Source of the DNA: the human T2T-CHM13v2.0 reference genome, Homo sapiens
NCBI RefSeq assembly: GCF_009914755.1
Contig: NC_060928.1
Reading direction: 5' to 3' (one strand)
Length of the DNA stretch: 64,000 nt
In this document: in pieces, positions 1 to 64,000 of the stretch
Layout: every line of letters starts with the position of its first letter
Numbering within the stretch: the stretch's first letter is position 1
Made by a program: the position numbers and the translations under genes
Notes under the pieces: generated by a model
The model's database searches: none
The model's input: only the letters and a program-made list of their open reading frames with translations
What the model was told of the DNA's origin: nothing

Positions 1-212
1 GGCTGGCACAATGTGGCTACAAGCCATGGAAGCCCAGGGTGCCAACAGCCATCAGGAGCCAGAGGCCTGGGACAGATTCTCCCTCAGAGCCTCTAGAAGG
101 GGCCAGCCTGGCTGACGCCATGATCTTGGACTTCCAGCTGAGAATCCATAGTTACTGTTCTAAGACACCCAGGGTGTGGTAGTTTGTTACAGCGCCCCAG
201 GAAATTAATACA
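1..212 (+). mobile_element. MaLR LTR 3' part (MLT1-type)
   Basis: MLT1 hallmarks 'acagattctccctcagagcct', 'cttggacttccag', and terminal 'tttgttacagcgccccaggaaattaataca'. Confidence 0.75.
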
Positions 213-360
213 GGTCCTAAAATGTCTAGGCCTCTGAGGCAGTACAGACCCCTGAGGCAGAACAGATCCCTGAGGCAGTGCCAGGCCCTAAAGCAATACG
301 AACCCCTGAGGTAGTACAGGCCCCTGAAGATACTCCAGGCCCCTGATGGAGTGCAGAGCC

Positions 361-3300
361 CTGAGTGGGTATGGAACCCTGAGTTGTTGGTATGGAACCC
401 TGGGGTGGTATGGAGCCCTGAGTTGTTGGTATGGAACCCTGAGTTGGGATGGAATGCTGAGTTGGTATGGAGTCCTGAGTTGGTACGGAGCCCTGAGTTG
501 GTATGGAACTCTGAGTTGGTATGGAAACTTGAGTTGGTATGGAGCCCTGAGTTGGTATGGAGTCCTGAGTTGCTATGGAGCCCTGAGTTGGTATGGAACC
601 CTGAGTTGGTATGGAATCCTGAGTTGGTATGGAACCTTGAGTTGGTATGGAGCCCTGAGTTGGTATGGAGTCCTGAGTTGGTATGGAGCCCTGAGTTGGT
701 ATGGAACCCTGAGTTGGTATGGAACCCTGAGTTGTTGGTATGGAACCCTGAGTTGGTATGGAGCCCTCAGTTGGTGTGGAACCCTGAGTTGTTGGTATGG
801 AACCCTGAGTTGGTATGGAACCTTGAGTTGGTATGGAGTCCTGAGTTGTTACGGAGTCCTGAGTTGGTATGGAACCCTGAGTCGTTGGTATGGAGCCCTG
901 AGTTGGTATGGAACCCTGAGTTGGTATGGAGTCCTGAGTTGGTATGGAGTCCTGAGTTGGTATGGAAACTTGAGTTGTTGGTGTGGAACCCTGAGTTGGT
1001 ATGGAGCCCTGAGTTGGTATGGAACCCTGAGTTGGTATGGAGCCCTGAGTTGGTATGGAACCCTGAGTTGGTATGGAGTCCTGAGTTGGTATGGAGCCCT
1101 GAGTTGGTATGGAGTCCTGAGTTGGTATGGAGTCCTGAGTTGGTATGGAACCTTGAGTTGGTATGGAGTCCTGAGTTGGTATGGAACTCTGAGTTGGTAT
1201 GGAGCCCTGAGTTGTTGGTATGGAACCCTGAGTTGTTGGTATGGAACTCTGAGTTGGTATGGAGCCCTGAGTTGGTATGGAGCCCTGAGTTGGTATGGAA
1301 CTCTGAGTTGTTATGGAGCCCTGAGTTGTTGGTGTGGAACCCTGAGTTGTTGGTATGGAACTCTGAGTTGGTATGGAGCCCTGAGTTGGTATGGAGTCCT
1401 GAGTTGATATGGAACCCTGAGTTGGTATGGAGTCCTGACTTGGTATGGAGCCCTGAGTTGTTGATATGGAACTCTGAGTTAGTATGGAGCACTGAGTTGG
1501 TATGGAACTCTGAGTTGGTATGGAACCTTCAGTTGGTATGGAGCCCTGAGTTGATATGGAACTCTGAGTTGGTATGGAGCCCTGAGTTGGTATGGAATCC
1601 TGAGTTGATATGGAACCTTGAGTTGGTATGGAACTCTGAGTTGGTATGGAGCACTGAGTTGGTATGGAACCCTGAGTTGGTATGGAACCCTGAGTTGGTA
1701 TGGAGCCCTCAGTTGCTATGGAGCCTTTATTTGGTATGGAACTCTGAATTGGTATGGAACCCTGAGTTGGTATGGGACCCTGAGTTTTTGGTATGGAGCC
1801 CTGTGTTGGTATGGAACCCTGAGTTGGTATGTAGCCTTGAGTTGGTATGGAACTCTGAGTTGGTATGTAGCCTTGAGTTGGTATGGAACTCTGAGTTGGT
1901 ATGGAACCCTGAGTTGGTGTGGAACCCTGAGTTGTTGGTATGGAGCCCTGAGTTGGTATGGAACCCTGAGTTGTTGGTATGGAGCCCTGAGTTGATATGG
2001 AGCCCTGAGTTGCTATGGAACCCTGAGTTGGTATGGAGCCCTGGGTTGGTATGGAACCCTGAGTTGGTATGGAGCCCTGAGTTGGTATGGAACCCTGAGT
2101 TGATATGGAGCACTGAGTTGGTATGGAGTCCTGAGTTGGTATGGAACCCTGAGTTGTTGCTATGGAACCCTGAGTTGGTATGGAACCCTGAGTTGTTGGT
2201 ATGGAACCCTGAGTTGTTGGTATGGAACCCTGAGTTGGTATGGAACCCTGAGTTGTTGGTATGGAACCCTGAGTTGGTATGGAGTCCTGAGTTGGTATGG
2301 AGCCCTGAGTTGGTATGAAACCCTGAGTTGTTGGTATGGAGCCCTGAGTTGGTATGGAACCCTGAGTTGGTATGGAGTCCTGAGTTGGTATGGAGTCCTG
2401 AGTTGGTATGGAGCACTGAGTTGGTATGGAACCCTGAGTTGGTATGGAACCCTGAGTTGGTATGGAGCCCTCAGTTGCTATGGAGCCTTTATTTGGTATG
2501 GAACTCTGAATTGGTATGGAACCCTGAGTTGGTATGGGACCCTGAGTTTTTGGTATGGAGCCCTGAGTTGGTATGTAGCCTTGAGTTGGTATGGAACTCT
2601 GAGTTGGTATGTAGCCTTGAGTTGGTATGGAACTCTGAGTTGGTATGGAACCGTGAGTTGGTGTGGAACCCTGAGTTGTTGGTATGGAGCTGTGAGTTGG
2701 TATGGAACCCTGAGTTGTTGGTATGGAGCCCTGAGTTGATATGGAGCCCTGAGTTGCTATGGAGCCCTGAGTTGGTATGGAGCCCTGGGTTGGTATGGAA
2801 CCCTGAGTTGGTATGGAGCCCTGAGTTGGTATGGAACCCTGAGTTGATATGGAGCACTGAGTTGGTATGGAGTCCTGAGTTGGTATGGAACCCTGAGTTG
2901 TTGGTATGGAACCCTGAGTTGGTGTGGAACCGTGAGTTGGTATGGAACCCTGAGTTGGTATGGAACCCTGAGTTGATATGGAGCACTGAGTTGGTATGGA
3001 GTCCTGAGTTGGTATGGAACCCTGAGTTGTTGGTATGGAGCCCTAAGTTGGAATGGAACCCTGAGTTGCTATGGAGCCCTGAGTTGGTATGGAACCCTGA
3101 GTTGATATGGAGCACTGAGTTGGTATGGAGTCCTGAGTTGGTATGGAACCCTGAGTTGTTGCTATGGAACCCTGAGTTGGTATGGAACCCTGAGTTGGTT
3201 TGGAACCCTGAGTTGTTGGTATGGAACCCTGAGTTGGTATGGAACCCTGAGTTGGTATGGAACCCTGAGTTGTTGGTATGGAACCCTGAGTTGGTATGGA

Positions 3301-4081
3301 ACCCTGAGTTGGTATGGAGTCCTGAGTTGGTATGGAGCCCTGAGTTGGTATGGAACCCTGAGTTGTTGGTATGGAGCCCTGAGTTGGTATGGGACCCTGA
3401 GTTGGTATGGAGCCCTGAGTTGGTATGGAGTCCTGAGTTGGTATGGAGCCCTGAATTGGTATGGAACCCTGAGTTGTTGGTATGGAGCCCTGAGTTGGTA
3501 TGGAACCCTGAGTTGATATGGAGCACTGAGTTGGTATGGAGTCCTGAGTTGGTATGGAACCCTGAGTTGTTGGTATGGAACCCTGAGTTGGTATGGAACC
3601 CTGAGTTGTTGGTATGGAACCCTGAGTTGGTATGGAACCCTGCGTTGGTATGGAGCTTTGAGTTGGTATGGAACTCTGAGTTGGTATGGAACCCTAAGTT
3701 GGTATGGAACCCTGAGTTGTTGGTATGGAACCTTGAGTTGGTATGGAACCCTGAGTTAGTATGGAGCCCTGAGTTGGTATGGAACTCTGAGTTGGTATGG
3801 AACCCTGAGTTGTTGGTATGGAGCCCTGAGTTGGTATGGAACCCTGAGTTGTTGGTATGGAGCCCTGAGTTGTTGGTATGGAGCCCTGAGTTGGTATGGA
3901 ACCCTGAGTTGGTATGGAGCCCTGAGTTGGTATGGAACCCTGAGTTGGTATGGAGTCCTGAGTTGGTATGGAACCCTGAGTTGTTGGTATGGAACCCTGA
4001 GTTGGTATGGAACCTTGAGTTGGTATGGAGTCCTGAGTTGGTATGGAGCCCTGAGTTGGTATGGAACCCTGAGTTGTTGTG
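361..4081. repeat. Giant minisatellite, 18/21-bp unit CTGAGTT(GTT)GGTATGGA(A/G)CC, ~3.7 kb
   Basis: Directly visible tandem array. Degenerate 18-bp units (tgaggcagtacagacccc) precede it at ~232-360. Confidence 0.98.
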
Positions 4082-4739
4082 ATTCTTGCTTCTAGTTCCA
4101 TCACGTCACCCCAGACACCTGACACGTCCTCACTGCCTTGTCCAATCAACATCACAGTCATTTTTGCTCCTACAAATCTCTTGGACCCTCCACCTCCCTC
4201 TCCTCCGTGCAGCTTCAGTGACCCTTGGAGGCATCTCATCCCTCAGAGGTTCTCCCCTTCCTCTGCCAGGGCTCTGTCCCCTCACTGCCTTTATACCTGC
4301 CGCGGTCTGGTACCCAGGTGTGCACGCACTCCTCCCTAGAATCCCCACCCTCCCTGGATCATCCCCCATTTCCTGCCATCCTATCACCTGGGTGCTGGAC
4401 TGGGGCATTAAGCACATTTGCAACAACGGCAGGAGCCGAAGTTAGTCTCCTGTGCCAGACCAGGTTGTCATTCGTCACCTAACAAAGCTGGGTCTATACA
4501 CAGTAGGTGCCTCCTTAGTGCCCTCAGTGAATGAATACGAGAAGGCAGTACCAGTGTTGAAAGTCTCCAAGTTCACGAGGCAATCGAGAGCTCTTAGAAA
4601 GCTCTTACCTTGTAAGAGCTGGTCTGTCCATCCCACCCATCCTTACAACAAAAGCTAGCAGCCACCAGCTGCACCCACAACCTGCATAACATCAACTGCA
4701 CCCCACCAACTACACTCAGCACCTGCACCCACCCCCTGC

Positions 4740-7700
4740 ATCTGACCCCTGTATCTCATCCCCTGCATCCCACCCCTGCATCCCACCCCCTACATCCCAC
4801 CCCTGCATCCCACCCCTGCATCCCACCCCTGCATCCCACCCCTTCATCCCACCCCTGCATCCCACCCCTTCATCCCACCCCTGCATCCCACCCCTTCATC
4901 CCACCCCTGCATCCCACCCCTGCATCCCACCCCCTGCATCCCACCCCCTTCATGCCACCCCTGCATCCCACCCCCTGCATCCCACCCCTGCATCCCACCC
5001 CCTGCATCCCACCCCCTTCATGCCACCCCTTCATCCCACCCCTGCATCCCACCCCCTGCATCCCACCCCTGCATCCCACCCCCTGCATCCCACCCCCTTC
5101 ATGCCACCCCTTCATCCCACCCCTGCATCCCACCCCTGCATCCCACCCCCTTCATCCCACCCCTGCATCCCACCCCTGCATCCCACCCCCTTCATCCCAC
5201 CCCTGCATCCCACCCCCTACATCCCACCCCCTTCATGCCACCCCTGCATCCCACCCCTTCATCCCACCCCTGCATCCCACCCCTTCATCCCACGCCTGCA
5301 TCCCACCCCCTGCATCCCACCCCTGCATCCCACCCCCTGCATCCCACCCCCTGCATCCCACCCCTGCATCCCACCCCCTACATCCCACCCCCTGCATCCC
5401 ACCCCCTACATCCCACCCCTGCATCCCACCCCTGCATCCCACCCCCTGCATCCCACCCCCTTCATCCCACCCCTGCATCCCACCCCCTACATCCCACCCC
5501 CTTCATGCCACCCCTGCATCCCACCCCTTCATCCCACCCCTGCATCCCACCCCCTGCATCCCACCCCTGCATCCGACCCCTTCATCCCACCCCCTGCATC
5601 CCACCCCCTGCATCCCACCCCTGCATCCCACCCCCTTCATCCCACCCCTGCATCCCACCCCCTACATCCCACCCCCGCATCCCACCCCCTTCATCCCACC
5701 CCCGCATCCCACCCCCTACATCCCACCCCCTGCATCCCACCCCCTTCATCCCACCCCTGCATCCCACCCCTGCATCCCACCCCCTTCATCCCACCCCTGC
5801 ATCCCACCCCTGCATCCCACCCCTGCATCCCACCCCTGCATCCCACCCCCTTCATGCCACCCCTGCATCCCACCCCTTCATCCCACCCCTGCATCCCACC
5901 CCTTCATCCCACCCCTGCATCCCACCCCTTCATCCCACCCCCTGCATCCCACCCCCTGCATCCCCCCCCTACATCCCACCCCCTGCATCCCACCCCCTAC
6001 ATCCCACCCCTGCATCCCACCCCCTTCATCCCACCCCTGCATCCCACCCCCTACATCCCACCCCTGCATCCCACCCCTGCATCCCACCCCCTTCATCCCA
6101 CCCCTGCATCCCACCCCTGCATCCCACCCCCTTCATGCCACCCCTGCATCCCACCCCTGCATCCCACCCCTGCATCCCACCCCCTTCATCCCACCCCTGC
6201 ATCCCACCCCCTACATCCCACCCCTGCATCCCACCCCTGCATCCCACCCCCTGCATTCCACCCCCTACATCCCACCCCTGCATCCCACCCCTGCATCCCA
6301 CCCCCTACATCCCACCCCTGCATCCCACCCCTGCATCCCACCCCCTTCATGCCACCCCTGCATCCCACCCCTGCATCCCACCCCTGCATCCCACCCCTGT
6401 ATCCCACCCCTGCATCCCACCCCCTTCATGCCACCCCTGCATCCCACCCCTGCATCCCACCCCTGCATCCCACCCCTGCATCCCACCCCCTACATCCCAC
6501 CCCCTGCATCCCACCCCCTACATCCCACCCCTGCATCCCACCCCTGCATCCCACCCCCTACATCCCACCCCCTTCATGCCACCCCTGCATCCCACCCCCT
6601 TCATGCCACCCCTTCATCCCACCCCTGCATCCCACCCCCTGCATCCCACCCCCTACATCCCACCCCTGCATCCCACCCCTGCATCCCACCCCCTTCATCC
6701 CACCCCTGCATCCCACCCCTGCATCCCACCCCCTTCATCCCACCCCTGCATCCCACGCCCTACATCCCACCCCCTTCATGCCACCCCTGCATCCCACCCC
6801 TGCATCCCACCCCTGCATCCCACCCCTACATCCCACCCCCTGCATCCCACCCCTGCATCCCACCCCTGCATCCCACCCCCTTCATCCCACCCCTGCATCC
6901 CACCCCTGCATCCCACCCCCTGCATCCCACCCCCTGCCTCCCACCCCCTTCATGCCACCCCTGCATCCCACCCCTGCATCCCACCCCCTGCATCCCACCC
7001 CCTACATCCCACCCCTGCATCCCACCCCTGCATCCCACCCTCTTCATCCCACCCCTGCATCCCACCCCCTTCATCCCACCCCTGCATCCCACCCCCTACA
7101 TCCCACCCCCTTCATGCCACCCCTGCATCCCACCCCTTCATCCCACCCCTGAATCCCACCCCTTCATCCCACCCCTGCATCCCACCCCCTTCATGCCACC
7201 TCTGCATCCCACCCCTGCATCCCACCCCCTGCATCCCACCCCCTACATCCCACCCCTGCATCCCACCCCTTCATCCCACCCCTTCATCCCACCCCTGCAT
7301 CCCACCCCTTCATCCCACCCCTGCATCCCACCCCCTGCATCCCACCCCCTACATCCCACCCCCTTCATGCCACCCCTGCATCCCACCCCTGCATCCCACC
7401 CCCTGCATCCCACCCCCTACATCCCACCCCCTTCATGCCACCCCTGCATCCCACCCCTGCATCCCACCCCCTGCATCCCACCCCCTACATCCCACCCCTG
7501 CATCCCACCCCTTCATCCCACCCCTGCATCCCACCCCTTCATCCCACCCCCTGCATCCCACCCCCTGCATCCCACCCCTGCATCCCACCCCCTACATCCC
7601 ACCCCCTGCATGCCACCCCCTACATCCCACCCCTACATCCCACCCCTGCATCCCACCCCTTCATCCCACCCCTTCATCCCACCCCTGCATCCCACCCCTT

Positions 7701-8280
7701 CATCCCACCCCTGCATCCCACCCCCTGCATCCCACCCCCTACATCCCACCCCCTTCATGCCACCCCTGCATCCCACCCCTGCATCCCACCCCCTGCATCC
7801 CACCCCCTACATCCCACCCCCTTCATGCCACCCCTGCATCCCACCCCTGCATCCCACCCCCTGCATCCCACCCCCTACATCCCACCCCTGCATCCCACCC
7901 CTTCATCCCACCCCTGCATCCCACCCCTTCATCCCACCCCCTGCATCCCACCCCCTGCATCCCACCCCTGCATCCCACCCCCTACATCCCACCCCCTGCA
8001 TGCCACCCCCTACATCCCACCCCTGCATCCCACCCCCTGCATCCCACCCCCTACATCCCACCCCTGCATCCCACCCCTTCATCCCACCCCTGCATCCCAC
8101 CCCCTTCATCCCACCCCTGCATCCCACCCCTGCATCCCACCCCTGCATCCCACCACCTGCCTCCCACCTCCTGTATCCCACCCCTGCATCCCATCCCCTG
8201 CATCTCAGCCCCCGAATCCCACCCACTGTGTCTCACCCACTGCATCCCACCCCCTGCATCCCACCCCTGCATCTAACCAC
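4740..8280. repeat. Giant C-rich minisatellite, 13/14-bp unit T(G/T/A)CATCCCACCCC(C), ~3.5 kb
   Basis: Directly visible tandem array with degenerate flanks at ~4660-4740 and ~8280-8415. Confidence 0.98.
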
Positions 8281-9966
8281 CTGCATCCTACAACATGTAT
8301 CCACCACCTGCATCTTGCCTTGTACCTCCCACTACCTGCATCTTGCCAGGTACATCTTAGCACCTGTGTCCCACCATGTACATCCTACCCCCTGCATCCT
8401 ATGACCTGCATCTTATGTGCATGGCTGGTTCTGTTGATAGAAGGTTAAGAGGATTCTAGTCCTGCCTTCAGAAGCTCAGGGGCTGACCAGGGGTTAGGCT
8501 GGGAGCTTAGGCACTTCTCCCTCTCAGGGAGTGGCTGGTCTGGTTGCTACAGGCTCCTGTGCAGGGGAATGTGTGCACATGAGGTCCAGACAACTCCATG
8601 GGGAGGCTACTCTCAGGCCTTACGTTGAATAAAATGTTGGCATTTTCCAGATAAAAAGGCAGAAAATGATGCTGTGCGTGGAGGGACAGCCTAGGAGGGC
8701 TTAGAGGCTGGACATGGTGCCCAGGCAGGTCTTGGAGCTGGAGTGCAGTGTGTGGCTGAGGATGACTACAGCAAGGCCTGGTGAGTGAAGCTGTCTGTGA
8801 CCTGAGGGGCCTGGGGAGTTCTTGGTGGGCCTGGAGGACAGGGCCTCCTGCCTAGTTTATGTCCTGCCCAACACTGCTGGGTACTTGGCCAGTTGTGGAG
8901 AAATACTCACAGGCAACCTGACTGCCCCAAAGGAGCCTCTCCCAGGCTTATGGTGTGAGGCTTTGCCACTCCTGGGGGAGAGACACTGGGGCTGGCAGCA
9001 GGCTGAAGATGCAGGCGTGCAGGCACTGCACTGTCTTCTGTCTTTCTGATGTCTCTTTCCCAAGCCCCTGGGGAGGGGATGACGCATGGTCCTGTGTGGC
9101 CTCTGGGAGCCCCTTGAGAAAGCATCTAATGCCCCTTTACCAAGCTGCAGAGCCTGCAAGCCCAGACCCAGGAGGAGGAGTCAGGCGCAGCTGTGTGGAC
9201 CAGACATTTACAGCATCTGGATGCTCCTCTGAGGAAAAGAGTTGAGAGTGTCCTACTATTGTAAAATGCACAGAAATGCACGACCAGGTGGGGATGAGGC
9301 TGGGCCTGTGGTCCTGCTTCCCCTGAGGGCCAGCTGTGTCTGGTGCAGGGTGGGGCTGGGAGGCCAGAGGACCTGAACACATGCTTTGGGTAAGTCCCTT
9401 TGCAGCTCTGTCTCCTCTTCTGTAAATAAGGCAACACGGGCCTTGCGAGGACAGACCAGGTCAACGGCATGAGCACTGGAGCCACGGACTTGTCGGCTGC
9501 CATGTGGCTGCCACTGTTCCATCATTCCCACAAGTCCTGCCTGCACTGGCTGTGTTCCCTTTCCCAGCCTCCCTGCATTCACCTCCAGTCAGTCACCTGC
9601 CTCCCCAGTGCATGTCACCTTCCAAGAAAGACACATGATCCCCTCAAAGTGCGTCTGGCCTTGGCCTCAGCCTCAGCACCTTCCTGCTGTCCCCATCCAC
9701 CTGTCCAGTCCCATCCCTCATCCCCCTTCTCAGTCCCAGAAGGCCAGGCCCATCTCAGGGATCCCCTCTTCCACAGGGCTGTCCCCACCACACCCCTCAT
9801 GCCCCCAGTGTTTGCCCAGGGACCACCAGCTTCAGTGGTCACACCCATTTTCCCAGGTACCCACGAGGCAGGACCCCCTTACCACTTCCTCCCTGGCTCC
9901 CAGGTGCCTGAAGCAAAGGCTGAAAAGTTGGCCTGAGAGCCCGCAAGGTTTTACTTTCCTTCTTCA

Positions 9967-10392
<426 letters not shown>

Positions 10393-11702
10393 CTAGCAAA
10401 ACGTGGTGGGGCCACAGCAGGTGCACAGAGGCTGAACTCAGGCCCTGGAGGATGGGAGGAGGGCAGTGGAGGTGCACAGCCCTCCAGGTGCCATTGGAAG
10501 TGTGGGCTGGGGCTGCCCAAAGCCGCTGCCAAGCCCATGGTGGGGGGCAAAGAGCCCCCCTGCTCTCAGCGCACCCCGGGTGGTCTGGCCACTTGCTACC
10601 ATATAGTCTACCAGAAACAGGACGATGACCACACAGGTGGGGTGAAGGATTGTTTTGTGGAGTATATTGTATTTTAAAACAGCTTTTACTGATCCAAAAG
10701 TGATATTCTATTGAGGATCAATAGCAGATAGAAGGCAAAATGTAGTTCGTATCAGCTGAAGCCTCTCCATGTGAAATCCACATGAATAGGTGGATTCTCT
10801 GGTAAACGTGGAGGTTTTAAGAAAGCTGCTATGGACCAGGCTCCGTCATGGAGCCCTCTGGCTTTCTGCTGTCACCCCAAGGAGTCCTCAGGAGAATTCA
10901 GTTGTGGGGACATAATGATATTTGCACACTAGTTTCCTAAATTATTTTCTTCTTCCATTTTGTTGCTGTCTTTCTATCACATGCTGGAAGGCAGCAAGTT
11001 AAGCAAAGGCATAGGGCCACTGAGAAACCGAACCCGCTGCCATCAGGCCGCTGCCTCTGCCTCATTTGAAAAGGCTGGTACATAGGTACACAAACAATGC
11101 ATACTTATTTGCATGCCAGAATTCACTTTTCTTAAGGTCTCTACCATTTAGAAATTTTCTCTTGTATTTTAGTGAAAAAAATAATGCTTTGGAGTAATGA
11201 TGACTTTGAGGGGCACTGAAGGACACCATGCTGCTCAGCAGAAGAGCTGGGCCTGAGGGTGACACATGGGGGTGCCGGCCCGGTCAGCACCAGAGTCAAG
11301 TGTAGCAGTGCCTGAACACCATGGACCTGCCTTGGGGCCTAGGAACTCCTCCTGGCACATCTGCCTCTCCGCCCCTCCCCTCACTGCTCACCCGAACTCC
11401 AGCGCTCTCCCGAAACGGCTCCACCTTGCTGTGCTGGCCCACAGGTGATGGCTGCCCCACTAGCCTGCCCCAACACGGACATGACACAGCATTCAGGGAA
11501 CCTGCATGCAGCTCAGCACTGACAGGGCGCCCTCCCAGGGACATACTTCCTGAGTGCTTATGCTAAGATGCTGTGGCAAGGGCGGCCAGGACAGCATGAC
11601 CCAGTCCACAGCCAGGCCACAATGCCCTGCACGGATTCCTCCTGCACCCTGGATGCTCCGTGCAGGGCTGCTGGCCTGGCCCTCAGACACTACCCAGGAG
11701 GC

Positions 11703-11972
11703 CATGTGTGTGCATGTACAAGTGTGCACCCATGTGTGTATGTGTAGGTGTACTGTGTGCGTGTGCACGTGTGTGAGCACGTGTCCATATACACACATAT
11801 GCATACCTGCACACGCGTGAGCATGCACCCATGTGTGGATGTAGGTGTACTGTGTGTGCAAGCATGTGAGCACAGGTTCACATATACACGTATGTGTATG
11901 TGCAGGTGTACTCTGTGTACATGTGTACACATGTGAGCACGTGTTCATATATACATATATGCATACACACAT
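11703..11972. repeat. Degenerate (TG/CA)n alternating purine-pyrimidine low-complexity tract
   Basis: Runs of gtgtgcatgtaca / catatacacac. Confidence 0.85.
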
Positions 11973-12477
11973 TCAAGGCTTCCTCCTGCAGTGCCTCAGG
12001 ACACCAAGCAGGAGTAAAAACTTCAATCACCTGCAGTTTGATCTTCACAATAAAAAACCATCTGACTGATTTTTAGAATTAAATTATTGTTTAATTGCGT
12101 TTTCAGTCAAAAATCTCAGTTATGTGGTTCAAATTCATGTTGCCAAGGCCACAGCACCCGCTCCGACCAAGGAAAGGTGTGGAACTTCAGATACCTAAGA
12201 CCCTGGCTTGCTTGGTGACCGTGCTGCCCAGTTCTGCACAGCATCATGTGTCACCTCTGGTAAGTTATCCCTTAAAGTCGATGCCTAGCCAGCCACGTGA
12301 GCTGTGAGCTCCTACTGCTGAGCCGAATCACAGCTTTGCGTTTAAAACAGTAACTTACAAACTCAGCATTTTGCCATGTAAAAATGCTAAAATGTGTTTA
12401 ATTTTTTATCTCATCGTCGTAATAAACTCTTGGCAGGGAAGCAGAATAAGACTCATTTTTAGAAAGGTCCAAGAACT

Positions 12478-12830
<353 letters not shown>

Positions 12831-13314
12831 AAGACCCAAGAACTGGCATTATTTTGCAAGTAGCACAACAAAGAACCCACTCTCAACCACCAACTTCAGG
12901 TTTTAAAAAGGTAGAATGAGCATGAATAAAATTGCTGCCGTGAGTTGGGTAACCTCATTATTCAGCTAGAGCAGTAACTAGCAAGTCAGTGGTAACTAGG
13001 AAGGAAGATTGATGTCTTCGTGATGCTCCACTCATTTCCCTGAGAATTGATCTTTGGGGCAATTTGAGTTTAGAGGTATGTGGGATTCTATTTCCTCTGG
13101 TAAACTTAAAAAAAACAAACAAACAAACAAAAAAAAAACCACCTTGATATTCCACATTAGTACATGAACACCTATGACAGTGGAGGTAAGAATACTCCCG
13201 GAGTTAGGGACACTCAATCTTAAAACTACTCATCTAACTTTCTGGTCACACGGAAGAGGCCAGTTTGCCCCAGCTAGGTCTCTGTGCACCCCTAGATTAT
13301 CCTGCCACCCCGGC

Positions 13315-13822
13315 CAGGGAGGTGTACACAGGGACAGGAGGGTGTGCACGCAGGGACAGGACAGGTGTGCTTGCAGGCGACAGGACGAGTGTGCCCGCAG
13401 GAATAGGAGGGTGTGCACACAGGGACAGGAAGGGGGTGCAAGCAGGGACACGAGGGGTGTGCAAGTGGGGACAGGACGGGTGTGCAAACGGGCGACAGGA
13501 TGGGTGCGCACGCAGGTACAGGAGGATGTGCCCATAGGGACAGGAGGATGTGCGAGCAGGGACGGGAGAGTGTGCCCGAAGGTACAGGAGGGTGTGCGTG
13601 CAGGGACAAGAGGATGTGTGCTCAGGGACACGAGGGTGTGCACGCAGGGAAGGAGGGTGTGTATGCAGAGGGATAGGACGGTGTGTATGCGGGGACAGGA
13701 GGGTGTGCGTGCAGGGACAGGAGGGTGTGCACGCACACAGGGACAGGACGGTGTGCCCGCGGGGACAGGACGGTGTGCATGCAGGGATAGGAGGGTGTGT
13801 CCACAGTGATAGGACGGTGTGA
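13315..13822. repeat. Diverged ~20-24-bp minisatellite (gcagggacaggagggtgtgc)
   Basis: Repeated gggacaggagggtgtgc cores. Confidence 0.9.
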
Positions 13823-15964
13823 AGCCTACTCCTGGCCATGGGCCTCTGCCCCTATCTTCTGCCTTCTGTTCTGTCCCAAGAAAAGCCTGACACTCTAAAG
13901 AGGTCGCCGATTTTGATCACAAGTTTGAAAGACTCATAAGGCATCTAACATTTTAAGCTGTACAAACAAAATTAAAACTAAACACTTCGGAAAACAAAAA
14001 GCACACAAGAAATTTGGCTTTTTGCATCTGCACTGCCCATGCATTTGCTCCAGCCAGGGCAGTGCCAGGCAGCCTTCTGCAGGGAGCCACCAAGTGCCCA
14101 CCCCCGGGCAGGTCCACCTGGCTGCCCCTGTTGCGTAGTTCTGGGAGGCTGGCCTTGCAGCCACCTGAGAGGCCTCTGCTCGGAAAGCAGGAGGCACCTG
14201 ACAATGCCACGCTGATTGGATGTGAGCAGACAGAAGGAAGTATCTTAAAAGTCACACTGCTCTGCCAGCGATCACATTTTTGCTTAGGTTGATGACTGCT
14301 GGGCTGGTTGTCCTGGGGCAGGAAAGGACTGGGCTGTAAATGGACAGTGGGACCAGTCAGGTCATGCCCTCTGTCTGGCTGGACCCCCTTTCTCACTCCA
14401 CCATTCAGGGAGGCCTATTATGAGCCACTATCTGAAGAAGCCTGTGGATGAAAACCTAGTAAATTGGCTGTGATTCTTTGTCCTCCAGCAGCATCCACAT
14501 AGCAAGGAGAGGACACTGGCCCATGGCATCTTTGACCAGATCCCCAAGCTTCGCAGTAACTGAGCAGGCATCAGCAGGGGAAGGTTTGCCAGCTCTGGAG
14601 ATCAGCCCCCTGAATGGTGACAGGTTTCACTTCCCATCATGGAAATGGGGCTGGAGCCTCCTGCCTCTTGTGGCCTCTGCAGTAGCAGGGAAGCCCAGCC
14701 AGAAGCCAGCAGGGATGGGGGCCTTGGTCACCAGGGGTATAGGGAGCTCCAGCTTTGGGCAACTAGGAGCTGAGGAGAGGCCTCACTCCAGAGCCTGCAC
14801 CTGAAAACTATGCTCCATCCTTAAATTTGGCTACTTTTTCACAGCTATAAGTAGACTTCCATACACAATACAGATATTACACGTGGTTTCTGTAGCTTCT
14901 CTCTCCTAACTGCTCTGTGCTGGCACTCACCCCGCAGAGCACTGGCTGCCTCCCCAGTCCCACGGCAGGAGGTACTCATCTTTCCCACCAGGCTGTGGCT
15001 CTGCTCCCAGCTGCTCAGGGTCAGCAGCTACCAGCCTGATGCCACAATTCCAGCATGTGGGAGTCCGATCACCTTTTCCCAAGACTTGGAGCCGGACTGG
15101 CTCCCAGCCAGCCCAGCAGACAGATGGAAACACACTCCACGAGCATATGGAACTCATTTCATATCATGTGTGAAAACACACACACACATAGCCTCATCAT
15201 TTAAAAGTATGACCTTCACATCAATTAAGGCGATTACGGGGTATATTTGAAATGAAATGCTATCATACTCAAAATTACCAGATTAATGAAATAATCAACA
15301 GGAAAATTATCTATGCCAGAAAAACTATGACTGATTTTCCGAAATAGGATTAAATTGTTCATATGTATTAATCAAAAATAAGATCTGCTTTGCAGTCGAA
15401 ACCACACAACCAGTTTCCAAAAAAAAAAAAAGAAAAGAAAAAAGAAATGTATGGGATGTGGCATCAGGGTCTCTACACACACAGAAAGTTAGCTTTAGAA
15501 AGAGGCTGGATTCAGTCAACTAGCTAGCAGAATACAACTGTTCAAACTCAACATTTGTCCGACCAAATGAAACCATTTCCCCCCACACTGACTTGTGCGT
15601 AGACATCCTCTAATTCCAATTTGATGAATATTCTCCAATAACATAGCAATTAATTTAATAAAGGAACTCACCAATTTTAAATTGCAATAAATTTACCAAA
15701 CATTTTCACTATTTATGGAGAGCTTTACAGTAAGAAAGTATCAACAAAAGCAGGCACATCCGTGTACAAAGTGTTGCTGTTGGGTGTTCTCACTTCTTCT
15801 TTCTGAATTACCAGCTGCTCTGCGTCTCTGTCTGCTCTTCCTCCGTGGGAAGTCGCCGTCCTGGGGCGCTCGCTCTGTCCCCCTCGCCTCGGACCACCAG
15901 GCAGAGCAGCCCCAGGGTTTGGACTTGCCAAGAAAAGTGCAGTCGGGCTAGCCAAGCCCAAACA

Positions 15965-15970
15965 TTTATT
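15965..15970 (-). terminator. Candidate proximal polyadenylation signal (AATAAA) of TMEM271
   Basis: tttatt on the + strand ~280 nt past the stop codon. A variant ATTAAA lies at 15654-15659 in an AT-rich 3'UTR-like region. Confidence 0.4.
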
Positions 15971-16249
15971 GTAAACTTGAAAATGGAATCCAGATATGAA
16001 CGACACAAATAAGAAGAGAAACCTCCCAGATACAGAAATGGTCACATCAGGGGCCCCCTCCTGTGGTCACGGAGCCCGCAGAGGGGGCCAGGCCGGAGGC
16101 TGCAAAGCCACGTGGAAGAGGCGGCGCCCCTGAGGCCTGGCCCTGGACCCCGCCCCGCTGCCCGTCCTCCCTTGCCGCGGGGGTCCTGAGCGGGGCGGGG
16201 TGGGTGGAACGCAAGCGCGGTCCGCGGGATGGGGGTCCGGCCCGCGGGA

Positions 16250-17407
16250 TCAGCAGGCCCGATGGGTCTCCCAGGGCCGCGGCGTCTCGCAGGGCGGCCG
16301 GCAGCAGTAGGGGTAGGAGGCGTTGAGGTCGGGGTCCGAGGGCGCGTACCCCGGCAGCTCCACCGACGGGTGCCCCCCGCAGCGCACCTCCGCGCCCGCC
16401 TCGTCCAGCGCGTGGAGGACGCCTACGTTGATGTAGGAGACCGCGTGGTGCGCCGCGAAGCCCGCGCAGTCCCCGGGGGCGGCCAGGTCCGACTCCTCCG
16501 GGGACAGGATGGAGGCCTCGCTCGGCCGCTGCTGCAGCCGCCGCCCCCGCCGGCCCCGCCGGCCCCGGCGCGCCCGAGAGGCGGGCGGCTGCGCGCGGAG
16601 CCCGGAGCCGCCGCGGGGCCGCGCCAGGGCCCGGCCTCCCCTCCGCCTGCCGCGCCGACCGCGCCGGGCCTGCGACGACTTGTAGTTCTTGACGAGCAGG
16701 AGGCTGAGCAGGCCCAGCAGGCACTCAAGCGAGTTGAAGACGGTGGAGAGCACCAGGCCGCGCTGGTAGTCCTTCAGCTGGCGGCACTTGGCGGACGTGG
16801 CGCTGTCCAGGGTGCTGCGAGCGCGCGGGGCGCCGGGGGCCGAGCCCGGCGCCGAGCCGGGGGCCGAGCCCGGGGCCGAGCCGGGGGTTGAGCCCGGGGC
16901 CGAGCCGGGGCTCGAACCTGGCGCCCGCGGGGGCAGGCAGTAGTGCGAGTACTTGCGCTCCACCAGGGACACGGTGTCGCCGTCGATCACGGCGCCCGCG
17001 AATGCGCTGAGGACCCCGAGCATGAAGACCAGGACGCCGAGCAGAAGCAGGTTCTGGCTGCTCACCGGCCCCGGGGCCCCGGCCGCGGCCCCCGACTCGC
17101 CCGGCGTGGCCTCGGGAGCGCCTGCCGGCGCCGCGGGGACCCCCAAACCCGGGCCCGGTTCCGACCCCGCGAGGGGCGCGTCCCGGGGTCCGCAGCAGAG
17201 CAGGGCGGCGCCGAGCAGTGAGAGGCCGGCGGCCAGCAGCAGCCCGGAGTAGAAGGCGCCGGCGGCGGCCCCCAGGCGGAACGGCTCCCCGCGCAGCTCC
17301 GAGCCCAACGAGAAGCACTTGAGGCCGACGGCGGCGGCGCTGAGCGCGCAGGCGAGCAGGAGGCAGGAGGAGAGCGCGGCGCAGGCCCCGCGGACGCTCC
17401 ACTTCAT
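16250..17407 (-). CDS. TMEM271: Transmembrane protein 271, single coding exon, 385 aa, four hydrophobic segments
   Basis: ATG at 17407-17405 (context GGAGG-ATG-A) and TGA at 16252-16250, giving 1158 nt. MKWSVRGACAALSSCLLLACALS...PWETHRAC recognised as TMEM271. Confidence 0.93.
   Translation of the reverse strand: MKWSVRGACAALSSCLLLACALSAAAVGLKCFSLGSELRGEPFRLGAAAGAFYSGLLLAAGLSLLGAALLCCGPRDAPLAGSEPGPGLGVPAAPAGAPEATPGESGAAAGAPGPVSSQNLLLLGVLVFMLGVLSAFAGAVIDGDTVSLVERKYSHYCLPPRAPGSSPGSAPGSTPGSAPGSAPGSAPGSAPGAPRARSTLDSATSAKCRQLKDYQRGLVLSTVFNSLECLLGLLSLLLVKNYKSSQARRGRRGRRRGGRALARPRGGSGLRAQPPASRARRGRRGRRGRRLQQRPSEASILSPEESDLAAPGDCAGFAAHHAVSYINVGVLHALDEAGAEVRCGGHPSVELPGYAPSDPDLNASYPYCCRPPCETPRPWETHRAC
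16799..16819 (-). promoter_or_regulatory. Candidate REST/NRSF RE1 element inside the CDS
   Basis: The minus strand reads CGCAGCACCCTGGACAGCGCC versus consensus TTCAGCACCnnGGACAGCGCC. Confidence 0.6.
16829..16924 (-). repeat. Coding 12-bp tandem repeat, (A/S/T)PGS x ~8
   Basis: The protein reads APGSSPGSAPGSTPGSAPGSAPGSAPGSAPGA. Confidence 0.9.
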
Positions 17408-17520
17408 CCTCCGCGCCCGAGCCGGCCCGCACCCCGCGCGCCCGCCGCCGCCCGCCGCCGCCCCCGCCGCCTGCGCCTCCTCCCGGCGCCGCGCGGCCGG
17501 ACCGCCGGCCTCCTCCTCAT
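17404..17520 (-). other. uORF2, 38 aa, Arg-rich (MRRRPAVRPRGAGRRRRRRGRRRAAAGARGAGRLGRGG); its stop overlaps the main ATG
   Basis: ATG 17520-17518, no internal stop, TGA 17406-17404 within ATGA. Confidence 0.7.
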
Positions 17521-17567
17521 CCTCCCGCGTCCTCCCGGGCCCGCGCCGCCGCCGCCGGAGCCCGCAT
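17517..17567 (-). other. uORF1, 16 aa (MRAPAAAARAREDAGG); its stop overlaps the uORF2 ATG
   Basis: ATG 17567-17565, TGA 17519-17517 within ATGA. Confidence 0.65.
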
Positions 17568-17577
17568 CCTCCGCCTC

Positions 17578-17607
<30 letters not shown>
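17578..17607 (-). repeat. (CGG)10 trinucleotide repeat upstream of the TMEM271 ATG
   Basis: Ten uninterrupted CCG units on the + strand. Confidence 0.95.
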
Positions 17608-17608
<1 letters not shown>

Positions 17609-18211
17609 GACCCCGCGCCGGGAACCGATGCGGCGCAGAGACCGCAGGGCGCGCGCCCCCTCCCCAGCCCGCGGGGCCCCTCCCAGGAGGCTCGTTCCCC
17701 CCCAACCCCCCACCCCGCCCGCGGCCCCGCGCGCCTCGCCCTGGCGCCGCCCTTCCCCGCCCCCGGCAGCCCCCGCCACCCCCGGGACGCCCCTCCGCTT
17801 CCTCCTCCCGGAGCGGGGGCCCCTGGCCGCGTCTCTCCGCCTTCCCTCCCTATCCGCGCCCCTATCCGGCGCGGGCCGCTGCGGAAACGCAGCTCTCCAC
17901 CCCCAGCTGGCTCTCCCGGACCCCCTGGGCCCCACCCTCAGCGCTCCCCACCGCTCGGCGCCCCTGCGTCTGCGCTCCCCTCTCTCCCCTCTCTATCCAC
18001 TGGGTCTGGGCCGCACTTCCCGCCCACCCGCCTGCCAGCGGCCGGGAAGCCTGTGGAAGTTATGGGGATGCAGGGAGAGGGGGAGAGGGGAGCTTGTGTG
18101 CTAGGGGTGAGTGGGTATGGGGGAGAGCCTGGGTAAGGAGAAGGGGAAAGGGGGAGCCTGGGAAAGGAGGGAGGAAAGGAGGAGAGCCCGGGTGCTGGGG
18201 TGGGGGGGAAA

Positions 18212-18350
18212 GGAGCCCGGGGAGGGAGGGGGAGGGGCCGGGAGCTGGGGGGGGTGGGAAGGAGCCCGGGGAGGGAGGGGGAGGGGCCGGGAGCTGGGGG
18301 GGGTGGGAAGGAGCCCGGGGAGGGAGGGGGAGGGGCCGGGAGCTGGGGGT
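18212..18350 (+). repeat. 49-bp G-rich tandem repeat x ~3 in the promoter region
   Basis: Units start at 18212, 18261 and 18310 (ggagcccggggagggagggggaggggccgggagctggggg...). Confidence 0.9.
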
Positions 18351-18431
18351 AAGGGAGGAGTGAGCCTGGGTGCTGTGGGGGGAGGGGGTTGTTCAAGGGA
18401 TGGGGACGATCAGGGTCTCTGGGAAGTGCTG

Positions 18432-18530
18432 ACGTGTGCGCGTGTGCGGTGTGTTGCTTGTGGGTGCGTGTGTGGTGTGTGCATGTGTGTGCGCGCGCGT
18501 GTGTGCGGGGTGTGCCGTGAGCGTGTGCCC
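18432..18530. repeat. (GT/GC)n alternating tract
   Basis: gtgtgcgcgtgtgc...gtgtgtgcgcgcgcgtgtgtgc. Confidence 0.8.
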
Positions 18531-20994
18531 GCGGTTCGGGGGATGAGTAGGGGCGCTGACTTTTAGGACCAGCCATTTGAGTCAAGCTGGAGACGACGTC
18601 TTAGAACCTAGGATGAGTCTCGTTTGGTTTTAGTCTGCAAAGCTCGTCTGCATCAGACAGGAATTTTCCCCAGACGCGGGTGCACGTGAATTAATTCATC
18701 AGAAGGCGGTTCACGGCCTGAGTGAGGGGGACGAGGGCGGCGAATTCCTCCGCCTCATTCCTACCCTGACGATTCGAGGTGGGTGAGAGGAAGGCGTGGG
18801 GCGGCTGGGTGCGTGGGGTGGGGGAAGGTCACCTCTTCGGCCTCTCTGGGCCCTCCAGCCTCTTCCTGAGAGGAGCTCGCCTCGGCCCCTTGGTTGGGGG
18901 GATGGGAGCGTCTCCGGAAGGCCCTCGGCCGAGCAGCTGGGCCTGCACCCCTGGTCCCTTCCAGTTCGTTTCTGCTGCGGCGGCAAGAGGCTGGGGAGCC
19001 GATGACTCACCCTGCCGGCTAATTGCAGCGTTAAATAACTTTGCGCCGGATTCGGTGGCTGCAGCAGGGAACGCGCTCCGGGCGCCGGGGGAGGTGGAGG
19101 GACGCCCTGAGAACGCACCTCCGTCCCTGTCACCAGCCTTAGCAAGTTCTGGCCTGTGGAGCCGTCATCCAGAGCGCACAGCTTCATGCCCTTGAAGGGC
19201 GCAGTGTGTCCCGTGGTGCCCGGTGGGCCCGGACAGAGACCCCAGAGGCTCTGTCTGAAGGAAGCTGCACCCACAGACTCCATCCAGGCAGCGCGGGCGC
19301 GGTCCTGTCGCCTACCTTTCTCGGAAGCCATCTGCCCATGTGAATCTATGTGAAGGCCCTTCATGCGCTCCTGGACATCTGCGTGGGATTTACTTCAACT
19401 GCTATCGCTGCGAGGAGGACGAGCATGTTTCACTGTATTTTTAGCAGAGAGTGCAGATTTTAGAACCTCGCGAACGGTCCTGTATCTCCTGCACGATGAC
19501 TCTCCAGAACAGGAATAGTGACCCTTCCTTTGCATTTATGGTGCATAGGTTTTCAAAGGACAGTGTGTAAATCAGCTTGTGTAATAATTGTGGCACCCAC
19601 GCGCGCAAGCAGACTTACCATGAGCTGACTTCCACTGATTATTTCAGTTTCCAGGGAAACGAGGTTTGCAGCCCCCTCCAGTGAGGGCGGAGCGGCCTCT
19701 CCATTCCCAATGCAGCAAGGCTGCTGCAGCCACGATGATTAGGCTTTGGAGGAGGAAGTGAACGGATGGGGCCTCATCCTCCTGCCTCCCTAAAGGGTGA
19801 GGGTGGAAGGATGGGGCTGTGCCCTCTTAGGGCAGGGAAAAACAGCTTGGAGGGGTTTCTGCCATCAGAGATCCCATAGGAGGCAGGTCAGTCCTGCAGA
19901 ATTTCTCCCCAGTCTGGCCTCCAGCCTCCCTGGCCCCTTTCTAGAGGCCTCCATCCCACTGGCGGCTTGCTCCTGCCACCGGGCCTCTGCACAGTCACCT
20001 CCTGCAGCCTGGGGTGTGTCGCCTCTCCACGTCCTCACCGGCGTCTGCCTTTGCATTTCCCAGATGCTCGCTTCACCCCACTGAGATGTAACTCAGTTTT
20101 GTGGGATCCCACTGCCCTCCAGGTGCCGCTCCGAGTGCTCTACACAGATTTTCATTCAGTCCTTGCGGCACACGAAGGTAGGCGGCCCCACTGCCCTCAC
20201 AGAGGCTTCCCATGCAGGAGCCAGTGACTGGCGGAGCGCCGCTCACACTCAGGCTCCGCGAACTGCCTCCCTGCCCTCCCCTGCCCCGGACAGACGGTCC
20301 TCCATAAGAGGCAGGATTTCCCTGTGGTCCAAAGGTGTGTGTCCCTGCCACATTGGGAGTTCAGCTCACTGCGGTCCTGTCCAGCTTGCCCCCGTCTCCC
20401 ATCCACATCAGGATCTGGCTTTGCCCCAGCTATGTGGAATGAGTGCATGAACAAATGAATGGGTGGGTTGCTCCATCTTGTGACAGGACAGCAAAGTCAG
20501 CTGGTTCTGCTCCTACGGCGCTCAGGGTCAGGTGAGACAGGCCGGCCCGCAGGCAGACAGGCCCTCATCTCTGTATTGGGGGTGGGGAAGGGGCTCTGGC
20601 AGGGCGCATGCCCCAGCAGCAGGAACGTCAAGAGCAGAGGCCCTGGAGGAGACAGCCCGGAGCTGGCGCACAGTAAAGTCTTCAGATAGGAGGGGCAGAG
20701 TGAGGGTGCCACCGTCGGGCAGCAGGTGCCCACCCAGAAGGGTCTTTGAGCCTTGCGGGGAAGTTCAGACTTTACCCTGAGGATAAAGGAGGTCCTGGAC
20801 CCGCAGGAGGATGCCCTGGTGGGTCTAGAAGGAGCCCTGCCACTGGGGAGCTGGTGGGGTTTCCGCCCTCACGGTGCAATCACAGGGTTGCCTGCTTATC
20901 TCCCCCGCCCTTTTCCCATCACTTCCTGAGACTCTGCAGATGGTCAGCAGTGTTCCTGAGTGGATGACATTGGGTGGGCAGAGAGAGGGGAGGG

Positions 20995-21074
20995 CAGTCT
21001 GTGGTCCCAGTCATGTAGAGCTTCCTTGTACAGTCTGTGGTCCCAGTCATGTAGAGCTTCCTTGTACAGTCTGT
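20995..21074. repeat. Perfect 36-bp tandem duplication (2.2 copies)
   Basis: cagtctgtggtcccagtcatgtagagcttccttgta at 20995 and 21031. Confidence 0.95.
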
Positions 21075-21755
21075 TGAGCTCACATACCCTCAATGGCCCT
21101 TCACTCACAGGGATGGCCTCTGCACTTCAGCTGGTTTCTGACACCTAAAAACAGAAGTGGAAAAGGGAGCAGACGCAGCCACATTTTGAAAGCTGATTCG
21201 GTTGCTTTCTGGCAGAATCCCTGCCCCCAAGCACCTGCCAGGCCCACCCATGAAGCCTCTTCCCACGCCTTAACTCTGCCCCATGAGGGGACCTCAAGCA
21301 GTTGCAGTCTAGTCAGGTGATTTGCAGAGCTCAGGGCTCAGGGAGGGGCACCCACCTCAGAAAAAAGCGCCGTGCTCATGAGAAATGACTTCTACAGGTT
21401 GTTGGGGAAAGAGGAGTTATTTTAAAGATCACAGAGCCCGTGATGTGCCAGGCGCACCCACACAGGGCATATAGTCCCCGCAGCTGCCTCTGTGCTGGGG
21501 CCACGTCACCGTCCTGTCCTAAAGACAAGCAATGTGAAGCCCAGAGATGGTATCTTAAAACAATCGTGTGGTTTTTTTCTGATTACAACAGCAATTGTGT
21601 TAATCCAACAATATTTTTCCTATCAACTGTAAACCTTATTTTAATATTTACATATTTATTAGCATTTAAAATTCAATCTCCTAGAATATTGACTTCAATT
21701 AGTTTGGCTGATTCTAATTTTTTTTTTCTAATTTGTTTATCACTTAACTTTTTAA

Positions 21756-22050
<295 letters not shown>

Positions 22051-24172
22051 TGTTTTTAGTACTTTTATCCTTTATCTTTTTAACTACGTAAGTACTCAAC
22101 ATTTTAAATTATTAATCTTCACCATGTTATTTCCAAGAACAATCACGATTGATCTTTCAGTTACACAGCCACGGTGTGTGCCTCTCTGTGTAACTCTGCA
22201 CAGCTGGTGATTTACTGAAAGAACTTACTCTCATAAAACCACAGCCAGCGAGTTCTCAGAGACACAATAATGCACCTTAATTATGAGTTTAAAAGCTCTT
22301 GTCTTGTGAAATGTAATCGATCCACAGAAAAATCATAAAGTATACATGTAATAGCTTAATGACTTATAAATGAAGATCTGTATACTTCCCACTCGAAAAA
22401 CGGAATATTGCAGGATTTGAGTACACAACCCGTACCTTTCCAACGACAGCCTCCCTCCCACCAGAGCTTCTGCTGAGTTCACTTGAAATCACTTCCTTGC
22501 ATTTATTTATACTTTTATTACCTTGAGGTGCATCCCTAACCATTCTAGTTCGATTTTGCCTGGTGTTTGAACTTTATATTAATGGAATCATAGGACATAA
22601 TTCTTATATCTCTGGTTTCTTTCATTCAACTTTGTGTCTGCGAAATGTATCCATGTTGCATGCAACGGGGGCTCATTCATCGCTGGTTACTGATTCACTG
22701 CATGAGTATGACACAGTTTATTAACCATTTCACTGCTGATGAACATTTGATCATTTCTAGTTTGGGAATATTATTAATAATTTTTGAACCTTCTTATTTG
22801 TGTGCCCTGATGTACATGGACATGCATTTTAGGGGTGTATACTTAGGGAAATTGCCGGTTCATGAGTAACACCTATCTTCAGGTATTACTTTTTGTGCCC
22901 TTTTATGCTGAACTACAATTTACGTGCAATACCAATCATTCATATTAAGTGTACAACTCAGTGAGTTTAGACAACTGGACACCTTGTTGTGAGTCACCAC
23001 CACCGAGATGATCCAGCACTGTCCCAACTCCCCCCAAGTTCTCCTTTGCAGGCACCCTCTCCCTCCATTCTGGGCACAGGCAACCATGAACCACTATCTG
23101 TCACCGTAGCTTTAGTATAAAATTTCACATACATGGACTCAGGGAGCATAGAGTCTTTCCTGTCTGGCTTCTTTCCGCTGGCAAAATGCTTGGAGACTTT
23201 TCCACGTTGCTGCATGAATCAATGGATCATTTGTTTTCGTGGCTGAGCAGAATTCCACCAACATTTGTTTACTCATCCATGAAATGATGGACATTTGGTG
23301 TTTTTCCATTGAGATTGTTATGAATAATGCTGCTATTGTCATTCAAGGACAAGTCTTCTGTGAACATCTGTTTTCACTTCTCTTGGGTACATCCTTAGAA
23401 GTGGTATTGCTGGACTGTATCAAAAGTTAATATTTAACTTTCAGGAAACTTACAAACTGTTTTCCAGAGTGGCTGTACCATTTTGCATTCCCAGACCGAA
23501 GTGTGAAAGCTCCAGATGCCCCACGCCCTCACCAGCCCACGGTGTTGTCAGCCTTAATAGTGCTGACCATTCTGGTGGGTTTGCAGTGTATCTCATTGTG
23601 TTTTAATTTGCATTACCTTGACAACTAATGGCGTTGAGACTTTCATATATCTTTAGTAAAGAGTCCTTCCAAATCCTCTGCCGATTTTTTAAAAATTGGG
23701 TTGTCTTCTTGTAATTGAGTTGTAAGAATTCTTTATACGTTCTGAACATGTTATTTATTGGATAAATGTTTCGCAAGTATTTTCTCCCAGTCTTTGACCT
23801 ACTTTTTCATCTTCTTATCAAGAGCTTTTAAAAAGCAAAACTTTACATTTTGATGACATCCAATTATTACTTTTTTCTTTTATGTTTTTTGTGTATTATT
23901 TAGGAAATAATTGTCTGAACCAAGATTACAAATATTTTCTTGTCTTTCAGAAGTTTTGTGGTTTTAGCTCCTAAGTGTACATCTGTGATCCATTTTGAAT
24001 TAATTTTTGTATATGGTATGATGTAATGGTCAAGGTTTTTATTTTTGCATATGGATATACAGTTGTTCCAGTACCATTTCTTGAAAATAATTACCAGTAC
24101 CATTAAGTTACCTTGGTACTTTTATTGAAAATCAATTGACTCTCAGTTCTGACCCATCGACTTATATGTCTG

Positions 24173-24478
24173 TTTTTTTTTGTTTTTTTTTTTTTTTTTG
24201 AGATGGAGTCTCACTCTGTTGCCCAGGCTGGAGTGCAGTGGTGCTGTCTGGGCTCACTGCAACCTCTGCTCCCAGGTTCAAGCGATTCTCCTACCCCAGC
24301 CTCCTGAGTAGCTGGAATTACAGGCATGTGCCACCACACCCAGCTAATTTTTGTATTTTTAGTAGAGACGGAGTTTCACCATGTTGGTTAGGCTGGTCTT
24401 GAACTCCTGACCTCGTGATTCACCTGCCTCGGCCTCCCAAAGTGCTGGGATTACAGGCGTGAGCCACCGTGCCTGGCC
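24173..24478 (-). mobile_element. Alu (AluS-type)
   Basis: Full reverse-complement dimer, TSD atgtctgtt. Confidence 0.95.
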
Positions 24479-24882
24479 ATGTCTGTTCTTATGCTAACAT
24501 CACAGTATCTGGATTATTGTAGCTCCATAATGAATGCTGGAATCAGGTAATGTGAGTCCTCCAACATTTTTACTCTTTTTCAAAATAATTTGACTATTTT
24601 AGGTCCTTTGCATGTCCATACAGATTTTAGACTCAGCTTGTCAATTTCTACCCAAAAATGTCTGATTGAGATTGTATTGAACCTATATCTTAATTTGGGG
24701 ATAATTAGTATGTTAGCAATATTGAATCTTCTAACCTACATTTACTTAGTCTTCATTAATTTATCTCATCAATATTTTGTAGTTTTCAGTGCACAGGCTT
24801 TGCACACATTTTGTTAAATTTCCCTATAAGGATTTCATATTTTTATATTTTTCATTTTGTAAATGTTAATTTAAAGGAATAA

Positions 24883-25095
<213 letters not shown>

Positions 25096-26199
25096 TGATT
25101 TCTTTAAAGTAACATTTACTTTAATAAATGTTACTATATAAACATATAGCATTAATATAAAATTGTTTGTTACTGGTACATATAAATACAATTAACTTTT
25201 TAGATTGCCCTCTTACCCTGTGACCTTGTTAAATTCACTAATTCTAGCAGCCGCTTTTGTGTATTTGGTAAGATTTTCTACATAGACAATCATGCCACAG
25301 GTAAATAGAACCCATTTTACTGCTTCCTTTCCAAGCTGCATGCTTTTTTTTTTTCTTGCTTTATTGCATTGGCTAGGTCCTCATGCATAATAGTGAATAG
25401 AAGTAATGAGAGTAAACACCCTTGCCTTGTTTCTTGTCTTAGTGGGAAACCATTTGGTCTTTCACCCTTAAGTATAATGTAAGCTGTAGTTTTTTTGTAG
25501 ATGCCTTTTATCAGGTTGAAATCTATTTCTGTTTTGAGTGTTTTTATCATGAACCGTTGATGAATCTTGTCAAATGCTTTTTTCCTCGTCTTTTGAGATT
25601 ATCATATGGTTTTTCTTTTTCAGCCTGTTAATATGATGAATTACACTGATTCAGTTTCAAATGTCCAACCAAGCTTGCACTCCAGAGATGAAGCCCACTT
25701 GATCACATGGATTATTCTTTTAATATATGATGGATACGACTTGGCTGTTCTTTTGTTGAGGATTTTTGTGTTTATGTTAATGAGGATATTATTTGTAGTT
25801 TTCTTTTCTTGTAATGTTTTTGTCTTTGTTCAGTGTCAGAGTAATGCCAACTTCATAAAGTGAGCTGGGAAGTACTCCCTCATTTTCTGTTTTCTGTGAA
25901 AGAATTGTATAGAATTGATGTTATTTCTTCCTTAAGTGTTGAGTAGAATTCACTTGCAAAGCCATCTGAGGTTGACATCTTCTTTGGGAATGACTTTAGC
26001 TATAAATTCAATTTATTTAACAGATATAGGGCTATTAAGGTTATTTAATTTTTTTCTTGAATGAGCTTTAGTGTCCTGTGTTTTTCAAGGAATTTTTCCA
26101 TTTTATTTAAGTTTTTAGATTTGTTGGCATAAAGTTATCCCAATATTTCCTTAGAAGTTGTGACTTTTACTGCATATAAAACATACCTCAATAAAGCTA

Positions 26200-26901
<702 letters not shown>

Positions 26902-27769
26902 TCGTGTGTTCTCTTTTTTCTTAATTTGGTTAGAGATTTATCAGTGTTATTGATCATCTCAAAAAACTAGTTTTTGGTTTCATCATTATCTTCATATTTT
27001 GTTTTCTATTCATTGATTTCTGTACTCTTGCTTATTATTTCCTTTTTCTGCTTACTTTGGCTTTCGTTGCCTTTCTTTCTCTAGTTCTCATTTGAGACCT
27101 TTCTTTTTTTCTTATATAATTTTTAATGCTATAAATTTTGCTTTAAACATTTCCTTAATTATATTCCACAATTTTCCTTATGTTATGTTTTTATTATTAT
27201 TCTGGTAAAAATATTTCCTAGTGATATTTGTGATTTCTTCTTTGACTCATTGGTGTTTAGAAGTGAGTTAACTTCTAGAGACATTTGGGGTCCTTTCTAG
27301 ATTAGTTGTTGCAGATTCCTAATTTATGACTGTTGTGGTCTGGAAACACTCTGCAAGATATTGATCTTTTGAAATCTGTTGAGACAAGCACGTGGCCTGT
27401 CCTGACGAATGTTTCACATACAGTTGGAGAGAGTGTGCGTTCTGAAGTTGTTGCTGATTATTTTCTCTAAGTGTCAATTCAGTTTAGTTCGTAGTGTCAT
27501 TTGAATCTCCTGTATACCTTTTTCTTTTTGTCTACTTGTTGTATTACTGAGAACAGCATGTTAAAATCTCCAGCTATTATTGTAGATTTTCTATTTTTCC
27601 CTTTGGTTTTACTAGTTTTTGTTCATATATTTTGGCATTCTGTTATCAGATGTGTATATGTTTGTAATTGTTGTCTCTTCCTATTGTATTGAGCAGGAAC
27701 TATCCTTTTTGTCTTATAATACTCATTCTATTGAAGAATATTTTGTGTGCTATTAATACAGCTACTACA

Positions 27770-28105
27770 GGCCATGTGCAGTGTGGCTCGTGCCTGTAAT
27801 CCCAGCCCTTTGAGAAGCCAAGGCAGGAGGATTGCTTGAGGCCAGGAGTTTGAGACCAGCCTGGGCAACACAGTGAGACTCCCATCTCTAAAAAAAAAAA
27901 ACATGTTTAGGACATCAGCCAAGCATAATGACATATGCCTGTGGGTCCTACAGAGGAAGCCCAAGCAGGAGGCAGCTGAAGCAGGAGGATCTACATAGGA
28001 GGCTGAAGTGGATAGCTTGAATCTAAGAGTCGGAGGTTACAGTGAACTCTGATCACACCACTGCACTCCAGACTGAACAACAACAGAACAACGCCCTGTC
28101 TTAAA
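27770..28105 (+). mobile_element. Alu (AluJ-type, diverged)
   Basis: gaggattgcttgaggccaggagtttgag diagnostic and a degenerate right arm. Confidence 0.85.
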
Positions 28106-28117
28106 ACACACATGCAG

Positions 28118-28411
<294 letters not shown>

Positions 28412-29732
28412 GCACATGCACACTCACACGCACATTCAGCTATGATGGCTTTCTTATGCTAGCTGTTTGCGTGGTATATTATTTTCCATCCTTAAATTTT
28501 AATTTCCACCTCTTTCTGTCTCTTGAAGACAACATAAGGTTGGTTCTTGCTTTCTTAAGTCAGTCTGACCATTTGTGCCTTTTGCTTGGGATACTTCATT
28601 TATGTTTGATGCAATTATTTAAATGGTTATAGTTACATGATATTCTCTATCTGTCTCATCTGTGTTTTGTTCCTCAGTTTATTCTTTCTTGCCTTCTTAT
28701 TCATTCATTAATGTTATATTTTCTTTGGACATATTTTTCTTCATTCATTGGTGGAAGTAAATTTCCATATCATTATTTTATCCATTAAGGCCAAGCTGCA
28801 CTGTGTTTGTTCAAATTTACATTCCCACCTAGGTCCCTTTCTCAGTTACCTTTTTCAATCTTTTAACTTTTGTTTTTTTTTTTTAATTTTATGTTTCTCT
28901 ATAGTTTTCTGGTTATATCCATTCTATCTCCTTCTATATATTCTTATTTTATAAGTGGTGGGCAACAAGCATGCCCACAGACATGACGCGAAGCAGAAAG
29001 CTGACCGTGAGAGTGACGAGAGGAGGCCTATCCCTGCTGCCTTGCCCTGGAGCTGCTCCTCTGGTAGCTTGAATCCATTTCTTTCACATCCAGTCTTCAT
29101 CCCTCAGCAACCCAACTGGAGCCACTCAAGACCCATGAGCCAGATGGACGACCATCGTTATTCTGGGGCAGGCAGCAGCTTCCAAGAAGATGGCCTTGCA
29201 ATTCCAGGTCACGACTGCGTGCTGCCTTCGGAGGAACGACTCACCACAAATCCAGATTCTGCTGTGCGTGGCCGTCAAATGTGAGGCCATCTGGGGACGT
29301 GTCACGGGGACTGGGGTGGACATAAGTCACCTTTCTAGCTACCTGTTGGATAACCTTTCTATATTTGATGACAAGTAGTACCTGACTTCCGGACCTGGAG
29401 TTTGAAGCTCAGTTTCCAGCTGCCCTGAAACATGCTTGGGAGACTGACTTGGAAGACAGAACGGCAAGGAAGCGGCGTCTCAGCGTCACTTCCCGCGGGG
29501 AGGGGCAGCGTTTGGCGTCTTCTGAGGCTGACTTCTCAGCAGAGGATCCCTGTGCCTGAGGCCGCGGTGCCCAGAGGTGCCAGGTGGGGCGGGGGATATG
29601 GTAACTGGGAAACATAGCCCCGAGCCCAGCTACTGCCCCTCTTAGCTAGGTGGCGAGGATTCAGTAGTTTGCAGGACTATGCCTGACACTGTGCCTGGGC
29701 GTGGTCTGGGCAGTCTCTTCACATCATCCGCG

Positions 29733-30142
29733 AAGGCATCTGGGCTTTTTCCTGTCTGTCAGCGGATGACTCCTTCCTCCGTCGTCCCTCCACGCGTGCG
29801 GCCATCTTTTCAGCAAAGGCATCTGGGCTTTTTCCCGTCGGTCAGCGGGTGAGTCCTTCCTCCGTTGTCCCTCCACGCGTGCGGCCATCTTTTCAGCAAA
29901 GGCATCTGGGCTTTTTCCCGTCGGTCAGCGGGTGACTCCTTCCTCCGTTGTCCCTCCATGCTGCGGCCATCTTTTCAGCAAAGGCATCTGGGCTTTTTCC
30001 TGTCGGTCAGCGGGTGACTCCTTCCTCCGTCGTCCCTCCATGCGTGCGGCCATCTTTTCAGGAAAGGCATCTGTGCTTTTTCCTGTTGGTCAGCGGGTGA
30101 CTCCTTCCTCCGTCGTCCCACCATGCGTGCGGCCATCTTTTG
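29733..30142. repeat. 83-bp CpG-containing VNTR x5, each unit with GCGGCCATCTTT
   Basis: Units start at 29733, 29816, 29899, 29981 and 30064. Confidence 0.95.
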
Positions 30143-30363
30143 TTGCGTGCCTACACTGTCGATGTCAGGCTGGGGACACACAGGACCGACCGAGCATGGT
30201 GAGATCTAGAATTTATGCCTCATTCAGTTAATGTTCTTTAGATATTTGTTCAACATTTATTTGGTAAGAAGTGGGTAAAAGTTTCCACTGATAAAGACCT
30301 TACACTTTCTCAGTAACCTATGTACCAGCTGTCCTTTCGCTCACATCTTTGAGCTTTTCTCCC

Positions 30364-30914
30364 TGTATTAGTCAGGGTTCTCTAGAGGGACAGAGCTCAT
30401 AGGATAAATGTATATGAAGGGGAGTTTATTAGGAGACTTGACTCACACGATCACAGGTGAAGTCCCACAGTAGGCCGAATGCAAGCTGAGGAGCCAGGAA
30501 GCCAGTCCAAGTCCCCAAACCTCAAATGTAGGGAAGCTGACAACACAGCCGTGTCTGTGGCCAAAGGCCCAGGAGCCCCGGGCAAACCACTGGTGTTAAG
30601 TCCAAGAGTCCCAGAGCTGAAGAGCTTGGAGTCTGATGTTTGAGGGCAGGAAGCATCCAGCACGGGAGAAAGATGGAGGCTGAGGCCGTAAGACTCAGCC
30701 GGTCCAGTCCTTCCACGTTCCCCTGCCTGCTTTTATTCTGGCCGTGCTGGCAGCTGATTAGACGGTGCCCACCAGGATTGAGGGTGAGTCTGCCTTTCCC
30801 AGCCCACTGACTCAAATGTTAATCTCCGTTGGCAACGTCCTCACAGACACACCCAGGATCAATATTTTGCATCCTTCAATCCAATCAAGTTGACACTCAA
30901 TATTAACCATCACA
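30364..30914 (-). mobile_element. ERVL solo LTR, MLT2A-type (length suggests MLT2A2)
   Basis: TG...CA ends. The minus strand starts tgtgatggttaatattgagtgtcaacttgattggattgaagg. 5-bp TSD ctccc at 30359-30363 and 30915-30919. Confidence 0.9.
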
Positions 30915-31341
30915 CTCCCCAGCTCAAAAAAGCAGAGAAAGAACACAACTCGACTTTCTCAGGAGTGTTTGTGAGCAGAACTTGCTTAGGATTGCAGGGG
31001 TACGGTGGTTTCTAGGTCCACAGCACCTCCGGAGAAATTTCCATTATCTTTCCTCCTGCCACGCCTCCCTTCCAGCCTCAGGAAGACGGGCCTCCCACCT
31101 CTCAACCCCACTGTTCAGTCTTCCCAGCTCCTCCTTTCTGGATTTCCCTCAGGTCTCCTCCCGTCCCCTCCGTAATGCAGGGCAGCTCAGCTCTGTCCTC
31201 CCAGCTCCTGTCTTCAAGCTTGAGCAGCTCCCTCCAGCATCTCCAGGTCATCAGACACCACCTTAGAAAGTTGTGGGGATATTTTTAAAATGGATTTTTC
31301 TTTTGTAAGTTCAAGTTTAAGGGAGTCGGATTACTCGCTAG

Positions 31342-31733
<392 letters not shown>

Positions 31734-32029
31734 CTCTCTCCACTTTCTATGGGGTCAGTTGGGTCCTCTGCCCCTTGCACCTCCAGGCCAAAATTAAGGC
31801 GTCGCCCAGAGCTGTGATCTCATCTGAGGCACAAGGGTCTCTTCCAGGGTTGTTCTGGTTGTTGATTTGTCAACGATCAGTTGTAGGGCCGAGGCCCTCA
31901 CCCCTTCCAGAAGTCACCACCCTTCCCAGGTGGCCCACATGGGCCAGTCTGCATCCTTCCACTCCTGCTTCTGCTCGCTCCTCTCAGGGCTCACCTGATG
32001 AGGTCAGGCCCACCAGAGGAGCCCAGGAG

Positions 32030-32770
32030 CCAGTGTGTGCTGGAGTCGACGTGCATTGGCTCCCGGAGTGGAAAGCTGCACTGCCAGGAGCTTTGCTGTT
32101 AGATACAGACATTGCTGAAAAGTAAATGATACGCACTTACAATGAAATAAAGCTTACTTAAAACATAGGTAATAAATACTCGAAGCCATTACTTTCTAAT
32201 TATTTTACTACATTTTACATCGCCTGCATTCCTGAGATCACTGACATCAGCTGTATCTGTAGGGGTAAAAGCTGTAATGGGCTACCACGGTCTCTTCCTA
32301 GCACCATGCTCAGTGACTTTTTGTGTGTGGCTCCAAGTTGGCCATGAGGGGGGCATTTACACCACAGAAATTGGCAAATGCTACAAATGCGGCTGGGTTG
32401 TTGCTTTATTGACTGTCTAGATTTAATGAAGTTATGGGAAAATATGAGTAATGTAGATTAAATTTAAACGTGTGTTGTGGCTGTAACCATTACATTGTGA
32501 ATACTACCAAAAATCAGGGAAATGTTCTTCCAGTATTAGAAAGTGACTCAGGAGAGGCACTCATGTCATTGATGAAGTGACGTTCCAATGTCTTTGTGAT
32601 TTCAATTACCTTTTACTTATTAACATAAATGAAAGTATGAACCACGTTCAACTCAGAACTGCACTGTTCATTAATAATGTGAGGAAGCTCTCAGCTGGGT
32701 CAGATGATAATCAGGCATTTATACAAAGCCTGTTTTTGTGACACCATTATTGGTGATACAATTATAAAAA
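32030..32770 (+). mobile_element. hAT DNA transposon remnant (MER63-like)
   Basis: ccagtgtgtgctggagtc start and internal catttacaccacagaaattggcaaatgctacaaat, recalled from MER63. Confidence 0.5.
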
Positions 32771-32778
32771 TGGAGAGT

Positions 32779-33156
<378 letters not shown>

Positions 33157-33168
33157 TTAAAATATATG

Positions 33169-33469
33169 TTTTTTGTTTTTTTTTTTTTTGAGACGGAGTC
33201 TCAGTTTGTCGCCCAGGCTGGAGTGCAGTGGCGCGATCTTGGCTCACTGCAACCTCTGGCCCGGGGTTCAAGCAATTCTCCTACCTCAGCCTCCCGAGTC
33301 GCTGGGACTACAGGCGCCTGCCACCATGCCCGGCTAATTTTTTGTATTTTTAGTAGAGACGGGGTTTCACTGTGTTAGCCAGGATGGTCTTGATCCTCTG
33401 ACCTCGTGATCCGCCCGCCTCTGCCTCCCAAAGTGCTGGGATTACAGGCGTGAGCCACCATGCCCGCCC
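33169..33469 (-). mobile_element. Alu (AluSc8/Y-like left arm), inverted relative to the preceding Alu
   Basis: Full reverse-complement dimer, cctggctaacac diagnostic. Confidence 0.95.
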
Positions 33470-33658
33470 TGTTATTTCTAAAATTATATGAAGAAATTAC
33501 TGATGGAAATTTTTATGTTAAACTCTCAAATAGTAGCATGTATTTTAATAACATAAAATTATTTTTCAAATTTTTATCCCTAACCCACCAAGAAAACAGA
33601 ATAACTTATGTTTTTTAAGTGTGACGATGGTAAAAACAGACAGAGAAAAGAATCCTGG

Positions 33659-34298
33659 AGGTGGGGGGGTCAGCCCCCCGCCCAGCCAGCCGCCCCGTCC
33701 GGGAGGTGAGGGGTGCCTCTGCCCGGCCGCCCCTGCTGGGAAGTGAGGAGCCCCTCTACCCGGCCACCACCCTGTCTGGGAAGTGTGCCCAGCGGCTCAT
33801 TGAGAACGGGCCATGATGACAGTGGCGGTTTTGTGGAATAGAAAAGGGGGAAAGGTGGGGAAAAGATTGAGAAATCGGATGGTTGCCGTGTCTGTGTAGA
33901 AAGAGGTAGACATGGGAGACTTTTCATTTTGTTCTGTACTAAGAAAAATTCTTCTGCCTTGGGATCCTGTTGATCTGTGACCTTGCCCCCAACCCTGTGC
34001 TCTCTGAAACAAGTGCTGTGTCCACTCAGGGTTAAATGGATTAAGGGCAGTGCAAGATGTGCTTTGTTAAACAGATGCTTGAAGGCAGCATGCTCGTTAA
34101 GAGTCATCACCACTCCCTAATCTCAAGTACCCAGGGACACAAACACTGCAGAAGGCCGCAGGGTCCTCTGCCTAGGGAAGCCAGAGACCTTTGTTCACTT
34201 GTTTATCTGCTGACCTTCCCCCCACTATTGTCCTATGACCCTGCCAAATCCCCCTCTGCGAGAAACACCCAAGAATGATCAATAAAAAAAAAGAAAAA
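33659..34298 (+). mobile_element. 5'-truncated SVA (end of VNTR + SINE-R + polyA)
   Basis: cccgtccgggaggtgagggg VNTR units, SINE-R ending gagaaacacccaagaatgatcaataaa, and a 15-bp TSD agaaaagaatcctgg at 33644-33658 and 34299-34313. Confidence 0.95.
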
Positions 34299-34640
34299 AG
34301 AAAAGAATCCTGGTGCCCTTCACTCATGCACTTGCTTATTGACTTGTTACTGTCAGGCAGCCAGGGGTTGCTCTAGGCCTTGGGGTACAGCAGTTTGCAA
34401 AATGACAGGGCTCCTGCTCACTGGAGGAGCGTGGCGGGAGAGATGGAGATGAATCACATCTTCACAAAAATACACAGTTGCAGACTGTTAAGTCCAGCTG
34501 CTGAAACATACAGGAGCACATGGCAGGGGATGCTGTTGCATGGGGGCTGGGTGGCGTCCCCTTCGCACATGTGTCCCTAAGCCTCAGCCCTTGATTCTGT
34601 CCCTTCTGTCTACACTCACTCCCTTGGTGACCTCATCTAG

Positions 34641-34768
34641 TTTCTTTCTTTCTTTCCTTCTTTCTTTCTTCCTTCCTTTCTTTCTTTTTCTTTCCTTCCT
34701 TCCTTCTTTCTTCCTTCCTTCCTTCCTTCCTTCCTTCCTTCCTTTCCTCTTTCTTTCTTTCATTCTTT
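34641..34768. repeat. (CTTT/CCTT)n microsatellite
   Basis: Directly visible. Confidence 0.95.
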
Positions 34769-35304
34769 CAACATTTGAAGGTTATTTTTTTTTCTTTAGC
34801 TTTTAAGTTCAAGGGTACCTGTGCAGGATGTGCAGGTTTGTTTCATGGGTAAATGTGTGCCATGGTGGCTTGCTACACAAACCATCCCATCCCCTAGGTA
34901 AGAAGCCCGGCATCCATTAGCTATTCCTCCTGATGCTCTCCCTCGCCCTACCTGCCACCACCCTCCAACAGGCCCCAGTGTGTATTGTTGCCCCCCACCC
35001 CGTGTCCATGCATTTTCATCATTCAGCTCCCACTTGTAAGTGAGAATACGTGGTATTTGGTTTTCTGTTCCTACATTAGTTTGCTGAGGATAATGGCTTC
35101 CAACTCCATCCAGGTCCCTGCAAAAGGACATGATCTCATTCCTTTTGATGGCTGCATAATATTCCATAGTATAAATGTACCACATTTTCTTTATCCAGTC
35201 TATCGTCAGTGGTCATTTAGGTTGATTTCATGTCTTTGCTATTGTGAATAGTGCTGCAATGAACATATGTGTGTATGTATCTTTATAATAGAATGATTTA
35301 TATT

Positions 35305-35600
<296 letters not shown>

Positions 35601-36245
35601 AGAGTGATTTATATTCTTTTGAGTATACACCCATTAATGGGGTTGCTGGGTCGAATGGTATTTCTGCCTCTACGTCTTTGTGGAATTGCCACACTGTCTT
35701 CCACAATGGTTAAACTAATTTACACTCCCACCAACAGTGTAAAAGCATTCCTTTTTCTCCTCAATCTTGCCAGCATCTCTTGTTTTTTGACTTTTTAATA
35801 ACAGTCAGACTGGTGTGAGATGGTATCTCACTGTGGTTTTGATTTGCATTTCTCTAGTGATCAGTCATGTTCAGCTTTTTTTCATAGGTTTATTGGCCAC
35901 ATGTGTGTCTTCTTTTGAAAAGTGTCTGTTCATGTTATTTGCCCACTTTTTAATGGAGTTGTTTTTTTCTCATAAATTTAAGTTCCTTGTAGACTCTGGA
36001 TATTAGATCTTTGTCAGTTGGATAGATTGCAAAAATTGTCTCCCATTCTGTAAGTTGTCTGTTCACTCTGATGCTAGTTTCTTTTGCTGTGCAGAAGCTC
36101 TTTAGTTTAATTTGATCCCATTTGTCAATTTTTCCTTTTGCTGCTATTGCTGTTGGCATTTTGGTCATAAAATCTTTGCCCGTGACTATGTCCTGAATGG
36201 TATTGCCTGAATTTTCTTCTAGGGTTTTTATAGTTTTGGGTTTTA

Positions 36246-36344
<99 letters not shown>

Positions 36345-39005
36345 CTAGTACAATTTATTAAATAGGGAATCCTCTCCCCATCGCTTGTTTTTGTCAGGTT
36401 TGTCAAAGATCAAATGGTTGTAGATGTGTGGTCTTATTTCTGAGTTTTCTATTCTGTTCCATTGGTCTGTGTGTCTGTTCTTCTACCAGTATCATGCTGT
36501 TTTGGTTACTGTAGCCTTGTAGTATAGTTTGAAGTTGGGTAGCATGATGCCTCCAGCTTTGTTCTTTTTGCTTAGGATTGTCTTGGCTATTTGGGTTCTT
36601 TTTTGGTTCCATGTGAACTTTAAAATAGTTTTTTTTTTTTTTCTAATTTTGTGAAGAATGTCCATGGTGGTTAGATGGGAATAGCATTGGATCTATAAAT
36701 TACTTTGGGCAGTATGGCCATTTTCATGATATTGATTCTTCCTATCCATGAGCATGGAATGTTTTTCCATTTATTTGTGTCATCTCTGATTTCTTTGAGC
36801 AGTGGCTTGTAGCTCTCCTTGAAGAGGTCCTTCACTTCCCTTGTTAGCTGTATTTTTTTTGTGGCAGTTGTGAATGGGAGTTCATTCATGATTTGGTTCT
36901 CTGCTTGCCTGTTGTTGGTATATAGGAATGCTAGAGATTTTTGCACATTGATTTTGTATCCTGAGACTTTGCTGAAGTTGTTTATCAGTTTAAGAGGGTT
37001 TGGGGCTGAGACAATAGGTTTTTCTAGATATAGAATTATGTCATATGCAAACAAAGATAATTTGACTTCCTTTCTTCCTGTTTGAATACGCTTTATTTCT
37101 TTTTCTTGCCTGATTGCCCTGGTCAGAACTTCCAGTACTATGTTGATATTGAACAGGAGCGGTGAGAGAGGACATACTTGTCTTGTGCTGTTTTTCAAGG
37201 GGAATGCTTCCTGCTTTTGCGCATTCAGTGTGATATTGGCTGTGAGTTTGTCATATATGGCTTTTATTATTCTGAAGTATGTTCCTTCAATACCTAGTTT
37301 ATTGAGAGTTTTTAACATGAAGGGATGTTGAATTTTATCATGGCCTTTTCTGCATCTATTGAGATAAATACGTGGTTTTTGTCTTTGGTTCTGTTTATGT
37401 GATGAATCAGTTATTGATTTGTGTATGTTGACCCAGCCTTGCATCTCTGAGGTGAAGCCAACTTGATTTTGGTGGATAAGCCTTTTGATGTGCTGCTGGA
37501 TTTGTTTGCCAGTATTTTATTGAGGATTTTTGCATCAATGTTTGTGAAGGATATTGGCCTCAAGTTTTCTTTTTTTCTTGTATCTCTGCCAGGTTTGGGT
37601 ATCAGGATGATGCTGGCCTCACATAATGAGTTAGGAAGGAGTCCCTCCTTTTCAATTTTTTTTGAATAGATTCAGTAGAATAGTACCAGCTCTTCTTTGA
37701 ACCTCTGGTAGAATTCAGTTGTGAATCTGGTCCTGGGCCTTTTTTGCTTGGTAGGCTGTTTATTATTGCCTCAATTTTAGAACTCGTTATTGGTCTATGT
37801 AGGGATTCAATTTCTTCCTGGTTCAGTCTTGGGAGGGTATACGTGTCCAGGAATGTATCCATTTCTTCTAGATTTTCTAGTTTATGTGCATAGAGGTATT
37901 TCTAGTATTATTTGATAGGTGTTTGTATTTCTGTGGGGTCAGTGGTGATATCCTCATTATTTCTGATTGTGTTTATTTGATTCTTCTCTCTTCTCTTCTT
38001 TATTAGTCTAGCTAGTGGTCTATCTATTATATTAATTTTTTCAAAAAACCAGCTCCTGGATTCGTTGATTTTCTTGAAGGGTTTTGGGCATCTCTATCTT
38101 CTTCAGTTCAGCTCTGATCTTGGTTATTTCTTGTCTTCTGCTAGCTTTGGGTGGGGCTTGTTTGCTCTTGGTTCTCTAGTTCTTTTAGTTGAGATGTTAG
38201 GTTGTTAACTTGAGATTTTTCTAGCTTTTCAGTGTGGGCATTTAGTGCTATAAATTTCCCTAACACTATTTTAGCTGTGTCTCAGAGATTCTGGTACATT
38301 GTCTCTTGTTCTCACTAGTTTCAAAGAACTTCTTGATTTCTGCCTTAATTTCATTATTAAGAGTCATTCAGGAGCAGGTTGTTCAGTTTCCATGTAGTTC
38401 AGTGGTTTTGAGTGAATTTCTTAATCTTGAGTTCTAATTTGATTGCACTGTGGTCTGAGAGACTATTATGATTTCAGTTCTTTTCCATCTGATGAGTTGT
38501 GTTTTGCTTCCAATTATGTGATCAATTTTAAAGTAAGTGCCATGTGGCAATGAGACGAATGTGTATTCTGTTATTTTGGGGTGGATAATTCTGTAGGTAT
38601 CTATCAGATCCACTTGATCCAGAGCTGAGTTTAGGTCCTGAATATCTTTGTTAATTTTCTGTCAATGATCTGTCTAATATTGTCAGTGGGGTGTTAAAGT
38701 CTTCCACTATTATTGTGTGAGAATCTAAGGCTCTTTGTAGATCTCTAAGAACTTCCTTTATGAATCTAGGTGCTCCTGTATTTGATGCATATATATTTAG
38801 GATAGTTAGTTCTTGTTGAAATGAACCCTTTACCATTGTGTAATGCCCTTCTTTGTCTTTTTTGCTTTTTGTTGGTTTAAAGTCTGTTTTGTCGAAAACT
38901 AGGACTGCAACCTCTGTTTTTTTCTGTTTTCCATTTGCTTGGTAAATTTTTATCCATCCTTTTATTTTGAGCCTACATGTATCTTTGCATGTGAGGTGGG
39001 TCTCT

Positions 39006-39202
39006 TTATTTTATTATTATTATTTATTTTTTTTTTTTAGATGGAGTCTCACTCCGTCACCCAGGCTGGAGTGCAGTGGCATGATCTCAGCTCACTGCAA
39101 GCTCTGCTTCCCGGTTCATGCCATTCTCCTGCCTTAGCCTCCTGAGTAGCTGGGACTACAGGCACCTGCCACCACGCCCGGCTAATTTTTTGTATTTTTT
39201 TC
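39006..39202 (-). mobile_element. 5'-truncated Alu (right arm only, AluY-like) in L1
   Basis: gcaagctctgc...ccattctcctgcc. The element ends in the middle A-rich linker. Confidence 0.88.
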
Positions 39203-40765
39203 TGATGGGTCTTGGCTCTTTGTCCAGCTTGCTACTCTGTGTCTTTTAATTGGGGCATTTAGCCCATTTACATTTAAGGTTAATATTGTTTTGTGTGGAT
39301 TTGATCCTGTCATCATGATGCTAGATGGTTATTTTGCAGACTTGCTTATGTGGTTGCCTCATAGTGTCACTGGTCTGTGTATTTCAGTGTGTCTTTATAG
39401 TGGCTGGTAACAGTTTTTCCTTTCCACATTTAGTGCTTCCTTCAGGAGCTCTTGCAAGGTAGGCCTGGTGGTGACGAATTCTCTCAGCATTTGCTCGTCT
39501 GAAAAAGATCTTATTTCTCCTTTGCTTATGACACTGGGTTTGGCTGGATATGAAATTCTGGGTTGGAAATTCTTTTCTTTAAGAATGTTGAATATTGGCC
39601 CCCAATCTCTTCTGGCTTGTAGGGTTTCCAGTGAGAGGCCCACTGTTAGTCTGATGAGTTTCCCTCTGTAGGTGGCCTGGCCTTTCTCTCTGGCTGCTCT
39701 TAACACTTTTTCTTTCATTTCAACCTCGGAGAATCTGATGATTATTTGTCTTGGGGTTGATCTTCTCATACAGTATCTTACTGGGGTTCTCTGCATTTCC
39801 TGAATTTGAATGTTGGCCTGTCTTGCCAGGTTGGGGAAGTTCTCCTGGATGATATCCTAAAGTATGTTTTCCAATTTGGTTCCATTCTCTCCATTTCTTT
39901 CAGGTACCCCACTCAGCTGTAGGTTTGGTCTCTTTACATAATCCCGCATTTCCCAGAGGTTTTTTTCATTGCTTTTCATTCTTGTTTTTTTCTGTTCTTG
40001 TCTGCCTATCTTACTTCAGAAATATAGTCTTCAGGCTCTAAGATTCTTTCTTCTACCTGGCCTATTCTGCTATGGGTACCCGTGGTTGCATTGAGAAGTT
40101 CTCAGGTTGTTTTCAGCTCCATCAGGTCAGTTGTGTTTCTCTCTAAACCGGGTATTCTGGCTGTCAGCTCCTGTACTGTCTTATCGTGATTCTTAGCTTC
40201 TTTGCGTTGGGTTACAAACGCTCCTTTAGCTCAGCGAAGTTTGTTATTACCCACCTTCTGAAGCCTGCTTCTGTCAGTTCAGCCATCTCAGCCTTAGCCC
40301 AGTTCTGTACCCTTGCTGTAGAGGTGTTGCAGTCATTTGGAGGAGAAGAGGCACGCTGAGTTTTCAGCATTTTTGCATTGATTTTTCCTCATCTTTGTGG
40401 GCTTATCTACCTTCAATCTTTGAGGTTGCTAACCTTTGAATGGGGTTTTTGTGGGGACTTTTTTGCTGACGTTGTTGTTATTTTGTTTGTTTTCTTGTAA
40501 CAGTCAGGCCACTCTACCATAAGATGGCTGCAGTTTGCTGGGGTCCACTCCAGACCCTAGTTGCCTTGGTTTTTCCCATACCTGGAGGTATCTGAGAAAC
40601 AGCAAAGATGACAGCCACCTCCTTCCTCTGGAAGCTCTGTCCTCGGGGGGTACTGACCTGTTGCCAGCCTGAACACACGTGCAGGAGGTGGCTGTAGACA
40701 CCTGTTGGGGGATCTCAGCTAGTCAGGAGAAATGGGATCAGGGACCTGCTTAAAGAAGCAGTCCT

Positions 40766-41056
<291 letters not shown>

Positions 41057-42111
41057 GAAGCAGTCCTGCTGCTTTTTCATAGAGCAGGTGCGCTGCGTTT
41101 TGTTGCGGGGGGGAGGGGGTGGTCCTTCCTCATCCAGACCATTTGTATTCTCCAAAGCTGGCAGGCTGGAATGACTAAGTCAACCAAACTGCAGAGATGG
41201 TGGCTGCCCCTCCCCACAGGAGCTCCATCCCAAGGAGAGATCAGAGCTCTATCCATAGAACCCTGGCTGGAGTGGCTGAAGCCCCTGCAGGGAGGACCCA
41301 CGCAGTGAGGGGAAGCGGATGGGATCACAATTAAAGAAGCACTTTGGCCACGATCTGGCAAGGCAGCTGTGCTGCCTGTGGGGGACCCCTTCTCATCTGG
41401 ACCATTCGTATTCTCCAAAGTCTGCAGGCTGGAACGGCTGAGTCTACCCAATTGCAGAGATGGCAGCCACCCCTGCCCTGGGAACTCGGACCCTTCTCAG
41501 GCAGAGTCCAGCCTGTTGCTGTTGGCTGGCTGGGATTCCAAGCCAGTGGGTCTTAACTTGTGATGTGCCATGGAAGTGAGGACTGCGGAATGATTCTGCT
41601 TGGCTCCGTGGAGTCAGCCCTCTTCCCAGGAATCTGGAAGGATGGATTTCCCACCTTGCCAGGGATCCTGGGGCCGGAGTATGTAAAACGCCTGGGTCTC
41701 TGTGTGTGGCTGAGTGGCTGCTCTGCTGAAAGTTCCACAAAGCTCTGTGTATCGGGCCCAAGGCACTGGTGGTGGGGCCTCATCAAGGGATCTCCTGATC
41801 CACAGTTGCAAAGATCCATGGGAGAAGCATGATTTCCCAGCAGGGTCCACAATCACTCACCACTTCCTTGGCTGGCAGTGGAGGTTCCTTTGGCTCCGTG
41901 CCACTGCTGAGTGGGCCATTGACCCTCCTACCACTTCTTTTCATTCTCCATGGGTCGAGTTGTTTGCCTAGTTAGTCCCAATATGAGAACCTGGATATTT
42001 CAGTCGAAGGTGCTGAATTCACTCACCCCTTTTCATTCTTCTCTGTAAGCGCCTCAGACCGCAGCTGTTTCTAATCAGCCGTCTTGGATTCACCTGAAGG
42101 TTATTTTAAAG

Positions 42112-42960
42112 TCATCTAGTTTCATGGCTTTAAGAAACACCTGTATTTTGGCTACTCCCAAATTCATATTTCAGCTCAGATCTTTCCCTGGGCCTCCAGA
42201 TAAGACAGAGCTGCGTGTCCAACATCTCCCTCAGGGTATCCAACAGGCACCCACCCATAACATGGAAACTCAAGTGTCTGTTCTGCTCACACAGATCAGA
42301 CCCACCCTGTTGTCCCCTGTTTGGGGACTGGAAACCCCAACTTTGCTCTGGCCAGAAATCTCGGGGACATCCTCTATGCCCCTCACCCACAGCCAGGCAG
42401 CAAATTCTGTGGCCTCCAACCTCGACGTGCATTGGAGCCTGACGGACCCCTGCATTTCTGACCTGGGTGCTGAAGGAGCCACCCCTCATCTTCAGTCTAT
42501 TCCAAAGGAGCAGCCACAATTAGCCTTCAAAATTTTAAGTCAAGTACATCATCCTGTGCTCAAAATGGCTTTGGGCTCATTCGGAGTAAAAGCTGAAGTC
42601 ACTAAAAGAGACTGAGTCACTGTGTGAGCTTGTCTCTTTCCACCCCCAGTCCTGCGTCAGCCTCCGCCTCTGACAGCCACAGGGCTGCCCCTCCCCCTCT
42701 TCATGTCTTTACCCAAACATCGCGCAGGGAGGCCTTCTCTGACTCAAAGTGCACCCCCAGGGCCCCCAGTCTCTTTTCTCAGCTCTATTTTTCCCATAAA
42801 GGAATCACTCTTGTGTTGTAGAAGTCACTTGTGTGCGATGTTTATCCTTCCCATAAGCTCTGGAAGACAGTTTTGTCTCTTTTGTTCACTGATGATTCCA
42901 GGAGGAAGAACAGTGTCTAGCACAAGGCAGGTGCTCCATGAGTATTTGTGGAATGAACTA
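42112..42960 (+). mobile_element. L2 3' remnant (continues from ~34570-34640)
   Basis: catctagtttcatggcttta...ctcccaaattcatatt and the terminal gtctagcacaaggcaggtgctccatgagtatttgtggaatgaa. Confidence 0.7.
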
Positions 42961-44379
42961 AACAGTTTAAGTAATTAGAATCCATGAATGGAACCCTTAA
43001 GCTATTTGCTAGGATGGGCTGTGGTGAAACACCCTTCATTACCCAAATCCTCAGCACACCTGCTACTCACCAGTGTCGCTGACGGGAGTGAGGGGCAGGG
43101 CCTGGTGTCCAGGCCGGGGGTGCTGGATTTTGTTCTGCTCACACAGATCAGACCCACCCTGTTTCCCCCTGTTTGGGGACTGGAAACCCCAACCTTGCCC
43201 TGGCCAGAAACCTCAGGGACATCTTCTGTGTACTGGGAGACTCCCAGAAAGTACTGGGAGACTGCTAGGATGTCTTGATCAGGAAAATGACGGGACCAGG
43301 TCGGTCGTTTCAGAAAAATCTCACTGGCCACAGCATGGAAGAAGGATGGGGTGGACAAGGCTGAGGCTTGGGCCATTCTTGCCCCTTGGTCTCCACACGC
43401 GCCTCTGCCTTGCTTCTGCTGAGACCTGGGCACTGGCAGCCGCCCTGCTGGGCGGATCAAGGCAGCGAAAGCATTTGTTCTCCAAAATGCTGATGGGAGA
43501 TGGCTTGCCCCAGCCACCTTGGTTGTGAAAGAGGAATTTCAAAAGCAGTTGCCGAGGATCCCACTAGGCTTCAAGAACACGTGGCCTCTCTCAAATTCAA
43601 GGCGCCAAAGTGGGGGCAGACTGAAGGGACGTGAGGGAGCCCCACAGGACAGACGGGGGCAAGCGGCCCGGCCACTGGGGCTGCCTCTGCCCAGTCACCT
43701 CCCTCCTCCGGCCTTCGTTCTGCTCCTTTCTACCCAAGGTCGGCCACTCCCCTGCCCTATAAAAACCCACCCATGTCCCCGTCAAGGGCAGCAGGCACCC
43801 CAGGCTGCTAAGACGTGCACTCTGAGCGCCTTCCCAGCCCAGGGACTGTCCCCAAGGTCCAGCTGCCCAGGGGCCCTGAGCAGCCACTCCCACTTCTTGT
43901 CATCACAACCGCTTAAGGACCTGCAGATGAGGGCATCCTATCCCACCCCAGCCCTGGGGGCCATGTTCAGGCCAGGAGAAGCCACCAAACACTGCCACCA
44001 TCTTCCTGGCTCCAGAGGCTCTGTGCCAACACCAGGCCCCCTTGGGCCCACCTAGCCCACAGACCTTGGAGGCAGGTGCACGAGCAGGTGCATCCATCCC
44101 ATGGACTCTGATGGGCTGTCAGGAAGGACGCAGGTAGAGCCCAGGTCCTGCCCAGCAGGTGCAGTTCCAAGGCTGCCTCTGGGTGGCGTGCTTGGACCAG
44201 TCAGGTGCCCTGTGTTCACCTAACACCGCAGAACCGGCTTCCAGCTGCCAGGGCGATGCAAGCCTGTAGAAGCACAGATGCGGTCATTCCTCAGCCCTAC
44301 CCAGGCCTTGAGAGTGGAGGGTCAGGGGCCTCTGCACAAAGGCTTTGATCCCCCAAATACACACAGACCCCCACTTTCC

Positions 44380-45160
<781 letters not shown>

Positions 45161-45617
45161 TGACGTAAGGTTCTTGCACTGTATGTGAAGTGGTATAATA
45201 TGTAAATGTGACAATTCGTAGAGAAAGAAATGTCTTTTCAACCAGTGATGCTGGAACTATTGAATATGCATGTGCAAAAAGAAAAAGAGAGCCTCGATCT
45301 ATACCCGGACCACATATAAAAATAACTCAAAATGTACTGCAGACGTAAATGTCACACCTAAGACTACACAGTTGCTAGAAGTAAACCTAAGCGAACATTT
45401 CTGTGATCTTGAGTGGACAAAGATTTTTTAGCTGTGATTTCAAAAGCATCATCTATAAAAACAATAAACCAGCCTTCATCAGCATTAAAAGCATCTGCTC
45501 TTGGGAAGACACTGTTAACAGAATAAAAAGGCAATTCATAGACTGGAAGAAAGTATTTTAAAATCACATATCTGATAAAGGATTTATGTCTGGAATATAT
45601 AAAGAACAAAATGCATT

Positions 45618-45966
45618 ACAGCACCCCCCACCACACGCTTGTCTGTGGTTCCACTTTGTGTGGTTTCAGTTACCAGCAGTAAACTGTGGTCGGAAAATAT
45701 TACATGCAACAAGATATTTTGAGAGAGAGAGACAGAGCCCACATTCACGTAACTTTTATTACAGTTTACTGTTATAATTGTTCTATTTTATTATTATTTT
45801 TAGTCTCTTATTTTGCCTAGTTTGTACATTAAACTTTATCATAGGTATATATTTATAGGAAAAAATGTAGTATGTATAAAGTTCAGAGTTCAGTACTATC
45901 CATGGTTTCAAGCATTCATTGGGGGGTCTTGGAATGTATACCCAGCAGATAAGGAGAAACTGCTGT
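45618..45966 (+). mobile_element. TcMar-Tigger MITE (MER44-like) within an L1M remnant (~45190-45990)
   Basis: tggtttcagttacc...tggtcggaaaatatt and gggggtcttggaatgtatacc...gataagg features. Confidence 0.7.
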
Positions 45967-45990
45967 CATAAGTAAACAAACAATCCAATT

Positions 45991-46318
<328 letters not shown>

Positions 46319-46329
46319 TAAGGACATAG

Positions 46330-46676
<347 letters not shown>

Positions 46677-47349
46677 TATTGTGTTCACTTTCCTGCACTT
46701 TGCAGATACCGCATGTTTGACTGTTGAAGGTCTGTGGCCGCCCCGCGTTGAGCAAGCCCACCTGTGCCGTGTTTCCAACGGCGTGTGCTCGCTCACATCT
46801 CTCAGTCACACGTTAGTAATTTTGCAATGTGTTGAACTTTATTATGATTGTATCTTTTGTGGTGGTCTGTGGTTGGTGATCTTTGGAGTTACTTGGTCAT
46901 CGTTTTAGGGCTCCATGAACCACGCATATAAGAAAGTGAACTTAATTGATAAGTGCTGTGTGTGTTCTGACTGCTCCATGGACCAGCCATTCCTCCCTCT
47001 CTCCCTTTCCTTGGGCCTCGCTATTCCCTGAGAAACAGCAATTTGAAATTAGGCCAACCAATAACCCTACAGTGACCTCTAAGTCCTCAAGTGAATGGTC
47101 AATCACAAGCTAGACATGATTAGACTCAGTGAGAAAGGCATGTTGAAAGCCGAGACAGGTGGAAATCTAGGCTCGTGCACCAAGCACTGAGTCAACCTGT
47201 GAATGCAAAAAAGAAGTTCTTGAAGGAGATTAAAAGTGCTACCCCGTGGAACACGTGAATAAGGAAGCGAAACAGCCAAATCACTGAGAGGGAGAAAGTT
47301 TTAATGGCCTAGATGGAATGATCAAACCACCCACAACATTCCCTTAAGC

Positions 47350-47620
47350 CAGGGGTCCCCAACCCCCAGGCCACACAGCAGGAGGTGAGTGGCAGGAGAG
47401 TCAGATCAGCAGCAGCATTAGATTCTCAGAACCGTGCAAACCCTACTGTGAACTGCGCGTGCGAGGGATCGAGGTTGCGCACTCCTTGTGAGGATCTAAC
47501 TATCGCCTGATGATCTGAGGTGGAACAGCTTCATCCCAAACCTTCCCCCCGACGCCTAGTCTGTGGAAAAATTGTCTTCCACAAAACCGGCCCTTGGTGC
47601 CAAGAAGGCTGGAGCCAAAG
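47350..47620 (+). mobile_element. MER1B-type hAT-Charlie MITE nested in Tigger1
   Basis: caggggtccccaacccccaggccac start, 8-bp TSD ccttaagc. Confidence 0.85.
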
Positions 47621-48213
47621 CCTTAAGCCAAAGCCTAATCCAGAGCAAGGCCCCGACTCTTAAATCCTGTGGAGGCTGAGAGAGGTGAGGAAGCTGCAGA
47701 AGAAAAAGTCTGAAGCAAACAGAGATGGGTTTGTGAGGTTTAAGGAAAGAAATCATCTCCATAACGTGAAAGTTCAAGGGAGGCAGCAGGTACTGATGGA
47801 GAAGCTGCAGTAAGTTACCCGGAACATCCAGCTGAGATCATGGATGAAGGTGGCCACGCTACACAGACCTTTTATGTAGACAACATAGTTTTCTGTTGGA
47901 AGAAGATGCCATCTGAGACTTTTATAGCTGGAGAGAAGCCAGTGCCTGGCGTCGAAGCTTCATAGGACAGGCTGAGCCTCTTGTGAGGGGCTAATGCAGC
48001 TGGTGGCCTCAGATTGAAGCCAGTGTTCATTCACCATTCAGAAAATCCTAGAGCCCTTAAGAATTATACCACATGCACTCTGCCTGCTCTAGAAATGGAG
48101 CAACAAGGCCTGGATGGCAGCACATGTGCTCCCGATGGTTTACGGAATCCATTAAGCCCACTATTGAGAGCTACTGCTCGGGAAAAACAAGATTCTTTTC
48201 ATAATATTACTAT

Positions 48214-48500
48214 GAGTCTGGGCATGATGGTTCACGCTTGTAATCCCAGAACTTTGGGAAACTGAGGCAGGAGGATCACTTGAGCCTAGGAATTTGAGAC
48301 CAGCCTGAGCAACATAAGGAGACCCTATCTTTATAAAAAATTTTAAAATTAGCCAGGTATGGTAGCTTATGCCTGTGGGCTCAGCTACTCAGGAGGCTGA
48401 GGTGGGAGGATCACTTGAGCCAGGGAGGTCAAAGCTGCAGTCAGCCAGGATCACACCACTGCACTCCAGCCTTGGTGACAGTGACACCCTGTCTGAAAAT
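48214..48500 (+). mobile_element. Alu (AluJ-type)
   Basis: ggaggatcacttgagcc in both arms. Confidence 0.9.
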
Positions 48501-48665
48501 ACATACGTATATTCGTTGACAATGCACCTAGTTCCCAGAGCTCTAACAGAGACATACACAGAGTCATGCTGCTTTCGTGGCTGCTAAAACAACATCCATT
48601 CTGCAGCCCTTGGATCAAGGAGTTGTGTCGACTTCCAAGTCTTACTATTTAAGAAACACATTTCT

Positions 48666-48953
48666 GGCCGGGCATGATGGCTTACGCCTGTAATCCTAGC
48701 ACTTTGGAAGTCCAAGGCGGGTGGATCACCTGAGGTCAGGAGTTCAAGACCAGCCTGACCAACATGGTGTGAAACCCTGTCTCTACTAAAAATACAAAAA
48801 TTAGCCAAGCATGGTGGCAGGTGCCTGTGATCCCAGCTACTCAAGAGGCTGAGGCAGGAGAATCACTTGAACCCGGAAGGCAGAGGTTTCAGTGAGCACC
48901 ACTGCACTCCAACCTGGGCGACAGAGCAAGACTTTGTCAAAAAAAAAAAAAAA
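48666..48953 (+). mobile_element. Alu (AluS-type)
   Basis: Full dimer, TSD acatttct. Confidence 0.93.
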
Positions 48954-49067
48954 CATTTCTAAGGCTATAGCAACCATAGACAGTGATTCCTATGATGGAT
49001 CTGGCTAAAGTTCACTGAAAACCTTCTGGAAAGGATTCACCATTCTAGATGACATTAAGAACACTGA

Positions 49068-49577
<510 letters not shown>

Positions 49578-49924
49578 TAGAACATGTGTTGTCATTTAAA
49601 CGTAGCCAACAGTAAACCCATGCAGACATCAGAAAGGCTGTTGATCCCCTTGGGTTTGCAGAACAGGGCTCTGAGAGTGGGGGCCACAGGCAGAGTCTTC
49701 TAAACCCTCCACAGTCTGGAGTCTGCAAGCGAGTGCTGAGGTCTGGCTTGTTTCTCTGTGAGGCAGACGCTGCTCGGGAGATCCTGCAGGAAGGGTCTTC
49801 CCCTCCTGAGGCAGACGCTGCTGAGGGGGGTGAGGCTCCTGCAGGAAGGGCCTTTCCCTCCCGAGTCATGCACAGCTTTTCTTCAGGGTTAAGCATCGCC
49901 TCTTTTTTTCCAAAAGAAGAAAAA

Positions 49925-50480
49925 TAAAGCATTGTGGTAAAATACATAAACATAAAATGTACCATCTTAACCATTTTAAGTATGCAATTCAGAGGTATTA
50001 AATATGTTCATGATGGCTGCACATCATGAATATATTTAATATGTAAAAGGTTTAATATGTAAAAGGATGTAAAAGGTTTCATCTCCAGAACCTTTTAGTC
50101 TTCCCAAACTGAAACTCGCCACCATTAAACATTCACTTCCCCCTCTCCCGTCCCCACCCCGGCACCCACCATTCCACCTTCTGTCTCTGGGAATGTGACT
50201 TGTGACTGCTCCAGGGACCTCTTACGTGGAATTACACAGTACTTGCCCTTTTGTGTAGGCTTATTTTACTCAGCACAGTGTCCTCAAGGTTCATCCGTGC
50301 TGTGGTGAGTCTCGGAATCTCCCTCCTTTTTAAGGCTGAATAACATCCCATCGTATGAATGGGCCACATTTTCTCACCCACTCATCCCTTGACAGAGGCT
50401 TGGGTCGCTTTCATGTTTTAGCTGTTGTGAATAGTGCTGCTATGAACACGGTGTACAAATGTGTCTTTGAGACCTGTAGG
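49925..50480 (-). mobile_element. L1MB-type 3' end
   Basis: attgtggtaaaatacataaacataaaatgtaccatcttaaccattttaag, a classic L1MB 3' terminus. Confidence 0.8.
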
Positions 50481-50596
50481 GCGGTTTATGGTACAGAATT
50501 GCGTCTGCTTTTCTGCAGCTGTAAACAAAGAGGGAATTTTTTTCACTTCTTACTTTGTCAAGATTTATTTCACCAGAAATTGGGAGAGCTGGCAGG

Positions 50597-50724
50597 TTTT
50601 TTTTCAAAGGGATAGTGTCTTGCTCTGTAGCCCAGGCTGGACATGAACTCCTGGGCTGCAGTGATCCTCCTACCTCAGCTCCTGAGCAGCTGGGACCACA
50701 GGCACACACCACACACCCAGCTAA
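50597..50724 (-). mobile_element. Alu monomer fragment (FLAM/FRAM/AluJ)
   Basis: cccaggctgg...ctcctgggctgcagtgatcctcctacctcagc. Confidence 0.75.
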
Positions 50725-50835
50725 CTGGCAGGTTTTAAGGCCAGGTGTAGGAATTCCATTAATTAATTCTAAGAGGGAAAAAAGACCAGAGTGGGAAGTT
50801 CAAAACTGACAGAGCATAAAAAAGCCAGAAATATG

Positions 50836-51068
50836 TTATTGACCCATGGAAGATTGACACATGGAAGATTGACCCATGGAAGATTGACACGTGGTAGATG
50901 ATTGACACATGGAAGATGATTGACACATGGAAGATTGACACAAGGAAGATGATTGACACATGGAAGACTGACACAAGGAAGATGATTGACACATGGAAGA
51001 CTGACATGGTAGATGATTGACACATGGAAGATGATTGACACATGGAAGATGATTGACACATGGAAGAT
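50836..51068. repeat. 16/19-bp minisatellite (ttgacacatggaaga[tga])
   Basis: Directly visible. Confidence 0.92.
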
Positions 51069-51650
51069 GGGATGTGCCCTGTTTTGCAGGTACAGCACAC
51101 AGGTCCTGGTGAGACCGCTGAGGAGGGAGTGTGGCGCGGAGGAGCCCTGCCCCTTCAGGCTCAGGTGGGGGCGTGAGGGTGGAGCCTGAGGTAGAGTCAG
51201 TGAAGAGCAAGAGGAAGGTGCGGAAGGGGGTCAGGGGAACACAGAGCCCCTGAGCTTAGCAGTGAGGGTTGTGGGAGGGCGTCTGAGCACCTTTGTGTCA
51301 GGGGGAGGCGACCTACCCAGAGAGAGCTGTTGATGCTGCAAAACCCTCAAAGTGGTGACAGGGTAGTAGTGTAAGCCAGGAGGGATGGGAGACAGGGAGA
51401 CACGGGATGAAGGTCTCATTGCAAGTGCTGTGCATCAATGTCATCCGTGCAGCTGAAAACCCGGCTCCCTCGCTGATGGAAAAAATTAAAATTAAAGCTT
51501 CACTGATCATCCTAATGCCATCTCAATGGACTCCTTCGCCTTCCCCAGATTTTCAGTTACATCATCTAAATAACAACAACTTCATCTCTCCCTCCCTGGA
51601 ATTTAGGCTCCAGATTCCTGTTTCCTGTCTTCCAAAGTAACATTAGGGAC

Positions 51651-52204
51651 AGTGTTATGGCGGTTGTCTCAGACTGGCATCGCAGGACATCTGTGAAGAT
51701 GGCACAATCCCTCCCTTCTTTGCCTCGTGCCTCTGCAATGAGACTCTGCTGCTCTGTTATCAAGAGGTGAAGACTTTTCTCTGTCCCTTGAATCCAGGCT
51801 GGGCTGTGACTTACCTTGACCCACAGAGAGTGGCAGAGGAGCCAGGAGGGACCACCCCAGGAAAGGCCTCCAGGCTGCTCAGCTTCTGCTCCTGCCTTGC
51901 AGAACCTTCCCTGAAGGCTGTGAGGCAGCCAGGTCTAGCCCTCTGGAGTAGCAGCAGCTGCGTGGAGCAGCTGAGGCCTCCTGGACCAACCAGTCAGGGG
52001 CGGGCGCCAGCTGCCAGCCTCATGAGAGGCATTGCCACATCCAGCCCAGGACAGCTGCCAGATGGCCAAGCTGCACAGTAACCATAGAGAACTGCCCAGC
52101 TGAGCCCAGCCCAAAAGCCTGACCCACAGAATCATGAGCAAAGAAAATTGTTTAACCCACTAAATTTGGGAGCAGTTTGCTATGCAGCAAAAGATAGCTG
52201 ATAC
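51651..52204 (+). mobile_element. MLT1-type MaLR LTR
   Basis: cacagaatcatgagcaaa...gtttgctatgcagcaaaagatagctgata 3' end. Confidence 0.75.
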
Positions 52205-52638
52205 TCCAGGACTGCCTAGAAAACAGCCTGGGGCAAGGGTTAAGCGTGAGTCATTTACTAAGAAAATACAATTCCAGGCAGTAGTGATTCAGGGAAGAAT
52301 TGGCAGCAAAGCCAGGAACAGCGTTAGTGTCTGACACCTGGCTGTGACAAGCTGCAAAGAGATGCAGCAGGTTGCTCAGCACGAGTGCTCTTGGCCACTT
52401 GCAGGGCGGCATTTCACCCCCGTCTGGAAGTGGCAGAAAAGAACAGCCAAGAGGGAGACGGTGCCCTCCCAGCCCCTGTGACAGGTCAGCACCAGGTGGC
52501 ACCACATGGACCCAGGTGGGCCAGGCAGAGGCGGCTGAGGCAGAGACCAGGAACCTGGGGGACAGTGGCCCTAGGACCATCTAAGGGGAGAGACTACACA
52601 AGCAAAACCTGTGCACCGTTGGAAAGTGAGGAAAGCAT

Positions 52639-52906
52639 CACGCCTTCACCTGCACACAGAGGCTGGGTGTGAAGTGTCAGGGGAGCAGGTGCTGGTCTTT
52701 CTCAGTCACGCCTTCACCTGCACACAGAGGCTGGGTGTGAAGTGTTGGGGGAGCAGGTGCTGGTCTTTCTCGGTCACGCCTTCACCTGCACACAGAGGCT
52801 GGGTGTGAAGTGTCAGGGGAGCAGGTGCTGGTCTTTCTCAGTCACGCCTTCACCTGCACAGAGGCTGGGTGTGAAGTGTCGGGGGAGCAGGTGCTGGTCT
52901 TTCTCT
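52639..52906. repeat. 68-bp VNTR x4 with paired CACCTG/CAGGTG E-boxes
   Basis: Units start at 52639, 52707, 52775 and 52843. Confidence 0.95.
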
Positions 52907-52938
52907 GGAATGCTATTTCCATTCAAGAGCTTTATGCT

Positions 52939-53116
52939 GGGCTGGGCACAGTGGCTCATGCCTGTAATCCCAGCACTTTGGGAGGCCAAGGCGGGCAGAG
53001 CACTTGAGGACAGGAGTTCAAGACCAGCCTGGGCAATATGGTGAAACGAAACCTTGTTTCTACTAAAAATACAAAAATTATCTGAGTGTGATGGCCCACA
53101 CCTGTAGTCCCAGCTA
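52939..53116 (+). mobile_element. 3'-truncated Alu
   Basis: Left arm plus the start of the right arm, ending at tgtagtcccagcta. Confidence 0.88.
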
Positions 53117-54710
53117 ACACTAATGCATAGTATTAGTTTCTTTATTCCCAAGTGCATCCGTGTTAGATAAGCTGCCGATTTTTTTCTCCAAGAGCCCCTC
53201 CCAGGCTGTGTCTTTGCCCTCTGTGGCTGGGGGAAGGCTCCTTCCTGGGTTCTGGGCTCTGTCTTAATCATGCCGGTGCCTCCCTCCAGGGTTAACTCTC
53301 TGGGGAAGCCACCTGGGTCCTGCCTCACTCTGATGAGGTGGCATTAAAATGCCAGAGCATAGGAAGCCTGGCTCCGTTGTGGTCTAGCAGCGAGCACTGC
53401 AGCTAGAATGAGGCAGATGTAGCTCCTGGGACAAGGTGGCACCGGCAGCCGCCTGGAGAGCAACCGGTTGAGGGAAGGTCCTGGCAGGGGCTGTGGCTCA
53501 GGCATTGGGGAGGCGTGGGGTGGAGGGTGGCTGGGCATTGCCAGGTGGTGGATGCCAGTGGAAGAGCAACAGGAAACTGAGGGCATATGCCAACCGTGAG
53601 AGCCCAAGGGGCCCCTGAAGAGAGGCACTCGTCTCCTCTGAGGAAGGGCGGCCAGGCCGAGTGGCCAGCGCCAGCCCCAGTTGTGAGTGACAACGCCCCA
53701 GAGCGTTTAACTGCTCAGCGAAGGCAGGGCCGGGGTGAAGGGACTCCTGGCTGCATCAGCCACCCTGCCATGGAGAAGCTTCTGGACTGAGAGGTACCGG
53801 ATGGTCGGTTGCTGGAGGCACAGCTGAAGCCCCCCTTGGAGTCAGCCCTGTGTGATGGGGGCCAGGAACCCGGGGGACAGTGCACCACCTTCCAGGTACA
53901 CGAAACCCAGGGCACCGTGTGACATCTGACGCCACCAGGAAGACCAGCAGGAGCCTGGAACCAAGAGGCAGAAGTGGGGGTGCTCTCTACTCCCCTTCCC
54001 GCCAGTGACCCTTGGGGCCTGGTGCTTCCTGACCCTGAAATACTGGCTGGCAAGGCTGGGGGTCCTCATCTCCTAAGGGGGCACGCTGTTAACAGGGGCC
54101 ACAACTCAGGTCCTTGCTGCCGGGAACTGGGACTCTGGTGTCCAGGGTTGAGGCGGGAGAGGAGTGGCTGTCTTGGTGGAGAAGCTGGCTCCGAGCAGCG
54201 GAGGATGTGGGGCAGCTGCACACAGGCAGGAAGGGACCTCGTGGGGCCAGGCCAACCTCAGGGTGCCCTTGCCCTGCATCACTGTGCTTGGGCAGGTGCA
54301 GCCACCCCCAACCCAGTAAGAGTGTGATCATTAGGGGTTCAGTCTCCTCACATAGCCAGGGAAGCCCGCAAGACCTACAGAAGTGATAGTCAAGGGAGAG
54401 GAGGTGAAAAGCGAGGATGGAGGAAGAAGGGAGCCCCTGTCACAGCCCAGTGAGAAGCGATGATGGAGGCCAGCTGCAGGGCTGGAGGCTGTGGTGTGCC
54501 CCACTAACTGTGCAAAGTCTTCTCTCGGGGACAGGCCCCAGAAACCATGAGGAGCTCCTCCCCCAACATGGGTGGAGAAGTCGGACTGTGTGGCCCGAGG
54601 CATGGACTGGCCACCATGGTGCCTGCTCAGACCTCCCCTCTAGAGACCCACACTGAGGAGTGGGGCCACGGCCTCCAGGCATCCCCACCACTCGCTCAGC
54701 AGAATTGGAG

Positions 54711-55082
54711 TTGTCTCGTTCTGCTCAGGCTGCCCTAACAAAATACCACACCAACCCGGTCTCTGAAACAGCAGACACTTCTCATAGTTCTGGAGGCTGG
54801 GAGTCCAAAATCAGGGTGCCAGCACAGTCAGGTTCTGGTGAGGGCTCTCTTCCTGGCTTGCAGACAGCCACCTTCTCGCTGTATCCTCACGTGGCCTTTC
54901 TGTGATACATGTGTGGTGGAGAATCTCATCCTCTTTTTAGAAAGCCACCAGTGGTGTTGAATTAGGACCCCACCCTTGTGATCTCATTGCACCTCAATTA
55001 CCTCCTAAAAGCCTTTTCTGCAAACAGTCACATTTGAGGTCAAGGCACAATAAATAAACTTTTGGGGAGACAATTCAGTCAT
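54711..55082 (-). mobile_element. MLT1A-like MaLR LTR
   Basis: ggctgccctaacaaaataccac...cagttctggaggctgggagtccaa...ggggagacaattcagtc. Confidence 0.8.
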
Positions 55083-55437
55083 ATCTGACTGAGCGTGTTA
55101 AAGTCTCCAACCATGATCATGGATTCATAGCTTTCTCCTTGCAGTTTTTGCCTCACACGGTTTGATTCATATCCCTTAAGGATTGTTATGTCTTCTTGAA
55201 CAACTCGACCCCTTTATCATTATGAAATGCTTTCTCTTCATCCCTGGTAGCTTTCTTTGCTCTGAAGTCTGCCTTGTCTGAAATTAAAATAGCTACTCCT
55301 GCTTTCTTTCCATCAGTGTAAACACAGTGTCTCTTTTTCTACTCATTTACTTTTAGTCTATATGTATCTAACTGTAAAGTGTGTTTCTTGTAGACAATAT
55401 ATAGTTGGGTATCATTTTTTATCCACTCTGATTTTAA

Positions 55438-55644
<207 letters not shown>

Positions 55645-56553
55645 TAGAGACGAGGTTTCACCATGTTGTCCAGGATGGTCTTGATCTCTTGACCTTGTGG
55701 TCTGCCTGCCTCAGCCTCCCAAAGTGCTGGGATTACAGGTGTGAGCCACCTCGCCCTGCCAAAAATCCCTGTTTTTTTAATTGTTGTATTTAGACCATTG
55801 ATGTTCAAAGTAATTATTCATATAATGGGATTAACATCTGCCATTTTGTTACCACTTTCTATTTTTTTGCCCTTGTTCTTTTTTCCTGTTTTTTTTTCCC
55901 ACTCTTTTTCTGCCTTTTATGATTCTAATTGAGCATCTTATATGCTCAGTTCCATTTCTCTCCTTTCTTAGAATATGTTAGTGATTGCACTAGAATTTGC
56001 AATATCATCCCCAATTAATCCAAGTCTACTTTCAAACACTCCACTGCTTCACAGGTAACATGAGTTCCTTACAGCAACAACATAATCTTAGCTCCTTCTT
56101 CGTGTCCTTTGCATGATTTATGCCATTTGTTTCCATCATGTCTAAGCATATGTAAGCATATATGTACATAAGACACACACAAGATACATAAGGAGCCATA
56201 TATAATTAAATACATTGTTGTTATTATTTAGAGCTGTTATCTGTTAGATCAGCTAAGAATAAGAATATTAAAAATTTTATTTTACCTCACTGTTCCTTCT
56301 TTGGTGTTCCTCCTTTCTTTACGTGGATTTGAGTTTCTGATCTATATTGCTTTCCTCTCTTTAAAAAGCTTCAAGATTTTTGCAAGGCAAGTCTACTGAC
56401 GACAAATTCCCTCAATTTTTGTTTTCCTGAAAAAGTCTTTATTTCTCCTTCACTTTTGAAGGATAATTTCATGGGGTGCACAATTTTAGCTTGGTGGGTT
56501 TTTTTCTCTCAACACTTTAAATATCTCACTCCGCTCTCTTCCTGCTGTGTGGT

Positions 56554-56932
56554 GCTGTGGTTCAGATGTCCCCTCCAAAAGTCCTGTTGAAATTTAATTG
56601 CCATTGAGACAATACTGAGAGATGGGACCCTTGAGAGGCGATTAGCTCCTGAGGGCTTCACCCTCGTGAGCAGATTAGTGCCATTAACTCAGGAGTGTGT
56701 GCGTTGTCTTGGGAGTGGGCTCCTGATAAAAGGATGAGTTCAGGCTGATTTTTTTCTCTGTCTCCCCTGCTTGCGTCCCTGCTCTGCCCCTCACCATAGA
56801 CTGACCCTGGCCAGATGCCAGCACCAAGCTCCTGGACTTCCCATCTCCCAGAACTGTGAGCCAAATAAACTTCCTGATAATTTACCCCATCTGTGGCATT
56901 CTGTTACAGTGGTAGAAAATGGACTCAGACAC
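56554..56932 (+). mobile_element. MST-type MaLR LTR
   Basis: tgctgtggttcagatgtcccctccaaaa...agaactgtgagccaaataaac...aaatggactcagaca. Confidence 0.85.
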
Positions 56933-57702
56933 ATGGTTCCTGAGAGAAGGTGGATGTCATTCTTATCTTGGTTCCGCTACAGGCAAGGTGTTGGTGTTGG
57001 GAGGTTTTTTCTGGCTTCTTTCAAAATTTGTTCATGTTTGATTTTACATAGTTTAAATATGAGATGCCTAGGTGTCATTTTGTTTACTTGTTTGTTTTCT
57101 TTGGGGGCAGTGTTTTTTGTTTTGTTTTGTTTTGTTTTGGCATTTATCCTGCTTGGTGTTCTCTGAGCTTCCTGGATCTGTGGTTTGGTGTCTGACATTA
57201 ATTTGGAGGATCCCTCAGTCATTATTGTTTCAGTTTTTTTGTTGTCCCTTTCTTCCTTCCTTCCTTCCTTTCTTCTGCTTCTGGTATTATTTGTGTTACA
57301 CCTTTTATGGGTGTCCTACAGCTTTTGTATATTCTGTTCTTTTATTTTTTTTTTTTTTTTTAGTGATTGTTCTCTTTGCCTTTCACTTTTGGAAATTTCT
57401 ATTGAGCTATCCTCAAGCTCAGAGGCTTTTTCCTCAGCTGTGTCCAGTCTCCTAATGAGCCTATCAAAGGCAGTCTTCATTTCTGTTGCCGTGTTTTCTA
57501 TCTTTATGTTTCTTTTTGGTTCCTTCCTAGACTTTCCATCTGTCTGCTTACATTGTCCATCTGTTCCTGTGTGCTGTCTACTTTACCCACTAGAGCTCTT
57601 GGCATCTTAATCATTGCTGTTTTAAATTCCTGGTCTGATAATTCCAACATAACTGCCTTGTCTGGTTTTAATGGTTGTTTTGGCTCCTCAAATTCTGGTA
57701 TG

Positions 57703-57740
<38 letters not shown>

Positions 57741-58189
57741 CTTTTAGTATGTCTTGTAATATTTTCTTGATAGCCAGACATGATGTACAGAGTATAAAGA
57801 CCTGCCGTAAAGATGCCTTTAGTGATGTGGTTGTAAGATGTGGGGGGAGGGGAAGCATTCTAGAACCTTCTAACCAGGCCTCAGTCTTTAGTGAAACTGT
57901 GCATTGGGCTGTGAGCTTCACAAGGGTTTCTCAGCCGCCCACCCCTCACTTTCTTAGATGAGACAGGATGGCTCGAGGGGGCGGAAGTTGGATATTTCTC
58001 TTCCCCTGGCAGGTTATAGTCTAGCTGAACAGTTTCTCCTGAGGGCAGCTCTTGTTAAGGACAGAATGTTCTGGTGTGTTTCAAAATGATTCCATTTTCC
58101 ATCCTCCTACCTGCAGAATGAGATTTTTCTGATATTCACTGTGAGAATGTGGTAGAACTCCTGGGGTAAAACTCACATACGTGCGGTGT

Positions 58190-58410
58190 CCACCATGACT
58201 GGGTCCCCCTGCCGTGGTGTCCCCCATGACTGGGTCCCCCCGCCATGATGTCCGCCACGACTGGGTCCCCCCGTGGTGTCCCCCATGACTGGGTGCCCCC
58301 GTGGTGTCCCCATGACTGGGTCCCCCCGTGGTGTCCCCCAGGACTGGGTCCCCCCATGGTGTCCCCCATGACTGGATCCCCCCGTGGTGTCTGCCATGAC
58401 TGGGTCCCCG
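58190..58410. repeat. ~29-bp GC-rich VNTR x ~7 (ccatgactgggtccccccgtggtgtccc)
   Basis: Directly visible. Confidence 0.92.
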
Positions 58411-59537
58411 GAGGAGTTTGGAGTTGCCCACACTGAGCCTCCAGGGATCTATCAGCTACAGTTCGGGTTTCCCCGCCCTGGAACAGGCTCCTGAGGTGGT
58501 TTCCACGGATGCGTCTCTGCTCCGGCAAACCATGGCCCCGTCATTGACAGGCCAGCGCCCGTCAGCCCCTCAAGTCTTGGGTGTACCAGGTACCTACGTC
58601 TTCACCGCTGTTTTGGGTGTGGGAAGAATTGTTGATTTTCAGTCTGCTCAGCTGACTTGTTGTTAGGGTGGAGCAGCGGCTCCTGAGCTCCTCACATGAG
58701 GTACCAGAGGCTGGAAGTCCAGTTTGGGCAATGGCAGGTGTAGACTCAGAATGTTCCACGCGCAGGGGCTCCCCCGAAAGGCGTTCTTTCCCCAGGGCTC
58801 CTCCGAGCCTGGCTAGTACGGTCTCGAACTGCAGTCTGAGGCTGGTCCTGCCCAGCCACCTACCTTCCCTCTCCTTCCACAGGTGCCACAACCACACCCC
58901 CACCTGGGGTTCCCCACCTGCCCCTCCTTCATCTCCCTTCTACCCCTCGCAGGGAGCCCCCATCCCATAAATCCACTTCCTATTCTGCCTTGGCATCTGC
59001 AGGACAAGTCCCAGGTGGCCTTGGAATGAACAAGCCCCTCCCTTCTCACGCGTACTTCTCGAGAATACCTGAAGAATGTGCCAGGAATGCAACCACCTGG
59101 TCTAGGGAAGGACCGGCCGGACAGCCCTGGCTCTGCTCCTGTGCCTCCTAGGGCAGGATGTCCCACACACTGTAGCCCTATGAGTCACCCCTGGCTATGG
59201 AACCCAGAGCAGAGTGCACCTTTGGGATCTCTCAGCTGTGGTGTGAAGCGGGACACACATAGACAAGGCTCCATTCGTTCTGGGCAGCTTTCCCGAGCCT
59301 CGGGGACCCGCTCACCATGGATCCTAAGCTTCTGCTGTTCCCTGCTGCCTGCCTGTGAGTAATAAAGTTGCTTTCATAACTGGTTGTGTGTGTGTTCTGT
59401 CTCCCTGGACTCTTGCACGTGGGTTGATGCTGGTTCATGGTATTGGGAGTTCTCTAGAGTCCTCCCCTGAGGCTGAGTCCAGGGCATGCTGGAGTCCAGG
59501 GCGTCAGTCAGGTGTCCAGGTTGAGTCCAGGGCATGC

Positions 59538-59930
59538 TGTCTTAGTCCAGCTGTGTTGCTGTAAAGCATCACCTGGGGCTGGCTCATTTGTAAAGAAAGA
59601 GGTTTCTCTGGCTTACGGTTCTGAAGGCTGTACAGGAAGTCTGGCACCAGGGTCTGCTTCTGGTGACAGCTTCAGGAGCTTCCACTCGTGGGGGAGGTGA
59701 AGGGGACCCATCATGCCAGGGTGGGAGAAGAGGGGGGTGGGGGCCAGGCTCTAACAACCTGAGCTCACAGGAGGTGAGAGGGAGAACTCAGCCCCACAAG
59801 AGGGGTACCAGCTGTTCGTGAGGGATCCACCTCAATGACCCAATCACCTGCCACCAGGCCCCACGTCCAACATCAGGGATCACATTTCAACATGAGGCTT
59901 GGAGGGGACCAACGTCCAAACAAATCAACA
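59538..59930 (-). mobile_element. MST-type MaLR LTR
   Basis: tgtcttagtcca...ggttctgaaggctgtacaggaag...cacatttcaacatgagg. Confidence 0.85.
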
Positions 59931-60058
59931 GTGAACCTGCTTCCCAGTGTCTGCTTCCTGGGGAGTGCCAACTGACACCAGCCCCAGGGTCTGAATCTCT
60001 TGGTCCTCTGGAGCTGTGGGGTGAATCAGTGCTTCTCACGGGGGAGCTTCCTGTGGCT

Positions 60059-60745
<687 letters not shown>

Positions 60746-60828
60746 TAATCCTCTTCTGTTCAACTGTTTCTTTATAATTTCATTCCTTTCTACCAGTTCA
60801 GTGATTGTTTCTCCAGAGAGTTGCCATT

Positions 60829-61138
60829 CTTTTTTTTTTTTTTTTTTTCTTTGGGGGGACGGAGTCTTGCTCTGTTGCCCAGGCTGGAGTGCAGTGGCAC
60901 GATCCCAGCTCACTGCAAGCTCTGCCTCCTGGGTTCACACCATTCTCCTGCCCCAGCCTCCCGAGCAGCCAGGACTACAGGCACCTGCCACCATGCCCGG
61001 CTAATTTTTTCTATTTTTTAGTAGAGACGGGGTTTCACTGTGTTAACCAGGATGGTCTCAATCTCCGAACCTCAGGATCCGCCCGCCTTGGCCTCCCAAA
61101 GCGCTGGGATTACAGGCGTGAGCCACCGCACCCAGCCC
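60829..61138 (-). mobile_element. AluY-like
   Basis: 16-bp TSD agagagttgccattct. Confidence 0.93.
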
Positions 61139-63737
61139 AGAGAGTTGCCATTCTAACATTCATACCCATGACATCTACATTTTAAATATTTTATTGATGA
61201 TCACTATGGGATAATAAAGGAGAAAATAATTTTTAAAAAGACTCTGCAAAATTACATTAGTTCTCCTAATCATGAGATGCTTGCTTCAGAGTTTCAGGAT
61301 CCACCCAACATGGGAAGTCAAAGCCTCTCTGGGATACTACGGGGCTAAGGTGCACAGTCGCTCAGGTTGTGCACAACACAAGGGCACCCCATTCACATGA
61401 AAACATCTTCATTATTTTGAAAATCTGCAGAGCACTGTGTAGACACATTAGGGATTACCTTACATGAGGCTATACTAATTTATGATAGCAATTATTTATG
61501 TGTTGTTATGGAAAACTGGGAGACAAAAATGAATTACTGTTTTGAGATCTTACGAAGCTTGGAAGACAGATTGGCCCTGGGGAGGCAGCGGTGGCCGCAG
61601 TTTGCAGGGAAGATTGCTGCCGAGGAGGAATCTGTGCACACGACAGGCTCCAACGATCTGCACAGGGCCACATGGGGCTTTGGCTGAGGACTAAGCTTCG
61701 CACGCACTGCACAAAACCCCAAGAGCTGAGCAAAAGTGGCCACCTGGGAGCCCCCTGAAAGCTGCACCAGGACAAGGCCCGTCTGACCAGGTCAAGTGCA
61801 GAGCCCCGAGGAACCTGGGTTGGTGATGGAGACCTCAGAAAGTCCCGGCCACTAGAAAAGAAGCATTTACATGATTGAAAAAAACGTTTGCAGAAAAGAG
61901 GTGAAATGACAGAACGAGGGAAAGACTCAGCAGAATGTAGCCCAGAGACATCGCGATGGAGACATGAGCTCACTTTCTGTCTCCTCATCAACCAAGAACC
62001 CCATAAACAAGGGCAGAATGCTCCCTGCGTCCAGCACTGAGACCGAGACCCAAGATGCACCAAGAGATTGAGAAACTGAGATCCACAGATGCACAAAGAC
62101 CCACAGACGCACAAAGACCCTCAGACACACAAAGCAAAACGCGTTCTGATGCCCCGTGTCAGACGCGTCCTGAAGGATGAGCGATGGTTTCTGCCCGCTG
62201 AGAAGTATCCATCTGGAGCTGAGATTTAAGCCCCTCCACTCAACGGCAGCAGGAGTCTCTCCCCACGCTGGTGTGACCCACATGCAGGGCACCCACACAT
62301 GTGAGGGGCGCCCGCTGCGAGGAGGTGGTGCCTGCGCCCCCTCCAAGCTGCACCTCAACCTGTCCCACCCTAAAGTGAGACGGACTGGATCCCCCACCGG
62401 CCAGGGCTGCTTCGCATCACACCGGTTCCCCCTGCTCTCTGTGCCATCGTCCCCTCCATGTGGCTTCCCAAACCACGGACACCTGGCATCTCCATCAGCC
62501 TTGGCCCTGGGCACAGTGAGTGTTTTCCATGCATTTGTGGGATTTTTAAAATAAACTTCTGTTGCCCTCGTTAGATTATAGGCCTTGTGAGAACAGGGAC
62601 CAAGTCTTTTATGGATGAGGGGCGGGTGTCCGGAGTTTCAACATGGCACTTCCAGGGCTACAAGGAGGTGAATGGATGAAGAGCTCCTGTTGAGTGGAGA
62701 CAGAGGAGCCCTGAGGCCTCTTTATGAAAAAGCAAAAATAAGCACCATGGAGCAGGTGGTGGTCGTGCCACTGGTGGGAGTGGGATCATCCTGCTAGGCA
62801 CCAACCATCCCCAACCAACAGAGGAACACAGGCTCTGCCTCCTGCTCCGCATCTCCTCATTACACACAGAAACGTCCTCGGCTCGAGGACAAAAGCCCAT
62901 CTGTATTCTGATCTGAGCAGGACTGGGTGCCGCCCTCACATCTGGAGGGAGCCTGAGACTACCCGACAGGAGCCACAGGTACCACACGGTGAGGACCCCC
63001 TTCCAGACACCCCCCTGCCCAGCTCCTGTGGACCCTCCCCCAACCTTTGCCAGGGGGGACCGTGGTCCTCTGTGGCGTGTCGTCTGCACCCGTCTTCATC
63101 GGGGGCACTAGCACCTGCCACACACTCAACAGCATCACTTCCCACTGGAAAAACAATGCCACAAGATTCTTCTTGGCGAGAACAAACCAGAAAATGGGAC
63201 CTGAAGAAGCCGAGAGCCTCGCCTGTGGTCAGACAGCAGCTGAGCATGGGCAGAGGACAGAGCCCAGGCCGAGGGCCGCGGCCGCCCCCACCCACAAAGA
63301 CCCCTGTCCTGTCCTGGGTGGAATTCCCACACCAGCTCAGGAGGAGCCCCACCTCCTCACCCTTCCTTGTCCTCATTCCAGGGAAATGGTCTGGAAGAGC
63401 ACCAGCTCCCCACGGAGCTGACTGTTTCTCTGCTTGCAAATTTCATGAGATTTCTGATTCTGAGCTCGAATCTTCTCTCCACTTTCACCTCTTGCCATTC
63501 CTCATGACCGGTCCATTTCAACATCAGGGCCAATTGTTCCTTGTACAATTGCATCTTTTCCACAGTTTAGTACAAGAAACTAGGATTCTCTTCATGTAAA
63601 AGCTATTTGATGACAAACACCTTGTTCTAAGTGACTGCCAGGAAGTGCTTGCTAATTTTAAATTCTACATTATGATGAGGCAAAGTTAGTAGGAGCCAAG
63701 GGACAGAGCACTCCCATATCTCCTCAGACACTCGCCA

Positions 63738-64000
63738 GGTGCATCTGTGGAGAAGCCGCCCAGTGAGTCCTTGCATCTCACAGGTGCTTCTCACAGGTGC
63801 GTCTCACAGGTGCACCTCACAGGTGCATCTCACATGTGCATCTCACAGGTGCATCTCACAGGTGCGTCTCACAGCTATGTCTCACAGGTGTGCCTCATAG
63901 GTGCGTCTCACGTGTGTCTCACGTGTGTCTCACAGGTGCGTCTCAGGTGCGTCTCACGTGTGTCTCACAGGTGCATCTCACAGGTGCATGTCACAGGTGT
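63738..64000. repeat. 12-bp minisatellite (ctcacaggtgca/gt), runs off the window end
   Basis: Directly visible. Confidence 0.93.

What the first reader, a model, noticed from the sequence alone, without database searches (positions are those of the whole stretch)
17404..17567. Chained AUGA stop-start relay: uORF1 -> uORF2 -> TMEM271, all three starts in the same GGAGG-AUG context
Seen in the sequence (minus strand): uORF1 runs from ATG 17567 for 16 codons to TGA 17519-17517, which overlaps the uORF2 ATG (17520-17518) in an ATGA. uORF2 (38 aa, 17 Arg) ends at TGA 17406-17404, which overlaps the TMEM271 ATG (17407-17405) in a second ATGA. The three ORFs use the three different frames in turn, and each AUG is preceded by GGAGG (A at -3). 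These are the only ATGs in this leader stretch. Established: AUGA stop-start overlaps mediate termination-reinitiation/translational coupling in some RNA viruses and prokaryotic operons, and polybasic nascent peptides can slow ribosomes. Inference: this could be a cellular coupled-reinitiation or repression cassette controlling TMEM271 translation. I know of no description of it. It could also arise by chance from a thrice-repeated GGAGGATG motif in a GC-rich, stop-poor leader.
Basis: partly seen in the sequence, partly recalled or inferred. Interest (0 to 1): 0.8.

Follow-up and report, generated by a model that had tools for sequence, protein, structure and literature searches.

The report
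Two chained uORFs before TMEM271
The human TMEM271 mRNA leader really does carry two short upstream reading frames, each ending exactly on the next start codon, but this layout is mostly a by-product of a GC-rich triplet-repeat leader and most likely just dampens translation.

Summary
The anatomy is exact. On the minus strand, uORF1 (ATG 17567, 16 codons) stops at the TGA inside ATGA 17520-17517. uORF2 (ATG 17520, 38 codons, 17 Arg) stops at the TGA inside ATGA 17407-17404. All three ATGs follow GGAGG.

The layout is rare in dinucleotide shuffles (43 of 20,000) but not surprising for this sequence. The leader is a degenerate (GGC/GGA)n tract in which one G>T turns (GGA)3 into GGAGGATGA. Of 78 possible AGG>ATG pairs, 15 give the same relay. 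The last ATGA is forced by Met-Lys, which is kept from fish to human.

The leader is strikingly conserved. Six orthologous mammalian-type records translate it in the coding frame. All six keep the Cys codon that holds uATG1 and the Asp-Glu codons that hold uATG2/TGA, in register. One further record starts at uATG2 but fuses it in frame to the protein, so the relay is not universal.

I found no TURBS motif, no Rfam family and no structure beyond what composition predicts.

Best reading: ordinary repressive uORFs of the known SAPAP3 AUGA type, possibly with uORF1 carrying ribosomes past uAUG2. Transcription start, ribosome occupancy and the wobble bases in orthologues remain untested.

The parts
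17405..17640 (-). Annotated 5' leader of TMEM271 (236 nt including the main ATG). It is 88% G+C and a degenerate (GGC/GGA)n triplet tract.
   Evidence: The hub annotation gives the exon start at 17640. Composition is G137 C70 A16 T13. Tandem Repeats Finder reports period-3 and period-9 arrays over 17427-17608. MFE is -154.8 kcal/mol with z = +0.83 against shuffles.
17517..17567 (-). uORF1: ATG 17567, 16 codons (MRAPAAAARAREDAGG), stop TGA 17519-17517. Context is GGAGGATGC.
   Evidence: Its body varies in sequence and length among orthologue records (16, 18 or 21 codons if the ATG is present).
17517..17520 (-). First ATGA junction: the uORF1 stop overlaps the uORF2 start. It sits inside GGA GGA TGA GGA GGA GG, which is (GGA)6 with one G>T.
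   Evidence: In the coding frame it reads Asp-Glu (GAT GAG), kept in 6 of 6 extended records. The ATG is seen directly in record P0021.
17404..17520 (-). uORF2: ATG 17520, 38 codons with 17 Arg, stop TGA 17406-17404. Context is GGAGGATGA.
   Evidence: The Arg codons are CGG, AGG and CGC, the arginine reading of the repeat. The stretch is identical in the coding frame between human, P0003 and P0006. It holds one G-quadruplex motif starting at 17465.
17404..17407 (-). Second ATGA junction: the uORF2 stop overlaps the TMEM271 start (ATG AAG = Met-Lys).
   Evidence: Met-Lys is kept in 36 of 37 fetched orthologue records, fish included.
16250..17407 (-). TMEM271 coding sequence (385 aa, one exon).
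   Evidence: Orthologues are found from fish to primates. There is no Pfam family and no paralogue in the same genome.
17021..17023 (-). The only other ATG in the whole coding sequence, in any frame. It is in frame (Met129) in a weak context (T at -3). It is the next start a ribosome meets after passing the main AUG.
17580..17606 (-). Pure (GGC)9 repeat just 5' of uATG1. It is in phase with uORF1 as Gly codons and reads as poly-Ala in the coding frame.
   Evidence: Its length differs among orthologue records.

Best explanation
The stretch is the strongly conserved, 88% G+C leader of TMEM271 carrying two real AUG uORFs.

Why the stop-start chaining arises. It is a by-product, not a purpose-built coupling device. 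The ATGA motifs come from single G>T changes in (GGA)n. The triplet periodicity of the repeat sets the frames. Met-Lys at the protein start supplies the last TGA.

How it likely works (inferred from the scanning model).
1. Most 43S complexes that get through the GC-rich leader start at uAUG1, which has A at -3.
2. They translate 16 codons and terminate on top of uAUG2.
3. A post-termination 40S has no ternary complex at that moment. It mostly cannot use uAUG2, which lies one base behind the stop. It resumes scanning and can reinitiate 112 nt downstream at the main AUG.
4. Ribosomes that leak past uAUG1 start at uAUG2, translate 38 codons and terminate on the main AUG. They miss it, as shown for the AUGA uORF of SAPAP3.

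The net effect is constitutive dampening of TMEM271 translation, with uORF1 partly shielding ribosomes from uORF2. Direct hand-over at either ATGA is at most a minor path.
For: - The anatomy is exact.
- Only four ATGs lie in the first ~1.4 kb of the mRNA. Every ribosome route is therefore fixed by these sites plus Met129.
- All three AUGs have A at -3.
- A composition-aware null makes the relay geometry likely: 15 of 78 pairs, 8 of 13 singles, and 7 of 14 AGG sites already in a GGAGG context.
- Met-Lys is kept in 36 of 37 fetched records.
- The leader is conserved in register in 6 of 6 extended orthologue records. This includes the Cys codon (TGY) of uATG1 and the Asp-Glu codons (GAY GAR) of uATG2/TGA.
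- uATG2 is seen directly as the start of P0021.
- No TGGGA motif, no Rfam match, and a fold no more stable than shuffles.
- Precedent read in passages: in SAPAP3 the uORF2 stop shares AUGA with the main start in a long GC-rich leader. There the uORF represses and the main AUG is reached by leaky scanning (PMC3387777).
- The review PMC10275272 (passages) states that viral AUGA/UAAUG reinitiation needs a structured upstream element.
Against: - No transcription-start, ribosome-footprint or reporter data could be seen. The only support for the uORFs being in the mRNA is the RefSeq exon start at 17640.
- TMEM271 does not occur in the supplements of the 7,264-sORF evolutionary study (0 of 5 files). 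It also does not occur in the mouse cortical nanoRibo-seq paper (0 of 1 file). This is weak negative evidence for translation.
- The two deciding wobble bases (GGA before TGC, and GAT versus GAC) cannot be read from protein records. Conservation of the AUGs themselves is therefore shown only for uATG2, in one non-human record.
- The very strong nucleotide-level conservation goes beyond what plain uORF presence needs. At most one change in 45 nt is inferred between human and P0016/P0021. Something else may be constrained.
- The proposed uORF1 bypass is inference only.
Confidence: 0.5

Rival explanations
1. True coupled termination-reinitiation relay. A ribosome that ends uORF1 restarts on the overlapping uAUG2, and one that ends uORF2 restarts on the overlapping main AUG. 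TMEM271 synthesis would then depend on both stop-start junctions.
For: - There are two exact ATGA overlaps.
- Both uORFs are short (16 and 38 codons).
- The register of all three sites is kept in 6 of 6 extended orthologue records despite several insertions and deletions.
- Limited backward movement of post-termination ribosomes is accepted for viral AUGA/UAAUG cases (PMC10275272, passages).
- Cellular termination-reinitiation has been reported (Gould 2014, PMC3923131, abstract only).
Against: - No TGGGA/TURBS-like motif, no Rfam family, and no excess structure.
- Insertions and deletions upstream of uATG1, where a relay imposes no constraint, are also multiples of three. This points to triplet slippage, not selection on the relay.
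- Record P0021 has lost the second junction by a frame change.
- The last TGA is explained by Met-Lys.
- In the SAPAP3 AUGA case, ribosomes translating the uORF were concluded to bypass the main AUG.
Confidence: 0.1
2. Incidental and little used. The uATGs are neutral products of G>T changes in a repeat. Most transcripts start downstream of them, or ribosomes rarely get through the leader. Regulation would then come from the GC-rich structure or from the DNA-level promoter, not from the uORFs.
For: - The composition-aware null is permissive.
- Having two uATGs is common in shuffles (4,720 of 20,000 have two or more).
- Conservation runs on upstream of the annotated start, into what should be promoter. 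Part of the constraint may therefore act on DNA.
- There is no catalogue entry in the two supplements I could search.
- P0021 tolerates fusion of uATG2 to the protein.
Against: - The codons holding both uATGs are kept in all 6 extended records.
- uATG2 is present in a record only 83% identical to human across the protein.
- AUGs with A at -3 in an mRNA are normally recognised (established scanning model).
- RefSeq places both uATGs inside the exon.
Confidence: 0.25
3. The conservation reflects coding. Either the Arg-rich uORF2 product is a functional micropeptide, or TMEM271 has a non-AUG N-terminal extension in the coding frame. The in-frame ACG at 17530-17528 is one possible start, giving TREDEEEAGG...
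For: - The coding frame is open for 195 codons upstream.
- The 47 codons before Met are identical in human, P0003 and P0006.
- At least 7 insertions or deletions are multiples of three, against one that is not.
- The one human-versus-P0021 difference in uORF2 (AGG>AAG) is synonymous in the coding frame.
- In the P0021 lineage an extension from uATG2 exists in frame.
Against: - The few substitutions show no frame preference. One is silent in the coding frame only, one is silent in the uORF2 frame only, and two are non-silent in both (my codon reading).
- Both sets of would-be silent positions are almost unchanged, which is not the signature of single-frame coding.
- Triplet slippage alone gives indels that are multiples of three.
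- Both peptides are low-complexity readings of a repeat.
- The protein begins with a signal-peptide-like or transmembrane-like segment right after Met-Lys, and that start is kept to fish.
Confidence: 0.1

Closest known systems
SAPAP3 (DLGAP3) uORF2, whose stop shares AUGA with the main start (PMC3387777; passages read)
   Same: A cellular brain mRNA with a long GC-rich leader and several uORFs. The stop of one uORF overlaps the main AUG as AUGA. An in-frame downstream AUG is available for a shortened isoform; here that is Met129.
   Different: SAPAP3 has one AUGA junction and experimental proof of repression and leaky scanning. TMEM271 has two junctions in series and no experimental data. The other SAPAP3 uORFs are in poor context, whereas both TMEM271 uAUGs have A at -3.
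Viral termination-reinitiation at AUGA/UAAUG with a TURBS element (caliciviruses, influenza B; review PMC10275272, passages)
   Same: The stop and start codons share nucleotides and are out of frame with each other.
   Different: The viral cases follow long ORFs and need a structured upstream element that pairs with 18S rRNA. Here the ORFs are 16 and 38 codons. The motif I recalled (TGGGA) is absent. The fold is not more stable than shuffles.
Delayed-reinitiation leaders of the GCN4/ATF4 type (named from established knowledge; mentioned in the passages)
   Same: A short 5'-proximal uORF is followed by a second uORF that overlaps the main start. That gives a route in which ribosomes finishing uORF1 skip uAUG2.
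   Different: In ATF4 the spacer between uORF1 and uAUG2 is tuned so that eIF2 availability decides the choice. Here the spacer is negative (an overlap), so skipping uAUG2 would be the default and stress would more likely lower main-ORF use. No stress dependence was tested.
Cellular overlapping-ORF termination-reinitiation (Gould et al. 2014, PMC3923131; abstract only)
   Same: Human mRNAs with two overlapping ORFs where coupling was considered. Thousands of such transcripts were found by algorithm.
   Different: Those are second ORFs after the main ORF, not uORFs. In one case coupling depended on an Asp-rich peptide at the ORF-1 C-terminus. Nothing comparable was tested here.

Membership tests
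AUG-initiated upstream ORF (uORF) of a eukaryotic mRNA | An AUG upstream of the main start, inside the transcribed leader, with an in-frame stop | tested here: met
   ATG 17567 to TGA 17519, and ATG 17520 to TGA 17406. Both lie inside the RefSeq exon 15225-17640 per the hub annotation. The transcription start itself could not be checked.
AUG-initiated upstream ORF (uORF) of a eukaryotic mRNA | Ribosome occupancy or initiation at the uAUG | tested here: inconclusive
   TMEM271 is absent from 5 supplement files of PMC10032668 and 1 file of PMC10591829. The brain Ribo-seq paper was not held by DOI, bioRxiv supplements are closed, and paper reading closed.
AUG-initiated upstream ORF (uORF) of a eukaryotic mRNA | Conservation of the uAUG in orthologues | tested here: inconclusive
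   The codons holding both uATGs (Cys; Asp-Glu) are kept in register in 6 of 6 extended records. uATG2 is seen directly in P0021. The wobble bases that decide ATG versus non-ATG are unreadable in the other records.
TURBS-dependent viral-type termination-reinitiation | Stop and start codons share nucleotides (AUGA or UAAUG) | tested here: met
   ATGA at 17520-17517 and at 17407-17404.
TURBS-dependent viral-type termination-reinitiation | An upstream structured element with an 18S-complementary motif (UGGGA; the motif is recalled, not taken from a call) | tested here: not met
   No TGGGA in 17640-17380. Fold z = +0.83. No Rfam match at E <= 1 over 16900-18300.
TURBS-dependent viral-type termination-reinitiation | Restart follows a long upstream ORF | tested here: not met
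   The upstream ORFs are 16 and 38 codons.
SAPAP3-type AUGA overlap of uORF stop and main start | The uORF stop shares UGA with the main AUGA, in a GC-rich leader | tested here: met
   TGA 17406-17404 lies inside ATGA. The leader is 88% G+C.
SAPAP3-type AUGA overlap of uORF stop and main start | Repression is relieved by mutating the uAUG, and the main AUG is reached by leaky scanning | not testable with these tools
   Needs reporter assays.
GCN4/ATF4-type delayed reinitiation | A short permissive first uORF followed by an inhibitory uORF overlapping the main start | tested here: met
   uORF1 has 16 codons. uORF2 overlaps the main ATG by its stop. This is met at the level of architecture only.
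GCN4/ATF4-type delayed reinitiation | The choice between uAUG2 and the main AUG depends on eIF2 ternary-complex level | not testable with these tools
   Needs stress or ISRIB reporter experiments.

The most novel reading that the evidence does not exclude
A conserved zero-spacer, two-uORF switch. Termination of uORF1 on top of uAUG2 is selected because it hides the inhibitory, Arg-rich uORF2 from reinitiating ribosomes and delivers them to the main AUG 112 nt on. Leaky scanners are trapped by uORF2 and sent to Met129. The ratio of full-length to N-terminally truncated TMEM271 would then be set by uAUG1 recognition and by eIF2 availability. The near-invariant 140 nt before the start would be kept for this purpose, perhaps with a functional uORF2 peptide or a non-AUG extension as a second layer.
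Probability: 0.12. Interest if true: 0.6.

Novelty: new member of a known kind. Interest (0 to 1): 0.3.

Why it matters
TMEM271 is a vertebrate-wide membrane protein that is almost unstudied. The gene name occurs in the main text of only one paper in the library, and that paper is unrelated.

If the two uORFs are used, they would be its main known point of control. The leader would also be a compact natural test bed with only four AUGs in 1.4 kb. It could show what a mammalian ribosome does when it terminates exactly on the next start codon.

Beyond that, this is one more uORF-bearing GC-rich leader. The lesson for the scan is that in triplet-repeat leaders, chained ATGA overlaps arise easily and should not be read as evidence of coupling.

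Tried and rejected
**Nucleotide sequence of orthologous leaders.** None could be obtained.
- The search for related loci in genome contigs found no relative among 252 pattern matches.
- The search for related loci in viral contigs found none among 4 matches.
- The held genome has no relatives.

**Antisense-frame protein searches**, meant to recover the wobble bases.
- Frame 17344-18360(+) gave no hit.
- Frame 17222-18133(+) gave 6 representatives.
- One of the six is 100% identical to the query.
- Two cover only the region upstream of the leader.
- Three are distant or partial records. Two of these still show A at -3 of the main ATG but no GGAGG, and no alignable leader.

**Other sequence searches.**
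- A leader-region search for more extended orthologues returned only the six already known.
- Pfam found no family for the protein.
- There is no paralogue or second copy of the leader in the genome.
- Rfam found nothing.

**Literature.**
- Searches were false leads: 'AUGa' superscripts matched 'AUGA'.
- Searches for an earlier description found none of this leader or of a double AUGA uORF chain. The searches were TMEM271, AUGA+uORF+reinitiation (29 papers), stop-start/uORF/termination-reinitiation (85 papers, 20 listed) and ATGA+uORF+stop codon+overlapping (3 papers).
- Listings and abstracts only were seen for most of these papers.
- The catalogue supplements gave 0 occurrences of TMEM271.
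- The published brain Ribo-seq paper is not held.
- Paper reading closed, so the 2026 ncORF catalogue could not be checked.
- Earlier findings of the scan were not open.

**Idea rejected.** GGAGG as a Shine-Dalgarno-like signal is irrelevant for a human cytoplasmic mRNA.
Full report
**Observation.**
- uATG1 at 17567 opens a 16-codon frame (MRAPAAAARAREDAGG). It stops at TGA 17519-17517.
- That TGA lies inside ATGA 17520-17517, whose ATG opens uORF2. uORF2 has 38 codons, 17 of them Arg.
- uORF2 stops at TGA 17406-17404, inside ATGA 17407-17404, whose ATG is the annotated TMEM271 start.
- Each ATG follows GGAGG.
- On this strand there is no other ATG between 18484 and 17023. No stop triplet occurs in any frame between 17852 and 17404 other than the two ATGA-embedded TGAs.
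- The 1,158-nt coding sequence holds only one further ATG in any frame, the in-frame Met129 at 17023 in a weak context.

**Is it more than chance?** The answer depends on the null model.
- Against dinucleotide-preserving shuffles of the 233-nt leader, the double relay is rare: 43 of 20,000. Having two or more uATGs is common: 4,720 of 20,000.
- The leader is not a random GC-rich string. It is G137 C70 A16 T13. Tandem Repeats Finder reports period-3 and period-9 arrays over 17427-17608.
- Every A but one sits in a GGAGG or GGAGGA-type context.
- GGAGGATGA is (GGA)3 with a single G>T. That one change creates an ATG, the overlapping TGA and the GGAGG context together.
- The site at 17520 lies in GGA GGA TGA GGA GGA GG. 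The two ATGA sites are 88% identical over 16 nt.
- With the ATGs restored to AGG, 7 of 14 AGG sites already have GGAGG upstream.
- 15 of 78 pairs of AGG>ATG changes recreate the same relay. 8 of 13 single changes give a uORF ending exactly on the main ATGA. The AGG triplets are clustered in phase, and no other stops exist.

**The last junction is forced by the protein.** The protein begins Met-Lys (ATG AAR) in 36 of the 37 orthologue records I fetched, down to fish (MKLSG...). The exception is a truncated chimpanzee model. The TGA at the main start is therefore a coding by-product that any uORF in that frame will use.

**Comparative evidence.** TMEM271 has orthologues across vertebrates: 145 proteins at E <= 0.001, of which 120 were listed. 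It has no Pfam family and no paralogue in the same genome.
- Six records carry N-terminal extensions that are the coding-frame translation of the leader. They are P0003, P0006, P0007, the goat record P0008, P0016 and P0026. A search restricted to the leader part found only these six.
- Aligned with the human translation, they read ...GGGGCGL(R-rich)GPGRTREDEEEAGGPAARRREEAQAAGAAAGGGGRAGCGPARARRMKWSV.
- In this frame uATG1 is GGA TGC (Gly-Cys) and uATG2/TGA is GAT GAG (Asp-Glu).
- Cys and Asp-Glu are present and in register with Met in 6 of 6 records.
- If the ATGs are present, uORF1 would be 16 codons (human, P0003, P0016), 21 (P0006-8) or 18 (P0026). uORF2 would be 38, 39 (P0007, P0008) or 35 (P0026).
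- The uORF2 stretch is identical in this frame in human, P0003 and P0006. The uORF1 body is variable in sequence and length.
- The two bases that decide whether the ATGs exist are wobble positions in this frame: the A of GGA and the T of GAT. They cannot be read from the proteins.

**A lineage that breaks the relay.** Record P0021 (a cluster of 46 members) starts MKRRPAVRPRGAGRR. This is the uORF2 peptide (human MRRRPAVRPRGAGRR; BLAST 8 of 9 identities; full stretch by eye).
- It then continues QAAGAAAGGGGRAGCGPAPARRMKWSV, which is the coding frame.
- So uATG2, still followed by A, exists in that lineage.
- I infer from the human codons that a two-base loss after AGG AGG fuses it in frame to the protein. 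uORF2 thereby becomes a 37-residue N-terminal extension.
- Its close relative P0016 (93% identical over 378 residues) keeps the human-like register.
- The second junction is therefore dispensable in at least one lineage. An assembly error cannot be fully excluded.

**What the conservation pattern says.**
- I combined the two frames for the first 45 nt of uORF2 (P0016 in the coding frame, P0021 in the uORF2 frame). They allow at most one difference from human: AGG>AAG, silent in the coding frame.
- Elsewhere P0026 has one change silent only in the uORF2 frame (GCC>ACC read as AGG>AGA) and one change non-silent in both frames. P0016 and P0021 have one change non-silent in both (my codon reading).
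- There is no frame-specific signature. The constraint looks nucleotide-level.
- At least seven insertions or deletions are multiples of three. These include three upstream of uATG1, where a relay would impose no constraint. Only one, in P0021, is not a multiple of three. Triplet slippage explains this without selection on the relay.
- Conservation continues upstream of the annotated exon start at 17640, so part of it may be promoter.

**Tests for a coupling device.**
- There is no TGGGA in 17640-17380. This is the calicivirus-type TURBS motif, recalled from memory.
- There is no Rfam match at E <= 1 in 16900-18300.
- The 261-nt leader folds at -154.8 kcal/mol, but shuffles average -158.1 (z = +0.83). 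It is extremely stable by composition alone, with no evidence of a selected structure.
- One G-quadruplex motif starts at 17465.
- The leader is single-copy in the genome. The five other matches are 74-92% identical GC-rich partial hits.

**Mechanism (inferred).** The steps follow the scanning model.
1. uAUG1 (A at -3, C at +4) should capture most ribosomes.
2. After 16 codons they terminate with uAUG2 one base behind the stop.
3. A 40S subunit that stays on the mRNA lacks initiator tRNA at that moment. It will mostly move on, and the next AUG is the main one, 112 nt away.
4. Ribosomes that leak past uAUG1 start at uAUG2 (A at -3). They terminate on the main AUG and miss it. The next AUG is Met129.

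This is the logic shown experimentally for the AUGA uORF of SAPAP3. There the uORF represses, the main start is reached by leaky scanning, and a downstream in-frame AUG gives a shorter isoform (PMC3387777, passages). The review PMC10275272 (passages) states two things. Overlapping uORFs usually act through leaky scanning rather than reinitiation. AUGA/UAAUG reinitiation in viruses needs a structured upstream element.

The 17 Arg of uORF2 are CGG, AGG and CGC codons, which is the arginine reading of the repeat. They are not evidence for a selected polybasic peptide.

**What could not be done.**
- No transcription-start data or ribosome-profiling tracks were available.
- TMEM271 does not occur in the supplements of PMC10032668 (5 files) or PMC10591829 (1 file).
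- The published brain Ribo-seq paper is not held, and bioRxiv supplements are closed.
- Paper reading closed, so the 2026 ncORF catalogue was not checked. Those tables may bear directly on whether the uORFs are translated.
- Orthologous nucleotide sequence could not be fetched.

**Novelty and verdict.**
- My searches found no description of this leader or of two AUGA junctions in series in a cellular mRNA. Most of those papers were seen as listings only.
- Each element is of a known kind: AUG uORFs, and an AUGA overlap with the main start as in SAPAP3.
- The best reading is a conserved pair of ordinary repressive uORFs whose chaining is a compositional and coding by-product (confidence 0.5).
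- Interest is modest (0.3). The main open point is why the 140 nt before the start are nearly invariant.

Noticed in passing
window 17580-17606 (-): A pure (GGC)9 repeat lies in the 5' leader directly upstream of uATG1. It is in phase with uORF1 as Gly codons and reads as poly-Ala in the coding frame. Its length differs among orthologue records (5-10 Ala). GGC repeats in leaders of brain genes are the class that causes polyglycine diseases when expanded (recalled knowledge). Nothing here suggests expansion.
   Followed up: partly
window 16250-17407 (-): The 1,158-nt coding sequence holds only two ATG triplets in any frame, the start and Met129. Any ribosome that misses the start can only restart in frame, at a weak-context AUG 384 nt on. 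That would give a protein lacking the first hydrophobic segment.
   Followed up: partly
window 17405-17992 (-): The TMEM271 frame is open for 195 codons upstream of the ATG. All six frames are largely open across the leader, with antisense stop-to-stop ORFs of 283-339 aa. Public protein sets contain mechanical predictions from this. They include a 635-aa record 100% identical to an antisense frame (P0123) and a goat model starting about 124 codons upstream (P0008).
   Followed up: yes
window ~16740-16830 (-), TMEM271 residues ~165-195: There is a tandem PGSA-type repeat (SPGSAPGSTPGSAPGSAPGSAPGSAPG). Its copy number differs between this human assembly (385 aa) and the bonobo record (377 aa). 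It is replaced by Ala/Pro-rich variants in other mammals.
   Followed up: no
orthologue records P0061, P0066, P0067, P0088, P0116 and others: Non-placental orthologues end in a PPxY-like motif...PLPNEQPPAYE(D/E)IYP..., which is also present in monotremes. Placental records end instead in a Cys-rich ...YPYCCRPPCE..RPWE..RAC. This is a lineage-specific change in the cytoplasmic tail of an uncharacterised protein.
   Followed up: no
records P0034, P0036, P0009, P0033: Several named mammalian models (pangolin, donkey, sheep, colugo) run into frameshifted or read-through tails. These are probably assembly or annotation errors in this GC-rich single-exon gene.
   Followed up: no
window 17640-18512: The conserved CpG-rich block continues upstream of the annotated TMEM271 exon start, towards the divergent lncRNA LOC105374338 (start 18512, + strand). 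This is consistent with a shared bidirectional CpG-island promoter, so a broad spread of start sites is to be expected.
   Followed up: no
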